Assembly (NCBI GenBank): GCA_045863295.1 | Contig: BTWA01000009.1 | Span: 96,001-160,000 of the forward strand | Reading direction: 5' to 3' | Length of the DNA: 64,000 bases | Origin: Candidatus Hydrogenedentota bacterium | GTDB lineage: Bacteria > Hydrogenedentota > Hydrogenedentia > Hydrogenedentales > SLHB01 | Shown here: piece after piece, positions 1 to 64,000 of the stretch | How positions within the stretch are numbered: the stretch's first letter is position 1 | Layout: each line of letters starts with the position of its first letter | The notes under the pieces: generated by a model | The model's database searches: none | Told to the model about the DNA's origin: nothing | What the model saw: only the letters and a program-made list of their open reading frames with translations | Program-made: the position numbers and the translations under genes

Positions 1-601
1 CCAAATTTGAAACACCACCCCACGAATCGGGCTGTTCGATTTTCTCGGCAATGGCGACCAAAGTCATTTCCGGGTCGCCGATGCACAGGCAGTCAAAGGA
101 ATCAAACGCCAGCATCACGGACTCGCTGTGTTGGCTGGCCGCTTCGCCGAAACCGACGATGCGCAGTTTGGGGCGAAGTCCTCGCAGGCGGGAGGCAATG
201 CGTGAGGCGCAAGGCAAATCTTCCACCGAGCGCAGGTGAAACGCAGCGAAATGGAGCCCACGCACATTTGCAAGCGCAACGGCAATGGAGTCGCAGAGTT
301 CGTTTTGCCGTTGGCGAAAGGCTTTGTCTGCGGAGCGGATTTGCCAGAGTGTGTGCAGGGTCTCAAGGGGGTTAATGGAATCGTCGCCGACTACTCGATC
401 CGCAATGCGCCTCGCCGTGTCACTCAACCCACCGGAGACCAGGCTTTCGACCACTTCTACGGAGCCATAGTCGTAGATGCGGGTTGTGTGTCCTGCATCC
501 AGCAGCGATCCGGCGGTTGCCGCCAGGACTCTGTCCGGCATAAGCGCCTGTGGATCAAAGGGATATCCAGGGCAGTACACGAGGGCGCTGCAGGTTTTCA
601 T
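1..601 (-). CDS. Cobalamin-binding-domain-like protein, probably the N-terminus of a B12-dependent radical SAM-type protein (partial, runs off window)
   Basis: Not in ORF track. Manual minus-strand translation from ATG at 601 (RBS AAGGAG upstream) is open to position 1: MKTCSALVYCPGYPFDP...LAATAGSLLDAGHTTRIYDY...RLRGLRPKLRIVGFGEAA...FDCLCIGDPEMTL, matching the B12-BD patterns 'LA..L...GH.V...D' and 'D....GE.E.T'. Confidence 0.65.
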   Translation of the reverse strand, partial: MKTCSALVYCPGYPFDPQALMPDRVLAATAGSLLDAGHTTRIYDYGSVEVVESLVSGGLSDTARRIADRVVGDDSINPLETLHTLWQIRSADKAFRQRQNELCDSIAVALANVRGLHFAAFHLRSVEDLPCASRIASRLRGLRPKLRIVGFGEAASQHSESVMLAFDSFDCLCIGDPEMTLVAIAEKIEQPDSWGGVSNL

Positions 602-719
602 AGGCGCTCCTTGCCTTCAGTATCGAGTGCGACCCCACGGACCCATGTCGGCGAAGGTACCACAAGATGTAGAAATCGCCATCACTCTCCGAACGCACAA
701 TACATTATATGGCGTGGCG

Positions 720-748
720 ATTCTAGCAAAGCCACCATATTTATGCAA
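720..748 (-). promoter_or_regulatory. Putative sigma70 promoter for the 1..601 gene
   Basis: Minus strand reads TTGCAT-N17-TAGAAT with extended -10 TG. Confidence 0.5.
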
Positions 749-1054
749 CTGGAAATTTACGCCCCCATATCTTGAGCGGCATGAAGGCCGATTCGCAGTT
801 TTCAGGGTAAGTGGCTGGCAGTAAATGGGTTGGTAGAGGCGCGGTTTTTCGTCGACTTCCTTGGGCATGGTAAGGAGGGCAGACACGGTGTTCGATGGTG
901 CAGTTTTTCGCGGCATAGGTAATGTTTAAATTACAAAAGCAAACGTAAAATAAAAATTACAAAATATTGTTCATGTCCTCCTGTTGCCGCTGACGACGCA
1001 TAGTGGTCGCCATCTAAGATACCATGGTCTTTGATGCTACCATTTTGATAGAGA

Positions 1055-1085
1055 ACTCTCCATCGCTATCGCGGCGATGGAGAGT
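1055..1085 (-). terminator. Terminator-like hairpin downstream of the G1PDH-family gene
   Basis: Perfect 12-bp inverted repeat ACTCTCCATCGC/GCGATGGAGAGT with 7-nt loop, about 55 nt after the stop at 1139; weak U tail. Confidence 0.5.
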
Positions 1086-1138
1086 AAAATATGCAGGGAG
1101 GAGTGCCTAAGCGCAATTGTAACAAAGTGAGATAAAGA

Positions 1139-2185
1139 TTACTTATTCCAATCTTGATATGCGTCGTAAATCTGTTGTCGCATGGTAGAAATGAAGGCTT
1201 CGGTCACGGGCTTGTCCGAGGCGACCGTGTACCACAATCCAACTTCATTGACGTACCAAGCCAACTTACGCAGTCCTTCGGCTACTTGGTCCCACGTGAG
1301 GTCCATGGCTTCCGGGCGGATATCCACGCCTGCGCGCTGGATCAGGCGAAGCATCTTGTCGGGTTCGTTTTCCTGCAGTGCCGACCCAATGTAGATACCG
1401 AGGCATACGGGTAGCCCGTGGATGAACTTCTTGTGGGTCATGTATTCGAGGGTGTAGAAGAGGAAGTGGTCGATACCCTCGATATGTCGGGGATTCCAGC
1501 CCGCGTTGTGAAATGCGGCGCCTCCCCATCGAAGCCCGGCGGCGAGGGCGCGGATGCCGGTTTCGTTCAGCGCGTGGATGTCGTCCAATTTGTCGACCAC
1601 ACTGTCCAGAACGGCTTTGGACTCGGCGCACAGGCCGGGGTCATAAGGCCATTGCTTTTCTGTTTTTCCCCGGTCATGGGCGAGTTTCCAGTCGTAGATG
1701 GCGGTGTGATAGCAGAAGACATCGCAGACGCCGCTTCGGTTGAGCAGTTTCGGGCCGTTTTGAATCACGTCGAAATCAATGTAGACGGCCTCGGGCACGG
1801 TGTAGGTGATGTAGCGCACCTTGCTGCCAAAGCGCATGCCGGCCCGGTGGCCGAAGGCGGCGTTGGTCGCCAGTGAGGTGGGCACTTGAAACAATGGTTT
1901 CCGGTCATGCCACGCGAAGATCTTGGCCACGTCGAGTGCCTGTCCGCCACCGAGGCCGATGACGGAATTGAATTTGGGCAGGCTGGCCATGTCCTTGACG
2001 ATGTCATCGTATTCCAGCGTTTTGACGAAATACGGCCCGGCGATGTTCTTGTCAAAGTGATGTTTGAATATGGGCCACAAATCTTCCATGGTGACCACGA
2101 GATAAGGTTGGTGCACGAAGTTCGGCAGTTCGCCGATGAGGTTGCGTCCGAAAATGGTGTTGAAGAAACTGGCTTGTGAGAACAT
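1139..2185 (-). CDS. sn-glycerol-1-phosphate dehydrogenase family (EgsA/AraM-like; Fe-ADH/DHQS superfamily)
   Basis: GLGGGQALDVAK NAD motif, VPTSLA, PEAVYIDFDVI...RSGVCD...TAIYDWKLA, and His ligands (DHFL, HGLPV). Confidence 0.8.
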   Translation of the reverse strand: MFSQASFFNTIFGRNLIGELPNFVHQPYLVVTMEDLWPIFKHHFDKNIAGPYFVKTLEYDDIVKDMASLPKFNSVIGLGGGQALDVAKIFAWHDRKPLFQVPTSLATNAAFGHRAGMRFGSKVRYITYTVPEAVYIDFDVIQNGPKLLNRSGVCDVFCYHTAIYDWKLAHDRGKTEKQWPYDPGLCAESKAVLDSVVDKLDDIHALNETGIRALAAGLRWGGAAFHNAGWNPRHIEGIDHFLFYTLEYMTHKKFIHGLPVCLGIYIGSALQENEPDKMLRLIQRAGVDIRPEAMDLTWDQVAEGLRKLAWYVNEVGLWYTVASDKPVTEAFISTMRQQIYDAYQDWNK

Positions 2186-2355
2186 CGGTGATTTCCCCCG
2201 CGTCTGAATTGCGTTTACAGCGGACCACAGGATACGAAGTGAACGTGTACACGATCAACGGCGAGCATTGGCCGGTGTACGATCGACGAACGATTCTCAG
2301 GTACTCTTCATTCTTGGTTTAATTCAGACACCTGATTACTTCCCCCGTTGTAGAG

Positions 2356-2757
2356 TCACACGGCCTGGCGGTTCCCTTCAAACATCGCGACTACAGGTTC
2401 CTTCATAAGCACGATGATGGTAAAAATACCCAGGATGGTGCCAAAGGGGATGCTCATGCATTCGAGGGCGGCAACCACGACGCAAAAGGTGCGGGACTGG
2501 CGGGCCTTTAGTTTTCGGCCCGCGGTAATGATGGCAAATGCGAAGGCCCATCCAATCAGAATGACGAGCGCACCGATGGCGATGAACACAAAGCCGATGA
2601 CGGCAGGGGGGGCGTCGTCGCCCGCGAAGGCGCCGGCCACCATGGCGATGCCCAGGATAATGTGGATAATTGGGATGCAGGAGAACAATGCGACCAACCC
2701 GCCAAATATGAAATGGAAAATGGCGAGCAAATCGAGATAGCGTTCGTCATCGGTCAT
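2356..2757 (-). CDS. Small integral membrane protein of unknown function
   Basis: 133 aa, 3-4 hydrophobic segments, 'IPFGTILGIFTIIVL' motif; RBS AAGGA. Confidence 0.75.
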   Translation of the reverse strand: MTDDERYLDLLAIFHFIFGGLVALFSCIPIIHIILGIAMVAGAFAGDDAPPAVIGFVFIAIGALVILIGWAFAFAIITAGRKLKARQSRTFCVVVAALECMSIPFGTILGIFTIIVLMKEPVVAMFEGNRQAV

Positions 2758-3043
2758 GACTGTATCCTTTCGGGTGCGAGCCTGGACGCCTTGGTGGTGT
2801 AGCGCGGCAAATCCCTAAAGTCCGGTTACGCTAAGAATAGCGGAATCTTTCGTTCGCGACGAGTTTCTCAACGGATTGAGGGGTCCCCCATGCCGGAATC
2901 CGTGATGGCCATAGGCGTTAATCGTGCGAGTTGGTAACGTTGAATTGCCATCCGTCTGCGCGGGTGGCATGATGGTGCCTGGGGTTTGTCTGCTTCGAGC
3001 CTATCCGAATGTTTCTGTTCGGTGAACGCTTGGGAGGTATCGT

Positions 3044-4765
3044 ATGGATCGCAGGACGTTTCTCTCACTTGCAGGAGTTGCCGGTATGAGTACTCTCCTA
3101 GGGGGCGCTTCTTCCGCTCAGGAACGTTCAGGCGCACCCATCAACGAGATGTTGTTGCGTGGGCGGAATCAGAACCGGTCCACGGTGGTGGCGCGGCATG
3201 GGATGGTTTGCACGAGCCAGCCGCTGGCAAGTCTTGCGGGAATTGATACTTTGCGAGCTGGCGGGTCGGCCGTTGATGCGGCCATTGCGGCCAACGCGAT
3301 GCTGGGTCTGACCGAACCGATGAGTTGCGGACTCGGGGGCGACTTGTTTGCGATTGTCTGGTGGGAGAAGGAGAAGAAGCTGTATGGCCTGAACGCGAGC
3401 GGCCGATCGCCGTATGCGTGGAGTCTTGAGGCCGCGAAGTCGTTAAACTTGGAATCGATCCCTTCGCAGAGTCCGTTGGCATGGAGCGTGCCGGGATGCG
3501 CGAGCGGCTGGGCCGCACTTGCGGAGAAGTTTGGCGCGATCCCGTTCAAGGACGTGCTTCAACCCGCGATTACGACGGCGCGCGATGGATTTCCCGTATC
3601 CCCAATCATTGCGCGCGGCTGGCCGTTTCCGACCAAGTTCGAGAATTTGGGCAAGACCTATGCGCCGGGTGGCCAACATCCGCGCTTTGGCGATATTTTT
3701 CAAAACCCGGCGCTGGCCAACACGCTGGAGATACTCGCACGGGACGGCGCGCAGGCCTATTACCAGGGCGAGATAGCGGAGAAGCTGGTGCGCTTCTCGG
3801 AGAGCGTGGGCGGCAAGTTTGCCTTGAAGGATTTTACGGATCACACGGCCACGTGGGTGGAACCGGTAAGCACTTCGTATCGTGGTTACGATGTATGGGA
3901 GATTCCGCCCAACGGCCAGGGCATTGCGGTGCTTCAAATCCTGAACTTGTTGGAGCACTTTGATATTGGGTCGCTGACGCCCAATTCCGCGGAGCATTTG
4001 CATCTGTTTATCGAAGCCAAGAAGCTGGCTTACGAAGATCGGGCGATATACTACGCGGATCCGGAGAAGGCCGATGTGCCGGTGGATTGGCTCATTTCGA
4101 AGGATTACGGCAAGGAACGGGTTCAACTCATCAATCCCAACAAGGCCAGCATGTCGGTGAAACCGGGAGCAATGGATGGGTCGACCGATACGATCTATCT
4201 GGCCACGGCCGATCGACACGGCAACATGGTTTCGTTTATTCAAAGCATCTACAGCGGTTGGGGATCGCATTTTGCGCCGGAGGACTTGGGATTCGCGATA
4301 CAGAATCGCGGTTCGGCCTTTACGCTGAATGCCGATCATCGCAACCGTCTGGAACCTCACAAGCGTCCCTTCCACACCATCATTCCCGGTTTTCTTACGC
4401 GCGAAGGGAAGGCGGTGATGCCCTTTGGCGTAATGGGCGGCGATTTTCAGCCGCAGGGCCATAGCCAGGTGCTGATGAATATGATCGACTTTGGGTACTC
4501 GGTGCAGCAGGCCGGCGATCAACCGCGCATTGAGCACGCGGGCAGCAGCGACCCCGACGGTTCGCGCATGGAAGGTGCCGGCATTGTAGCGTGTGAACGT
4601 CACATCGGCGACGATGTGAAAGAGAAACTTGCAGCCCTGGGACATACGCTCAAGCCCGGTTTCCAGGAATTCGGCGGGTATCAGGCAGTATGGCGCGAAG
4701 ATGATCCGTTGCGCTATTTCGGCGGTTCGGATCCCCGCAAGGATGGCTGCGCGATTGGCTACTGA
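3044..4765 (+). CDS. ggt: Gamma-glutamyltransferase (Tat-exported)
   Basis: Tat motif DRRTFL; GGSAVDAAIA; EPMSCGLGGDLF; nucleophile Thr in DTIYLATAD; KRPFHTIIP; FGVMGG; GGSDPRKDG. Confidence 0.95.
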   Translation: MDRRTFLSLAGVAGMSTLLGGASSAQERSGAPINEMLLRGRNQNRSTVVARHGMVCTSQPLASLAGIDTLRAGGSAVDAAIAANAMLGLTEPMSCGLGGDLFAIVWWEKEKKLYGLNASGRSPYAWSLEAAKSLNLESIPSQSPLAWSVPGCASGWAALAEKFGAIPFKDVLQPAITTARDGFPVSPIIARGWPFPTKFENLGKTYAPGGQHPRFGDIFQNPALANTLEILARDGAQAYYQGEIAEKLVRFSESVGGKFALKDFTDHTATWVEPVSTSYRGYDVWEIPPNGQGIAVLQILNLLEHFDIGSLTPNSAEHLHLFIEAKKLAYEDRAIYYADPEKADVPVDWLISKDYGKERVQLINPNKASMSVKPGAMDGSTDTIYLATADRHGNMVSFIQSIYSGWGSHFAPEDLGFAIQNRGSAFTLNADHRNRLEPHKRPFHTIIPGFLTREGKAVMPFGVMGGDFQPQGHSQVLMNMIDFGYSVQQAGDQPRIEHAGSSDPDGSRMEGAGIVACERHIGDDVKEKLAALGHTLKPGFQEFGGYQAVWREDDPLRYFGGSDPRKDGCAIGY

Positions 4766-5621
4766 TTCGCCGTCCGAGCCGAAACCTCCGCGTGTTTCCA
4801 TTGTCATACCCTCCTGGGATGGTCATCGCGACGGGTGCGTGCCCCGGTTGTTGGCCAGCATCGAGGAGCAGACGTTTCGGGACTACGAGGTCATTGTCAT
4901 CCAGGGCGTGTCGCCGCAGGGCCGTGCCATTAACCAAGGGGCGGCCAGGGCGCGCGGTGAGATACTCGTGATTCTCGACGACGACAGCCGGCTTGCGGAT
5001 GAACACGTGATTGAACGGCTTGTCCATTGCCTCGATGCCGATGGGCGGGTGGGCATGGCCGGAGCGAGCATCATTCTGCCGCCGGATGTTTCTTCCTTTC
5101 AGCGCCGTGCCGCTCGGCAATTTCCGCGATTTAATACCCCCATCGTACGCGAAGTGACCGACAGCGATTTGGCGTGCCACGGCTGCTGCGCGTTTCCCAA
5201 GAGCGTGTTTGAATCCGTCGGCCGCGAGCGGGAAGACATAGTTCGTGGCCTCGATCCCGATTTGCGTGTGCGGCTGCGCGCGGCGGGCTATCGCGTCGTG
5301 CTAGTGCCCCATGCGGCGATATACCATCCCATGCCGGACGGGTGGGGCAAGTTGATTCGCATCTTTTTCCGGAACGGCTATGGGTCGGCCTATGCCTACA
5401 AGTTTCATGCGGACAGCGTCTACGAGACGCACGAAGCGCTGCATGAATCCAGTTTTCGCCCGACTACCGGGTTTGTTTTCCGGTTGTTGCGTTATCCGTT
5501 TCGTCTCGCCAAGGCCGTGCTGCAGGGCCGCCTGATCCGGTTCGTGGCGTATCTTGCCTATGCGACCGGTTACCTCTGGGGATTGGCGGTTGCCAGGAAG
5601 GCTGTTTCGCCGACTGTATGA
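4755..5621 (+). CDS. Glycosyltransferase family 2
   Basis: VSIVIP, QTFRDYEVIVI, N.GA..ARGEILVILDDD, DLRVRLRAAGYRVV; start uncertain (TTG 4755 or ATG 4743), overlaps the ggt stop. Confidence 0.85.
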   Translation: MATDSPSEPKPPRVSIVIPSWDGHRDGCVPRLLASIEEQTFRDYEVIVIQGVSPQGRAINQGAARARGEILVILDDDSRLADEHVIERLVHCLDADGRVGMAGASIILPPDVSSFQRRAARQFPRFNTPIVREVTDSDLACHGCCAFPKSVFESVGREREDIVRGLDPDLRVRLRAAGYRVVLVPHAAIYHPMPDGWGKLIRIFFRNGYGSAYAYKFHADSVYETHEALHESSFRPTTGFVFRLLRYPFRLAKAVLQGRLIRFVAYLAYATGYLWGLAVARKAVSPTV

Positions 5622-5726
5622 CTGTACGGATTGGCTGATTGCCACGGAGTTGCAATTTTCGTTCGGCTGGCGGATGATCGCGCGTTCTCAGATACGACAA
5701 GGCGATTCATCGCATATGGGGGAGCC

Positions 5727-7034
5727 ATGCAGACCGTCAGTGAACAAGCCCGCATTCTGCCCAAGAACTACAAGTGGTACATCGTCGGCATGCTGTGGTT
5801 CATGGCGTTTTTTAATTACGCCGACCGGCAGGCACTTGCCTCGGTTTTGCCGCTCATAAAAGAAGACTTCACGCTGAGCGATACGCAGTTGGGCATTGTG
5901 ACCGCGGCGTTCGCTTGGATATACGGCCTCGGCGCACCCTTTGCCGGATACATCGTCGATCGGGTGCGCCGGAAAACGGCCATTCTTGCGGGTCTTCATG
6001 CGTGGAGCTTAATCTGCATGGCGACGGCACTTTCCACGAATTACCTTTCGCTGGCATTTTTTCGTGCGCTCGAAGGCATCGGCGAGACGTTTTACTTCCC
6101 GGCTTCCATGTCTTTGATTAGTGACTACCACGGCAGGAAAACGCGATCCCGCGCGATGGGCTTGCATCAGACCAGCGTATATGCCGGTACAATCGGCGGA
6201 GGTTTTTTTGCCGGTCTGATTGGGCAGTACTATGGATGGAAGTGGTCGTTTGTGGTGTTTGGCGGATTGGGCATTCTGCTTGGCATCGTATTGCACAAGT
6301 TGGTGGTTGAGCCTGTGCGCGGCGCCGCGGACGAAGAGGATACCGGCATCAAACATGAGGTTGTGCGGTCGGGCATGTCTGTCGCAGACACGGCCAAGCT
6401 CATATTTACCACCCCAACGACCCTCTTTTTGTTGGGCGCATTTCTGTGCGCCAACTTCGTGGCGACGGTCATGCTGGCGTGGATGCCCACTTATCTTCAC
6501 CGCAATTTCGGTTTGAGTTTGGCGGGCGCGGGTTTTACCGCCGTATTCTATCTTCAAATGGCCAGCATGGTTGCTTCTCCCATCGGCGGCTGGATTGCAG
6601 ATACGCTGCGTCGCAAGATGTTTGGGGGCCGAATGATTGTTCAGGCGGTCGGGGTTCTGTGCGGGGCTCCTTTCGTATACTTGTGCGGTGTAACCCAGGA
6701 GCTTGCGACATTGGTCATCGTGCTGACCTGTTGGGGTTTCTGCAAAGGGCTCTACGACGCGAACATTTTCGCCTCAATTTACGATGTCATTCCCGCCAAC
6801 GCACGCGGGATGGCGGCTGGCCTGATGAATTGCATCGGATGGTTGGCCGGAGGCGGAACAGCTCCAATCATTGTAGGCGCCTTGGCTGACCGGTACGATT
6901 TGGGTACGGCCATCGCTGTAACGTCGTGTATGTACGTACTGGCAGGCATCGTGTTGATGTTGGGCGCGCTCTTGTTTATCAAGAAGGACTCCCTCAAGGT
7001 ACAAGCGCATTTGGGCGCGGCGCCTACTTCATGA
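5727..7034 (+). CDS. MFS transporter (spinster/ACS-like)
   Basis: FNYADRQ, GYIVDRVRRK motif A, about 12 TM segments; ATG 5727 with GGGGAG RBS. Confidence 0.92.
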   Translation: MQTVSEQARILPKNYKWYIVGMLWFMAFFNYADRQALASVLPLIKEDFTLSDTQLGIVTAAFAWIYGLGAPFAGYIVDRVRRKTAILAGLHAWSLICMATALSTNYLSLAFFRALEGIGETFYFPASMSLISDYHGRKTRSRAMGLHQTSVYAGTIGGGFFAGLIGQYYGWKWSFVVFGGLGILLGIVLHKLVVEPVRGAADEEDTGIKHEVVRSGMSVADTAKLIFTTPTTLFLLGAFLCANFVATVMLAWMPTYLHRNFGLSLAGAGFTAVFYLQMASMVASPIGGWIADTLRRKMFGGRMIVQAVGVLCGAPFVYLCGVTQELATLVIVLTCWGFCKGLYDANIFASIYDVIPANARGMAAGLMNCIGWLAGGGTAPIIVGALADRYDLGTAIAVTSCMYVLAGIVLMLGALLFIKKDSLKVQAHLGAAPTS

Positions 7035-7409
7035 TTCCTGTCCAAAATTTGGATCTCTCTTGTCCAAATAGTATACACCGGGGTTAAAAACGGCCTCTGC
7101 CAGCTCAGATCTTTTGGACTCGAATAGGGCAATTTTCGAGTCAAATTCTGGCTCAAAGTCCGCCTTGCTTATAGTCTCAAGCCGATGCTCTTTTAGTCAT
7201 AACTATTTACTAAATAGATGGTTATGAATCAAATCCCCAGTATCTTCATTAGTTTAAGGATTTGCGCGAATTCCTTCTTTTTATTGACTTACCGAACCTG
7301 CGGACGTAATGGACAGTCAAATCATATGGTAAAGTAGACATCGTAGCTGTTCGGCGGTTGGTGAGTTTGTTCCCGGCTGCCGTTAGGGCACGAAAGGCAG
7401 AGTTCCTGG

Positions 7410-10283
7410 GTGGTATCGATGATTGTACGTTTGGGGATAGTGTGTCTTGCCGTTTTCGCGGGATTTACCGGTTACGCACAGAACCGGCGCGCGATCATTG
7501 TCGTTGGCGGCACCACCAGCGTTCCGAACGCGGCGGAGTACAAGAAGCTTTCTGATCAGGCGTATTCTGTGCTGAAGGCGCAGGGCTATACGGATGCCAA
7601 CATTTCTTTCTTATCTCCCCATACTACGTCTGCTGGTCGAGACGGGGCGACGACGTCGGCGCAGCTTCAGAGTGATCTTACAAGCTGGGCGGCGTCTTCC
7701 ACTTTGGACCTTGTCCTCTACTTGATTGGTCCTGGCACGTACGACTCGTTTCAATTGAACGCGACCGAGTCAATATCGTCGACGACGCTGGATGGTTGGC
7801 TAGATACGTTGCAGACTACCTTGCCTAATCCTTTGGTCGTGATTATGGAGTTTGACACGGCGGGCGCCTTTCTCGACAAGTTGCGGGCGACTGGCGGCAA
7901 GGTTCGCATCAATATCGCCACTTGCGACTATTGGGGTCCTGCCAGTTTCCTTCGCAACGGCCGGTTTTCTTTTTCCATTTATTTCTGGTCTCAGATTTTG
8001 TACGGTTCGAACGTGAACTCGGCGTTCAATAATGCGCTGGATGCGATGACGCGCTGCAGTTTGCGCCAGACGCCGCTGCTTGATGACGACGGCGACGGCG
8101 AATACAACGCATTTAATGACGGGTTTGAAGCCCAGAATTTTGTTGTGGGCAACGGTACGCTGGTGCCCGATCAGGATCCCTCCATTGGTACGTTCACCGC
8201 GCCTTCGACGATTCAGGGTGGCGATGACAAGGAGATTCGTGCGGAGAACGTAGTTACATTCGGTGCGCTTGCAGGTGTAGAGGTATTGTTTGTCGATCCG
8301 GATTTTTTTGTGCCGGAGATTGGTCAACCATTCTCGAACATTACCTTTGAAACGCTTGCGCCACAGGGTGGCGCCGTATTCAATACGTTCTACGATGGCT
8401 TTGAAAAACTGGGCGTGCACCGCCTTGTGGCAATCGTTTATGACGTGGACGGACGGGTGTCGCATCCGTTCAATATTGAGTTGACCAACGAGGGTCTGCC
8501 CGGCCAGCAGGACCTGTTTGAAGACGACGACGCAGTTGCCCGTGCCTACTGGTATGGACTTGGCGGACCCCGCCAGCATCGCAATTTTCACGATGCGGGC
8601 GATGTCGACTGGGTTGTTTTTTTCGGCCGGGCCGAGGACAACAGCCAAGGCGATTTCAATGCCGAGTGTGTTCGCGACGGTGCGTACGTGACGGATTGCG
8701 TTCTTGAACTCTATGACGGTACCGGCACGACTTTGTTGGACAGTGGCGACGGTCATCTTGAATACGAGACTCCTCCGACCGGCAAGTATGCTTTGCGTAT
8801 CCGTCATAAGACCAACCAGTTTGGGCCAAACACGTACTACGAATTACGCATATGGCGCTTCCTTGTCGGTCCGGCCGTCACGGGCAACTTGCAATTGCTT
8901 GTGCAGAATGCGAGCAACAGCAGTCCGGTGGCTGGAGCGGAAGTCAACGTAACCAAACTGGGTGAGCCCGCGCTGAACTTCAAGGTGTTTACGGATGGAT
9001 TGGGCCAGACGCCTCAGTTGTCTCTTGAAGAGGCGACGTATCAGGTGAACGTTGCCAAGGCCCCGGACTTTACGCAAAGCAGCACCAACGCGTTCATGTC
9101 TGCTGGCGCGACGACTTTTCATCAAGTCATGCTGAACCCGGTGGGCGGCGGCGGTCTGACCGTGACCTCACCCAACGGCGGGGAGACGCTTGTCAAGAAC
9201 GCGGTGCACAACATTCAGTGGACCGGGGCCAGCGGCAACGTGAAGATCGTATTGTTGCAGGGCGCCGCGGAAGTGTTGCCCATTGCTGAGTCGACGGCCA
9301 ATACAGGCAGCTTTGCGTGGACGGTGCCTGGTTTCATGACGCCGGCAAACGACTATCGTGTGCAAATCTATCAGTTGCCGGGCACCGCGGTGTCGGATAT
9401 CAGCAACAACTTCTTTTCCATTGCCGAACAGGGTACGACTCCGCCGCCACCCGGCCGAAAGTCGGCATTGGAGAAGTTGAATGTCCCGATTGCAGAGTCA
9501 ACGATGCCGGCGAATCCGGAGGAACTGACGGCCGGCCAACCGCTGTCCTTGCGCGTATCCGGCCATGGGAAAGTCGACCCTGCCACCATTTGGATGACTG
9601 TTGAAGGCGATCAGGGATATCGGAGTGACCAGTGTCGGTGGCAGGCCATCGCGCCGGACAACTCGGACGGCTGGATAACGCATGAGTTTGCCCAAAACGC
9701 GGCCCATGCGGAGGCGCTGTGGGTGCGTGCAGGTGCAGTGACCTCGGATGGCGCTGCCATTGAATTGCCTGTACAGCGTTTCGTTGCGGGTGGGAGTTCC
9801 GCGGCAAAGTCGATGACGGATAGCCTGGCGCCGGAATTCTTTGTTTCGCCCCTGCCGGCTGACGAGGGCAGTACCGTTTCGCAAGTATACCGTGTGAGCC
9901 CGGCGGCGGTATTCGACACACCGCGTACCGTAACCATACCGCTCTCGTCAAACGCAACAGCGGATGCCGTAACCGTTTTTTACTTTAGCGAATCGACATC
10001 TCATTTGGGGTGGTACGCGGCTGACGAAGTGACGGGCTTTACCATTCCGGGCAGCTTGCGTATCGAAACCGTGGGCGGTGTGCCGCATGCGGTATTTGAG
10101 ATTTTGCACGGTGGAGTAGTGCAAATTGCGAAGCCTGCGCGAACGAGCCTTTCCGGTTTTGGATTGACTCTGGAAGTGCAGGGCGGCCGTTCGGCGATTG
10201 CCGGATTTGCGGTTGTCCTCTCTGGCGTACTGTTCGCCTTGTGGGTCTTGCTTTTGTATCGTCCACTCGGCGCCCGGCGTTGA
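7410..10283 (+). CDS. Secreted, C-terminally anchored protein: inactive C13/caspase-like domain + PPC-like + Ig/Kre9-like + ZU5-like + TM
   Basis: Signal peptide; clan CD fold motifs lacking the dyad (LYLIGPG, IMEFDTAG); HRNFHDAGDVDW PPC-like; VTSPNGGE repeat; C-terminal TM followed by RR. Confidence 0.8.
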   Translation: MVSMIVRLGIVCLAVFAGFTGYAQNRRAIIVVGGTTSVPNAAEYKKLSDQAYSVLKAQGYTDANISFLSPHTTSAGRDGATTSAQLQSDLTSWAASSTLDLVLYLIGPGTYDSFQLNATESISSTTLDGWLDTLQTTLPNPLVVIMEFDTAGAFLDKLRATGGKVRINIATCDYWGPASFLRNGRFSFSIYFWSQILYGSNVNSAFNNALDAMTRCSLRQTPLLDDDGDGEYNAFNDGFEAQNFVVGNGTLVPDQDPSIGTFTAPSTIQGGDDKEIRAENVVTFGALAGVEVLFVDPDFFVPEIGQPFSNITFETLAPQGGAVFNTFYDGFEKLGVHRLVAIVYDVDGRVSHPFNIELTNEGLPGQQDLFEDDDAVARAYWYGLGGPRQHRNFHDAGDVDWVVFFGRAEDNSQGDFNAECVRDGAYVTDCVLELYDGTGTTLLDSGDGHLEYETPPTGKYALRIRHKTNQFGPNTYYELRIWRFLVGPAVTGNLQLLVQNASNSSPVAGAEVNVTKLGEPALNFKVFTDGLGQTPQLSLEEATYQVNVAKAPDFTQSSTNAFMSAGATTFHQVMLNPVGGGGLTVTSPNGGETLVKNAVHNIQWTGASGNVKIVLLQGAAEVLPIAESTANTGSFAWTVPGFMTPANDYRVQIYQLPGTAVSDISNNFFSIAEQGTTPPPPGRKSALEKLNVPIAESTMPANPEELTAGQPLSLRVSGHGKVDPATIWMTVEGDQGYRSDQCRWQAIAPDNSDGWITHEFAQNAAHAEALWVRAGAVTSDGAAIELPVQRFVAGGSSAAKSMTDSLAPEFFVSPLPADEGSTVSQVYRVSPAAVFDTPRTVTIPLSSNATADAVTVFYFSESTSHLGWYAADEVTGFTIPGSLRIETVGGVPHAVFEILHGGVVQIAKPARTSLSGFGLTLEVQGGRSAIAGFAVVLSGVLFALWVLLLYRPLGARR

Positions 10284-10384
10284 CGGTTTGCCTCTTTAAT
10301 TGTAGTACTTGATCGAGGGGAGTAGATTCGTTTGCCGTGCTATACTGTGAACCGCATCTTCGTTCACATGGTTGCAGCGAAACA

Positions 10385-13300
10385 ATGAAGTATACCCGGT
10401 TACAAGGCCCAGGCAGGCTGGCACTTCTCATTGCGGCGGTGTGTTCGCTTTTTTCCGTATCGCCGTTAGAGGTGGGCGCGACTGAATACCGGTTCGAACG
10501 CATGTGGCCGACCCTGCAACAGCCATGGTATTTCGGCACGCCCGGCGACGTTACCTACGATCAATTTTCCGATCACGTGTACGTCCTTGATTCCTTCAAC
10601 CACCGTGTGGAGAAGTATACGCGAGACGGCCAGTTCGTTTTGCGTTGGGGGGTACAAGGGGACGACCCCGGTGAGTTCTTTTCCCCGCAGGGGATTTGTG
10701 TTGACTATTTCAGCAATGTCTACGTAGCCGATACGGGCAATGACCGGATTCAGAAATTTACGCCTAACGGCGAGTTTATCATGGAGTGGGGCAGTTTCGG
10801 GACTGGAGCGAGCCAATTCGACGAGCCTACGGGCATCGAAATCGATTATTACGGTGGATTGTGGGTGACAGACAAGAAGAATCACCGCATTCACAAGTAC
10901 GACTTTCTGGGAAACTTTATCGGGGTCGTGGGAACCCAGGGTTCGGGTCCGCTTCAATTTAACGAGCCTTGGGACATCTGCATTGACAACTATCTCGGCT
11001 ACGTGTTTGTCTCCGACAGTTTGAACGATCGCATTCAGGTGCTCGATCTCAATGGATTCTTCTGGTTCAACTTCGGCGGTACGGGAACTGGTCCCAAGCA
11101 ATTTGATTACCCAATCGGTTTGGAGATGGATTTCTCCGGCTATCTCCATGTCGTGGACGAAAGCAATAATCGCATACAGACGTTCTATCCGAACGTGTCG
11201 CTTCTGGACTATGACTTTGTCCATGAGTTCGGCATGCAGGGTTCGGGGGAATCGCAATTCTGGAGTCCGCGCGGGCTTGCGGTGGACCGTGATTACAATC
11301 TCTACATCGCGGATTGGTTGAACTCTCGTTTGCAAAAGGTCACGTGGTTCGGCGACTACCTTGATTCCTGGACGAGTTCCGGGCCTCAACTAGGCCGTTT
11401 TGGATTTCCGCGGGGCATTGCGCGCGACAGCCAGGGCCGCATTTACGTTGCGGAATTTATCGGCGAGCGGGTGACTGTATTCAGTCCACAAGGCGAGCCG
11501 TTGGAAACTTTCGCGGCGGATGATGGCGGCAATGGCATCGCGATTGATTCCAACGACAACATATTTGTCGTGACAGAATCCAATTTGGTACGACGTTATA
11601 CGCGAGATATCAACGGCGTTGTTGTGGAGAATGCGCAGTTTGACGGTACGGCGCAGGGGCAGACCCCGCTGAACGCGCCCTGGTCTGTTGCGTGCGATGC
11701 CACGGGTGACGTTTATGTGGCCGATTTCAACAACGATCGCATCCAGGTGTTCAGCAATACCGGGACTTGGGAGCGGACGATTGGGACTGCCGGCAGCGGC
11801 GATGGCCAACTCAACAATCCGTCCGGCGTCTTTGTATACAACGGCGAGTTGTACGTGGCTGACGGCGACAACGATCGCGTCCAGGTATTCACGTTGACAG
11901 GAAACTTCGTGCGGAAATGGGGAAGCGACGGATCGGGGCCGGGGCAATTTGACGGGACGGCGGGTATTACCGTGGATGCGTCTGGAAATGTATATACAGG
12001 CGATCTGGGCAATGGCCGAATCAATGTATTTAATACGCAAGGCGTGTTTCAGGGAGATTTCGGCGAATTGGGCACGGCGCCCGGCCAGTTTTTTAACCCT
12101 ATCGCACTATCCACGGACGCGTCGGGCAACGTGCTTGTCGCCGAATTGAGCATCCATCGCGTTCAGGCGATTAAGCCCATTGCCGTAAGCAGCAATGCCA
12201 AGGCTGTTATCGTAGCGGCGGGCGGTCCGTTTCCGGGCAACAACTTGTGGGACGCCACTCAGTTCTGCGCCAATTTTGCTTACCGGTCGTTGCTTTTCCA
12301 GGGCTATGACAAGGGTGCCATCCAGTATCTTTCCTCGAATCAGTCCCTCGATCTCGACAGTAACGGCTTGCCTGATGACGTAGATGCCGATGCGACCAAC
12401 GCCAACCTACAACAAGCGATAACACAATGGGCGACCGGCGCAAGTGAACTGGTGATTTATCTGGTCAACCACGGGGGACAGGGCACGTTCCGCATGAGCG
12501 AGTCCGAAACCTTGAGCGCCGCATCCCTCGCCGGGTGGGTCAACGCGTTTCAGAATCAGGCCAACGCGAAGATCATTGCGATTTACGACGCATGTCAATC
12601 CGGCAGTTTTCTGACCGCGCTTCAGGGCGCCAATCGCATCGTGATGACGAGCGCAACCGGCAATGAGAATGCTCACTTTCTTAGCGGCGGATCCATTTCA
12701 TTTTCCAACTTTTTCTGGACCCAGGTGTTTAATGGGTACTCCGTTACGGATTCGTTCAATTACGCCAAAGACTCCTTGGGGCAGTCCATACAATTGCAGA
12801 CGCCGCAGTTGTACGATCCTGGTAACGTCGCGGCCACGACTTTCATTGGTAATGGCACACCGACCGTGGGAGACCGTCCAGTCATCAATTCGGTGACGCC
12901 GCCGCAGAACATCAACGGGGTGACGACTGCGACCATCGATGCCGATGTGACCGATCCGGACGGACTTGCCCGCGTGTGGATTGTGATTCAACCGCCGGGA
13001 TATGCGCCGCCCTCCGCGGACAATCCTGTACAGGATTTTCCGAGCCTGGATCTCACGCCCGACACCGGCAACACCTGGACGGGCGAGTACGCTGATTTTA
13101 CGATTCCGGGTACGTACAACATTGCGGTGTACGCGCGTGATCGCGCTGGCGACACCTCCGTACCTGTTTCCACTGCAGTTACGGTAAATAATCCGCTCCG
13201 CCGCCGCGCCATCATCCTGGCTACGGGAACGACGAATAAAGTGGCGTATGACTTGATCAAGCCCAACGCCGATTTGGCCTATAGCGCCATGAAGCAACAG

Positions 13301-16033
13301 GGGTTCTCGGATGACGACATTTATTTCATGAGTCCGGTCGCCAATTCGCCTGGCCATGACGCTTCACCCACGCTTGCAACACTGGATTTTCGCATACAGC
13401 AGGCGGCCACGTCGGGCCAGGACTTGACCTTATTTCTGGTAGGGCGCGCCGGCGCGGACGGCTTCGACGTGAACGACACGGAAGTGTTGACCCCGGCTAC
13501 GCTGAAAGGATGGTTAGACACCCTGCAGAACACACTGCCGGGGCCGGTTGTGTGCATTTTCGATTTCAATGGGGCGGGCAACTTTGTCAACGGCCTCACC
13601 CCGCCAACCGGCAAGTCGCGCATACTCGTTGGAAGTACAAAGGCGACTGGATCGGCGGCATTCACCAATGGTGGCCGCGTATCATTTTCGCATTATTTCT
13701 GGTCGCAGGTGTTGAACGGCGCGCACGTGCATTCCGCGTTCGGCCAGTCGTTCATTGGCATGCAATCCATCGGCACACAGCAAGTGGCCCAGATCGACGA
13801 CAACGGCAATGGCACGCCCAATGAAAAGGAAGACGGTGGGCTTGCCCGCAACTATCGGATTGGCGCGGGCGTGTTGCTGGCGGGCGACGCGCCGCAGATC
13901 GGCAAGCTCGTATTGCCCGCGCAATTGCAGGGTCAGACCTCGTTAACGATTCGTGCCGAAGGGGTCACTTCGACGACCGGCATTGCACAAAACGGGGTAT
14001 GGGCCACTCTGGTGGGTCCCGCGGTTTTGCCTCCTGGCGAAGGCCAGGTGTTTTCGACGTTGCCGACGGTGACGTTGAATCCTTTGGGCAACAATGTATT
14101 CGAAAACGTATTTGCTGGGCTGGGCCGTATCGCACGTTATAAGGTGACGGTATTCGCCAAAGACATCCAGGACAATGTGTCGTTTCCAAAGTCGGGCGAA
14201 GTGATTCAAGTAGGCGCTGCCGGGCAACCTGACTTTTTTGAAGACGACGATGTTGTTGACCGGGCCGTATGGTTCGGCATCAATGGTCCGTTGCAGACGC
14301 ATAATTTTCACGATCCAGGCGACGTGGACTGGCTGCGGTTTTACGGCGAAACCGGCGACGGAATCACGGTCGAGACCGTCGGCCTGGGATCCACTTGTGA
14401 CACGGTGGTTGAAGTGTACAACGCGGCGGGCACTACGCTGCTCGCCAGCAATGACGACCGCTTTCCCGGCGATTTATCGTCGTATCTAGTCTACACCGTG
14501 CCGGCCACCGGGTTGTTTACCGTGAAGGTGCGTCACAACAACCCCGCGACCTCGGGGCAAAACACTTATTACGATGTACGTGTTTGGCGTGAGATAGGCC
14601 CTGCGTTGGACGGCTTCATGTTGGTTCGCGTCGTAAACGGCGCCAATGGATCCATACTCCAGAACGCCAGTGTGACGATTACCAAGACGGATGAACCGGC
14701 CTACAATTTCAATACGACGACCAATTTCAAAGGCGAGACATCGATGTTGACGCTGAAGGCGGCTACGGGCGGCACATCCTATCAGGTGACTGCGCGCTCA
14801 TTGCCGTTCTTTGGAGACACGTCCGTGTCGTCCCAAGTATTCTCCGGCAGCACGTCGCAGCCGCAAGTTACCATCAATCCCATCCCAGGCACCGGCAGCA
14901 TCACGGTGACGGCGCCCAACGGGGGCGAGAATTGGGTGCACGGTGCGTTTGTACCGGTGCAGTGGACGGCCAACGCACCAGCCACTCAAAACGTCCGCAT
15001 TGAATTGCTGAAAGGAGGCGCGCTTTCCCGTACGCTGACCGGTTCAACACCCAACAACGGCTCGTTTAATTGGCAAGTGCCCACCGATTTGGTTCAGGGT
15101 ACGGACTATACCGTACGCGTGTCCTCGTTGACGGAGCAGAATGTAAGCGATACGAGCAACGGCAATTTCAATGTGTCTGGCGGCACGACGCCACCTCCGC
15201 CGCCCCCGCCAAGCCGCAAATCGGCCATTGAGATGGTAACCGGAACCATCGCGGAAGAAGTGCTTCCCGCGGACAACGACGGGGGCATTATCGCGCGCGA
15301 CCAGGCCATAGCGGTGCGTGTGCGAGGATTTGGACCGATCGATCCAGGTTCCGTTCAATGCACAGTGGAAGGTTCGCTGGGATATGCCGCGGGCGGGGCC
15401 CAATGGATTGATGTCACGGGCGACGGCACCGATGGGTGGGCGGTATTTACGCCGGCCGTTCCGTACGCGCCGAATGAAACGTTGACGGTTAGCGTGCATG
15501 CGTCCCTCGCAGACGGTACAGCCGTGGAACCGCTTGTCTTTGAGTTCGTCACCGGTTTGGCGTTTCTGAGCGAACCCGATTCGGAGCCAGCCCTTGAGCT
15601 GTTGAGCGGCCACAGTGCACTTTCGGAATCGTGGGGTGAAGGGGTGGGCGACGTGTACCGTCTTTCGCCAGTGGGTCCTTTTGATGTGGGCGTGCCTGTG
15701 CAACTGCCCGTGCCGGCGGGATACAGCCCCAGCGATTTGCGGGTGTTTTACCACAGTGAATCCGATCGGCACGCTGGCTGGTACCCTGCCGAGGCCGTGG
15801 AAGGCTGGGTCGCGCCCGGCAGTGTACGCGAAGTCACTGTGGACGGCGCTGCCTATCTGGAATTTGAGGCTCATCACAGCGGCGTGGTTCAATTGGGTGC
15901 GCCTTCCGAAGTAGGCGCGTCCGGGGTGGTCCTCGTGGGCCGTCTCAGTTCGTGGGCTGCGTTCGCAGGAGTCTTGGCCGGTACGCTGGTACTGACTGCG
16001 CTGCTGACGCACCGCCTGCGAGGCAAGGCCTGA
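10385..16033 (+). CDS. Large surface protein: NHL beta-propellers + active C13 (legumain/caspase-like) peptidase + inactive copy + PPC/Ig + ZU5-like + TM
   Basis: Signal peptide; many G..PGQF..P.GI.VD NHL repeats; YLVNHGG...YDACQSGSF dyad; second domain FLVGRAG/FDFNGAG; C-terminal TM and basic tail. Confidence 0.85.
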   Translation: MKYTRLQGPGRLALLIAAVCSLFSVSPLEVGATEYRFERMWPTLQQPWYFGTPGDVTYDQFSDHVYVLDSFNHRVEKYTRDGQFVLRWGVQGDDPGEFFSPQGICVDYFSNVYVADTGNDRIQKFTPNGEFIMEWGSFGTGASQFDEPTGIEIDYYGGLWVTDKKNHRIHKYDFLGNFIGVVGTQGSGPLQFNEPWDICIDNYLGYVFVSDSLNDRIQVLDLNGFFWFNFGGTGTGPKQFDYPIGLEMDFSGYLHVVDESNNRIQTFYPNVSLLDYDFVHEFGMQGSGESQFWSPRGLAVDRDYNLYIADWLNSRLQKVTWFGDYLDSWTSSGPQLGRFGFPRGIARDSQGRIYVAEFIGERVTVFSPQGEPLETFAADDGGNGIAIDSNDNIFVVTESNLVRRYTRDINGVVVENAQFDGTAQGQTPLNAPWSVACDATGDVYVADFNNDRIQVFSNTGTWERTIGTAGSGDGQLNNPSGVFVYNGELYVADGDNDRVQVFTLTGNFVRKWGSDGSGPGQFDGTAGITVDASGNVYTGDLGNGRINVFNTQGVFQGDFGELGTAPGQFFNPIALSTDASGNVLVAELSIHRVQAIKPIAVSSNAKAVIVAAGGPFPGNNLWDATQFCANFAYRSLLFQGYDKGAIQYLSSNQSLDLDSNGLPDDVDADATNANLQQAITQWATGASELVIYLVNHGGQGTFRMSESETLSAASLAGWVNAFQNQANAKIIAIYDACQSGSFLTALQGANRIVMTSATGNENAHFLSGGSISFSNFFWTQVFNGYSVTDSFNYAKDSLGQSIQLQTPQLYDPGNVAATTFIGNGTPTVGDRPVINSVTPPQNINGVTTATIDADVTDPDGLARVWIVIQPPGYAPPSADNPVQDFPSLDLTPDTGNTWTGEYADFTIPGTYNIAVYARDRAGDTSVPVSTAVTVNNPLRRRAIILATGTTNKVAYDLIKPNADLAYSAMKQQGFSDDDIYFMSPVANSPGHDASPTLATLDFRIQQAATSGQDLTLFLVGRAGADGFDVNDTEVLTPATLKGWLDTLQNTLPGPVVCIFDFNGAGNFVNGLTPPTGKSRILVGSTKATGSAAFTNGGRVSFSHYFWSQVLNGAHVHSAFGQSFIGMQSIGTQQVAQIDDNGNGTPNEKEDGGLARNYRIGAGVLLAGDAPQIGKLVLPAQLQGQTSLTIRAEGVTSTTGIAQNGVWATLVGPAVLPPGEGQVFSTLPTVTLNPLGNNVFENVFAGLGRIARYKVTVFAKDIQDNVSFPKSGEVIQVGAAGQPDFFEDDDVVDRAVWFGINGPLQTHNFHDPGDVDWLRFYGETGDGITVETVGLGSTCDTVVEVYNAAGTTLLASNDDRFPGDLSSYLVYTVPATGLFTVKVRHNNPATSGQNTYYDVRVWREIGPALDGFMLVRVVNGANGSILQNASVTITKTDEPAYNFNTTTNFKGETSMLTLKAATGGTSYQVTARSLPFFGDTSVSSQVFSGSTSQPQVTINPIPGTGSITVTAPNGGENWVHGAFVPVQWTANAPATQNVRIELLKGGALSRTLTGSTPNNGSFNWQVPTDLVQGTDYTVRVSSLTEQNVSDTSNGNFNVSGGTTPPPPPPPSRKSAIEMVTGTIAEEVLPADNDGGIIARDQAIAVRVRGFGPIDPGSVQCTVEGSLGYAAGGAQWIDVTGDGTDGWAVFTPAVPYAPNETLTVSVHASLADGTAVEPLVFEFVTGLAFLSEPDSEPALELLSGHSALSESWGEGVGDVYRLSPVGPFDVGVPVQLPVPAGYSPSDLRVFYHSESDRHAGWYPAEAVEGWVAPGSVREVTVDGAAYLEFEAHHSGVVQLGAPSEVGASGVVLVGRLSSWAAFAGVLAGTLVLTALLTHRLRGKA

Positions 16034-16074
16034 TCCCGGCACGACACGGCTTTTATACCCAGGCGGCTCAACGG

Positions 16075-16896
16075 TTGAGCAGTTCGACGTTAAAGCGACT
16101 GGTCAAAATGACCATCAAGCGTGCGGCACTAACCATCGGCCGTTTCACGCCGCGGTTGCGTGGGAGCCGGATTCTCACGTATCACAGCGTCGGATTTCGT
16201 CTCCACGAAATGAACGTACAACCGGACCGGTTTCGCGAACAAATGACGTGGCTGGCGAAGCACCACCCTTGCATTACCCTTGGACAGGCAGCCTCCGGTG
16301 CGCACGGCGTCGCGATCACATTCGACGACGGCTATACCGACAATCTGCATGTGGCGGCCCCAATTCTGCGCGAATTGAACATTCCCTTCACTGTGTTCAT
16401 GGTGGCCGGTCGTGCGGGAGGCTTGCTGGCTCACGACACCGACCTTGAAACCAGCCGGATCATGACGTGGGACGAAGTGCGCGCCGTGGAAGCCGGCGGC
16501 GGGGAAGTGGGAGGTCATACCATGACCCACGCACGCTTGTCTCGCCTGAATGAAGACGAGCAGCGCCGGGAGATTGGTGAATGCGCGCGTGTGCTGGCGC
16601 GCGAGTTGGGGGAGCGGCCCCGGCCTTTTGCCTATCCCTACGGTAGCGCCGCCGATTTCAATGAGACCAGCCAGCGGCTGGTTCGTGAGATGGGTTTCAC
16701 TTTGGCGGTATCCAACCGGTACGGGGCCAACACGTCCAATGCTGACCTTTGGGCGTTACGACGGATTTGGATCGACGAAACGGACACACTCGCCATGTTT
16801 CAAGCCAAGGTGGACGGCCGTCTGGATCTTCTGTCCGCCCTCGAAACGCCGGCTGCGCTTTGGGGTCGAAGGACTCTGAACCGGCTTTCGGCGTAA
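16075..16896 (+). CDS. Polysaccharide deacetylase (CE4/NodB)
   Basis: ILTYHSV, ITFDDGY, GGHTMTH, FAYPYG; start TTG 16075 or ATG 16108. Confidence 0.9.
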   Translation: MSSSTLKRLVKMTIKRAALTIGRFTPRLRGSRILTYHSVGFRLHEMNVQPDRFREQMTWLAKHHPCITLGQAASGAHGVAITFDDGYTDNLHVAAPILRELNIPFTVFMVAGRAGGLLAHDTDLETSRIMTWDEVRAVEAGGGEVGGHTMTHARLSRLNEDEQRREIGECARVLARELGERPRPFAYPYGSAADFNETSQRLVREMGFTLAVSNRYGANTSNADLWALRRIWIDETDTLAMFQAKVDGRLDLLSALETPAALWGRRTLNRLSA

Positions 16897-17133
16897 GAAA
16901 ATGGAACTATCGCGGATGGCTGGCGACTGCCGTCCGCGATACTTCCAAAAGGTAGTGATAGTTGCGCTTTCGATTTCGACTTTTCTTTGTTCTACCAGGT
17001 AAAACGTCTATCTCTTGGTAAATGTTGACAACGGATGCATCGATTGCGATTGCTTTGGCGGGGGCTGCGTTTTCCCGTTCGCCTACCTCATTCGTATGTG
17101 GCTAAAATTAAAGGTTTTAGGTCGTTTTCGCGG

Positions 17134-17162
17134 TTGCGGCCCCCCCTGCCCTGTGGTATACT
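17134..17162 (+). promoter_or_regulatory. Putative sigma70 promoter of the fliM operon
   Basis: TTGCGG-N17-TATACT with extended -10 TG, 44 nt before the fliM ATG. Confidence 0.5.
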
Positions 17163-17206
17163 CGCCGGGTAAACGGAAGGGAAGTGCTTAAAGGAATACG
17201 CTGTTT

Positions 17207-18193
17207 ATGGCCGACATTCTCAGCCAAGACGAAGTCGATATGCTGTTGAATGCAGTCGCGCGGGGCGATTTGGAAGTCGAAGAACCGGCTTTCGACCGCG
17301 CCGATACCCGCGACATGATGCACTACGACTTCAGGCGGCCGGAGCGGGTATCCAAGGAGCAACTCAAGGGGTTACAAAGTCTTTTCGAGGCGTTCGCGCG
17401 TGAATTGAGCATCGCGATGCCTCCGTTTCTTCGGACGGTTGTGCGTGTGGATCTTGTTTCCATAGACCAACTTACATATGACGAGTTTATTCTTTCCATA
17501 TCGCGCCCGACGTCAATGTCGGTCATCAACATGTCTCCCTTGGAAGGTAATGCGGTCATTGAGCTTAGCCCCACGATTGTGTTTCCTATCGTGGATCGGG
17601 TTTTAGGGGGGAAGGGCGCGACTTTATCCAGGCCGCGCGAGCTGACAGAAATAGAGAATCGTATCGTCCACCGCATTATGCTTATGATTCTTGACAGCTT
17701 GAAGCGCTCCTGGGAGCAGTTGATCGAGTTTCGTCTTTCGGTATCGCACCAGGAAAGCGATCCGCTGATTGTGCAAATCGTGGCCGGTAGCGAAATGGTC
17801 ATTCTGGTGGCGTACGAGATTCATATTGGCGACACGTCCGGCACGATGAACATGTGCATTCCCTTGCTGGTATTGAATCCGGTATTGGATCAGATTTCGC
17901 AACAAACTCGATTCATTCGCCGAATGAGCACGGAGATGGCGGAGCGCACGCGCAGCCAGATATTCCGGATAATGCGCAAGGCGCTGGTGCCGGTGGATGC
18001 CATTCTTGGCCGTGTAAATTTGCCATTGCACGAAGTGCTGCAATTGGAAGTGGGTGACGTAATTTTGCTGGATTCCGACGTGAAGTCGCCGGTTCCGGTG
18101 GAGGTGGGCGGTGTGCACCGATTTCGTGCACAGCCCGGCCGCCGCGGTGAGCAGAGTGCCGTGCAACTTGTGCAATTGATTGTGGACGATTGA
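17207..18193 (+). CDS. fliM: Flagellar motor switch protein FliM
   Basis: ILSQDEVD CheY-binding motif, YDFRRP, LGGKG, C-terminal SpoA domain. Confidence 0.97.
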   Translation: MADILSQDEVDMLLNAVARGDLEVEEPAFDRADTRDMMHYDFRRPERVSKEQLKGLQSLFEAFARELSIAMPPFLRTVVRVDLVSIDQLTYDEFILSISRPTSMSVINMSPLEGNAVIELSPTIVFPIVDRVLGGKGATLSRPRELTEIENRIVHRIMLMILDSLKRSWEQLIEFRLSVSHQESDPLIVQIVAGSEMVILVAYEIHIGDTSGTMNMCIPLLVLNPVLDQISQQTRFIRRMSTEMAERTRSQIFRIMRKALVPVDAILGRVNLPLHEVLQLEVGDVILLDSDVKSPVPVEVGGVHRFRAQPGRRGEQSAVQLVQLIVDD

Positions 18194-18251
18194 ACGTTCG
18201 CGGGACTGCCGTAGTTGAAGAGTCCGTTGATATCAGGAGGTTCAGGCAACC

Positions 18252-18638
18252 GTGGCCGATAAAGAATCCGAGTCGTTGGGTCAAGAAGAAGTAGGTGAAA
18301 TCTTGAGCGCGCTGGAAGGGATGCAGGACGAAGAGCCTCAGCCTAAACCCACGCCCAAGAAGGAGGCCAAGTCTCCTGTCGGCAACATAGACATGGTGCT
18401 GGACATCAAGCTGACGGCCACGGCACGGCTTGGGCGTGTAGAGATGCCCATTGGCGAAGTGTTGACCTTGGGACCGGGTTCCATCATTGAAGTGGGTCAC
18501 TCGGTGGATGAACCGGTTGAATTGATGGTCAATGACAAGCTGATAGCCCGAGGCGACGTTGTGGTCGTGGACGAAAAATTTGGTTTGCGCATCACCGAGA
18601 TCGTGAGCCCAGCGGAGCGTATAGAAAGCCTTGGCTAA
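18252..18638 (+). CDS. fliN: Flagellar motor switch protein FliN
   Basis: NIDMVLDI...LGPGSIIE...IARGDVVVVDEKFGLRITEI. Confidence 0.95.
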   Translation: MADKESESLGQEEVGEILSALEGMQDEEPQPKPTPKKEAKSPVGNIDMVLDIKLTATARLGRVEMPIGEVLTLGPGSIIEVGHSVDEPVELMVNDKLIARGDVVVVDEKFGLRITEIVSPAERIESLG

Positions 18639-19437
18639 AACCCATCCGAGCCCAGCGTTTGCTGCCGCCTTAGGCGCCGCGGATCCCGCGGTGGAAAAGG
18701 ACCTGTGGGCGCGCTGGAAGGAACGCGGCGATCCTCGGGCGAGGGAACTTATCATCGTCCGCTACATGCGGGTGGTGAAGTTCATTGCGGGCCGCATGGC
18801 GATGCACGTGCCCAACAACGTCGAGTTGGACGACCTGATAGGGTGGGGCGTTCTGGGCTTATTGGATGCGATTGACAAGTTCGATCCGCAACAGGATGTG
18901 AAGTTTTCGACGTACGCGTCGATTCGCGTGCGTGGCGCGATATTGGACCAGATTCGATCCCTGGATTGGGCGCCCCGGTCCTTGCGGGCCATGGCGCGGC
19001 GGGTTGGATCCGCGCGCGACAAATTGCGGCAGACTCAGGGCCAGGAACCTTCGGTTGACGCGATTGCCGAAGTGCTTGGCACCACGCCGGAATCGGTCGA
19101 GGAGACCATGAGCCAGTTGCAGTCCGTGCAGGTTTTGTCGTTGTACGATTACCTGCCTGCGGAGGATAACGCGGAGTTGCGCAAGCTGGATATGGTCCGT
19201 GACAAGAACGCGGCGGATCCAGCAGAGTCGTTGTCGGAGCAAGAACGGCAGACTCGCATCGTGCAGGCCATCATGGGCCTGCCCGAGCAGCAGCAAAAGG
19301 TGCTGCACTTGTACTATTATGAAGAATTGACCCTGAAAGAAATCGGGGCGGTGTTAAGTGTGACGGAATCGCGGGTGTCGCAGATTCACAGCGCCGCAGT
19401 GAAGACCTTGCGGAATGCGGTGCGCAAAGGCGATTAA
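18631..19437 (+). CDS. fliA: Flagellar sigma factor sigma28 (FliA/WhiG)
   Basis: DLIGWGVLGLLDAIDKFD, FSTYASIRVRGAILD, LYYYEELTLKEIG..L.VTESRVSQIH. Confidence 0.95.
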   Translation: MAKTHPSPAFAAALGAADPAVEKDLWARWKERGDPRARELIIVRYMRVVKFIAGRMAMHVPNNVELDDLIGWGVLGLLDAIDKFDPQQDVKFSTYASIRVRGAILDQIRSLDWAPRSLRAMARRVGSARDKLRQTQGQEPSVDAIAEVLGTTPESVEETMSQLQSVQVLSLYDYLPAEDNAELRKLDMVRDKNAADPAESLSEQERQTRIVQAIMGLPEQQQKVLHLYYYEELTLKEIGAVLSVTESRVSQIHSAAVKTLRNAVRKGD

Positions 19438-19439
19438 CC

Positions 19440-19778
19440 ATGCCTCAACCTATCGATATGCAGACGGAAGTGGCCCGGGTCACCGCCGTGGAGCGCATTC
19501 AACAGGTGGCAGGGCGTCTTTCGCTTGCCGCGCAACAGCATCAGGCCAATCAGGCGGCGGCGGAGCAACTGGCCGCCGAGACACAGGTGCAGCAGTCGCA
19601 TGCGGCGGAAAACCCCGACGTGGATGCGGAAGGCCGGCGTAAGAACCCGTTTGCCGGGCGGCGGCGGCGCAAGGCCGAGGGTATGGAAGAGCCGCATTCG
19701 GATCCCCGCCGGGATGCGGCGCAGAAGCCGGTAATTCAAGACGGCGAAAGCGAACATCATCTCGACGTGACGGTGTAA
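19440..19778 (+). CDS. Hypothetical protein in the flagellar operon
   Basis: 112 aa, Gln-rich, starts 2 nt after the fliA stop; ends HHLDVTV. Confidence 0.65.
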   Translation: MPQPIDMQTEVARVTAVERIQQVAGRLSLAAQQHQANQAAAEQLAAETQVQQSHAAENPDVDAEGRRKNPFAGRRRRKAEGMEEPHSDPRRDAAQKPVIQDGESEHHLDVTV

Positions 19779-19844
19779 ATCCGGCGTTCGCGCGGGTGAC
19801 TTGGGTAGACACTTGCGCGGCGACAACATACTGGAAGTGAGACG

Positions 19845-20744
19845 GTGCCAACGTTGTCCAGTTTAGCGGGCCCGCTAATTATGGCGGGAGGTCTTGTATT
19901 GCTTGCGCTTGCAGTCATATTGCTGCAAGATTTGCGGCGCAGGCGCGATCTCATGCCCAAGACAAACCCGGCCAATCCACAAACCGATCTGACGCATATG
20001 CGTTTGCTTATTCAGACCATGCGCGATTTATTGGATCAACAGAAGAGCCTTGCCCACCAATTGAATGCGGCGCTGGATAAGAAGGTGGTCTATATCCGTG
20101 ACAGCGTGGACGCGGCGATGAAAGATCTGGAGATGGTTCGTGGGGTTCTGAAAGAAACGGTGGAATTGGTGGAGCAAGTGCGCCAACGCCCTGAGTTGGG
20201 CGCGGCGCCCGCCAATGTCGCACCGCTGAAACTGCGTGTGCTCGAAAAGGCGGCCGAGCGCGCCGATTCTGAAATTGGGGATGATGCCGCGGGGTCCGTC
20301 CAGGTGATCGCGCTTCCAAAGTCACCGCCGGCGGACGAGGAAGTCCTGAATACGTGGGTTGGTCTCGATTTCCCCGGAGAAGAGCCGGATACCTTTTCAT
20401 TTGTGGATGTGCCTGATCAGGCTCCAGAGGCCCCTGATGATGCGGAAGCCGCGCGCGATGCATTTCGCGCGCTGTTGCTGGATTTTGAATCGACCCACCC
20501 GGAGCGCGAAAAGCGCAAACTTGCCTCTGTGTCAGTGTCGCCTGGGCCCAAGTCGTCCTCCAGTAATGGAGGCAGCCACGGCCCAGCAAACGGGGGTTCG
20601 GCAAAGTCCACGACGCCGGTTCAGTCGCGGGTGTATGAATACAGCGACGCCGGTATGAGCATTGCCCAAATTGCGAAGGAATTGGGCATCGGCAAAGGCG
20701 AGGTCCGGCTCATTTTAAGCCTGCGAAAGGCCAGGGACCGGTAG
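19845..20744 (+). CDS. Membrane-anchored coiled-coil protein with C-terminal HTH (DUF2802/DUF6115-like)
   Basis: N-terminal TM; C-terminal VYEYSDAGMSIAQIAKELGIGKGEVRLILSL. Confidence 0.75.
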   Translation: MPTLSSLAGPLIMAGGLVLLALAVILLQDLRRRRDLMPKTNPANPQTDLTHMRLLIQTMRDLLDQQKSLAHQLNAALDKKVVYIRDSVDAAMKDLEMVRGVLKETVELVEQVRQRPELGAAPANVAPLKLRVLEKAAERADSEIGDDAAGSVQVIALPKSPPADEEVLNTWVGLDFPGEEPDTFSFVDVPDQAPEAPDDAEAARDAFRALLLDFESTHPEREKRKLASVSVSPGPKSSSSNGGSHGPANGGSAKSTTPVQSRVYEYSDAGMSIAQIAKELGIGKGEVRLILSLRKARDR

Positions 20745-20745
20745 C

Positions 20746-22176
20746 ATGGCAGGCCCCGCCGGTGTGTCGCCCACCATCGTGTTGAGTCCGGAGGGAGCTG
20801 CCCTGGCCGCTTGGTTGCGGCCCGGCCTTGAAATCAAAGGCCGCATCGCAGAAAACCCCGCTGGTCTTTCGTTTGTGTCTGGAAGTCGAACTCTTCCGCT
20901 CGGGCCCCAACCCGGTCTAACGGCAGGCCAGAACGTATTGTTGCAGGTGATTCGCGGTGATGCGGGACTGCAATTCAAGCTTTCCATATTGCCGAACACC
21001 GCCAACGCACCCGTTCCTCAATTGCCCATACCACCGGTTCTGATTCCCGTTGCCCAGGATTTGTTTCAAGGTACGGTCCCGGCGACAGTGCAAAAGGATG
21101 CGCAGGGACTTTCGTTGCTGATCCAGGGGCAGCGTGTACCGTTGCCCGCAGGGACGGCGTTCCAGCCCGGTCAGGTCGTGGACGCAAAAGTTGTTATGCA
21201 TTCCGGTCAGGCATTTTTATCCCTGCAGCCGGCATCTTCATCGACAGTGGAGCGCTTGCCGGAAATCATGTTGGCGGTACTGAAGGCGCTGGGGGCGACG
21301 GCAAAGCCGGACGCGGCGCGCGCGATACCTTGGCATGCTGTTCGCGAGAACTCCGCCGCGGTAAGGCAGGTATTGTCGTTGTTCGTGATGCGGCAGCCGT
21401 TGGGCGCCGATCTTCAGCAAGTGGCCGCCTACGTGGCGCAGGGTGTGGAGGCCGGAGTCCTTCCACGCGGCGTGTTGGATGCGCTCACGCAACTGTTGGA
21501 TTTATTCGGCAAAAACGAGCCGGAGGCGTTGGCCGGGGCATTGAAGCAGTGGCGTGGCAGCGCGGACACTCAGTTGGAGACACGCCTTGCACAAGCGCTG
21601 GCGCGCGGACAGGGTGATGCCGCGGTGGAGCTGTTACGCGAGAGCATCCGGGGACATCTTGCCCAAGCACGCAGCCATGACGCATTTACCGCCCTGCTCC
21701 GCGAACGTGGCCAGTTGGATCCATTTGTGGCGGCGGCGGACCGGTTGACGGACCGTCTTGCCGGGGCGGCGCTACAGAATCTTCATGCCACGGACGGCGC
21801 ATATTGGTTCATGGAGTTGCCGTTTAATTCGGAAGGTCCGTTGGAAAGCGCGCAAATTCACGTCATGGGAGATGGACGTAACCGCCGCGAAGTGGACCCG
21901 AGCCAGGCGACAATTGCCATGGACCTGCACTTATCGCAAATCGGCCCTCTCTGGATACAGTTGACGTTTCGCAATGGTGCTTGTTCCTGCCTGTTTCGAT
22001 CGGCCGATTCGGACGTGCTCGACGCGGTTCGAAAACAGTCGGACGAATTGGTGACGGGACTGCGCGAGGCGGGCTATCCCGGCAGCGCCATTCGGACCGA
22101 ACCGTGGGACGAGGATCGCCTTGCGGCGGTGGCAGCGCTCTTCAAGCCCATTGGAGGCGTGAATGCCACCGCGTAG
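20746..22176 (+). CDS. FliK-like hook-length control protein
   Basis: C-terminal DLHLSQIGPLWIQL...L..GL..AGY domain; directly upstream of a FlhB-C-like gene. Confidence 0.6.
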   Translation: MAGPAGVSPTIVLSPEGAALAAWLRPGLEIKGRIAENPAGLSFVSGSRTLPLGPQPGLTAGQNVLLQVIRGDAGLQFKLSILPNTANAPVPQLPIPPVLIPVAQDLFQGTVPATVQKDAQGLSLLIQGQRVPLPAGTAFQPGQVVDAKVVMHSGQAFLSLQPASSSTVERLPEIMLAVLKALGATAKPDAARAIPWHAVRENSAAVRQVLSLFVMRQPLGADLQQVAAYVAQGVEAGVLPRGVLDALTQLLDLFGKNEPEALAGALKQWRGSADTQLETRLAQALARGQGDAAVELLRESIRGHLAQARSHDAFTALLRERGQLDPFVAAADRLTDRLAGAALQNLHATDGAYWFMELPFNSEGPLESAQIHVMGDGRNRREVDPSQATIAMDLHLSQIGPLWIQLTFRNGACSCLFRSADSDVLDAVRKQSDELVTGLREAGYPGSAIRTEPWDEDRLAAVAALFKPIGGVNATA

Positions 22177-22230
22177 CCCACACGGAAGAGGGGTGTCGAG
22201 GGTGCAAGGAATCCTTTGCAGGGAGGGTCT

Positions 22231-22542
22231 ATGAGCGATTCACCACGGCATATCAGCAAGAAGGCGGTGGCGTTGCGCTACGATTTGTCACGTGACTCCG
22301 CCCCCAAAGTGGTGGCTAAAGGCGAGCGGCTGCGTGCGGAGGCCATCATTGCGTTGGCCCGGGAACACGGCGTGCACATACAGGAAGATCCCGATCTGGT
22401 TGCCGTGTTGGGCAAGCTTGATTTGAACACGGAGATTCCGGAGGCGCTGTACCGTGCCGTGGCTGAAGTGCTCGCTTTTGTGTACCGCTTGAATCAGAGT
22501 TTCAGCGGACCGGAAGAGTCATTACCCCGCGTCAAATCTTGA
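22231..22542 (+). CDS. Standalone FlhB cytoplasmic-domain-like protein (EscU/YscU/HrcU family)
   Basis: KAVALRYD...APKVVAKG...EIPEALYRAVAEVLAFVY. Confidence 0.92.
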   Translation: MSDSPRHISKKAVALRYDLSRDSAPKVVAKGERLRAEAIIALAREHGVHIQEDPDLVAVLGKLDLNTEIPEALYRAVAEVLAFVYRLNQSFSGPEESLPRVKS

Positions 22543-23704
22543 TAACCGTTTTGTCTTTCCACAGCCGCCAGGCTATTGCGTACACGACCAGATAGAATAC
22601 AACGAACCCGAGCAAACCTGGAACAATACTGGCCCCGTCATGCTCGAAGCGTTCAGGCAGGTAGCTCCCATTGATGGCAAGCAGCGAGTATTGTACGAGG
22701 TAGATTACGAGGGGATTCAGGCCCAGCACGGTGAGGTGCGGAAACTCGAATTCCTTGATGTCGTTGACCAGATAGAAGAACAGGTACGCGACAAATGCGC
22801 AACTGGTCGCAATGAAGATGAATGGAGGAAGCGACCAACGTTTTGCGAACATCCAGTACTCGCCGAACTGTTGATAGGACTCCCATTGCGGTTTTAAGAG
22901 GGCATACGACGCGAACGCCGCCGCGGCCAACGACACAATGAAGATCAATGACGTCCTCACGATCTTCTTTGAATCGCCTTCTTCCATCAAATCGTAGGCA
23001 ATGGTTCCGCAGAGGAGTACAAACGCGTATGCCAGGGGGCTGAGCGGCCCTCCGTTCATGCTCCGTCCGTTCATCCATTCGTGGTAACCGGTTCCCATAT
23101 ACAATGCGGTGAACAGGGCAAGTGATGCCAAACCAAACGCAAGGCGGATGGCTGCGCTTTTTTCAATGACGAGCAGCACGACGATTCCGGATAAACCTAT
23201 CTGGCACAGCGCGTCCCACCAGTCGATGTGCGCGGCCGGTCCGTAAAAGATGATGCCTAGAAAGACGAGGATAAGGTAGCGCTTGAACGCGGCGAATCGC
23301 GCGGGCCATAGCCCTTCCTTTTCGATGCGCCGTGCAATGGACAACCGGAACCCCATGCCCACAACGAAAACAAACAGCGGCGCGATGGTATCCGCGTAGC
23401 TGAAATTGGTCCGGGTATGTTCGAACCATCCCGGCATCCAATGAAAGTTTCCGAGATAATTGACCGCGATCATGCCAAAGATGGCGTAGCCGCGTAGTTG
23501 ATCAATGGACAAAATGCGTGTTGGCTTCTGCTTCATCGATGGTACGGCCGCGGGTTTCGCGGCCGGTTGGGCCGCCGGACGCGTGTTGTTCTTCGTTGCC
23601 TGGATGGACCGGCCGCACAAGGTGCATTTTCCGGTCGCTCCCAGTTTATCCGCGGGAATTGGCATTTCATGACCGCATTCGCAGGTCAAGAGTATCGTGT
23701 TCAA
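22532..23704 (-). CDS. Heparan-alpha-glucosaminide N-acetyltransferase-like (DUF5009/DUF1624) membrane protein with N-terminal zinc ribbon
   Basis: RILSIDQLRG, SYADTIAPLFVF.VG, LGLNPLVIY; N-terminal CECG...KCTLCG; probable TTG start at 23704 after GGAG. Confidence 0.8.
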   Translation of the reverse strand: MNTILLTCECGHEMPIPADKLGATGKCTLCGRSIQATKNNTRPAAQPAAKPAAVPSMKQKPTRILSIDQLRGYAIFGMIAVNYLGNFHWMPGWFEHTRTNFSYADTIAPLFVFVVGMGFRLSIARRIEKEGLWPARFAAFKRYLILVFLGIIFYGPAAHIDWWDALCQIGLSGIVVLLVIEKSAAIRLAFGLASLALFTALYMGTGYHEWMNGRSMNGGPLSPLAYAFVLLCGTIAYDLMEEGDSKKIVRTSLIFIVSLAAAAFASYALLKPQWESYQQFGEYWMFAKRWSLPPFIFIATSCAFVAYLFFYLVNDIKEFEFPHLTVLGLNPLVIYLVQYSLLAINGSYLPERFEHDGASIVPGLLGFVVFYLVVYAIAWRLWKDKTVIKI

Positions 23705-24033
23705 CGCCTGTACTCCGGGGGACGGTTTAGTGCACCGTGGTGCATGTCCTGGAGGAAAGTCCATGGACGCGCAAGAAGAAATGAAGTATAGCAGGTTGGC
23801 TCCGGGAATGAGAAGCCCATGAACACGCTCAATAGCCCAATCTGGGCACGTTATTCGTAGGGGGTGCGGTCGAGGTTGGCAAGTTTCCGTAGGCGAACTG
23901 GCATGGTTTTCAGCGCCTTGCAGAATTCTTTATAGTATTCCGGTATCTGCAGACGGGGTTCCGCCGGGCGTTGTGGGACTCTGTTCGACCTGTGTCGGGC
24001 ATTCCGCAGTCATTTTCGAACGAGGTACTGGGT

Positions 24034-26616
24034 GTGAGCGAAGAGAAGCAGTTGGAACGTGTCAAAGGGGACGAGACTGCGGCGGAGGCGCCGGTTGCCG
24101 ATGCCACCGTTGCGGACGGGCAGGCGCCATTGACGGATCGCGAGACAAACGAGGCCGCTTTGGAAGAGCGCCTTGCCGAGCCTGTGTTTACGGGGATGGA
24201 AGGTATTGACAAAGCGCAGGTCTGGATTGCGGCGTTTCTTCTAGTGATTGCGGGGGCAATCGCCTTTTCCAATATTTTTGGCGCGGAGTTCTACCTGCCC
24301 GATCGTCAGCAGGTACTGGAGCAGCCCGCGGCCCGTCATTTCACGACGCTTCCCGAGGCACTTGGAAGGGTACCGGGCGGCCCCATCGCGGTGTGGACCT
24401 ACGCGATGCACTGGATAACCGGAGGCGACGCACCCCGGTTTTTGCGCGCGTTCCATTTGACGTTGCATCTCCTGAACGGCGTGCTGGTGTTTTTGCTGTG
24501 CAGGCGTCTGATGCCGAAGGGGACTCCCGAGCCGGTTTCGCTGACCGCGGGTCTCCTGTTCGTGTTGCATCCCGCCAACACCGAGACCGTTATTACGGCG
24601 CTTGGCCGGCCCTATTTGTTGGGCCTGTTCTTTGTTATGAGTTCACTTATTCTGGCCCTTCGCGCGATCGAACATCGCAGAAACCTTTTCAGTGTGGAAG
24701 GCAGCGCCGCAGTTCTGTGCTTTGTGTTGGCGTGGGGGTGTTCGCCTCTGGCGTGGATTGTGCCGCCGATGGCGTTGGTGTTCGACGCTCAGGTAAACCG
24801 GGGTATTCGCAGGCAATCGTGGACTGTGCATGCAAGTTTGTGGGCCGTGGCAATTCTATGCGTGGCGACCGCGTATGCATACCGGCAGACCCTTCCCCAG
24901 GAGATTCCGTTCGACGCAGGGAAAGACGCGTATCCGTTGGAGGCGTATGCACAGGCGGTAACCCAGGGCGTGATGACCAGCATCAGTCCGACGAGCCTTA
25001 GTCCTGTTTATGCGATTCCCGACTCCGATGAATTGACAGCAAACCCCCGTGCGGACATCACGTTGGCACTGTCCCTGATCGTGCCGATGATTCTTGCGGG
25101 CCTTTTTCTCAGCGCACGGCGGATTGCTCCAGGCGTCGCGCTGGTCTGGTTTGGATTGGCCTTTGTTGCGGTAGCGGTCGGGTTCTCACCCGAAAACCCC
25201 TACAGCGATCGATGGGTCTATGGCCCCATCGCGGGCTTGGCGATGATAGTGCCGTGGGTACTGGTTCAGTTGAAGCGCCAACCGAAGGCGCAGCGAATCG
25301 CGGGCGGGGCAATCGCCGTTTTACTGTTGGCGGCGGCCGTGGGCGTATTTCTTCGCAACCAGACGTGGCGTAGCGAGGTCGCGTTGTGGATGGATGCCGC
25401 ATCGAAGTCGCCGGATGCGGCACTTCCCTACCAAGCGTTGGGGGCCATCCACACGGCTCGGGCGGAGGAAGTCCTGATGCATCAAGCCGGGGCTGCCGCG
25501 GGAACCGCGGCCGGAGCGGCCCAACAGCGAGAAGCGGCTGACCGCTTCATGCGTCTTGCGGAGGAAAGGCTTCGTCAGGCCGTGCAGCGCGACGGCGAGC
25601 ATGTACCGTCGCTGCTGAACTCCGGCTTGGTCCATGAGTTTTACCGGCGGTACAGCGAGGCGAGCGAGGTGTACATCCGCGCGTTGCACATTGATCCGGC
25701 GAATCCTCAAATCGCGGCCCGGCTTGGCCGCGCGTATCAAGGGTTGCATGCCGAGACCGGCAATCGGGCCGATTTGCAGCGTGCCGTGGAACATTACGGC
25801 CGTGCCGATCGCTTGAACGGACTCGATAGTACCGGGCGGATTGCCTATTCGTTTTGTCTTCTGGCCATCCGCGATATAGAAAATGCCGCTCGGCAACTCG
25901 ACCTTGCGGCGGGCAACGATCCGGAGTCCCCCGCGGCGAACCAGCTGAAATTTGTCCGGCAGTCCCTGATTCAAATCCGGCAGGACGAAATGAAGGCCAT
26001 GGAGGCGTTGCGCCAGAATCCTTCGGATAGGGCTGGGTTGCTCGGCGAGGCGAGTGTATTGTTTGGCCGGGGACGCGCGCTTCAGGCGTTGTATGTTCTC
26101 AGCGGACTTATGAAGGGGCCTCAGAGCGAACTTGATGCATGGGTACTGATGGGCTTGATCAAAGGATACATGGACGACGAATCGTCGTTTTTGAGTGCGT
26201 ATCAACCCCCGGTGGCGCAGGAAGGCGCCCCTTCTCCATGGACTGTGCTGGCGACAGCGTGTGTACAATCCGATTTGTGGGGGAGTGCGGAGGAGTATCT
26301 GAACGCTTCCGCGTTGCGGCCGGGCGGAGTACAAAAGCCGCTCCTCGTGCTTGCGCAACTGGCACTGCAGCTTCAACAACCGCAGAGGGCGTTGCAGCTT
26401 CTGGATACCGCATCCAATACGTATGCTGACGATCCGCAGCCTTGGCTTATGTTGTGCGACATGGCCATTGCGGGTGGCAATGCGCAAACCGCTGCCCGGT
26501 ATCTTGCGGAAGCGGAGAAGCGGAACGCGAAGCCGGAAGACATCGCGTCCAGGCGCGACAAGGTGGGCACCCAAGCCACACCGGAACAACCGACGTTTGA
26601 TACCATCATCCGCTGA
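24034..26616 (+). CDS. TMTC-like multi-pass membrane protein with C-terminal TPR repeats
   Basis: FHLTLHLLNGVLV, LLFVLHPANTETV, DRWVY.P, RNQTWRSEVALW followed by TPR helices. Confidence 0.85.
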   Translation: MSEEKQLERVKGDETAAEAPVADATVADGQAPLTDRETNEAALEERLAEPVFTGMEGIDKAQVWIAAFLLVIAGAIAFSNIFGAEFYLPDRQQVLEQPAARHFTTLPEALGRVPGGPIAVWTYAMHWITGGDAPRFLRAFHLTLHLLNGVLVFLLCRRLMPKGTPEPVSLTAGLLFVLHPANTETVITALGRPYLLGLFFVMSSLILALRAIEHRRNLFSVEGSAAVLCFVLAWGCSPLAWIVPPMALVFDAQVNRGIRRQSWTVHASLWAVAILCVATAYAYRQTLPQEIPFDAGKDAYPLEAYAQAVTQGVMTSISPTSLSPVYAIPDSDELTANPRADITLALSLIVPMILAGLFLSARRIAPGVALVWFGLAFVAVAVGFSPENPYSDRWVYGPIAGLAMIVPWVLVQLKRQPKAQRIAGGAIAVLLLAAAVGVFLRNQTWRSEVALWMDAASKSPDAALPYQALGAIHTARAEEVLMHQAGAAAGTAAGAAQQREAADRFMRLAEERLRQAVQRDGEHVPSLLNSGLVHEFYRRYSEASEVYIRALHIDPANPQIAARLGRAYQGLHAETGNRADLQRAVEHYGRADRLNGLDSTGRIAYSFCLLAIRDIENAARQLDLAAGNDPESPAANQLKFVRQSLIQIRQDEMKAMEALRQNPSDRAGLLGEASVLFGRGRALQALYVLSGLMKGPQSELDAWVLMGLIKGYMDDESSFLSAYQPPVAQEGAPSPWTVLATACVQSDLWGSAEEYLNASALRPGGVQKPLLVLAQLALQLQQPQRALQLLDTASNTYADDPQPWLMLCDMAIAGGNAQTAARYLAEAEKRNAKPEDIASRRDKVGTQATPEQPTFDTIIR

Positions 26617-26654
26617 CCTGTTGTATGCAGGCCTCAGGGTGGAAAGGGCCGCAC

Positions 26655-27338
26655 ATGGATACCGCCGATCTGCAGACTGTATTGACCCGGTTGTTCGTGG
26701 CGGTTTTGCTTTCGGGACTGTTGGGGTTGGAGCGAGAACGCAGAGGGCGCGCCGCCGGGTTGCGCACGCACATTCTCGTGTGTCTGGGGTCCACCGTGGC
26801 CATGATCATTTCTGAATATTTTGCGCGTGCCCTGCAGGCATCCGGTTCGCCGGTGTGGATGGACCAGGGCCGCGTTGCCGCAGGGATTATTACCGGGATT
26901 GGCTTTCTGGGCGCGGGGACGATCATGACTCACGCGGGCGCGCCACGAGGTCTCACTACGGCGGCCATGGTCTGGTTTGCGGCTATCCTTGGGGTGGGGG
27001 TTGGCGCGGGCTATCTGACTCTTTCGGCCATTGCGACCGCCTTTGCCCTGGCCAGTACGTACGGCCTGGAGCGGCTCGAGAATTTCATCCCTTCACACGA
27101 ACGCATGGCCGTGAAGATGCGAATGAAAGGCGATATGAGCCAGGCCGACGCGGTCGAGAATTACTTTACCGCCCATGGATTTCACGTGCTCCAACATCAG
27201 AGCCACGTTGGCAAGGAAGGCAACCTGATTCAAGTATCGTATGAATTGGGGTGCCGTCAGCGGCCGCGCATTTCGGCATTTGTCAACGACGTTTGTTCGG
27301 CCGTACCCGCCATACAGGAAATCGAAGTGGATTATTGA
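26655..27338 (+). CDS. MgtC/SapB family protein
   Basis: GLERE...AGLRTHILV.LGS, RVAAGIITGIGFLGAG, GLTTAA. Confidence 0.95.
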   Translation: MDTADLQTVLTRLFVAVLLSGLLGLERERRGRAAGLRTHILVCLGSTVAMIISEYFARALQASGSPVWMDQGRVAAGIITGIGFLGAGTIMTHAGAPRGLTTAAMVWFAAILGVGVGAGYLTLSAIATAFALASTYGLERLENFIPSHERMAVKMRMKGDMSQADAVENYFTAHGFHVLQHQSHVGKEGNLIQVSYELGCRQRPRISAFVNDVCSAVPAIQEIEVDY

Positions 27339-27365
27339 CGGCGATTGCCGCGAGGAATCGAGTTC

Positions 27366-28520
27366 ATGCGTTTTTCCGCCTTGTGTCTTTTCGTGCTGGG
27401 TATGACGGCCACCGCGGACCCCACGTATTTCGATCGGGTAAAACGGGTGTTGGAATCCGTCCGCACGGATGTTTCCGCGATGACAGGGCCCGCCGAAGCC
27501 GCAGCTTCGCGTGTGTCGGCTGGCGGCCATCTGTGGGTCGCAGGACACAAGACATTGGTCAGCGAGTTATCGGGCCGTGCGGGCGGCCTCATGTGCGTTC
27601 AAAGCCTTGGCGACGACGCACCCGCGGCCGGCGACGTCGTGATATTCGGGAACGTGGGTAAGGCGCCTTTGCCGGATTCATTGCGCAATTCCGGGGCTCT
27701 GATCGTCGTGTTGGGTGACGAGCCCGTCGGCCCGACCGTTTTCTGCTTGCCTGTGTATGCCAATGAGAACGGCGTTTCCGAGACCTTGGCGAGTACGATA
27801 CCTGCATGGGTATTCACGGGCGAACTGGTGGCAGCGCTGACGCGTCTCGGCACGATGCCGGTCATTTTTGAGACCATTGGCATGCCCGGCGGTGTGCCGC
27901 GCATTCAGAAGTATCAGGCGCAAGGTCTCCTTTTTCACACGGATCGCACGGTGCCGCCCGTGGCGGCCGGTGTAGTAGGACTGGCGTATTGCGACAAGGC
28001 CGTTGGGGCGTTGGATCGCGTGCAGCGCGAGTGCGGCGGCAAGCTGCTTCGAGTGGCGCAATGGGCGGCGGAATCGAAACGAGCGGGCAAGAAGGTCCAC
28101 ATGTACAGCATGGGGCATATGTTTCCGGCGGAGGTGGAAGAGACGGCAATCGGCGGTCTATTTACTTCCACCGCTTACTACTCGGGTTTCAGCTACATCG
28201 ATCAGCCGGCCTATGATTTTGACGACGGTGACACGGTGGTGCATATCGGCTATCAGCACCCGCCGTATGAGCTTCTGGAAAAGGTGGGATCATCGGGGGC
28301 GCGCATTGCCTATGTGGACATTTTGGAGCATCGAGATTATCGCGATAATCAGAATGTGATTTGGATTGACCCGATGTGGATGTGGGCCGATGGGTGCGTC
28401 CGCATCGATGGTTACGATGTGCCGATGCTGCCCTTGTCGGGTGTTATCAACGGCGCTATTGCGTGGGAAATCTACCGGTCCACTTCAGAGTCGCTGGGTG
28501 AATCCGGTGGGGGTAAATAG
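27366..28520 (+). CDS. Secreted protein with two SIS-like (sugar isomerase) modules
   Basis: Signal peptide; AEAAASRVSAGGHLWVAG and VAQWAAESKRAGKKVHMYSMGH resemble SIS_2 N-termini. Confidence 0.55.
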   Translation: MRFSALCLFVLGMTATADPTYFDRVKRVLESVRTDVSAMTGPAEAAASRVSAGGHLWVAGHKTLVSELSGRAGGLMCVQSLGDDAPAAGDVVIFGNVGKAPLPDSLRNSGALIVVLGDEPVGPTVFCLPVYANENGVSETLASTIPAWVFTGELVAALTRLGTMPVIFETIGMPGGVPRIQKYQAQGLLFHTDRTVPPVAAGVVGLAYCDKAVGALDRVQRECGGKLLRVAQWAAESKRAGKKVHMYSMGHMFPAEVEETAIGGLFTSTAYYSGFSYIDQPAYDFDDGDTVVHIGYQHPPYELLEKVGSSGARIAYVDILEHRDYRDNQNVIWIDPMWMWADGCVRIDGYDVPMLPLSGVINGAIAWEIYRSTSESLGESGGGK

Positions 28521-28659
28521 GGGTCTAAACCGGCAGTTCAATCCTTGCAAACCGATGCCGGCTGCCACCCAAGGCCGATGGCGTGTCGTGGCATGTAACA
28601 AACTCTTGTCAGCCCGGTACTAATGTACGGTTCTTAGGGCAACAAGGAGGAACGTTACC

Positions 28660-28785
28660 ATGCCTTTCGATCTCACGGCGATAGTGACTCAGATTATTGG
28701 AATTCTCATTGGCCTGTTGCTTCCGGCTCTGGAATCCCTCGGCATTCCGACGGAATTCCTGGAAGCGTTTTTGCCGAAGGCTTAG
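28660..28785 (+). CDS. Small hydrophobic/amphipathic peptide, 41 aa (MPFDLTAIVTQIIGILIGLLLPALESLGIPTEFLEAFLPKA)
   Basis: Below the ORF-track cutoff; AAGGAGG 9 nt before ATG; followed by a strong intrinsic terminator. Confidence 0.75.
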   Translation: MPFDLTAIVTQIIGILIGLLLPALESLGIPTEFLEAFLPKA

Positions 28786-28828
28786 TCTTCGCCTGGACCG
28801 GGGGTAGTACCGGTTCAACCAGTTTTAC

Positions 28829-28878
28829 AGTCCGTCTGGTGTGCACTTTAACAGCGCACCAGACGGACTTGTTTTTTT
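28829..28878 (+). terminator. Intrinsic terminator of the small-peptide gene
   Basis: 16-bp stem AGTCCGTCTGGTGTGC/GCGCACCAGACGGACT followed by TGTTTTTTT; overlaps the 3' end of the convergent gene. Confidence 0.85.
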
Positions 28879-30275
28879 CGTAGCAAGTTCGTCAGACGCT
28901 GCATGGCGAGGCCCGCGATGACTGTGTAGAACGGCTCCGTCATGAATCGGAACCGATGAACTTCGAGTATTTCCAGTGCGATTCCCATAAAGGCGACGTA
29001 TGCAATCGTGAATAACATGTATGCGAGCAATTGCCTGTCCGCAGGTTCCGCCTTGATGGCGATCGTTGCGCCGATAACCACCAGCAGAACAAGTCCCCCA
29101 AACAAGCCTGGGTAGACCGTCCGCCCCAACAGCGCACGGCCGGACTCGGGCACGATGCACTTCCAATACAGGATGCGGTCCCACGCGTCCAACCAAGGCT
29201 TCAACACAGCCACGTTTGGCGATTCGTAGCCGTAGTGTGACGGCGACTTGAAGTAGTTGACGAATGCCTGTGTACACGTGAGGACATAGGCGGAAGGCCG
29301 ATACGCGAAGGCGGCCCATGCGTCGCGGCCGTAGGCTTGCGAGATGGCAATTTGAGCGAATTGATTGTAGTTCAGTTGCCCGCTCGACTTGGCTTCCTCT
29401 GACAAGCAGGGCACGCTGGCATAGGGTCCGGGATGCCGGTATTCGGGTGGGTAGTTCGAGACGGCGGTGAAGCGGTTGCGCAGTGAAACGGGGGAGAGCA
29501 CGCCTTCGGCCACCAGGTGTTCCCGTTCGGCCCACGGTAGATTGCCGGCCGTTTTGATCCACAAGTGTTTGCCTGTCCAGGTGCAGACAGTGAATTGGCC
29601 AAACTCGAATCTGTTCTTGACATAGAAGCTGGACAGGGCGAGCAGCGCAACCGTCGCACAGACAGCGGCGCGACGACGGTGCCTTGAAACGATGATAACC
29701 CATGCGGACACGATCGCAACATACACGATGTGAAATACAGTGCGTATTCCGCCGAGAAGAAACAGGCACGCAAAGAAACCCGCGTATGCACCACGGGTGC
29801 GGTTTCTTGACGCGGCGTTAAGACACACCGCGGATATCACGACACATGCGGCACAGGGCAACTCATACAGGAGCATGTGCTCGTACAATAAGAATGACGG
29901 GGACACCGCGAACAAGGAGCTTACTCCGTAGGCGAGTCCAGGATTCACCCCCAGCCTGCGCTGCAAGCGGTATACGGAAACGTAGACAGCAAAACCGGCG
30001 ATCAGATTCGCGGCGTGAAAAAGAATGGCTGCATGGACGCCGGCGAGCTTCAAGACAACGCCTATATATGCATTAAATAGAGGCGGTTGGATGTGCAGAT
30101 ACCAGAGTGATTCCCACAATCGGTCACGTAGTAGCTGCGGATCCAGATACTGCATGAAGACGCCCAGTGCGGAATCATCGAACCGGAACCCGCAACCGTA
30201 CGCGACGATGCGTGTAGCGCAAAATGTAGCCGTAAGCGCCAGGGCAGATTTCGTTTTATCAGCGCTGAGTTTCAT
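28848..30275 (-). CDS. Polytopic membrane protein, GT-C/ArnT-like glycosyltransferase candidate
   Basis: HIQPPLFN, SPSFLLYEHMLLYE, C-terminal RFRFMTEP; about 10 TM segments. Confidence 0.65.
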   Translation of the reverse strand: MKLSADKTKSALALTATFCATRIVAYGCGFRFDDSALGVFMQYLDPQLLRDRLWESLWYLHIQPPLFNAYIGVVLKLAGVHAAILFHAANLIAGFAVYVSVYRLQRRLGVNPGLAYGVSSLFAVSPSFLLYEHMLLYELPCAACVVISAVCLNAASRNRTRGAYAGFFACLFLLGGIRTVFHIVYVAIVSAWVIIVSRHRRRAAVCATVALLALSSFYVKNRFEFGQFTVCTWTGKHLWIKTAGNLPWAEREHLVAEGVLSPVSLRNRFTAVSNYPPEYRHPGPYASVPCLSEEAKSSGQLNYNQFAQIAISQAYGRDAWAAFAYRPSAYVLTCTQAFVNYFKSPSHYGYESPNVAVLKPWLDAWDRILYWKCIVPESGRALLGRTVYPGLFGGLVLLVVIGATIAIKAEPADRQLLAYMLFTIAYVAFMGIALEILEVHRFRFMTEPFYTVIAGLAMQRLTNLLRKKQVRLVRC

Positions 30276-30396
30276 AGCTCGCTATCATGGCACGGGCACG
30301 ACTCCACGCGGTAAGGGGAAATTGCGCGGAAAGTGGAGACCGCGTGGCGCAGAATTGCCGGTCACAAGCACGCGTTGCGAGCCCGGACTATCTCTA

Positions 30397-32712
30397 TCAG
30401 AACGAAACTTCCCAGGCAACGTCGCCGGGTTGTGTCGTAATCACGGTCAAAGTGGTGATACGGTCATTTTGCATATAGCCGATATCCATCGCTCCGGCAA
30501 CTCCTCTCGTCGGGAGCATTCCTTCGGGCGCGAGAATACGAATTGGGTATTCGCCGGGTCGCGGCGCGCTGACCACGCCGGTCAGGGTTTTGGACGATGC
30601 GTTCCATTCGCCTTTTACGGTACCCGCGTCTGACTGGAGGACGTGTGAACCCGCGGCGAGGACACTGGGCACATCCCTGTGCGGGGCGATGACGAAAAGC
30701 CCATGGCTTTCCGGAGCGACCTCCACGTCAACCCCGCCTTGCGCTGTGCCGTAGTACTTGTCTTCCCAAAGATTATAAACAGTGCGGTATGTTTCGGCGT
30801 TGAGGCCCATGGCCGCGAAGTCGATACGAATGGTCTTTGGCTTACTGGCATCATCGTTCATGACCGCCGCAACGAACGTGTCAGTCAGGCCGGTCTTCGA
30901 GACCCAGACCTGCGGGCGCTCCTGCAAGAAATAGTCGAGAGGCAGGGCTGGCCGGTCTGCGGCCGGCATCAGTTTTCTCAAGGATTCAAGCGCATTGCGG
31001 GGGATGTGCGAAGGAACCCCGCTCAAGTGTATCGGGCCGCCCAGCATGGCCCGCAACGTAGCTTCGGACAGTGCGGCTGGGGCGTTGGTCGTAAACGACT
31101 CCAATTCAATGGGAGCGCCGCCCGCATGCCACAGGGCGGGATGTTCGTACCATGTGTCGGCGATGTGGCCGTGCGGCTTTTCGATCATGTAGCCGTCGGC
31201 AAACGTGGCGATAAAGGGCATGTGCAAACCGGCATAAATGGGCCGGTCTGGACCCAGAGCCTCGCGCGCGAGGGTCAATACGCGGCGAATTGCTTCTACA
31301 CGGGTGAACGCCTTGTTACTGAACCTCTCGACGCACCAGAGCGCGTGCAGGTCGGCGATGGGAGTGGCCGCATCCAAGTGCCACTCGTTTACCGCCCGGG
31401 CGATGGAATCGCGCATGTGTTGTTCCACCTCGGGTAGACCGATATCGAGCACGCGCCTATCCTTTCCGACCCAAATCTGGCCGTTTGTTGTGGCGGGCGC
31501 GATCCAGTCCGGATGTTCGCGTACGATGGAGGAGTCCGCAGGTACGGTGACGAGGTTGAGTGGCAGGCCGATATGAATGTTCTGCTTGCGCGCGGATTCG
31601 ACAACGGATCCGAAGTTTTCCGGGGCGATATTGGCTGCTGCTTCCAGAGGGGCGTTGTTTAGCGGCCATGCGTGGCCTAGCATGGCGTAGTTCCATCCGA
31701 GCGCTGTGTAACGTTCCGAGAGGTTTTCGGCCTCGTACATCAGAGCGTCGTTGCTTTCAATTTCGTCCGACAGCACGATGCCTTGGGGCGAGGATGTCTT
31801 GCGATGGGTTGTCTTCTGTACGACCGCGACTGCCTGGCCGAATCGTTCGAGGCCCTTGACGGCAGACTCGTCGGTTACTCCCAGGTATACCGTCTCGGAC
31901 TCAAGGCGTCCGCCGGGCGGGACCTCAACGGGCGGGTCGTATACATTGGCGATTTGAAAGCGTTGAAAGCGGGGTCCGATATTGCGTGCGTCGGACCAGA
32001 TCTTCTTGTCCGGCGCGGCGGTAGTGGGGAGCGCAAGTTCAATGTAGGTCACCGCGCGATCGTGTGTGAGTGTGCCTGCAATCAGGCTGCGGCCGTTCGC
32101 GGGATTCCATAGGGCCACGTTCCACCAACTCTTCGCGTCCGCGCCGCGAACAAGGCGCGGCCCTGGGGCGTCCCAGGGTAGGCCGAGGCGGCGAACGGAC
32201 GCGATGGATTTCTGTGTGGCTTCTCCCAGCGTGACGCCGCCGGTCTTCTCATCCGTGGTTACCGGCATCAGCATCTTGATCTTGACTGGTTTTGCCGTGT
32301 CGTTCACATAGACAGCCTGAAACACGAGAAACGGCTGCGCGGTATAGGTTCGTATACCCCACTCGCAGTTTCCTTTGCGCAATATGATTCCCTGACCCTC
32401 GCCGAGGCGATCGTTCACCGCCTGGCGCTCGCTGAAACGGCCTTCAAGTTCGAGGGGTTCTGGGTATTCTTCGCCATCAAACCAGACCATCGGCAATACG
32501 TTTGCCACGATGGGTGTGCTTGGGCCGCTTAGCAAGTTGATATCAAGCCGTCCGTTCTTCTGTACGGACACTTCATAGGAACCGCCCGAGACCGTGCGCA
32601 GTTCCTGTCCAGGCCGGTAGAGCGGAGCAGCCATCGCACAAAGGGATTCCGCGAATGCAAGGAGGCAGCCGCACGCCAGACGGACGATTTGTGTTTTTCT
32701 ACTACAAGGCAT
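30397..32712 (-). CDS. Secreted GH36/GH27 alpha-galactosidase-like protein, probably degenerate
   Basis: Signal peptide; DSSIVREHPDW, LDIGLPEVEQH, PLDYF, C-terminal beta domain YNLWEDKYYG; catalytic Asp motifs not seen. Confidence 0.6.
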   Translation of the reverse strand: MPCSRKTQIVRLACGCLLAFAESLCAMAAPLYRPGQELRTVSGGSYEVSVQKNGRLDINLLSGPSTPIVANVLPMVWFDGEEYPEPLELEGRFSERQAVNDRLGEGQGIILRKGNCEWGIRTYTAQPFLVFQAVYVNDTAKPVKIKMLMPVTTDEKTGGVTLGEATQKSIASVRRLGLPWDAPGPRLVRGADAKSWWNVALWNPANGRSLIAGTLTHDRAVTYIELALPTTAAPDKKIWSDARNIGPRFQRFQIANVYDPPVEVPPGGRLESETVYLGVTDESAVKGLERFGQAVAVVQKTTHRKTSSPQGIVLSDEIESNDALMYEAENLSERYTALGWNYAMLGHAWPLNNAPLEAAANIAPENFGSVVESARKQNIHIGLPLNLVTVPADSSIVREHPDWIAPATTNGQIWVGKDRRVLDIGLPEVEQHMRDSIARAVNEWHLDAATPIADLHALWCVERFSNKAFTRVEAIRRVLTLAREALGPDRPIYAGLHMPFIATFADGYMIEKPHGHIADTWYEHPALWHAGGAPIELESFTTNAPAALSEATLRAMLGGPIHLSGVPSHIPRNALESLRKLMPAADRPALPLDYFLQERPQVWVSKTGLTDTFVAAVMNDDASKPKTIRIDFAAMGLNAETYRTVYNLWEDKYYGTAQGGVDVEVAPESHGLFVIAPHRDVPSVLAAGSHVLQSDAGTVKGEWNASSKTLTGVVSAPRPGEYPIRILAPEGMLPTRGVAGAMDIGYMQNDRITTLTVITTQPGDVAWEVSF

Positions 32713-32740
32713 GATTCCATCCAGGTGTAAAAGGCCGGGG

Positions 32741-33769
32741 CTATCCTCTGACGGATACCTTTCGACCGGTGCTGTTTGATTTGTAGGCCGCCAATGCAAC
32801 GGCAAGCGCATCCTTTCCCGCTTGGCCGTCCATGGAGAATGGCACTTTTTCTTCAACGACATCGAGCCAATATGCTATCTCGACGGGCCAGCCTCCGGTG
32901 GCGGGTTTCTTGTCGAGGACCTTCCACGTCGCTACGCTGTCCGAGCCTGCTGAGGCTTTTCCAGTGCACAGTTGCAGCCCCTTAGCGTAGTCGCAAATGA
33001 TGGAGCCCTTGACGCCGTAAATCTCTATGCCGTTAAAACCCGGCTGGCTGGTCCAGCCGGCCTCGACATATCCCAATGCGCCGCTTTCAAATTCCAGCAT
33101 AAGCACGGCATTGTCGTCCACGTTGATCTTTTTCACCAGTGTCGCTGCCGTCGCACTGACTGATGCGACGGGTCCCATTAGCCATAGGCATTGATCGATC
33201 GCGTGAATGCCCATATCAAACATGGCTCCGCCAAATGCTTGTTTCTTGTCATAGAACCAATCATCCTTCGCCCAGCCGGGTATGGGGCCGCCATGAGCGA
33301 ACCGGACGCGAATCATGAAGGGCTTGCCAATGGCGTTGCCCATTAGCAATTTTTTGCACGTTTCCGGGCCGCGATACAGGCGGTGCGTGAAGCCAACCAT
33401 CAGTTTGCGTTTCGCCTTTTTGGCGGCGGCAATCATCCGGTCCGCCTCGCGCAGCGTGACGGCCATTGGTTTTTCGCACAACACGTGGCACCCGGCTTCC
33501 AGCGCGGCAATCGTAGCTTCCGCGTGGAGATAGTTGGGTGTGCACACACTGACCACATCGAGTTGCTCCTTCTTGAGCATTTCCCGATAGTCGGTATATC
33601 CCTTGGCGCGAGGATATCGTTTCAATACTTCGGTGTGCCTTGCCTTGGCGGGGTCCGCAAACGCCGCAAAATTCGATCTGGAATCCTTTGCATAGCCGGG
33701 AATATGACAGGCCTGCGCTATAGCCCCGGCGGCAATGACACCGGCCTTGTACGTGGCATTCTTTGCCAT
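32741..33769 (-). CDS. Gfo/Idh/MocA family oxidoreductase
   Basis: GVIAAGAIA, VCTPNYLH, HVLCEKPMA, GGAMFDMGIHAID. Confidence 0.95.
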   Translation of the reverse strand: MAKNATYKAGVIAAGAIAQACHIPGYAKDSRSNFAAFADPAKARHTEVLKRYPRAKGYTDYREMLKKEQLDVVSVCTPNYLHAEATIAALEAGCHVLCEKPMAVTLREADRMIAAAKKAKRKLMVGFTHRLYRGPETCKKLLMGNAIGKPFMIRVRFAHGGPIPGWAKDDWFYDKKQAFGGAMFDMGIHAIDQCLWLMGPVASVSATAATLVKKINVDDNAVLMLEFESGALGYVEAGWTSQPGFNGIEIYGVKGSIICDYAKGLQLCTGKASAGSDSVATWKVLDKKPATGGWPVEIAYWLDVVEEKVPFSMDGQAGKDALAVALAAYKSNSTGRKVSVRG

Positions 33770-33946
33770 GCGAAACGCTCCTCGGTTTCGCGAAAGTGTA
33801 CGGGCCGATGGCGGGGGATGCAAGAAGGTAACAGGCGCAGGCGTGGAACCGCCCCGGTCAAGCTCATTTGCCGCTGGACAGGATTCTCACGCCATGTGAA
33901 TTCCGGCCGTTCGTGGCGGCGGCGTTGCACCACCGCCACGCGCGCA

Positions 33947-34486
33947 TCAGTCGTGGTACCGGTTGCTCAGCACCGCCGCCATTTGTTCCGGACTCTGGTT
34001 GCTTGCGAGCCGTTGCAGGTCATCGATCGTGTAGGGTCGTTTGACCAGTTTTAACTGAAGCTCGTCGCGCAACTTTTCGCGCTCGACGTCGCGCTCGAAC
34101 CGGCTGATGGCCCGGAGCATGTCCTGACGGCTGATACGGCCAATGGGTTTTCCGTCGGCCATCACGGGCAATACGGCGAAGTTGGTCGACAGAAACTTCT
34201 GTGCGACACTGAACAGGTCTTCATCCGGTTCGATCGCCACTTTCATTTCGGACATGAAATCCGCGACCACGCCTTGTGCCAGTTGTTCATAGGATGCATT
34301 GGTGAGCACGCGAAGACAGTCTTTCTCCGTGAGAATGCCCAACAAGCGTCCTTCGCTGTCGAGTACGGGAGCCCCGGAAGCCTTTTTGCTTTGCAGGATG
34401 TGAATGGCGTCATACACATCCATGTTCGGCGACAAGGACACGTACCATTTGGCGAAGAATTCGCGTGCGGTAGGAACTTTGACCAT
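33947..34486 (-). CDS. CBS-domain protein
   Basis: SGAPVLD.EGRLLGILTEKDC; LPVMADGKPIGRISRQD; RBS AAGGAGG before ATG 34486. Confidence 0.9.
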   Translation of the reverse strand: MVKVPTAREFFAKWYVSLSPNMDVYDAIHILQSKKASGAPVLDSEGRLLGILTEKDCLRVLTNASYEQLAQGVVADFMSEMKVAIEPDEDLFSVAQKFLSTNFAVLPVMADGKPIGRISRQDMLRAISRFERDVEREKLRDELQLKLVKRPYTIDDLQRLASNQSPEQMAAVLSNRYHD

Positions 34487-34780
34487 GTGCCACCTCCTTT
34501 GTTCAAGGACGGCGCTGCCCTGCGCCACCCATGGCGTTGGTCACAACCCTCAGCTTCGTTATACCAGACAAATCGCCATTTTTGGGGATTATTTTTTGAT
34601 GCAATCTAAAGGTGTTGATGGCAGATAACTTAGTGCGGATTCGTGAACGAAAGTGCAATTACAGGGGGCGCTGTGCAACGCACTTTTAATTGAGTTTTTC
34701 TGCACGATTCAGTCTCGCCAATGCAACAAGCGGTGCCCATAGATAGAACCTGTTTTCATGCTGACCAGGGAGATTGTTTC

Positions 34781-35488
34781 ATGGGCTACCCATCCGCAAA
34801 GCCACTGCGTACCGCCGCCGTTCATCAAGGTTTCTATACGCCAATTCACGATCGACTGTTGTACTCGAGCGCCTTTCAGTCCCTGACAAACGCGCAACAA
34901 ATCGTGCTGATCGAGATGTATCGCGATTGGTGGAAGACCTCACAATGCGGTGCGAACCCGGCCATCGTCTTCGCCTTTGCCTACAACACGGGCCGGCTCG
35001 TGCGCGAACGGGCGTTTTACGAAGCGCTCAAGCGCATCGTTGCATTGGGATTCTTCGAATCGGTTGAGTCCGGTCGCATGGGCTTGGCCAACCGCTTCCG
35101 CATTTCGCGCCTCTGGCAGGAAGGCCAACGCGTTGCACACACCGCGCCCCTCGCGGAACCCCCACCGCACGCTATGCCGGATGCGCCCGCGTCTGCCGCA
35201 GCCGCGTCTGATGTGAAACCACAAGTTTCGTCCGCACGAAAGGCAGGCCTATTAAGAAAGAAAATGGATCAAGAAAAAATTCTAGAACCGAACTGGGTTG
35301 AATTATTTGATTTGCTGAAAAAGAAATGCATTCCCGATGCGGATGCGCGGGAGATACTCAACCTTGTGCGGGAGTCGCCTCAGGCCGAACCCTATCTCCG
35401 GATGGCGCTCCGCATGACTCACGGCCAACCCGCCGCCATGAAGGACAAACTTTCGCATTGGCTCCAGTGGGAGGGAGGCGACGCCTAA
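34781..35488 (+). CDS. Hypothetical protein with N-terminal winged-helix-like domain
   Basis: LLYSSAFQSLT.AQQIVL...FYEALKRIVALGFFE...NRFRIS pattern; Pro/Ala linker; GGGAG RBS. Confidence 0.55.
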   Translation: MGYPSAKPLRTAAVHQGFYTPIHDRLLYSSAFQSLTNAQQIVLIEMYRDWWKTSQCGANPAIVFAFAYNTGRLVRERAFYEALKRIVALGFFESVESGRMGLANRFRISRLWQEGQRVAHTAPLAEPPPHAMPDAPASAAAASDVKPQVSSARKAGLLRKKMDQEKILEPNWVELFDLLKKKCIPDADAREILNLVRESPQAEPYLRMALRMTHGQPAAMKDKLSHWLQWEGGDA

Positions 35489-35510
35489 TGTGGCAAAGTC
35501 GAGTTCTATC

Positions 35511-35590
35511 GTCCCGCCGGGACTTTGCGGATTGCGCCTGTATACCCGCCCTTGAAAGGGCGGGCTATCGTCTGGTGTCCCTCCGGGACT
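35511..35590. repeat. REP-like composite palindromic element
   Basis: GTCCCGCCGGGACT ... CCCGCCCTTGAAAGGGCGGG ... GTCCCTCCGGGACT: two near-identical terminal palindromes around a central hairpin. Confidence 0.65.
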
Positions 35591-35760
35591 GTCAAGGAGG
35601 ATTGCTGGTTGCTGTTCGTAAGGCGTGATTGTGTTCAGCAATCTTGCCTTTGGCCGGTACGCGCAATACACTATCGCCCTTGTATGGGGGAGCGCTTTGG
35701 GTTCCCCTGATTGTATAGAGGTTATTCTTCGCTACGGCGAGGTGTGGAAAGGGGTCGGGC

Positions 35761-37041
35761 ATGGCCGGCAAGGGTGTGGCGGAACGGTGTGAAGGGTATT
35801 TGAATGAGGTGCAGAATCACCTTCGGGATGAGCTGCTGCCATTCTGGCTGACGCATGGGGTGGATAAGGAATACGGCGGCTACCTCACGTACCTCGACAA
35901 GGACGGCAACCCCACTGGCGAGACGTTGAAGACGCATCTGTGCCAAACGCGGATGATCTACACCTATTCATCGGTGCACCGTGCGGGGTTTGGTTCCGGG
36001 GAGTTTCTGGAAAATGCGCGACAGGGCGTGAATTTCATGATCGAGCATTTTTGGGACGACGATCACGGCGGATGGTTTTGGACGGCCCAGCAAGACGGGA
36101 CGCCTGTAAACCAAAGCAAATTGACCTACGGCCAATCGTTCGCCATTTATGCCCTGAGTGAATTTCAGATGGCCTCAGGTGACTACCGGGGCCTTGAGTG
36201 GGCGGTAAAAACCTACGAGACCATCGAGGCGCTGGCGTCGGACAACAACTACGGTGGCTTCTACGAATTTCTGGAGCGGGACTGGCAGCTCAAGCGGCCC
36301 GGCAAGTACGGCGGCGACCGCAAATCCTTCGACGTGCACATGCACCTTATGGAGGCCTTCACGAATTTGTACGAGGCCACCGGCAAGGAAATTTACAAGC
36401 GCCGAACGGTGGAGATCATCTCGCTCATCTTTAATCGGATACTCCATCCACATTCGCGATTGGGTGTGGCCCAGTTCATGCTCGACTGGACGCCGACGCG
36501 GCAGATTCTGTTTAACGACGTGTGGGGATCCGACCGCGATGCGGGCGAGGATCAGGGCCGTCCGCTGGACAACACCAGCTTCGGTCACAACGTCGAATTC
36601 GGCTGGCTATTGCTTCATGCCATCCGCATCCTGGAATTGGATGTGGAAGAGTACAAGCCCGTATTGAAGAAGATTTTCGACCATGCCGCGCAATACGGCG
36701 TGGACTACAAGAACGGCGGTATCTTTTGCGAAGGATCACACGGCGGCGAGGTGACGGAAACCAACAAGGAATTCTGGCAACAGGCAGAATGCCTGGTGGG
36801 ATTTCTAGATGCCTATCTGCTGTTCGGCGATGAGAAATACCTGGATGCCTACGAGGCGGTGCACCGATTCACGATGGACCACGTCATCAACCACAAAGTG
36901 GGCGAGTGGTACCCGTTGTTCGACAAGGACAATAACCGGCTCTGGGATTACATGGCCCATGCGTGGAAGATCAACTACCACACCGTGCGCAGCATGGTGC
37001 AATCCGAAGCGCGGCTGTTGAAGATTCTGGCGGCAAAATAA
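35761..37041 (+). CDS. AGE family epimerase (cellobiose 2-epimerase / N-acylglucosamine 2-epimerase)
   Basis: LLPFW...D..YGG, QTRMIY, TYGQSFAIYAL, HMHLMEAFT, SFGHNVEFGWL, FWQQAE, GEW, WK.NYH. Confidence 0.93.
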   Translation: MAGKGVAERCEGYLNEVQNHLRDELLPFWLTHGVDKEYGGYLTYLDKDGNPTGETLKTHLCQTRMIYTYSSVHRAGFGSGEFLENARQGVNFMIEHFWDDDHGGWFWTAQQDGTPVNQSKLTYGQSFAIYALSEFQMASGDYRGLEWAVKTYETIEALASDNNYGGFYEFLERDWQLKRPGKYGGDRKSFDVHMHLMEAFTNLYEATGKEIYKRRTVEIISLIFNRILHPHSRLGVAQFMLDWTPTRQILFNDVWGSDRDAGEDQGRPLDNTSFGHNVEFGWLLLHAIRILELDVEEYKPVLKKIFDHAAQYGVDYKNGGIFCEGSHGGEVTETNKEFWQQAECLVGFLDAYLLFGDEKYLDAYEAVHRFTMDHVINHKVGEWYPLFDKDNNRLWDYMAHAWKINYHTVRSMVQSEARLLKILAAK

Positions 37042-37093
37042 AGCGGCACGCCGCGGGCCAAGTTCCGTTGGGTGCCACCATCCAATCCGCGTG

Positions 37094-37286
37094 AGCGGCA
37101 TTGGGAGGTGTGTATCGAAGCGGTTGCCTTAGTTTGCCGCATGCAACGTTGTTGTGAACGATGGCCTGCGGGTGGCTGAACCTCCTAACGCTCTGTCGTG
37201 CGTTAGAAGGTGGCGCCCTGAGGATGGCGTGTTGAGAGGGGTGTTACCTTCCAGTTTCCGTTAGCGGCATTGGGATGTGCGGATCG
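37094..37286. repeat. Imperfect 24-bp direct repeats flanking a hairpin-containing segment
   Basis: AGCGGCATTGGGAgGTGtGtATCG (37094) vs AGCGGCATTGGGAtGTGcGgATCG (37263), 21/24 identical; internal CCTCCTAACGC/GCGTTAGAAGG stem. Confidence 0.6.
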
Positions 37287-37298
37287 TAACTTACCCAA
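37284..37298 (-). pseudogene. hicA toxin stub (MGKLR only)
   Basis: TTG GGT AAG TTA CGA overlaps the hicB stop as expected for a coupled hicA start; HicA-like sequence stops at the direct repeat and the frame closes after about 31 codons. Confidence 0.45.
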
Positions 37299-37512
37299 CG
37301 GCGATGTCGACGCGGGTCACGTACACTTCGTCGCTCAGGCGTGCGGCAACTTCGGATGGGGACGCGGATTCAAGGAAGAGTTCTATGGCTTCTTTGAGAT
37401 TCTGGCAGGCCTCTTCGATGGTTGCACCCTGGCTGGCAATATCAAGCTCAGGACACAGGCTCACGTAGCCGTCCGATTCCCGTTCGATGATTGCGGTATA
37501 TTGCTTCGTCAT
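37291..37512 (-). CDS. hicB: HicB-family antitoxin (short, RNase H-fold only)
   Basis: YTAIIERESDGYVSLCPELDIASQGATIEEA..NLKEAIELFLE. Confidence 0.88.
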   Translation of the reverse strand: MTKQYTAIIERESDGYVSLCPELDIASQGATIEEACQNLKEAIELFLESASPSEVAARLSDEVYVTRVDIAVG

Positions 37513-37589
37513 GGTTGAATCCCGCCAAAAGGTACTGCTTCCATCCCTTAGTTTACGCTATCCGGGAGGATTTGGGAAGTGCGAACACT

Positions 37590-37777
37590 TTGGCCTGCGG
37601 AAGCTTGCATCCGCCTTGCCCGAGGGTGCTTGTTCCCGCGCGATCGATCGAGTCCTTTACGATATGCAAGCTGGCCAGTGCGAAATCTTCCAGTCTTCCG
37701 CGTAAGCGCTAGCTTATTCCTTCGAAACCGCAAGCGAGCTTGCTTCACTAAGGCGGAAGCGAGCTTCCGCGGTCCAT
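37590..37777. repeat. REP/REPIN-like inverted repeat element
   Basis: TGGCCTGCGGAAGCTTGCATCCGCCTT near 37591 and its near reverse complement AAGGCGGAAGCGAGCTTCCGCGGTCCA near 37750; each is itself palindromic. Confidence 0.65.
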
Positions 37778-37783
37778 AGAAGC

Positions 37784-38941
37784 CTACGACAACCGGTCTT
37801 TGTAATCTTCGTAGCCGAAGTTGCGTATGACTTTTACCAGTTTGGTTTCAGAGTTGTAGATGGCGATGGAGGGCAGGCGCACGCCGTTGAAGGTGGTGTT
37901 TTTTACCATGGTGTAGTGGGCCATGTCGCCGAAGATGAGCTTGTCGCCGATGTGGAGCGGCTCTTCGAAGGACCAATCGCCGATGACGTCGCCCGCAAGG
38001 CAGGTGAGGCCGCCGAGGCGGTAGGTGTGGGGGAATTCGCCTACGTTGCCGCCGCCGGTGATGATAGGGCGGTAGGGCATCTCCAACACGTCGGGCATGT
38101 GGGCCGTGGCCGAGGTGTCGAGGATGGCAAGCTGCATATCGTTCTCAAAGATGTCGAGCACGGTGGCCACGAGGATGCCCGTGTTGAGAGCGATGGCCTC
38201 GCCGGGTTCGAGGTAGACTTGCACGCCGTACTTGTCCATGAATCCACTGACGAGCCGGCAGAGCAAATCGACATCGTAGTCGGGGCGGGTGATGTGGTGG
38301 CCGCCGCCGAAGTTGATCCACTTCATTTGCCGGATGTGGTCGCCGAATTTTTCTTCCACGGCCTTCAACGTGCGTTCCAGGGCATCGGAATTCAGTTCGC
38401 ACAGGGTGTGGAAGTGCAGGCCTTCCAGGCCGTCTAGCGATTCGCCGGCGATTTGCTCCACGCGTACGCCCAGGCGCGACTTCTTCGCGCAGGGGTCGTA
38501 GAGCGCGACCTTCACTTCCGAGTGTTCGGGGTTGATGCGTAGAGCACAGGAGACTTTTTTGCCGCTCGCTTCCACCACGGGCCTAAAGCGCTTCCACTGA
38601 TTCAGCGAATTGAAGCTGATGTGGTCCACGAAGTCGAGATATTTTGGGAAGTCCTCGTCGCTGTACGCCGGGGCGTACGCATGCGTCTCGCCGCCGAATT
38701 CCACTTTTCCGAGTTGCGCCTCATGGGGCGAACTGGCGGTAACGCCCTTCAAATATTGGCGAATCAGCGGAAAGGTGCTCCACATGGCGAAGCCCTTCAG
38801 CGCCAGCAAAATGGTGCAGCCGGTGCGGGACTGCACACCGGCCAGCACTTCGAGATTTTTTTTCAGCAGCGCTTCGTCCACGACGTAGCACGGCGACGGC
38901 ACTGAGTCCGGGTCAAATCCTACAAATCCTTGATGTGCCAT
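37784..38941 (-). CDS. nspC: Carboxynorspermidine decarboxylase
   Basis: LLALKGFA (PLP Lys), LRINPE, YDPC...SRLG, GLHFHTLCE, NFGGGHHIT, HMPDVLEMPYRP, TCLAGD, HYTMVKNTTFNG. Confidence 0.97.
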   Translation of the reverse strand: MAHQGFVGFDPDSVPSPCYVVDEALLKKNLEVLAGVQSRTGCTILLALKGFAMWSTFPLIRQYLKGVTASSPHEAQLGKVEFGGETHAYAPAYSDEDFPKYLDFVDHISFNSLNQWKRFRPVVEASGKKVSCALRINPEHSEVKVALYDPCAKKSRLGVRVEQIAGESLDGLEGLHFHTLCELNSDALERTLKAVEEKFGDHIRQMKWINFGGGHHITRPDYDVDLLCRLVSGFMDKYGVQVYLEPGEAIALNTGILVATVLDIFENDMQLAILDTSATAHMPDVLEMPYRPIITGGGNVGEFPHTYRLGGLTCLAGDVIGDWSFEEPLHIGDKLIFGDMAHYTMVKNTTFNGVRLPSIAIYNSETKLVKVIRNFGYEDYKDRLS

Positions 38942-40095
38942 GGGAGTCCGTATTTGTTGAGGTCATCCATAAAGGGATCGGGGTTAAATTCTTCCACGTT
39001 GAAGACGCCATTGCCGGTCCAAGTCTTTTCCATCACCATCTTCGCGCCAATCATGGCCGGCACGCCGGTGGTGTAGGACACGGCCTGTGCCTTCACTTCC
39101 TTGTAGCACTCGGCGTGGTCGCAGACGTTGTAGATGAAGACCTTCTTCGGCTTGCCATCCTTTACGCCTTCGATGATGCAGCCAATGCTGGTCTTGCCCG
39201 TGTAATTCTCCGCGAGGGAGGCGGGGTCCGGCAGCAGCGCCTTGAGGAATTGCAGTGGCACAATCTGTTGTCCCTGAAATTCGACCGGGTCGATGCGCGT
39301 CATGCCTACGTTTTGCAGCACGCGCAGGTGGGTGAGGTATTCCTGACCGAAGGTCATCCAGAAGCGGATGCGTTTCAGGCCCTTGATGTTCTTGACCAGC
39401 GATTCCTCTTCTTCGTGGTAGATAAGGTAGGCCTTGCGCGGACCCACGCCTGGGAAGTCGAAATCCTGCGAAATGGACATGGGATCGATTTCGATCCACT
39501 CGCCGTTTTCCCAGTACTTGCCGCGTTGCGTCACTTCGCGGATGTTAATTTCGGGATTGAAATTCGTGGCGAAGGGGTGTCCGTGATCGCCCGCGTTACA
39601 ATCTACGATGTCCACGTAATGAATCTCGTCGAACAGGTGCTTCTGCGCATAGGCGCAGAAGATGTTGGTCACACCGGGGTCGAAGCCGCAGCCCAGCACA
39701 GCCAGCACGCCCTTGTCCTTGTAGCGATCCTGGTAGGCCCACTGCCAGCTATACTCGAACTTCGCCGTGTCATGGGGCTCGTAGTTGGCCGTGTCGAGAT
39801 AGGCCGTGCCCGTCTCCAGGCACGCGTCCATGATGGGCAGGTCCTGGTAGGGCAGGGCCACGTTCACCACCAGGTCTGGCTTGTAGCTCTGAATCAGCTT
39901 CACCATCTCCGGCACGTTATCCGCGTCGACTTGGGCGATGTCAATTTTCCGGGTGAGTTGGCTCTGGATTTTCTCGCAACGCGCAAGCGTGCGGCTCGCG
40001 AGGCAGATGTCAGTGAACACGTGCGGCAACTGCGCACACTTGTGCGTCACCACGCCGCCTACGCCGCCCGCGCCAATGATGAGAACGCGTCCCAT
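38920..40095 (-). CDS. Carboxynorspermidine synthase (saccharopine dehydrogenase family)
   Basis: IGAGGVG, NVALPYQDL, YLDTANYE, GCGFDPGVT, FATNFNPEINIRE, QAVSYTTGVP; overlaps nspC. Confidence 0.95.
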   Translation of the reverse strand: MGRVLIIGAGGVGGVVTHKCAQLPHVFTDICLASRTLARCEKIQSQLTRKIDIAQVDADNVPEMVKLIQSYKPDLVVNVALPYQDLPIMDACLETGTAYLDTANYEPHDTAKFEYSWQWAYQDRYKDKGVLAVLGCGFDPGVTNIFCAYAQKHLFDEIHYVDIVDCNAGDHGHPFATNFNPEINIREVTQRGKYWENGEWIEIDPMSISQDFDFPGVGPRKAYLIYHEEEESLVKNIKGLKRIRFWMTFGQEYLTHLRVLQNVGMTRIDPVEFQGQQIVPLQFLKALLPDPASLAENYTGKTSIGCIIEGVKDGKPKKVFIYNVCDHAECYKEVKAQAVSYTTGVPAMIGAKMVMEKTWTGNGVFNVEEFNPDPFMDDLNKYGLPWHIKDL

Positions 40096-40107
40096 GGATT
40101 TCCTTCC

Positions 40108-40623
40108 TTACTGGTTCAGTTTCTGCCCGGCATAATAGCCGGTATCCACAGCCTTCATGGCCTTGACCATGTGCGTAATCTGGCCTGTGTGATACGAGAC
40201 ATGCTCAATCACATGGACCAGGATACTCAGACCTGATTCGTCGTATATTTGAACCCGCCGCTTTTGCAGGAGCGTGTCCGGATCGATGCGCTCCAGGGTC
40301 TCCCGCAGAAAGGTCTCAGTTTCGTCCAGATGAGCCAACAATTCCGATGCGGGCATTGGACCGCTGGCCGCGAACTCCGATGCCCGGTTCCGGTTGTCGT
40401 TTGCGCCGCCAAGGCCGCTGCCGATCCACTGGCGGGCGTTGCCGCAGATATGCAGCATCAAATTGCCGACGCTATTGCACTCGCCATTAACCCGATGCCA
40501 AACATCCTCCGGGCCGATCAACCCAAGACAGGTGCGCAGCCTTGGAAACGATTCCTCGAACAGGCGGCGCTTGGTTTCCTCAATCAGGGCTATGCCAAAG
40601 GCTGAATTCACGACTACCTCCAC
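40108..40623 (-). CDS. DinB/DUF1572 family protein
   Basis: NSVGNLMLHICGN, RNRASEF, HVIEHVSYHTGQI. Confidence 0.88.
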   Translation of the reverse strand: MEVVVNSAFGIALIEETKRRLFEESFPRLRTCLGLIGPEDVWHRVNGECNSVGNLMLHICGNARQWIGSGLGGANDNRNRASEFAASGPMPASELLAHLDETETFLRETLERIDPDTLLQKRRVQIYDESGLSILVHVIEHVSYHTGQITHMVKAMKAVDTGYYAGQKLNQ

Positions 40624-40687
40624 AGCCCGAACGGGCCTCCGATGATACCGGACGGCCTATGCATACTCAATGAATCTCCGCGCATCG

Positions 40688-41314
40688 TCAGAACTTGTTT
40701 TCCTTGCCCTGTGCGAGGCGCACGATGTTGGCGCGGTGTTTGACAATGACCAGAAAGGCCAATACGGCCACGACAATTCTCAACGTCCAATCGTTGGGCA
40801 AGAGGTGCGAAGGGGCAGTGGCGATTTCGTGGGGCAGTGCAAACGCGGCAATGACCAAGGCCACGGCCGCCAGAATCGAGCCGAGGCTCACTGTCCGGGA
40901 TATCTTGACCACCACGGCGAAAACGGCCACCGCAATCAGGGTAGGGAGGGGACTGATCGCCAGGAACACACCGGCGCTGGTGGCGACTCCCTTGCCGCCT
41001 TTAAACTTGAGAAACACGGATGCCAGGTGCCCCAGGATGGCCGCAACGCCACAGGCCAGCGCCGCGTAGGGCCATGGACTCAATTTTGATAGTACGAGCG
41101 CCGCCACAAGGCCCTTCATCATGTCACCGGCGAGGGCCGCAGCGCCAAGCCCCTTTCCAAGCACGCGGAGCGTATTTGTGGCGCCGATGTTCTTGCTGCC
41201 GTGTTCGCGGATATCAATGCCGCGCAGCCACCGGCCCAGCCACAGGCCTGTGGGGACGGAACCCAAGACGTACGACAGCAGCAGTGCTGCGGCCGTCCAC
41301 GCGTAGCCTGTCAT
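40688..41314 (-). CDS. plsY: Glycerol-3-phosphate acyltransferase PlsY
   Basis: YVLGSVP, DIREHGSKNIGATN, GH...FKGGKGVAT, KHRANIVRL. Confidence 0.97.
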   Translation of the reverse strand: MTGYAWTAAALLLSYVLGSVPTGLWLGRWLRGIDIREHGSKNIGATNTLRVLGKGLGAAALAGDMMKGLVAALVLSKLSPWPYAALACGVAAILGHLASVFLKFKGGKGVATSAGVFLAISPLPTLIAVAVFAVVVKISRTVSLGSILAAVALVIAAFALPHEIATAPSHLLPNDWTLRIVVAVLAFLVIVKHRANIVRLAQGKENKF

Positions 41315-42672
41315 TCCTTGCTTGATCCTTTTGCATCGCGCTGCTCTTCGCGCAGTTCAAATTTCAGCGGCACGCCTTCGAAGCCGAATCGCTCGCGAAA
41401 CCGGTTTTCCAGAAAGCGCATGTAGCTGAAGTGAAACAATTTCTTGCTGTTGACAAACAATACGATTACGGTTGGCTTAACGCCCGCTTGTGTAGCGTAC
41501 TTAACGCGTGCCTGCTTGCCTTTGTGTATCGCCGCCGCCACGTTGTCCCGGATGCTCGCAAGGAACTTGTTCATTTCCGGCGTAGATACGCGCTTCGAGG
41601 TTTCGGCGGCCACACGGTCGATAAATTCGAACGTACTGAACAAGCGTTGGCGAGTGAGGTTTGAGATTGTTACCGACGGCACGTAGGACAAAAATGGCGC
41701 CTTGAGGCCGATTTCGTCCTCGATTTCCTTGATGCGGCGTTCTTTTTCCTCAACCAGATCCCACTTGGTCCAGACAAGGACCATGCCGCGCCCCTGTTCT
41801 TCCACATATTGGATGATCTTCTTGTCTTGATCGGTTATGCCTTCGGTGGCATCCATCATGACCAGGGCGACGTCGCACCGCCGAATCGCGCGTAGCGAAC
41901 GCGCCACGGTGAAGTACTCCACGTCTTCGCTTATCTTGCCGCGTTTACGCATGCCGGCGGTATCGATGAGGACGTAATCGCTGCCTTTCCAGTGGAAGCG
42001 AATGTCGATGGCGTCGCGCGTGGTGCCGGGCGTATTATCGACAATGGTGCGTTCTTCATTCAGCACGGCGTTTACAAACGACGATTTTCCCACGTTCGGT
42101 TTGCCGACAATGGCTACGCGGATAACCGTGTCGTCCAGCGGTTCCGGCTCTTCGTCCTCTGTTTCCGGCAGGTGGGCTATTACGGCCTCCAGGAGATCGC
42201 CGATGCCGACGCCGTGTCCTGAGGAAATGCCGTAGGGTTCTCCCAGTCCAAGGCTGAAGAACTCCATTTTGTTCAATTCGAGCTTTGCATTGTCGAGTTT
42301 GTTCACCGCGAGCACGACCGGTTTGCCGAGTCTGAACAGTTCGTCGCGTACTTCCTCATCGACGCGCGTTATTTCCTGCTGGCCGTCCACCACGAAGATG
42401 ACGGCGGCAGCCTCTTGCAGCGCGGCGCGTACCTGTTCCTGCATCTTCCGGGTGATGGGATCGGTCGGGTTTTCCACCACGCCGCCGGTGTCGACGATAC
42501 GGAATCGACGCCCTTCGAATTCCGCCTCGCCGTAGGTGCGGTCGCGGGTGATGCCTTCCTCATAGTGGACAATGGCATGCTGTCGCCCGATGATGCGGTT
42601 GTATAGCGTGGATTTCCCCACGTTTGGCCTGCCACAGATGGCCACCAGCGGCAGCGTTTTTCGGGGAATCAT
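41311..42672 (-). CDS. der: Ribosome biogenesis GTPase Der (EngA)
   Basis: Two G domains (GRPNVGKST, GKPNVGKSS; DTGG, DTAG) and a C-terminal KH-like domain. Confidence 0.97.
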   Translation of the reverse strand: MIPRKTLPLVAICGRPNVGKSTLYNRIIGRQHAIVHYEEGITRDRTYGEAEFEGRRFRIVDTGGVVENPTDPITRKMQEQVRAALQEAAAVIFVVDGQQEITRVDEEVRDELFRLGKPVVLAVNKLDNAKLELNKMEFFSLGLGEPYGISSGHGVGIGDLLEAVIAHLPETEDEEPEPLDDTVIRVAIVGKPNVGKSSFVNAVLNEERTIVDNTPGTTRDAIDIRFHWKGSDYVLIDTAGMRKRGKISEDVEYFTVARSLRAIRRCDVALVMMDATEGITDQDKKIIQYVEEQGRGMVLVWTKWDLVEEKERRIKEIEDEIGLKAPFLSYVPSVTISNLTRQRLFSTFEFIDRVAAETSKRVSTPEMNKFLASIRDNVAAAIHKGKQARVKYATQAGVKPTVIVLFVNSKKLFHFSYMRFLENRFRERFGFEGVPLKFELREEQRDAKGSSKE

Positions 42673-43229
42673 AGTGCGTTGTCCTTACTTCTCACTTGGC
42701 CTATTCCATCGACGATATAGTCGAGCAGCGACAAAAGGGTCACCGCCACCATGGTATAAAGGATTCCGGTCACCCACGCGCCCGGCAATTCCAGCAAAAC
42801 CGCGACGATCGCAGTCATTTGCGCCGCCGTGGTCAGTTTGCCCAATACGTGTGGAGCTGCTTTCACCGGACCGTAGTGCTCGTTGATAAGATATGCCCCC
42901 AACACGACAACCACGTCGCGTCCGAGCACGATGACCGGCACCCATTTGGGTACTGGAGTCAAAAACGCGTCATTTACCGCCAGAAACACGAATGTCAGAT
43001 TCAGCAGCAGCTTATCCGCGAGGGGGTCGAGCGCCATGCCCAGCTTTGTGCGCTGATTCCATTTTCGGGCAACCAGCCCGTCCACACCATCACTCGCGGC
43101 TGCGGTCAGGAACACGCCCAACGCGGCATACCGCAGCCATTGCTGTTCACGCGTGTACAAAACAACCAGTGCGGCAAACACAGGAATAAGGGCGACTCGC
43201 CCCAACGTGATGTAGTTCGCGAGGGTCAC
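42669..43229 (-). CDS. pgsA: CDP-alcohol phosphatidyltransferase (PgsA-like)
   Basis: ANYITLGR, SDGVDGLVARK...TKLG..LDPLADK, GKLTTA.Q. Confidence 0.85.
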   Translation of the reverse strand: MTLANYITLGRVALIPVFAALVVLYTREQQWLRYAALGVFLTAAASDGVDGLVARKWNQRTKLGMALDPLADKLLLNLTFVFLAVNDAFLTPVPKWVPVIVLGRDVVVVLGAYLINEHYGPVKAAPHVLGKLTTAAQMTAIVAVLLELPGAWVTGILYTMVAVTLLSLLDYIVDGIGQVRSKDNAL

Positions 43230-43364
43230 GGGATTGCCTTTGACTGCATGCGGAGTCCGCTCTGGCCAACTTCACACATTGAGCGGAATGTTGGCGCGTT
43301 ACGGCCCGTTTTGCTCCTCAACCGCCAAACAATTCCCCGGCGCGCAGGCGTTCAATATACGCAA

Positions 43365-43394
43365 ACTATAGCAAATCAGGGAGTTACGGGTCAA
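43365..43394 (-). promoter_or_regulatory. Putative sigma70 promoter of the pgsA-der-plsY operon
   Basis: Minus strand TTGACC-N18-TATAGT with extended -10 TG. Confidence 0.55.
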
Positions 43395-43450
43395 TTTTGC
43401 GTTATGGTATCGACGTGCTTCGGATTGAGCGGGTATCAAACGGCTAATGC

Positions 43451-43837
43451 CTACACCCTCTCTTTGGCGTCCGGCAGGTAGAATTTGAGTTGTGCAAGCA
43501 ACTCAGCGGGAGAGAACGGTTTGACGAGGAGGGTGACGGCGCCGACGGCCTGGGTTTTGGTCCAAGCGTCCTGTGCGTGGGCAGAGGAAATGCACACTAC
43601 AGGGATACCCTGGGTTTGCGGATTGATCTTCAATTGTTCGCAGACTTCGTAACCGCTCATCATAGGCATCATGATGTCGAGCAGAATCAAATCGGGCTGT
43701 TCCATCTCGGCGAGATCCAGCGCGCTGATGCCGTCGTATGCCGACACCACCTCGTAGCCTTCGGTTTCAAGCGTGCGCTTGATGAAGGTTACGACATCGG
43801 GTTCATCGTCCACCACCATGATCTTGCGATGTACCAC
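43451..43837 (-). CDS. Single-domain response regulator
   Basis: VVDDE, PDLILLDIMMP, KPF. Confidence 0.95.
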   Translation of the reverse strand: MVHRKIMVVDDEPDVVTFIKRTLETEGYEVVSAYDGISALDLAEMEQPDLILLDIMMPMMSGYEVCEQLKINPQTQGIPVVCISSAHAQDAWTKTQAVGAVTLLVKPFSPAELLAQLKFYLPDAKERV

Positions 43838-43981
43838 GATCTACCTCCCTGCGCGGCCAGTTGTCCGCGATTCCGCTTTTCGCGACTGAAACGGCCTGCA
43901 TTCGGTGCGCTGATGTCCAGTTCCATAGCGCTGTACGATGGTCAGTACTCACGTCTAGTCATTCGAGTCCGATCCGAGTAC

Positions 43982-44437
43982 CTAACGCCGGGGTCCTCGG
44001 CCTCCCACATGTAAGTCTATGGTGTACATACGGGAGGTTTCATGGATTGGCTGTACGGGCTTCTTACGTTCAATACGGATGGCTTTCGCGTTTCGCCTGC
44101 CAAACTCTTCGCGCATCAATTGGACGCCGTGGTCAAGAAATCCCGCTTCCTCTTCAAACGCACGCACGATCGTGCCGATCACAGGTCCGGACATCGGTTC
44201 CTGAAAGTCGTCGTCCCGCATCATCTGCACGTGAATTTCCGTGCCTACGGGCAGGCAATCCAACATGCGTACGCGCATTCCGTAGGGAGACACATCGACG
44301 ATGACCCCGCGAAACAAGACTTCCGGCTCGCCACCGGCCCACAAGACACACGGACGGCACGTTTCGGTTCGAGGCGCAACACGCTTGCCACGGCGCAACG
44401 AACGCCGATCGGGGGAGAAGAACATGTCGTCAGGCAT
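43982..44437 (-). CDS. PilZ-domain (c-di-GMP-binding) protein
   Basis: RVAPR (RxxxR) and DVSPYG (DxSxxG) motifs; AGGAG RBS. Confidence 0.8.
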   Translation of the reverse strand: MPDDMFFSPDRRSLRRGKRVAPRTETCRPCVLWAGGEPEVLFRGVIVDVSPYGMRVRMLDCLPVGTEIHVQMMRDDDFQEPMSGPVIGTIVRAFEEEAGFLDHGVQLMREEFGRRNAKAIRIERKKPVQPIHETSRMYTIDLHVGGRGPRR

Positions 44438-44709
44438 AAAAAGCCAGCTCCTGCAACTACCCCTCGTCAGCCCAGTAAACCAATTCCCCATGATCTACCT
44501 GCACAGACTACCGGATGTGGCGGGTGAAGTCCAGCACCGGCCGCACCCGAAATCTTGGGGACTTATTGTGTTGGTTGTTCAGGTTCTGCAACTGGCTCGA
44601 TGGTTAGTTGTTCCTGCGCACCCCGGTGGACACGCCCCTTGCCATAACGTAAACTCTGGCGGAGTCTTGTGGCGTATGCGCGTTGACAATCCACAACAGG
44701 GAGTGCGTT

Positions 44710-47700
44710 GTGCGAATTGGATTTGTAGGACTGGTCCTGACGTTAGCGAGTGCCTCTGCGTGGCCGGCGGCCAAGGACTCGTTGTGGGCCACCCTTGACG
44801 CATTTGCCCCCCCGGCGAGCCCGGGTGCGATTCCATGGGCCAAGCCGCTCCGTGGCGGCCCCATTCGTGTATTGGCGATTGCTCCCCGGTTTACTCGCAT
44901 GGATTTCCACAATCTCGCAAACCGGCTTGACGCCGAAGTCGAGTTTGTTCCGCTCTGGAGTTCGATACAGGTGGTTCGACCGGACAGTGGCGACGATCCG
45001 GAGGAGATTTGGGACCGCGTGCGCAAAAGTTTTTCAGCGGCTCCGTCCACGCCAGAAGGGGAGGAAACGAAGGGGACGGGCCCTGCACTGAACGCACCGA
45101 TTCAAGCGATCAAGAATCTTGTGGGGTCGAAAGGCTTTGACCTGTTCATTGCCGGGAATTTTGATTTCAATCTCATGCCCGGGGATGTGCTGCAGGGCAT
45201 GTTCGATCAGGTGCGCCAAGGCAAGGGCCTGATCGTGGCTCACCATCGCCACGCCGGATGTAAGGCCTTGCAGGACTTGCTCGCCGAAGTGGCCCCCATG
45301 GAAACAACGGACGTGCTGACGCGCGGCGTCCTTTGGCAGGAAACGCCGGAGTGGGAGGGCGGAACCGGCTTTCTCGGCGCGGGGAGCCTTGGAAAAGGGA
45401 GGGTGGTCGAGTTCGATTATCCGAGTCCACCTCCGGCGACACATTGCCTTTTACCGGGCATCACCAATGGCATGGCCGCGGCGATGGAACACGAAGATAC
45501 GTATTACGCGCTGACCGTTCGCGCCGCCATTTGGGCGTCCGGCCGTGAAATGCCGGCCCATATCCGAGGGATTGACGTGCGTGAGTTGCCCAAACCCGAT
45601 GAGGAGGAAATACCGGTCGATCTGGTAGGCGGCATGTTCGCGCAGGAGTACCAGCTCCCGTTTCAGGAGTACATCGTCCGATTCGGCGAACCGATACCCA
45701 AGGGGTGCCGGGTCAAGGTGCAGTTGCGTCGTCCGGGCATGCCTGAAGCGACGTTGGCCGGCACCCCCAAGGATTCGCCGGGCGAGGGCAGCGAGTCCTT
45801 TAGTTTTTCCCTGCCGAACGGCCCGGGGCAGCATTACCTTGACGTGTGGCTGATGCGCGACGATGCGGTCGTCGACTGGTTCAGCCAGCCTTTCTTCTAC
45901 GACAGCTGGCCCAGCATCGAACGGCTGGAATTAGACAAGCCGATATTGTTGCCACACGATACGATTGGAGTGACTATCGATACCGGCGTGAATGCATTGC
46001 GCGCGATGCCGACGCGCGCGTTGATTCGCGCCACGGATTCTCTGGGCCGGGTCGTGGCTGAAGTGATGGACGTGCTTCCACCCGATGGATCGGCTCGTCG
46101 CGTGCCTATGCCGGTGGCGGACCTGATGACCGATCGAGTGCGATTAGACGTGTTTGTGATGCCTCGCACTGAAGGCCGGGTCACATTTTGGGACATGTTT
46201 CACAGTGCGCATCGCCAAGAGTTTATGCCGGTCCGCCTGACGCAGCCTCCGCGCACAGTTGATGTCATTGCGAAGGTGGACGCCTCCACGGAGTACAACC
46301 AGCGCCGGCAATTCGTGGGACTGGCGAATGCGGGTATACGCAGAGTCTACGCCGAGGGCACGGAGGAAGGACTCTTCTACCTTGCTGAGGCCGGGCTTCG
46401 GTCAATCGCGGAAGTGGCAGATTACCGTCCGATAGAAATCCTTGCGGACGGGCCCATACGCGTTCCCTGTCTGGAAGCTCCAACATTCCGGGCTGCCGAG
46501 GCCGAACGACTGACGGCCGTAGGCAAGGCGCTTTCAGGTTATGGATCGTCTGTGTACAGCTTGGGCGACGGAAACGCGCTTACGACCGGTACTGAAAACG
46601 TTTGCCAGTCACCGGCAACATTGGAACAGTTCGCGGAGTACTTGAGGCGGCAATACGGTACGGTGAGTACGTTGAACAGTGCCTGGCACACCACGTATGC
46701 CGCCTGGACCGAGGCCAAACCTGCTCCGGAAGAGGGCGCCCGGCATTTTGGCGTGTACGCACCGTGGGTGGACTTCCGGCGATTCATGGATCAATCGTTT
46801 CTTGGAGCCCATGTGTTTGCCAAGGAGCAGCTTGTCAAAAGCGATCCGAATGCGCTGGCGGGGTTTGTCGCATTCTCCGAGTCGTCGATATATCAGGGAT
46901 ATGACTGGCAAGCCATGGCATCGACGCTGGACTTTTTGGGGGTCGTTCCCGAATCGCCGGAAGTGGACTATGTACGATCGTTCCGCAAGAAGGATTCTCT
47001 AGCGGTGATAGATGTGACGGGCGAGTCGTTTCCGTTGCAGGGCGCGCGCGGCGCGTGGTTGCCGTGGTATGCCGCGGTCAACGGATTCAACGGAATTCTG
47101 TGGCCTGGCGCACTGGGCAGCGCGCTCGATGTGAGTGCTTCCACCGCCATCGCGCCGGATGGAAGCGTACTGGCCCAATCGCCGGAGTTCTTTGCCGAAG
47201 TGGCTGCGCTTAACGGCGGCATGTCCGCTCTTATCGCAGGAGCGGTGCGTTTTAATTCCGGCGTGGCGGTTTATGTCAGCCGGGAGTCAACGTTGGTGAA
47301 TACGGTGAGGGATGGCACGCCGAACGCTTATGCTTCCGATGCGGCCGTGAGGCACATACTCTCGGCAATGGGCTATGCCTTTGATTGTGTTTCGCCCGAC
47401 ATGGCGATAGACGATGGCCTACTGGCGTATCAGTGCGTGATTCTGCCTGGCACACGATCCCTGAGCCTTTCTGAATGCGCCGCGCTGACAGAGTTTGTTG
47501 ATAACGGTGGCACGATCGTGGCCGATGTATTGCCGGGGATGTACGACGAGCACGGGCAAGCGAGGTTGAGTTCGCCGTTGAGTGAGTTGTTTGGCGTTGC
47601 GGTCGCGGATGAAGAATCCGGGTTGCCTGCGGCAAAAGCCCTGGTCGATGTATCCATCGGCGGCCAACGAATGATGCAACCCATCGATACCGTGTTGCCG

Positions 47701-48456
47701 TCGCAATCGTTGAATGCCGGCACCGCGACGATTGGTGGCGTTGCCGGCGTTGTGCCGGTATGGTTGGTGCGCGAAACAGAGAGGGGCCGGGCCGTCTTGT
47801 TAAATCACGGCTTTGCCCAACCTCAACCGGAAGCCGTTGAAGCCGTATCGAAGCTAACCGGATTTGTGCTGTCCGAAAGCGGCGCATTGCCGTCCTTGCT
47901 GATTCGAATGCGCAAGGGCGAACGGTTTGATGGTCAGACCGCTCTCTTTCAATTTGGACCGGCCCGGCTTGCGGTAGTACTGGCCCATCCGAATGCCGAC
48001 GGCAAGGAACAGAAGATCACCCTGAACCTGGAGGGGTCGAAATCCGCATACGACCTGCGCACAGCGCTTCCCGTCGTGAATCCGAAGCGGATAAGCATCG
48101 ATCTCGCACCCGGTGCAGCCGCGGTATACGCGGGTCTTCCGTATGACGTGACGGGGTTTGTAATAGAGACGGCGCCGAAGGTGATCGCTGGTGAACGAAT
48201 TCCGATCGTGGTCAAGGTTACCGCGCGCAATGCCGTGCCGGAACGGCACCTGGTACACGTGGATCTGGTGCCGATATTGACAGAGACGCCGGTTCCGCTG
48301 GCGCACTACGCCCGTGACTTCATCTGCGAAAATGGGGAAGGCGAAACCTATATTCCGCTTGCGCACAACGAGAAGCCCGGATCGTACAAGGTCGTGGCGC
48401 GTGACGTCATCACCGGTCAGACCGCGGAATGTCTGTTGCAGGTGCTGCAGAATTGA
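44710..48456 (+). CDS. Large secreted GH42/beta-galactosidase-like protein with trimerisation domain, possibly inactive
   Basis: Signal peptide; F..YL..QYG....LN.AW.T.Y..W; WVDFRRF; GYDW; L..FV.NGG..VAD..PG.YDEHG; C-terminal PG.Y.V.ARDVITG. Confidence 0.7.
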   Translation: MRIGFVGLVLTLASASAWPAAKDSLWATLDAFAPPASPGAIPWAKPLRGGPIRVLAIAPRFTRMDFHNLANRLDAEVEFVPLWSSIQVVRPDSGDDPEEIWDRVRKSFSAAPSTPEGEETKGTGPALNAPIQAIKNLVGSKGFDLFIAGNFDFNLMPGDVLQGMFDQVRQGKGLIVAHHRHAGCKALQDLLAEVAPMETTDVLTRGVLWQETPEWEGGTGFLGAGSLGKGRVVEFDYPSPPPATHCLLPGITNGMAAAMEHEDTYYALTVRAAIWASGREMPAHIRGIDVRELPKPDEEEIPVDLVGGMFAQEYQLPFQEYIVRFGEPIPKGCRVKVQLRRPGMPEATLAGTPKDSPGEGSESFSFSLPNGPGQHYLDVWLMRDDAVVDWFSQPFFYDSWPSIERLELDKPILLPHDTIGVTIDTGVNALRAMPTRALIRATDSLGRVVAEVMDVLPPDGSARRVPMPVADLMTDRVRLDVFVMPRTEGRVTFWDMFHSAHRQEFMPVRLTQPPRTVDVIAKVDASTEYNQRRQFVGLANAGIRRVYAEGTEEGLFYLAEAGLRSIAEVADYRPIEILADGPIRVPCLEAPTFRAAEAERLTAVGKALSGYGSSVYSLGDGNALTTGTENVCQSPATLEQFAEYLRRQYGTVSTLNSAWHTTYAAWTEAKPAPEEGARHFGVYAPWVDFRRFMDQSFLGAHVFAKEQLVKSDPNALAGFVAFSESSIYQGYDWQAMASTLDFLGVVPESPEVDYVRSFRKKDSLAVIDVTGESFPLQGARGAWLPWYAAVNGFNGILWPGALGSALDVSASTAIAPDGSVLAQSPEFFAEVAALNGGMSALIAGAVRFNSGVAVYVSRESTLVNTVRDGTPNAYASDAAVRHILSAMGYAFDCVSPDMAIDDGLLAYQCVILPGTRSLSLSECAALTEFVDNGGTIVADVLPGMYDEHGQARLSSPLSELFGVAVADEESGLPAAKALVDVSIGGQRMMQPIDTVLPSQSLNAGTATIGGVAGVVPVWLVRETERGRAVLLNHGFAQPQPEAVEAVSKLTGFVLSESGALPSLLIRMRKGERFDGQTALFQFGPARLAVVLAHPNADGKEQKITLNLEGSKSAYDLRTALPVVNPKRISIDLAPGAAAVYAGLPYDVTGFVIETAPKVIAGERIPIVVKVTARNAVPERHLVHVDLVPILTETPVPLAHYARDFICENGEGETYIPLAHNEKPGSYKVVARDVITGQTAECLLQVLQN

Positions 48457-48463
48457 CTCAGCT

Positions 48464-49150
48464 ATGATTGCCGGCATACATCAATTGCATTATCTGCCCT
48501 GGCTGCGCTACATCGAAAAGATGGCGCGGTGCGACGTGTTCATCGTGCTCGACAATATCCAATACAACAAGAACGGTTGGCAGAACCGAAACAGGATAAA
48601 GACCGCGAACGGGCCGTTGCTGCTGACAGTTCCCGTGCATGCGCGGCTTGGCGATACTTTAGATCAGGTCGCCATCAACAATGCCGTGCCTTGGCGCAAG
48701 AAGCACCGTGCTTCGATCGAACAGGCGTACCGGCACGCACCGTTTTTCGACGCCTACTGGCCGCCCCTGGCTGCCGTGTATGAACACGAGTGGGCCATGC
48801 TGAACGACCTTAACCGGGCCATGATCGACTGGTATGTCCGCGCGCTGGGTATTGGCTCGCGCATCGTCTATGCGTCGGAGTTGAATGCGCTTGGCACGGC
48901 CACGGAACGGTTGATCAATCTGATGAAAGCAGTGGACGGGACCCGGTACTACAGCGGCGCCTACGCGCTGGAGCAATATCTGGACGCGGAGGCGCTGGCC
49001 GCCGCGGGCATCGGCCTCGTCATTCAAGAATGGCGGGCTCCGGAGTATCCTCAGTTACACGGACCGTTTGTCCGCGATCTTTCGATACTCGACATGATGT
49101 TTCACTGCGGACCGGATACGCTGTCCATTATTTTGGAGAAAAGATCGTGA
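48464..49150 (+). CDS. WbqC family protein
   Basis: HQ..YLPW, D..QY.K.GWQNRNRI, Y.HAPFF, YPQL, LSILD.MF. Confidence 0.93.
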   Translation: MIAGIHQLHYLPWLRYIEKMARCDVFIVLDNIQYNKNGWQNRNRIKTANGPLLLTVPVHARLGDTLDQVAINNAVPWRKKHRASIEQAYRHAPFFDAYWPPLAAVYEHEWAMLNDLNRAMIDWYVRALGIGSRIVYASELNALGTATERLINLMKAVDGTRYYSGAYALEQYLDAEALAAAGIGLVIQEWRAPEYPQLHGPFVRDLSILDMMFHCGPDTLSIILEKRS

Positions 49151-50130
49151 TACCGCACAGCGCGCCTACCGTCGGCGAAGCAGAGGCCGCGGCCGCCGCT
49201 CGTGTCATACATTCCGGGCATCTGTCGCAGGGGCGGGAGGTGGCGGCCTTCGAATCAGAATGCGCCGCTTTCGTTGGACGCCGGTTTGCGGTTGCGGTGA
49301 GCAGCGGCACAAGCGCGTTGCACCTTGCCCTCGCCGCCCTGGAATTGCCCGCGCATTCGCGCGTGGCCGTTCCCGCATATGCCTGCGCCTCGTTGTCTAC
49401 GGCCGTGCATCTCTGCGGGTTGGTACCGTCCTTCATGGATATTGCTGACGGGTACAATGCCGACATTGCCCATTGCCCTCCCGATGCGGGGGCCGTGGTC
49501 GTTCCTCATCTGTTTGGGTTGCCCGCCCGCACGCCAACGGCCCGGCTTTGGATCGAGGACATTGCACAGTCCATCGGCGGTCCCACCGGGCAGGGCGGCC
49601 TGTTGACAGTTGCATCTTTTTATGCGACTAAACTGATGACCACGGGCGAAGGCGGCATGGTGTTGACGGACGACCTTTCGTTAGCGGAACACGTTCGGGA
49701 TCGGCGCGACTATGACAATCGGGATGATTTTAAGACACGATACAACTACAAGATGACCGACGTGCAGGCCGCGATCGGGCGTGAGCAGTTGCGCCGGTTG
49801 CCCGGGTTCGTCGATCGGCGCCGCGACGTTGCAAGCCGCTATCACGAAGCATTTGCCGGATTGCCGGTGGTATGTCCGGGAGGAGAGGGGCACGTGTACT
49901 TCCGGTATGTCATTGCGACGGATCGCCGCGCCGCGCTTCAGCGGCACTTGACTGAAGCCGGCGTGGAATCCAAGCGGCCTGTGCATTGCCCGTCTCATCA
50001 CTATTTTGGCGGTCAATTCCCCGAAAGTGATCGTGCGCATGAACGATGCCTGTCATTGCCGATCTATCCAACACTCACGGCTGAATCGAGGCAACGAGTC
50101 GTCGAAGCCGTGCGCCGGTTTTTCGAGTGA
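49147..50130 (+). CDS. DegT/DnrJ/EryC1/StrS aminotransferase
   Basis: AVSSGTSALHLAL, IEDIAQS, SFYATKLMTTGEGG, NYKMTD, LSLPIYP. Confidence 0.93.
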   Translation: MIPHSAPTVGEAEAAAAARVIHSGHLSQGREVAAFESECAAFVGRRFAVAVSSGTSALHLALAALELPAHSRVAVPAYACASLSTAVHLCGLVPSFMDIADGYNADIAHCPPDAGAVVVPHLFGLPARTPTARLWIEDIAQSIGGPTGQGGLLTVASFYATKLMTTGEGGMVLTDDLSLAEHVRDRRDYDNRDDFKTRYNYKMTDVQAAIGREQLRRLPGFVDRRRDVASRYHEAFAGLPVVCPGGEGHVYFRYVIATDRRAALQRHLTEAGVESKRPVHCPSHHYFGGQFPESDRAHERCLSLPIYPTLTAESRQRVVEAVRRFFE

Positions 50131-50143
50131 CTGGCAAAAGCGC

Positions 50144-51523
50144 TTAGAGATCCACAGGCACGCCTTCTTTCTGAATGTGGACATTCCGGCATCCCGCGTC
50201 TTCCAGTCCGGACTTCAGTGCTTGGAGTGCTTCTTCTTCTCCATGGACCAGGAGAATCTTGCCGGCTGTATCCTTAAATCGCGATCCAAAGGCAATGAGT
50301 TCCGACCGGCCCGCGTGTGCGCTTAGCGAGTTTAAGACAACAACTTCCGCACGGAGGGGTTGTTTCACTCCGAATATCTTGATGTCCTTTTCCCGCTCCA
50401 CGATTCGGCGGCCCAGCGTGTGTTTGGCTTGGAAACCGATGATGAGAATCGTATTCCGTTCATCTGCGCAATTGTTCCGCAGATGGTGGAGGATGCGTCC
50501 ATACTCGCACATGCCCGAAGCCGAGATGATGATGATCGGTTCATCAATCTCGTTGATTTCCATCGACTCCTCGACACTGTGCACGTAGCGAATCCGTTTT
50601 AATAGGAATGGGTCGCCCGCGTCCGACATCAGGTTGGTCGTGCCGTCGTCGAATAAATCGGTGTGCAGGCGGAATACTTCCGTGATGTTGACGGTCATGG
50701 GACTGTCGACGAATACGCGCATCGTGGGAATCTTGTTCTTGGACTCGAGCAGCTTCAGCGTGTAAATGAATTCTTGGGCGCGCTCAAACGCGAATGAGGG
50801 AACAATGACCTTGCCGCCGCGATTGTACGTGCGATTGATGGTTTCCGCCAATTTATGTTCCAGGGTCTCGATGGGATCGTGGTCGCGGTTGCCATAGGTG
50901 CTCTCCATCATGACCACGTCGGCTTGGGCCGGTTCCCACGGGTCGCGCAGGATCGGCATGTTTTTGCGTCCGATGTCGCCGCTGAAGAGGAATATCTTAC
51001 GGCTGCCGTTTTCCTCGATTTCCGTGTGCACCATGGCGGAGCCCAGCACGTGGCCGGCGTCCCGGTAGGTGATGCGCACACCGGGCGCGACCTCAAACGG
51101 CATGTCGTAGGGAATGCACACAAAGTGCCGCATAACTTCCTGCACGTCTTCTTCCGAGTAGATGGGGGGCACGAAGGTTTGCTTTTTCTTGGACAGCCAG
51201 CGGGCATCGCGCTCCTGAATGTGGGCGCTGTCCAGCAACATGACAGAACATAGATCGCGCGTGGCTGGGGTGGCGAAGATGCGCCCTTGAAAGTTGTGGC
51301 GCGCGAGAATGGGGAGCGTGCCGCAATGGTCGATATGTGCGTGGCTCAGTACCACGCACGACAGTGTCCGCCCGTCAAAGGGCAGTTGCTTGTTCTTCTG
51401 AAAGGTAATGTCGCGCCGGCCTTGAAACATTCCGCAGTCGAACAAAACGCGATGGCCGTTTACTTCAAGCAGATGCTTGCTGCCGGTAACATCTTCCGCG
51501 GCCCCGTACGACGTAATACGCAT
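50144..51523 (-). CDS. MBL-fold/beta-CASP ribonuclease (YSH1-like)
   Basis: VTGSKH, DCGMFQG, LSHAHIDHCG, AGHVLGSA, FSGDIG, MESTYG, SASGMCE.GRILHH, LSAHA. Confidence 0.93.
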   Translation of the reverse strand: MRITSYGAAEDVTGSKHLLEVNGHRVLFDCGMFQGRRDITFQKNKQLPFDGRTLSCVVLSHAHIDHCGTLPILARHNFQGRIFATPATRDLCSVMLLDSAHIQERDARWLSKKKQTFVPPIYSEEDVQEVMRHFVCIPYDMPFEVAPGVRITYRDAGHVLGSAMVHTEIEENGSRKIFLFSGDIGRKNMPILRDPWEPAQADVVMMESTYGNRDHDPIETLEHKLAETINRTYNRGGKVIVPSFAFERAQEFIYTLKLLESKNKIPTMRVFVDSPMTVNITEVFRLHTDLFDDGTTNLMSDAGDPFLLKRIRYVHSVEESMEINEIDEPIIIISASGMCEYGRILHHLRNNCADERNTILIIGFQAKHTLGRRIVEREKDIKIFGVKQPLRAEVVVLNSLSAHAGRSELIAFGSRFKDTAGKILLVHGEEEALQALKSGLEDAGCRNVHIQKEGVPVDL

Positions 51524-51639
51524 TCCCGAATCTCCCCCGCTTCGATTGAACATCAACGTTGGAAGATATCACACCGGTTGGGGATATCTCGACGCAGGCG
51601 AACAAGCGCGACGGTGTGGAGCTGATGAGAGGTGATCGC

Positions 51640-51673
51640 AAAAGAAGGGGACCGGACCCGTGGGTCCGGTCCC
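51640..51673 (-). terminator. Intrinsic terminator
   Basis: Minus strand GGGACCGGACC-CACG-GGTCCGGTCCC then CTTCTTTT. Confidence 0.85.
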
Positions 51674-51788
51674 TAATATCTGAACTCGCGCCGGGGAACA
51701 CGGTCACCCGACCGCAAGTTGTTTTAGAGACCCCGGAATTGCTTCCGAGGCCTCCGCGGAAGGAGAAACGCCACATGTGGCGCTGACC
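51640..51788 (-). ncRNA. Candidate structured small RNA or leader (about 150 nt)
   Basis: Own promoter upstream, three hairpins and an intrinsic terminator; no convincing ORF. Confidence 0.6.
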
Positions 51789-51794
51789 AACTAG

Positions 51795-51823
51795 ATTGTA
51801 ACACGCTTGTCAATAGAACGCAA
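51795..51823 (-). promoter_or_regulatory. Putative sigma70 promoter of the candidate RNA
   Basis: Minus strand TTGCGT-N17-TACAAT with extended -10 TG. Confidence 0.6.
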
Positions 51824-51852
51824 ACATCCTATTTGTGTTTATTTACAACTCC

Positions 51853-53334
51853 TTATGTAGCTTCGAGAAGTGTTTTTTTAACGGCATTTTGCCAACCGTT
51901 TACCGCCTTTTCGCGTTGTTCATTGTTCCATATTGGCTCAAAAACGCGATCCGGTTTCCATACGGATCGGAGCACGTCCTGGCTTTGCCAGACCCCCACG
52001 GCAAGGCCCGCAAGGAAGGCGGCCCCCTGTGCGGTGCTTTCAATGGTTACGCCACGGTGGACGGGACACCCAAGTATATCGGCCTGATGCTGCATCAGTA
52101 GGTTATTAGTGCATGCGCCGCCGTCTACCTTCAGTTTAGGTATGGTGTGCCCCAAGTCTTTCTCCATGCAACGTGCCACGTCGGCGGATTGAAACGAGAT
52201 GGATTCCAGAGCGGCCCGCACCATATGGGCTCGGCTTGAGCCTCGCGTGAGGCCAGCAATTACACCTCGCGCGTTCATGTTCCAGTGGGGCGCGCCAAGT
52301 CCGACAAATGCGGGCACGACGTAGACGCCGCCGGTGTTTTCAACTTGTGACGCAACGGCTTCGCTTTCCGCGGCTGTAGCAATGAGGCCGAGTTCGTCGC
52401 GAAGCCACTGAATGACGGCTCCGCCGATGAACACGCTGCCTTCGAGGGCGTAGGTCGTATTTCCGCCGATTCCCCAGGCAATCGTCGTCAGTAGTCCGTG
52501 TTTGGAAGAAACGGCTATCTTGCCGGTATTCATCAGGAGAAAGCACCCTGTCCCATAGGTGTTTTTGCACTCGCCTTCGTCGAATCCGGCTTGCCCGAAC
52601 AAGGCACTCTGCTGATCGCCGCAAAGGGCGGCCACCGGAATTCCTCCACCCAACGCGTGGGTGACGCCGTATACGGTGCTCGATTCACCCACTTCGGGCA
52701 GGATTTCGTGGGGTACTTGCAGTGCTTTCAGGAGTACATCGTCCCATTGAAGTGTGTGGATATTATACAGCAGGGTCCGCGATGCGTTTGAGCAATCGGT
52801 GGCGTGTTTGCCAGTGAGATTGAAAAGAAGCCACGAGTCGATCGTGCCGAAGCAGAGTTCGCCGCGCTGTGCCCGTTTGCGCGCACCGGGTACGTGATCG
52901 AGAATCCACTTCACCTTAGTACCGGAGAAGTAGGCATCCATGACGAGTCCGGTCCGATCGGAAAACTCGGCGGTAAGCCCCTCCGCGGAAATCTGCTCGC
53001 AGATAGGCGCGGTGCGCCGGCATTGCCACACGATGGCATTGTATATGGGCTTGCCCGTGGTTCGATCCCAGATCACGGTAGTTTCGCGTTGGTTCGTAAT
53101 GCCAATCGCGGCTACATCGGATGCCGTCGCGCCCGCTTTTTTCAGGGCTGCCTTTGCTGTTTCCAGTTGCGAAGACCAGATTTCCTCCGGGTCATGCTCC
53201 ACCCAGCCGGGCAACGGATAGATTTGCGCGAATTCCTTGTTGACCGAGGCTCGTATTTTGCCTTCGTCGTCGAACACGATGGATCTCGAACTGGCCGTGC
53301 CCTGATCCAACGCCAGTATCAGACGCTTACTCAC
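51853..53334 (-). CDS. glpK: Glycerol kinase
   Basis: ALDQGT.SSR, GITNQRETT, AIVWQCRRT, YFSGTK, GDQQSALFGQ, KNTYGTG, LKVDGGA. Confidence 0.98.
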   Translation of the reverse strand: MSKRLILALDQGTASSRSIVFDDEGKIRASVNKEFAQIYPLPGWVEHDPEEIWSSQLETAKAALKKAGATASDVAAIGITNQRETTVIWDRTTGKPIYNAIVWQCRRTAPICEQISAEGLTAEFSDRTGLVMDAYFSGTKVKWILDHVPGARKRAQRGELCFGTIDSWLLFNLTGKHATDCSNASRTLLYNIHTLQWDDVLLKALQVPHEILPEVGESSTVYGVTHALGGGIPVAALCGDQQSALFGQAGFDEGECKNTYGTGCFLLMNTGKIAVSSKHGLLTTIAWGIGGNTTYALEGSVFIGGAVIQWLRDELGLIATAAESEAVASQVENTGGVYVVPAFVGLGAPHWNMNARGVIAGLTRGSSRAHMVRAALESISFQSADVARCMEKDLGHTIPKLKVDGGACTNNLLMQHQADILGCPVHRGVTIESTAQGAAFLAGLAVGVWQSQDVLRSVWKPDRVFEPIWNNEQREKAVNGWQNAVKKTLLEAT

Positions 53335-53433
53335 CCGATCGCTCCTCCCTCAGTGGATGCCGGCAATTGTAACGGATGAGAAGTCACAGGCAAAGGCAAT
53401 GTGCCCGTACCACTCCCTCGCGAATTGCAGATG

Positions 53434-56400
53434 TCACGGTAAGTCGAGGTTTTTGGTTTTTCGCAATTGCATGCCGCCAAACACCAACGAAACGGCGGCT
53501 AACACGAGAACGATCACACCACCGATTGCGGCGGGCATGCGTGCACCGGAAAGGTCGGGGGCAGGAATCGTGTCGTCCTGCCGCCTGCCCCACTGCAGAG
53601 TGGCGCTGTGAAAGAGGGCGATGGCGGGTTCGCTTGGCGAGTGACTGGCCGTCAAGGCAGTGCCCACGGGGTCGAGCAAACCCACAACCTGTTCCACCGG
53701 GTGCCATCCGGCATGCGGACCGTCAGCAATGTACGCGTAGAGGCACAGCGTGCTCATGTCTTCTTCATTAGGCTGGTGGAGATTGGCAAGTATTGATACT
53801 GTAGCGGGTCCGCGAATCTCCGCAACGAAAGGTTCGCCGATCGCGCCGACAAGTACCGGTACATTCATTGCCTCCGAAACGTCGATTACTTCGAATGTAA
53901 CCGCGATCGACCTCACGAGTTCACCGTCGATTGTCCGTGCCGTTGCCCAAAGACGGATCGACTCGCCTTCCGCCCAATTCGACTTAGGAGTCACTGTAAC
54001 CCATGCGTCGTTGCCCGCGGATAGCGGGACTTCCATCCACTTCACCTCGTATGGTGAATTCATGCTGACGTCAACGGACATTTGGACACTCTGCGTATCT
54101 AACGGCGTATCTGCGCGCAGGCGCACGGCCAGAGCGTCATCGGGCAATGCAGCGCGCACACCCGGAGCAATGGACCCTATTGGAAGCGCGACTTCGAATG
54201 CACGCGCGTCCAGACCCTTGGTTCCCGTGCCGCGGTGGCCGCTGTCGGGGTTGCTCCAATCGCTAACGGTGCTGCCCGCACCCAGTGCTTGAACCCAGTA
54301 CACGTGCGAGTTGACCTCGAATTCGGTGGAGGGCGATCCGCCACATCCGCTCGCGGGGATGGTGATCTCGGTTGGCGCGGCAGCGGAAAAGTCATCGTGC
54401 TGCGTACTCGCGACATCGGCCAACATCTGTGCCGCACCAGGATTGGCTAGGTTGGCGCGGTACACGCGGTATGCCGTTGCATTCGCTACGGCACTCCAGG
54501 TTACGCGCACCTTATCGGTAAAAGTGCCATCGCTGGCTTGCAGGTTTTGCGGTTTGTCCAAGGTCGCGCGGATGTAATCCCCTGCGGTGTTGGCTTTGTT
54601 TCCGCCCCCCACGGTTACGCGTTGCGGCAACGGGGTCACCCAGCCGGGAACTTGCGAGAATGACACAATGTAATCTTGAGGCTTTAGACCAGTGACTTCC
54701 ACGCCGCTGTTGTTCCAAGCGCCGTCTTCAATGCGCCATTGCGCGCCCGCGGTCACGGCATCAGCCGGAGTGAGGGCGCATTGGATTGACCCCGGCCGCT
54801 GATACAGCCCGCTGCGTTCGAGAACCTGCTCAGGCGCAAGGGTGATATTAATCGTATCCGGTGTGAACCATCCGGCTACGGTTTTAAACTGAATCTGGTG
54901 GGCTCCTTGCGGCACGTTCTCCAGTGTCACGCCCGAGCTTTGCCACAGCCCGCTGTCCAAGCGCCATTGCGCGCCCGCGTTGACGCAGTCCTGCGGGCCC
55001 AACGTTACTTTCACCTTGCCTACGTTGGATACCAGGGGAACTGTCTCTTGCTTGCTCTGGCCGGCCGCGAGGATCACGGGACCAGAATACGTTTGGAAAT
55101 GCGGGGCCTGCACGGTGAGGGTGTAGCTTTGCCCTTCGAGACTAACCTCCCATGGTCCTCCGGGCGGCACGGCAATGTTGTTGTACGTGCTGTTGACATC
55201 GCCATTGCCGGGAACCAGGTTGAGCGTCGCGCCGGGAACATATGCACCGTTGTACTGCACGTGCACTTTGAGATTGGAGTTCAACGTGGGCGCGGCTTCC
55301 CGCCATACGCGTAACGAGTATCCCGTGTCGTCTCCGTATCCATCGCCCGCGCCTTTGGTGGAATAATAGACCTGCACGAGGTACCGGCCGTCCGCAGGCA
55401 CAACGAAAGAGACGTAGGAAGAAAAGTCACCCAGACCCGCGTCGTCGTTGGAGGCGATGGGAGACTTCACGCTGACGGGTCCGAACACATCGATCTGGGT
55501 GTCGCATCCCAGCCCGAGGTTTGACGTTTCAACCGTCACGATGGCCCCTGCGACCTCCTCAAACACGACGCAATCCACATCACCCTGGACGTGAAATGTG
55601 TGCCGTTGATCGGGGAAGCCGTTCACGGTGATCGGCTTGGCCAGTTCAAGGGTATCGTCCGCTTCGTACTCGTCGGGCGGCGTGCCTTCCGGAAAGGGCT
55701 TGTGCACAACGGTCTTCGCGGGTGCCGAGGTGTTGTCGCGCAAGTCAACCGCCGTCACTGTAACGGCGTAGGTACCAAATGCGTCGAAGATATCAATGGC
55801 TGCTTCGTAGCGGCCCTGGGCAACCGAGAGCAACTCGATTTCCACCTGCGTCAGACCGTCGGGCTTGGTTATGAGACATACCACTTCCTTCAATGAAAGC
55901 AGTGCGCTAATCTCCACCCAGATGGTGGCTTGGATCTCTTCGGGAGTTAATGTCTGAGCGCTTGATATGGCGCCGATAAGCGGTTCATCTCCCGACAATT
56001 CAATGCCGGTGCCGATGCTGTATTGCTGCGCGAGCGCTCCATCGATCTTCGTGCTGAATACGCCGTCGCCGTTGTCGTCGAGTTCAGCCCGTTGTTGGGC
56101 AGCCGAGTTCATGGCCTTGGCGGCCGTGGAAAACGCTTCTCCTACCGTCGCGCCGAGTGCCGTTTCCACCCAGAAGTAGCGGCTGAACGAGACGACGCCG
56201 TTGTTTGCAAAGGTGGCCGGTTGGCCGGAACCCGCCGAACCGACCAGGATTCGTTTCTGGCCCGCGGTGGGCCGAAGTCCCGAGATAACGCTACCCGATC
56301 CCGATGCATCGCACGCAACCGTGACAATGCCGGGTATGTCCTGGTGGAGCGCGTCGAGCCACCCGTCCAACACAGGCCAGGCGAGGAACTCGGCATCGCC

Positions 56401-59400
56401 GAGGTGAAACCCGTTGGTGGATCCTTGACCAACGAGACACAGCGTGAAATCGCGGGTGCTGGCCGAGGCCCACGTGTCGAGGGCGTCTTCCACACTCGCC
56501 AGCGTGGCGATACCGTCCACATCCGCCGTGATGGTCTGGCTCAGATAGCGAATGTCTTCCGGCGCATACCCCTGTATCTTCAACGAACGGTACACCCACG
56601 CCGCAAGCCATTCGTACGCGGGCCATTCGGGCGATGCATCGCTGCCCCCGGCCACGATGAGCACCTTGCGCGTCGGCGGCGCGCCGACGGTAACGGTGGT
56701 TTGGTAGGGCCCGGCGATCTGCCCTGCGCGGTTCGAAGCATATATATCCACTGTGTAGTCGCCCGGCGTGACAAAGTCTAGATAGGTGCCTTCCCATCGT
56801 CCGGTACCATCGGGCAGCAATTCCACAGTAGCCAGTTCCGTCACCGCAATGGTCGACGATTGCTGCTCATAAGTTGGCGGCGTGATGACCGCCCATACAC
56901 GGTTGATGCCGGAATCGTCGGTGAAGTCGGCCCAGATAACGCCGTCATTCACACCGCTGATCGTTCCGTCGCCGCCCACCGTATCGATCACGGGATCCGT
57001 AATGCCCTGCGGTACGCCGCTGCCTAGAAATGCGCTCTGCAATGCTGTCAAATCGCCGGGTTCGTTCGGCGTGCCGTTGCCGTCCGCGTCGAGTTGCGCT
57101 TTCTGAAATGATATCTCGACGGCATCCCGCGCGCGGGAAAACGCGGGTCCCAACGGATCACCGTTTAGAATCTGCATCCAAAAATGATTCGAAAAGGATA
57201 GGGCGCCGCCACTTACAAAATAGGCCTGTTCGCCTGGAGTGGTGCTGGTCATAATCACACGGCCCGAATTGGCCAAATTCTGCAGCAAAGAACCTGACTC
57301 GCACGCGTCGTAGACCAGGTAAATCTTTCCGCTTATCTGCGATTGGAGTGCCGAGAGCCACGCCACGAGGTCTGTGTCAAAAAGGAGTTCATTCTCGTTA
57401 ATACGGAACTTGTCCACACCACCATGATCGACCATGTACACGACCACATCATCTATCGGATCCGAAGTAGGGGACTGTCCCGCCCAAACCGTGAGCGCTT
57501 CCTGAATATTGGCCCGCGTAGCTTCGGCGTCAACGTTGACCCCGTTGGCATCGGGCGAAAGTAGCCGTATGCTGTCGTGCGTGAATCCCCGATATAGCAA
57601 CGCTTCGTGAGCGATGCGGGCGGTAGCAACGGTTGCATCCCATAGCCGGTTGCCTGCATAGGGTCCGCCGCCGGCGACAATTACCGCCTTGTTGTTAGCC
57701 ACGGCCGCGACCGGTGAAAACTCTTGAACGCGTGCGGCTTCGGTATCCAGTACATACACGTGGCCAATGGCATCCACAATAACATCGCGTGGAAAGGAGA
57801 ATTGTCCTGGATCAGTGCCGGTTTCTCCGATAGTCGTTATCAAAGTTCCGTCGGGAGCGTATTTGTAAAGTTTGTCCTCTCCGGTTCCCGTAATATAGAG
57901 ATTCCCTGCGGCGTCCACGTCCATTCCCCGATAGCTGGCTCCGGTGTGAGGCGTAAACACGACACCTGAATCCACCCAGGCTGTACCGTCCCAGAGAAAC
58001 TCTGCAATCGTGTCTGTGGAACCTATGTAGGCGATAGAGCCTGTGGGAGAGAGACCTATTGTCCTTGCAGTACCCGATGGTAAGGTCATTACCGGCGTCC
58101 CACTGATGCTGCCGGATGAACCGTTGATGATATATACGCCGCCCGAGCCAACAAAATATACATCCCCGTTTGGATGCATCGCCCAGTCACGAGCGTCAAC
58201 GGTGGGAATTGCTTCGAACTGTTCAACACCAGCCATATTGTACTTGGTCACGACTCCGCCACTCAGTCGGGGCAGAATCTCGGCGACGAAGACATTGCCC
58301 GCCGCGTCTACAAGGCACGCATCAGGTTCGCGATCTTCGAACGGATCTTCAGCGAACTCAGGGTATTGCTTCCATACCGAGAGGAACTGACCGGTGGGTG
58401 AGTATTTGTTTATTCGCCGGTTGAGGTAGTCGGCAACAAAAAAATTCCCCGATGCATCTCTGGAGAATCCCCACGGAGCGGTAAGGTAACCGGGTGCAGA
58501 AGAAGCACTGCCGATGCTGCCTGTCAACAGCCCGTTCCGCGTAAACTTGCGAATGGAACTTGCCCCTTGGTCGACCAAGTAAACGTAGCCTCTCTTGTCG
58601 GCGGCTAATCCGAATATTTCGCCCGTGCCACCGGGGAGCGGGTAGTTCATGATCACTAATACATCATCTGCTGGCTGCGTCCACCGTACAATGTCACCAT
58701 AATCGTTGCCCGCGTAAACTGTACCGCCTGGCCCCACGGCCATATATCCGGTAGGATTGCCATACGAAACTCCTCCCGGTCCAGTCCAATCAAAATGAAA
58801 TGGAAGTGCTTCACCCGAGGGCGAGTATTTGCTAGTGCCGTCGATGAAGAGATAGCCGTCCTCGTCGATAACCATATCCTTGTGTGCAATCACATTGGGA
58901 AGATGTCCCAGGTATCCACTCTCCAGATCAAACAAGTATGTTCCGGTGGCTGACCCCACATAGATCAATCCAGATTTGGCCACAGAGATGCACGTCGGCA
59001 AGAATGCTGGAGTGGTGCTGTCGGAGCCGTCGGTGAGTATGGCGCCAAGCTGTTCGCCCTTTTGATTGCACGCCCCCACGGCTGGAAACGGCGTTGTGGG
59101 GTTTGTTCCGTAGATCATAAAAAAGTTGCCGCGCGTGTCGAGCGCAAGATCTATTACTTTAAATCCCGCCGAACCAGGGACACCCGGCTGTCCCAACGCA
59201 TCATCGAAAGGTGCGGTGACATACGTCGAACCAAGATACCGGCCATTTTCGTTAAACTTTACAATCCAATAATTGTCGGAGACGTAAAGATTGCCCAAGT
59301 CATCCACTTGCACCGAAACCGGACTGGAGAAGCCGTACGACACATTACTGGAGGGCCACAGACGTTCGAACCGGTAATCGTCAGCATTGGCCCGACCGCT

Positions 59401-59523
59401 GCTCGATAGCAAAACAAACGCCGTCCCCAGTAAGCACAAGCGCACATCCAGCCTGCAACCGCACCCCATAACCCAAACCCTTCCACCCACGACGCGCCGC
59501 TGAAACCCCGGTTTGAAATACAT
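53434..59523 (-). CDS. Large surface protein: NHL repeats + active C13-like peptidase + inactive copy + PPC + Ig/FN3 + ZU5-like + TM
   Basis: YRFERLWP N-terminus shared with 10385; YMVDHGG...YDACESGS dyad; second copy LVGQGS/CDASGSG; two AGAQWR repeats; PQNLQASDG FN3-like; C-terminal TM + RKTK. Start uncertain (59523 or 59469). Confidence 0.85.
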   Translation of the reverse strand: MYFKPGFQRRVVGGRVWVMGCGCRLDVRLCLLGTAFVLLSSSGRANADDYRFERLWPSSNVSYGFSSPVSVQVDDLGNLYVSDNYWIVKFNENGRYLGSTYVTAPFDDALGQPGVPGSAGFKVIDLALDTRGNFFMIYGTNPTTPFPAVGACNQKGEQLGAILTDGSDSTTPAFLPTCISVAKSGLIYVGSATGTYLFDLESGYLGHLPNVIAHKDMVIDEDGYLFIDGTSKYSPSGEALPFHFDWTGPGGVSYGNPTGYMAVGPGGTVYAGNDYGDIVRWTQPADDVLVIMNYPLPGGTGEIFGLAADKRGYVYLVDQGASSIRKFTRNGLLTGSIGSASSAPGYLTAPWGFSRDASGNFFVADYLNRRINKYSPTGQFLSVWKQYPEFAEDPFEDREPDACLVDAAGNVFVAEILPRLSGGVVTKYNMAGVEQFEAIPTVDARDWAMHPNGDVYFVGSGGVYIINGSSGSISGTPVMTLPSGTARTIGLSPTGSIAYIGSTDTIAEFLWDGTAWVDSGVVFTPHTGASYRGMDVDAAGNLYITGTGEDKLYKYAPDGTLITTIGETGTDPGQFSFPRDVIVDAIGHVYVLDTEAARVQEFSPVAAVANNKAVIVAGGGPYAGNRLWDATVATARIAHEALLYRGFTHDSIRLLSPDANGVNVDAEATRANIQEALTVWAGQSPTSDPIDDVVVYMVDHGGVDKFRINENELLFDTDLVAWLSALQSQISGKIYLVYDACESGSLLQNLANSGRVIMTSTTPGEQAYFVSGGALSFSNHFWMQILNGDPLGPAFSRARDAVEISFQKAQLDADGNGTPNEPGDLTALQSAFLGSGVPQGITDPVIDTVGGDGTISGVNDGVIWADFTDDSGINRVWAVITPPTYEQQSSTIAVTELATVELLPDGTGRWEGTYLDFVTPGDYTVDIYASNRAGQIAGPYQTTVTVGAPPTRKVLIVAGGSDASPEWPAYEWLAAWVYRSLKIQGYAPEDIRYLSQTITADVDGIATLASVEDALDTWASASTRDFTLCLVGQGSTNGFHLGDAEFLAWPVLDGWLDALHQDIPGIVTVACDASGSGSVISGLRPTAGQKRILVGSAGSGQPATFANNGVVSFSRYFWVETALGATVGEAFSTAAKAMNSAAQQRAELDDNGDGVFSTKIDGALAQQYSIGTGIELSGDEPLIGAISSAQTLTPEEIQATIWVEISALLSLKEVVCLITKPDGLTQVEIELLSVAQGRYEAAIDIFDAFGTYAVTVTAVDLRDNTSAPAKTVVHKPFPEGTPPDEYEADDTLELAKPITVNGFPDQRHTFHVQGDVDCVVFEEVAGAIVTVETSNLGLGCDTQIDVFGPVSVKSPIASNDDAGLGDFSSYVSFVVPADGRYLVQVYYSTKGAGDGYGDDTGYSLRVWREAAPTLNSNLKVHVQYNGAYVPGATLNLVPGNGDVNSTYNNIAVPPGGPWEVSLEGQSYTLTVQAPHFQTYSGPVILAAGQSKQETVPLVSNVGKVKVTLGPQDCVNAGAQWRLDSGLWQSSGVTLENVPQGAHQIQFKTVAGWFTPDTINITLAPEQVLERSGLYQRPGSIQCALTPADAVTAGAQWRIEDGAWNNSGVEVTGLKPQDYIVSFSQVPGWVTPLPQRVTVGGGNKANTAGDYIRATLDKPQNLQASDGTFTDKVRVTWSAVANATAYRVYRANLANPGAAQMLADVASTQHDDFSAAAPTEITIPASGCGGSPSTEFEVNSHVYWVQALGAGSTVSDWSNPDSGHRGTGTKGLDARAFEVALPIGSIAPGVRAALPDDALAVRLRADTPLDTQSVQMSVDVSMNSPYEVKWMEVPLSAGNDAWVTVTPKSNWAEGESIRLWATARTIDGELVRSIAVTFEVIDVSEAMNVPVLVGAIGEPFVAEIRGPATVSILANLHQPNEEDMSTLCLYAYIADGPHAGWHPVEQVVGLLDPVGTALTASHSPSEPAIALFHSATLQWGRRQDDTIPAPDLSGARMPAAIGGVIVLVLAAVSLVFGGMQLRKTKNLDLP

Positions 59524-59779
59524 GCCCCGTCCCGGAAGAAACGGAGCCGATTCAGATAGTATTACGCCATATTGGGATAGTTGCTTCCAACCTCTATAGT
59601 ATACACCATGTGGGTCGGCATGTAAGCGTAAGTCACTTCCTTTTGCGGCATGAGCTTTTGATACGCTTTTTTTCGCGGGGCTCGTGTCGACAAGTGTGAA
59701 TCTTCCATGCATTTGAATAGGACCGGGGAAGATCGGGAAACCGTGATGTGCAGGGTGTTGGCAGTCGCAACGCTTATTT

Positions 59780-59811
59780 AAAAAACAAGCGCCTCCACGG
59801 CGGAGGCGCTT
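59780..59811 (-). terminator. Intrinsic terminator
   Basis: Minus strand AAGCGCCTCC-GCCGT-GGAGGCGCTT then GTTTTTT. Confidence 0.85.
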
Positions 59812-59940
59812 TGTATGCAAATTAATGGGGAAAGCAGCGTAGCAATCTCTACCTCTGTCGACACAGCCCGATAAAATGTCATCGGGGAGGAGTCCATGCG
59901 GGACTATCGCTTAGGCAGCCCTCGCTGCGCTGCTTCCTCT
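59780..59940 (-). ncRNA. Candidate multibranched structured RNA (about 160 nt)
   Basis: Own promoter; long 5'/3' closing stem; three internal hairpins; intrinsic terminator. Confidence 0.6.
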
Positions 59941-59946
59941 GTCTGT

Positions 59947-59974
59947 ATTATACCGCAGATCGGCATTTTTGCAA
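59947..59974 (-). promoter_or_regulatory. Putative sigma70 promoter of the candidate RNA
   Basis: Minus strand TTGCAA-N16-TATAAT. Confidence 0.65.
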
Positions 59975-60066
59975 CTGTTTTTTGAAGACCTGCGGCATGG
60001 CGCGGAGCGTTCCAAATGGGGTACGATGGGCGCTTCGTATGATAACCCACAATAGGACGTTCAGGC

Positions 60067-60570
60067 ATGGGTGACCGGTTTCTAGAGCAATACGGTGGAC
60101 AGTCGACGGACCAGCTCATCGCCATGGAAAATGAGTACCGGATCGACTCCTTGGTGCTGGCGTTCGAGCAGGCAATCGATCAGAAGGCGTATGACCACGG
60201 CATGGATGCGCTTTCCGATGAGGAGGCAGTCGTGCTGGCGATCGAAGCGCTGGAGCGCGAAGTGAACAACGGGGGCTACATGCTGTTTTTTACCAATAGT
60301 TCAGTTGAATACGCCCCGATGATTCTGCACGCGCTGGGCCGAATCGACTGTCCGTACACGCAGTCGGTGACCGAACGCGCTATTGAGGCGTTGGCAATCG
60401 ACGGCCCCTTAACGGTTGAAAACATCGAGGAAGTAATTGCTGAAAGCGATCCTGATGTAAGGGACGAGTTGGCGAAATGCGATGATTTGTATTTTCAGGG
60501 GCAAGAGGATATCGCGGGCCGCCTGTTTGAGTTCATTCGCAACAACCGCTCCGGCATACGGATTCCGTGA
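60067..60570 (+). CDS. DUF4375 / DMP19-like acidic protein
   Basis: LEREVNNGGY..FF.NS, AL..I, highly acidic, C-terminal L..FIRNN. Confidence 0.8.
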   Translation: MGDRFLEQYGGQSTDQLIAMENEYRIDSLVLAFEQAIDQKAYDHGMDALSDEEAVVLAIEALEREVNNGGYMLFFTNSSVEYAPMILHALGRIDCPYTQSVTERAIEALAIDGPLTVENIEEVIAESDPDVRDELAKCDDLYFQGQEDIAGRLFEFIRNNRSGIRIP

Positions 60571-60595
60571 CCGGGCGCACCGAGGGAGACGCACC

Positions 60596-61378
60596 GTGAA
60601 ATTGGGTATGGTCACATACAACATGGGCAAGGACATGGACCTGCCCACGCTGCTTGAATTCTGCGAGAAGACCCGGCTGGAAGGCGTGGAACTCCGGACA
60701 ACGCATGCGCACGGAGTGGAAGTCGAGATGAATGCGCAGCAACGCATGGAAGTGCGTCAGCGGTTTGAGCATTCGCCCGTGCGTCTGGTGCAGTTGGGAT
60801 CGACCTACGACTTCCATACGCCCGATCAAGCCGAATTGCGCAAGAGCGTCGAAGGCGCCAAGGTCTATGCGCAACTCGCGCACGACGTCGGCGCATCCGG
60901 CATCAAGGTGCGGCCGAACGGATTGCCCGAGGGGGTGCCCGTGGAAAAGACCCTGGAGCAAATCGGCAAGAGCATCGGCGAGGTCGCGCGTTCGGCCGAA
61001 GGCATTGGTGTCGAGGTTCGGCTTGAGGTCCACGGCAAAGGCACCTCCGAATTGCCTCATATCAAGACCATTATGGACCATGCCAGCCATCCGATGGCGG
61101 TTGTGAACTGGAATTCCAATCCCGTCGATATGGACGCCAACGGCAGCATCGACGCGAGTTTTAATCTTGTGAAAGATAAGATCCGCCACGTCCACATGCG
61201 CGACCTCGGTGTGCAGGACTATCCCTGGCAAGACTTGTTCAACAAGCTGAAGTCGATCAATTACGACGGGTATTGTTGCGCCGAAATTGCGTTTAATCCC
61301 GAGCCGGAACGTTTCATGCACGCCTACCGGACCCTGTTCGATCTGTATACCGGCGACTACCATTGGCCCCGAAAGTAG
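60596..61378 (+). CDS. Sugar phosphate isomerase/epimerase (xylose isomerase-like TIM barrel)
   Basis: GVELR, RLEVHG, HVHMRD, YDGYCCAE. Confidence 0.88.
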   Translation: MKLGMVTYNMGKDMDLPTLLEFCEKTRLEGVELRTTHAHGVEVEMNAQQRMEVRQRFEHSPVRLVQLGSTYDFHTPDQAELRKSVEGAKVYAQLAHDVGASGIKVRPNGLPEGVPVEKTLEQIGKSIGEVARSAEGIGVEVRLEVHGKGTSELPHIKTIMDHASHPMAVVNWNSNPVDMDANGSIDASFNLVKDKIRHVHMRDLGVQDYPWQDLFNKLKSINYDGYCCAEIAFNPEPERFMHAYRTLFDLYTGDYHWPRK

Positions 61379-63429
61379 CTCCGTCGGAAAATCCGTTCGA
61401 GGCCCAAGCCGCCGGTTCGTCGCCTTTGGTTGCCAGCTTGATGCGGCATCCCTATTTTTGCCGCGCGTTGACGGAACTCGATGGCATCGGCGACAAGCGC
61501 GCCGAGTTATTCGCCAATCTGGGCATCGCCACCGTGGCCGATTTGGTTATGCACTTTCCTCGCACGTACCAGGATCGTTCCCGGTTTACCTCCATTAGCG
61601 ATGTCCAGGAAGGACAGACGGTAACCCTTCAAGCCGAGGTGGTCAAAGCAAAGGCCGTGCGTTTGAAGCGGCGGCTCACGCTCGCGGAAGTTACTTTGCG
61701 CGACGCTACCGGAACCCTGAAGGCGATCTGGTTCGGCCAGGACTACCTTGTGCGTGTAATGACTCCGGGCGTGACCTGCATTTTTCACGGTCCAGTCAGC
61801 AAATGGAACGGCCTTGCGTTGCGCAATCCGGATTATGAACTGCTTGTCAAAGACGAGGACGAGCGGATCCATACGGGCCGCGTGGTGCCTATCTACCGCC
61901 TGACGGACGGTCTATCGCAACGCATAGTCCGGCGCACGGTGTGGGCTGTGCTCGAGTTGCTGCCCGACGACGTGCCCGATGGCTTGCCTCCGGTCTTGAA
62001 GGAACGGTACGGCTGGCAGGATACGCGTGCAGCGCTTCGATGTGTTCATTTCCCCGACGACTTGGAAAGCGTCGCGCATTCTCGGAATCGCTTTGCGTAC
62101 GAAGAGCTGCTGTATTTACAGATTGGCATCCAGCGATCGCGTTTGCAGCGCCTTCACGAGGAAACCGGTTTTCGGCATGTGGTCAACGGCCGGCACCTCG
62201 AAAGTTTTCGAAGGGCGCTTCCATTTGCGCTGACCGCGTCGCAGCAACGCGTTGTCGGAGAGATTCTCAACGACATGGCATCCCCACGCTCCATGATCCG
62301 GTTGGTACAGGGCGACGTTGGATGCGGGAAGACGATTGTTGCATTGCATGCGGTGGCGGCGGCCGTGGACGGTGGATATCAAGCCGCGCTGATGGCGCCG
62401 ACGGAAATCCTCGCAGAGCAACACGCGTATGTGCTGCGATCTCACCTGGAGCCACTGGGTCTGGATTTGGCCCTGCTGACCGGTTCGACTCAGGGGGCTG
62501 CGCCCCTGCGCAAGCAGATTGCCTCCGGCGCATGTTCCGTGGTGGTGGGTACGCACGCGCTGTTTCAAGAGGCCACCGGGTTCAAACGCCTGGGGCTTGT
62601 CATCATTGACGAGCAACACAGGTTTGGCGTGCTGCAACGAAGCGCCTTGGTGGAGAAAGGACTCAACCCGGATATCCTTCACATGACGGCGACACCCATC
62701 CCGCGCACGTTGGCCATTACGGTGTATGGCGGAATGGATTTGAGCATCATCGACGAACTTCCGCCGGGCCGAAAGCCGGTGACAACACGGCGCATTCCCG
62801 ATGGAAAGGTCAACGAGTGTTACGACTATATATGCCGTCAAGCCGGACGGGGTTTGCAGACGTACATTGTTTGCCCGCTGGTCGATGAATCCGACAAGAA
62901 AGCGTTGACGTCTGTAACTAAACATTACGATGTATTGTCAAATGGTCCACTGGCTTCCGTGCGCACGGGCTTACTGCACGGTCGCTTGTCCTACGACGAG
63001 AAAGACGCGGTCATGCGGCAGTTCAAAGACGGAGCGATCGATGTACTCTTCAGCACAACCGTGATCGAGGTTGGCGTCGATTGTCCCAACGCCACGACCA
63101 TGGTAATTGAAGATGCGGCGCAGTTCGGGCTGACTCAGTTGCACCAATTGCGTGGACGCGTAGGACGCGGAGAGGAACAGGCGTATTGTTTTCTGTTGGG
63201 CAAGCCCAGGACGCCGGAGGGCAAACAGCGGTTGGATTTGCTGGTCGAACACGCCAGCGGCTTCGACATTGCCGAAGCCGATCTTCTCATGCGAGGTCCC
63301 GGAGAGTTTCTGGGCGTCCGCCAGGCGGGACTCAGCGATTTGCGCGTGGCCGACCTGATTCGCGACGTTCACCTGATCGACGCGGCCCGTCGCGATGCCG
63401 GCGAATGGATTGCCATGGGCCAGGGGTGA
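61363..63429 (+). CDS. recG: ATP-dependent DNA helicase RecG
   Basis: HFPRTYQD wedge region, QGDVGCGKT, MAPTEILAEQH, DEQHRFG, MTATPIPRTL, QLHQLRGRVGRG, RGPGEFLG; start uncertain (61363 or 61441). Confidence 0.97.
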   Translation: MAPKVAPSENPFEAQAAGSSPLVASLMRHPYFCRALTELDGIGDKRAELFANLGIATVADLVMHFPRTYQDRSRFTSISDVQEGQTVTLQAEVVKAKAVRLKRRLTLAEVTLRDATGTLKAIWFGQDYLVRVMTPGVTCIFHGPVSKWNGLALRNPDYELLVKDEDERIHTGRVVPIYRLTDGLSQRIVRRTVWAVLELLPDDVPDGLPPVLKERYGWQDTRAALRCVHFPDDLESVAHSRNRFAYEELLYLQIGIQRSRLQRLHEETGFRHVVNGRHLESFRRALPFALTASQQRVVGEILNDMASPRSMIRLVQGDVGCGKTIVALHAVAAAVDGGYQAALMAPTEILAEQHAYVLRSHLEPLGLDLALLTGSTQGAAPLRKQIASGACSVVVGTHALFQEATGFKRLGLVIIDEQHRFGVLQRSALVEKGLNPDILHMTATPIPRTLAITVYGGMDLSIIDELPPGRKPVTTRRIPDGKVNECYDYICRQAGRGLQTYIVCPLVDESDKKALTSVTKHYDVLSNGPLASVRTGLLHGRLSYDEKDAVMRQFKDGAIDVLFSTTVIEVGVDCPNATTMVIEDAAQFGLTQLHQLRGRVGRGEEQAYCFLLGKPRTPEGKQRLDLLVEHASGFDIAEADLLMRGPGEFLGVRQAGLSDLRVADLIRDVHLIDAARRDAGEWIAMGQG

Positions 63430-63442
63430 TGCGCCGGCTGTG

Positions 63443-64000
63443 TTACGCTTTCGGTTTCAAATGCGGGCGTACGGCGTCATTCCAGCGTTTATACCCTTCT
63501 TCGTTCAAGTGCAGGCCATCTTCCAATAGCAAATCCGCCTTGGGTTTTCCGTCTTCCCCGATCATGGCGGGAGCAATATCAACAAACTCAAGAAGATCGC
63601 TTGTCTCCGTTTCTTCTTTGATCAAGCCGTTGGCCTGCTCCATCGCGCTGTAGAGCGCCCAACGGGCCACACTTGGCTTGATGGAGATATAGACGATCTT
63701 TGTTTGCGGGAGCGCTCCATGCACTTTGGCCACAAATGCCTTGTAATCCTCCAGGATTTGTTGTGGCGATTTCCCCTTGGCCATGTCATTGTCGCCGGCA
63801 TAAAACACGATGACGTCAGGCTCGTACGGAAGGATGATGCGATCGGCGAAATGCGTGGAGTCGGCAATTTCCGATCCCCCAAAGCCCCGGTTGATCACCT
63901 CGTATTCCGGAAACGCCTCCTCCACCTTCCACAAGCGTATACTCGAACTGCCCACAAACAGATTGGCGTGTTTCGGTGGAGGACTGGTCTTGTCCTTTTC
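63443..64000 (-). CDS. SGNH/GDSL hydrolase (partial, start beyond window)
   Basis: FVGSSSIRLW, NRGFGGS, YAGDND, DGLHLN. Confidence 0.92.
   Translation of the reverse strand, partial: EKDKTSPPPKHANLFVGSSSIRLWKVEEAFPEYEVINRGFGGSEIADSTHFADRIILPYEPDVIVFYAGDNDMAKGKSPQQILEDYKAFVAKVHGALPQTKIVYISIKPSVARWALYSAMEQANGLIKEETETSDLLEFVDIAPAMIGEDGKPKADLLLEDGLHLNEEGYKRWNDAVRPHLKPKA

Follow-up and report, generated by a model that had tools for sequence, protein, structure and literature searches.

The intergenic locus described here very probably carries a genuine RNA gene of a new family, which is, as far as searched, restricted to the candidate phylum Hydrogenedentota. In the window, the whole 64,000-nt stretch of DNA that was analyzed, this gene is predicted from its sequence signals to be a separately transcribed, single-copy and stand-alone small RNA gene of approximately 110-160 nt. 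Our preferred reading, to which as a whole statement we assign a probability of roughly 0.6, is that it would encode a new lineage-specific, trans-acting structured RNA serving as a protein-recognition scaffold or decoy.

The RNA locus lies within a 550-nt gap between a DMP19-like gene and a gene encoding NHL/SGL repeats and a Peptidase_C13 domain and is flanked by transcription signals of its own (Table 1). On the minus strand, promoter, 116-nt RNA, CCCA, a stretch of 19 nt and a terminator hairpin with a U-run follow one another. The promoter, proposed as TTGCAA-N16-TATAAT in an initial annotation made from the DNA letters, is present and agrees with the consensus at 10 of 12 positions in a consensus scan, and the RNA is predicted to start at about 59942-59939, some 5-8 nt 3' of the -10 hexamer. 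The terminator that the same annotation had placed after the stem is likewise found, with 11 pairs followed by GUUUUUU, and is predicted to end the RNA about 155-160 nt from this start. Approximately 258 nt separate the terminator from the start codon of the NHL/Peptidase_C13 gene, and the -10 element attributed to that gene (TATACT near 59600) corresponds to a weaker promoter-like site of the form CTTACA-17-TATACT. Separate signals for the RNA, together with this promoter-like site ahead of the peptidase gene, uphold the proposal of an independent RNA rather than an attenuator. The DMP19-like gene begins about 90 nt beyond the promoter and therefore leaves no room for further upstream RNA domains in the window. 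Both BLAST and the covariance model R3 described below find the RNA as a single copy in its own genome, the R3 match being the sole one even at E<=5. Among public sequencing runs, no RNA run was found to contain the locus, and the DNA contigs of four runs are identical to the window there. A small open reading frame inside the RNA, starting at the AUG of the H1 loop, was dismissed because the H1 loop sequence is not conserved.

Table 1. Coordinates of the RNA locus and its surroundings in the window (position 1 is the first nucleotide of the window).
Feature	Position	Strand	Description
Promoter-like, sigma-70-type	59974-59947	minus	-35 TTGCAA (59974-59969), 16-nt spacer, -10 TATAAT (59952-59947)
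Conserved structured RNA	59941-59826	minus	Covariance-model match, 116 nt
Closing stem, outer segment	59937-59928 with 59839-59830	minus	GGAAGCAGCG / CGCUGCUUUC
Closing stem, second segment	59926-59922 with 59845-59841	minus	AGCGA / UUGCU
P1a/P1b 5' strand	59937-59922	minus	GGAAGCAGCG-C-AGCGA; pairs with 59845-59830
P1a/P1b 3' strand	59845-59830	minus	UUGCU-A-CGCUGCUUUC
P1c	59918-59913 with 59854-59849	minus	CUGCCU / AGGUAG; encloses H1 and H2
Inner part	59918-59849	minus	P1c, H1, H2, plus either P2 or third hairpin
Helix P2 (alternative)	59910-59906 with 59862-59857	minus	GCGAU/GUCG-C, encloses both hairpins
Hairpin H1	59905-59891	minus	AGUCC-CGCAU-GGACU
Hairpin H2	59886-59867	minus	MFE fold
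Third hairpin (alternative)	59866-59855	minus	CUGU/ACAG
CCCA	directly 3' of closing stem	minus	In window copy
Intrinsic terminator	59811-59777	minus	11-pair G+C-rich hairpin (59811-59787) and GUUUUUU tail
Weaker promoter-like site	59626-59598	minus	CTTACA-17-TATACT, ahead of peptidase gene
Downstream gene, outside element	59523-53434	minus	2029 aa; NHL/SGL repeats, Peptidase_C13 domain, further beta-sandwich domains
Upstream divergent gene, outside element	60067-60570	plus	DMP19-like protein, 167 aa

The window copy folds into a long closing stem carrying two conserved hairpins. A 166-nt stretch has a minimum free energy (MFE) of -70.7 kcal/mol compared with -50.3 +/- 3.8 kcal/mol for 200 dinucleotide shuffles (z = -5.35), none of which folds as well. 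The closing stem comprises about 21 pairs in three segments and bears hairpins H1 and H2. Its pairings, including AGCGA/UUGCU and CUGCCU/AGGUAG, are present as first described. Of the three hairpins originally drawn on top of this stem, AGUCC/GGACU and CCCGAUGA/UUAUCGGG are both part of the MFE fold; the remaining one, CUGU/ACAG, belongs to one of two isoenergetic folds. The fold with this third hairpin and the rival fold with helix P2 both come to -51.0 kcal/mol, at ensemble pair probabilities of about 0.69 for P2 and about 0.30 for the third hairpin, so that a four-way junction represents only one possibility. None of the relatives has a conserved third hairpin, and the cloverleaf-like four-way topology is not conserved. 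P2-like helices of different sequence occur at three homologous loci (L016, L033 and L034) and are absent from the other relatives. The 3' strand of the window copy departs from the UCUCGACGC of its relatives at the bulged helix, reading GCUACGC where the family has UCGACGC, and pairs without the AG bulge, the AG itself being paired.

Covariance-model searches identify homologues across the phylum. BLAST searches with the 201-nt locus against its own genome and 60 relatives returned merely 15-27-nt chance matches. R1, a covariance model built from the window sequence alone, retrieved two relatives at full length, both in other genera belonging to the window's taxonomic family and both sharing the motifs GGAAGC.GCG.AGCGAG and CU.AGCG..AGUCCCGC with the window copy. 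A third R1 match (L018 in genome G027) was a plain palindromic hairpin scoring on both strands and was dropped; the true copy of that genome was later found at L033. R2, a model from three sequences, yielded matches in 24 of 133 genomes of the order, and R3, a model from 22 sequences including the window copy, yielded homologues in 69 of 135 Hydrogenedentota genomes. The carriers span 11 of 15 families and include 54 of the 86 high-quality genomes, and each has a single locus, save for one adjacent tandem domain in G042 and for reverse-strand echoes, which result from the nearly palindromic closing stem. The window copy matches R3 over its full length (model positions 1-114; 68.3 bits, E 1.9e-11), a match that holds by construction because the window sequence is in the R3 seed; independent support for the family comes from the retrieval of relatives by the single-sequence model R1.

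The distribution of the family is patchy and not universal. R3 matched none of the 14 genomes of family f3, none of the 8 genomes of genus g4 and none of the single genomes representing families f6, f14 and f15, and a second search with laxer filters of 27 non-carrier genomes from the window's own family again gave 0/27. No homologue was detected in 66 of the 135 genomes, including some that are near-complete (e.g. G015, 97%, 10 contigs), which indicates that the RNA is either dispensable or too diverged to detect in these genomes. A strict pattern scan of one genome per species, covering 185,579 species, returned 12 loci, of which 11 are labeled Hydrogenedentota, Hydrogenedentes or Hydrogenedentales or are without label and one is labeled Nitrospirales.

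The proposed structure covaries among the relatives. Collection of homologues and a check for covariation, as suggested in the initial annotation, thus gave both the 69 carrier genomes and compensatory changes. The covariation alignment holds 59 sequences; 60 of 71 loci were searched and matches with E<=8e-6 were kept, a filter that removed the weakest loci and all reverse-strand echoes. Under a test that favors the structure of the model, because the alignment was fitted to that model, 87.9% of the cells of the 32 model pairs are paired versus 74.3% in column shuffles, a value that 0 of 500 shuffles reach, and double changes occur in 28 of the 32 pairs versus 19.5 +/- 1.5 in shuffles. Sliding the 3' partners by 1-3 columns lowers pairing to 35-46%. 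Pairs with double changes are found in the outer stem (11/14), the inner stem (4/5), H1 (5/5) and H2 (8/8). RNAalifold predicts 23 pairs from 22 sequences, 16 of them compensatory.

Sequence conservation is concentrated in the closing stem and in H1. The most conserved sequence of the family lies in the P1a/P1b 5' strand (consensus GCGUAGCGAGA), and the inner half of the closing stem, with the consensus GCGU-AG-CGAGA opposite UCUCG-ACGC, is near-invariant. Characteristic of the family stem are a purine bulge of 1-2 nt and a frequently mismatched position further out; one outer-stem position is mismatched in 11 of the 57 cells with letters on both sides. Outer closing-stem pairs covary whereas those flanking the bulge hardly do, the bulge-adjacent pairs being near-invariant (CG in 42/52, GC in 44/52 and UA in 47/51 cells with letters). 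H1 possesses an invariant UCC/GGA stem core, and H2 is G+C-rich and variable in sequence. Within the taxonomic family f1, identity in the consensus rises above 90% solely in the H1 stem and the inner part of the closing stem; H2, loops and junctions vary, with every junction or loop column below 90%. In the non-f1 families, conservation extends to some unpaired stretches (CAAACA in the H1 loop; AGACC..CAGCGAA). Directly after the stem, the 69 aligned loci have variable, mostly U-rich sequence. The CCA reported at this point therefore holds for the window copy, which has CCCA, and is not a feature of the relatives.

Promoter positions divide the family into a short and a long form. An extended -10 element (TGnTAnnnT) ends 5-8 nt upstream of the RNA in 23 of 27 f1 loci, 20 of which also have TTG[ACG] at -35, and in 0 of 42 loci of the other families. 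The window copy has the best hexamers (TTGCAA/TATAAT) but is without the TG extension. Copies of f1 are accordingly placed, by predicted signals, as stand-alone RNAs of about 110 nt, and the homologue outside f1 as the predicted 3'-terminal domain of a multi-domain RNA of approximately 300-550 nt. The region directly upstream of the non-f1 homologues is itself conserved and structured, and a promoter of the same type is found 194-434 nt upstream in 32 of these 42 loci. That the long form is one transcript we infer only from the positions of promoter and terminator. Overall, a long form is predicted to comprise between two and four stem-closed domains with a single consensus promoter in front. 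In the f5 group, the whole 440-nt region folds into four stem-closed domains; its consensus has 113 pairs, and compensatory changes are seen at 22 of these in 7 close sequences. Domains three and four of this region are paralogues and have both hairpins in common. Near-palindromic CAYGUG is carried in the H2 loops of long forms and could support loop-loop contacts. A U-run, defined as at least 6 T among the 12 nt that follow the stem, occurs at 16 of 27 f1 loci and 32 of 42 other loci, so that the closing stem of the last domain probably doubles as a terminator; the window copy has a weak U-run after the stem and a separate canonical terminator instead. An nhmmer search of the window's own genome with f5 long-form profiles returned nothing, the known domain included, and is to be regarded as an insensitive test.

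The RNA does not correspond to a known family. At gathering thresholds, the only Rfam 15 match in the whole window is Acido-Lenti-1, away from the locus, and a permissive scan of 59500-60100 (E<=10) gave merely chance-level matches on the terminator, in line with the statement in the initial annotation that no Rfam family was recognizable. Rfam scans of 20 homologous loci at E<=1 returned one tRNA beside one locus and nothing else, and a scan of the long form at E<=10 returned nothing credible. ARAGORN, run as the tRNA check proposed at the outset, finds 0 tRNA or tmRNA genes in the window. Housekeeping identities were also considered and rejected: SRP RNA (60.7 bits, contig C2) and 6S RNA (53.1 bits, contig C28) are encoded at other places in the same genome with scores above their gathering scores, and RNase P RNA and tmRNA are both found elsewhere in this genome above cut-offs. 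Full-text searches on Hydrogenedentota, Hydrogenedentes or NKB19 RNAs yielded no paper describing such an RNA.

A kink-turn bound by an L7Ae-family protein was also evaluated and appears unlikely. The kink-turn consensus combines a C-stem, a 3-nt bulge and tandem G.A/A.G pairs with a protein of the L7Ae family. From the family consensus, GCG-UAG/UAC-..GA.. opposite ..GA-CGC, a kink-turn can be drawn only with a register slip, and the window copy is unable to form one, having U instead of G on the opposite strand. The Pfam model Ribosomal_L7Ae has no match in the window's own genome.

Genomic context indicates that the RNA is not a leader or riboswitch, since neighboring genes vary and are often convergent. 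Pfam scans of flanking genes at 19 relatives' loci identify unrelated families (among them CBS, hexapeptide transferase, GlcNAc 2-epimerase, NotI, fucosidase, MFS transporter, FG-GAP and RecG) with no consistently adjacent gene, and the nearest Pfam-supported downstream gene is convergent at five loci (L016, L017, L030, L033 and L036). A role as cis-regulatory leader (riboswitch or attenuator) for the NHL/Peptidase_C13 gene is thus very unlikely, although the RNA sits upstream of this gene on the same strand and the arrangement of a structured domain with a terminator behind it is that of a classical 'off' riboswitch. The long interval to the start codon contains a promoter-like site, an NHL/SGL gene recurs near just one other copy (L036), where it is convergent and separated from the RNA by a tRNA gene, and by eye no convincing alternative pairing of the closing-stem 3' strand with the terminator could be drawn. 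Junction nucleotides are not conserved either, and with unrelated neighbors and a convergent downstream gene at at least five loci the riboswitch alternative of the initial annotation loses its footing. Its other suggestion, a mimic of a Y RNA or a tRNA that Rsr (Ro60) would bind, or an RNA with a CCA end that tRNA enzymes would process, we regard as highly improbable. The paired ends do form a long stem with bulges that is branched at its distal part, the window copy has CCCA after the stem, and a TROVE/Rsr protein is encoded in the same genome. Rsr is however present in only 3 of 135 Hydrogenedentota genomes versus 69 of 135 for the RNA, which makes a Y-RNA role unlikely, and carriers such as G010, G023 and G051 are without it. 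The rsr gene lies on contig C20 and the candidate RNA on C9, and a separate, weak YrlA-like RNA is located beside rsr; its 32.3 bits (E 4.4e-05) fall short of the gathering score, which is 69. Neither the YrlA model (RF02553, 59500-60100, up to E 10) nor the tRNA model (RF00005, permissive scan) matches the candidate, which has no T-loop or D-loop motif, and the idea of a processed CCA-ending species fails because the CCA is not conserved among relatives.

Two further explanations would keep the RNA independent and assign it a different function. It may be a trans-acting sRNA that pairs with mRNAs through an exposed segment of a loop or junction and perhaps has an Hfq-like chaperone bound to the terminator and U-tail, a reading that we consider unlikely. 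A stand-alone gene with promoter and Rho-independent terminator, the U-run after the stem in most relatives, a genomic context as variable as that of many sRNAs and the unpaired stretches conserved outside f1 (CAAACA; AGACC..CAGCGAA) are all consistent with it. On the other hand, no single-stranded stretch is conserved in f1 and long helices take up most of the molecule. We find it rather improbable that the function resides in RNA only, the unit being a self-assembling or ribozyme-like domain that serves folding, assembly or catalysis within a large structured RNA, and the f1 form a reduced remnant with this activity alone. The unit is found in 11 of 15 families and is, outside f1, the last of several stem-closed domains, a neighboring domain is paralogous and contains both hairpins as well, and the near-palindromic CAYGUG of long-form H2 loops might mediate loop-loop contacts. 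Against this, f1 copies have neither the palindromic loop nor conserved junction nucleotides of the kind to be expected in a catalytic core, and there is no similarity to the ribozyme or large-RNA families of Rfam 15. Virtually no credence is given to the absence of any RNA gene, with a chance inverted repeat or a bidirectional terminator between divergent genes in its place. The terminator hairpin did give weak chance matches on the plus strand, and the near-palindromic closing stem produces reverse-strand model matches, but forward scores are always far above reverse scores (e.g. 96.2 versus 26.9 bits at L023), promoter placement is strand-specific, asymmetric hairpins covary and conservation extends across 11 families.

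The pattern of conservation is best accommodated by a protein-recognition scaffold or decoy. The RNA would act in trans, without a fixed gene partner, and would be the partner, scaffold or decoy of a putative protein that reads the bulged helix, with 6S, Y or CsrB-type ribonucleoproteins as a model for such a role. Reading of the bulged helix by a protein appears most likely since conservation resides in helical sequence rather than in junctions or single-stranded nucleotides; seed pairing or the sensing of a small molecule would be less likely. The departure of the window copy from the consensus at this point weakens the case for the bulge as the functional site in this particular genome. The patchy distribution of the family and the lack of a consistently adjacent gene also count against the preferred reading. 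More tentatively, and at slightly less than even odds, the 110-nt RNA may represent the autonomous core, to which f1 has been stripped, of a new large multi-domain Hydrogenedentota RNA class. The long form of approximately 300-550 nt would then comprise two to four Y-shaped domains behind one strong promoter, and f1 would have kept the last domain only, with a promoter of its own. Such a reduction would mark the last domain as the one carrying the function, and its near-invariant bulged helix would most likely dock a ribonucleoprotein partner.

Large or highly structured bacterial RNAs of unknown function are few and several of them later gave new biochemistry. Hydrogenedentota are an uncultured phylum common in sludge and bioreactors, and the family adds a covarying RNA from such a phylum that is in no catalogue. 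The coexistence of multi-domain forms and single-domain forms with their own promoter amounts to a natural 'deletion series' that points to the functional core, and a small, well-defined RNA of about 110 nt lends itself to pull-downs, structure probing or structure determination. In addition, the covariance model lets annotators fill a recurrent 'empty' intergenic region in Hydrogenedentota genomes. If the RNA is a routine lineage-specific sRNA, the gain would be only a new Rfam-type family.

Comparison with known systems places the RNA among objects of a familiar kind. It resembles junction-type riboswitches such as SAM-I in that a closing helix leads into a multi-helix junction and an intrinsic terminator follows downstream, on the same strand as the next gene; unlike them it has no conserved junction nucleotides, no conserved downstream gene and no Rfam match. 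Similar to YrlA, it is a small RNA that ends in a long, bulged and conserved stem with a variable branched module, and its gene is stand-alone, with tandem copies of related domains in some lineages. It differs from YrlA in that the YrlA model does not match, tRNA-like T and D arms are missing and the gene is not adjacent to rsr, where the genome has a separate YrlA-like RNA. An abundant-type promoter, single-copy occurrence, a presumed protein partner and ends paired in a long imperfect helix are properties in common with 6S RNA (RF00013) and the small SRP RNA (RF00169), and the 5' GGAAGCAGC string of the candidate resembles the SRP domain IV motif. Both of these RNAs are single rods, in contrast to the branched candidate. 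Parallels are also found in the raiA motif, ROOL, GOLLD and OLE, which are orphan structured bacterial ncRNAs. As in these, the new family is lineage-restricted and well conserved, has covarying multi-helix structure, carries a promoter and a terminator of its own and is not associated with any conserved gene, and the long form of about 300-550 nt falls within their size range. It is distinguished from them by having no match in Rfam 15, by its lineage, Hydrogenedentota, and by the occurrence of both a multi-domain form and a single-domain form of approximately 110 nt. The object is thus an orphan structured bacterial ncRNA and the family is new; what is unusual about it is the coexistence of a multi-domain RNA with, in a single lineage, the isolated 3' domain.

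The RNA gene lies upstream of a gene for a very large, predicted secreted peptidase that combines NHL/SGL beta-propeller repeats with Peptidase_C13 (legumain-like), internalin-K-like and CarboxypepD_reg-like domains. A terminator-like hairpin directly abuts the ATG (59523) of this gene and would block its ribosome-binding region. Translation of the peptidase may be controlled by the hairpin; alternatively, the true start of the gene may be located further downstream than this ATG.

The presence of RecG near the RNA in the window and at L034, a locus of genome G026, is the only trace of a shared gene order. In G026, RecG is found upstream of the RNA in divergent orientation, and in the window it is ca. 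1.4 kb away, past DMP19-like and xylose-isomerase-like genes. This arrangement suggests that the two intervening genes were inserted at the window locus. At L036 (genome G037), a tRNA gene follows the RNA on the same strand after ca. 85 nt, the only tRNA match reported among 20 loci scanned against Rfam.

Coordinates of features in the window and at related loci
Feature	Position (strand)	Details
Peptidase gene	window 53434-59523 (-)	2029 aa
Terminator-like hairpin	window 59524-59547 (-)	10 pairs, GCUCCGUUUC..GGGACGGGGC
RecG	window 61363-63429 (+); L034:1733-3109 (+)	
tRNA gene	L036:1343-1415 (-)	73 bits
Four-domain RNA	L023:1140-1625 (+)	conserved, ~440 nt
Its domains 1 and 2	L023:1178-1287, 1290-1375	
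Adjoining model matches, G042	L065:483-594, 601-709 (+)	29.6, 57.3 bits
Acido-Lenti-1 RNA (RF01687)	window 35545-35590 (+)	full length, 45.6 bits (gathering score 37)
TROVE/Rsr (Ro60-like) protein	C20 ~72010-73020 (-)	533-aa open frame
YrlA-like RNA	L013:197-333 (-)	sub-threshold, 32.3 bits, E 4.4e-05

The four-domain RNA of locus L023 is preceded by a consensus promoter (TTGCAA..TGGTATACT), has matching regions in L020, L024, L027, L029, L030, L032 and L035 and matches no Rfam family. Its domains 1 and 2 are unrelated to the candidate RNA. In genome G042, two adjoining matches to the covariance model were observed; here, an upstream paralogous domain is similar enough to the 3' domain to register as a tandem copy.

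The sole Rfam match within the window is an Acido-Lenti-1 RNA, hosted here by a Hydrogenedentota genome and not by Acidobacteria or Lentisphaerae. Another contig of the same genome (C20) encodes Rsr, which is uncommon across the phylum (3/135 genomes). The YrlA-like RNA is located ca. 1.3 kb downstream of rsr on the same strand, with T-arm- and D-arm-like motifs discernible.
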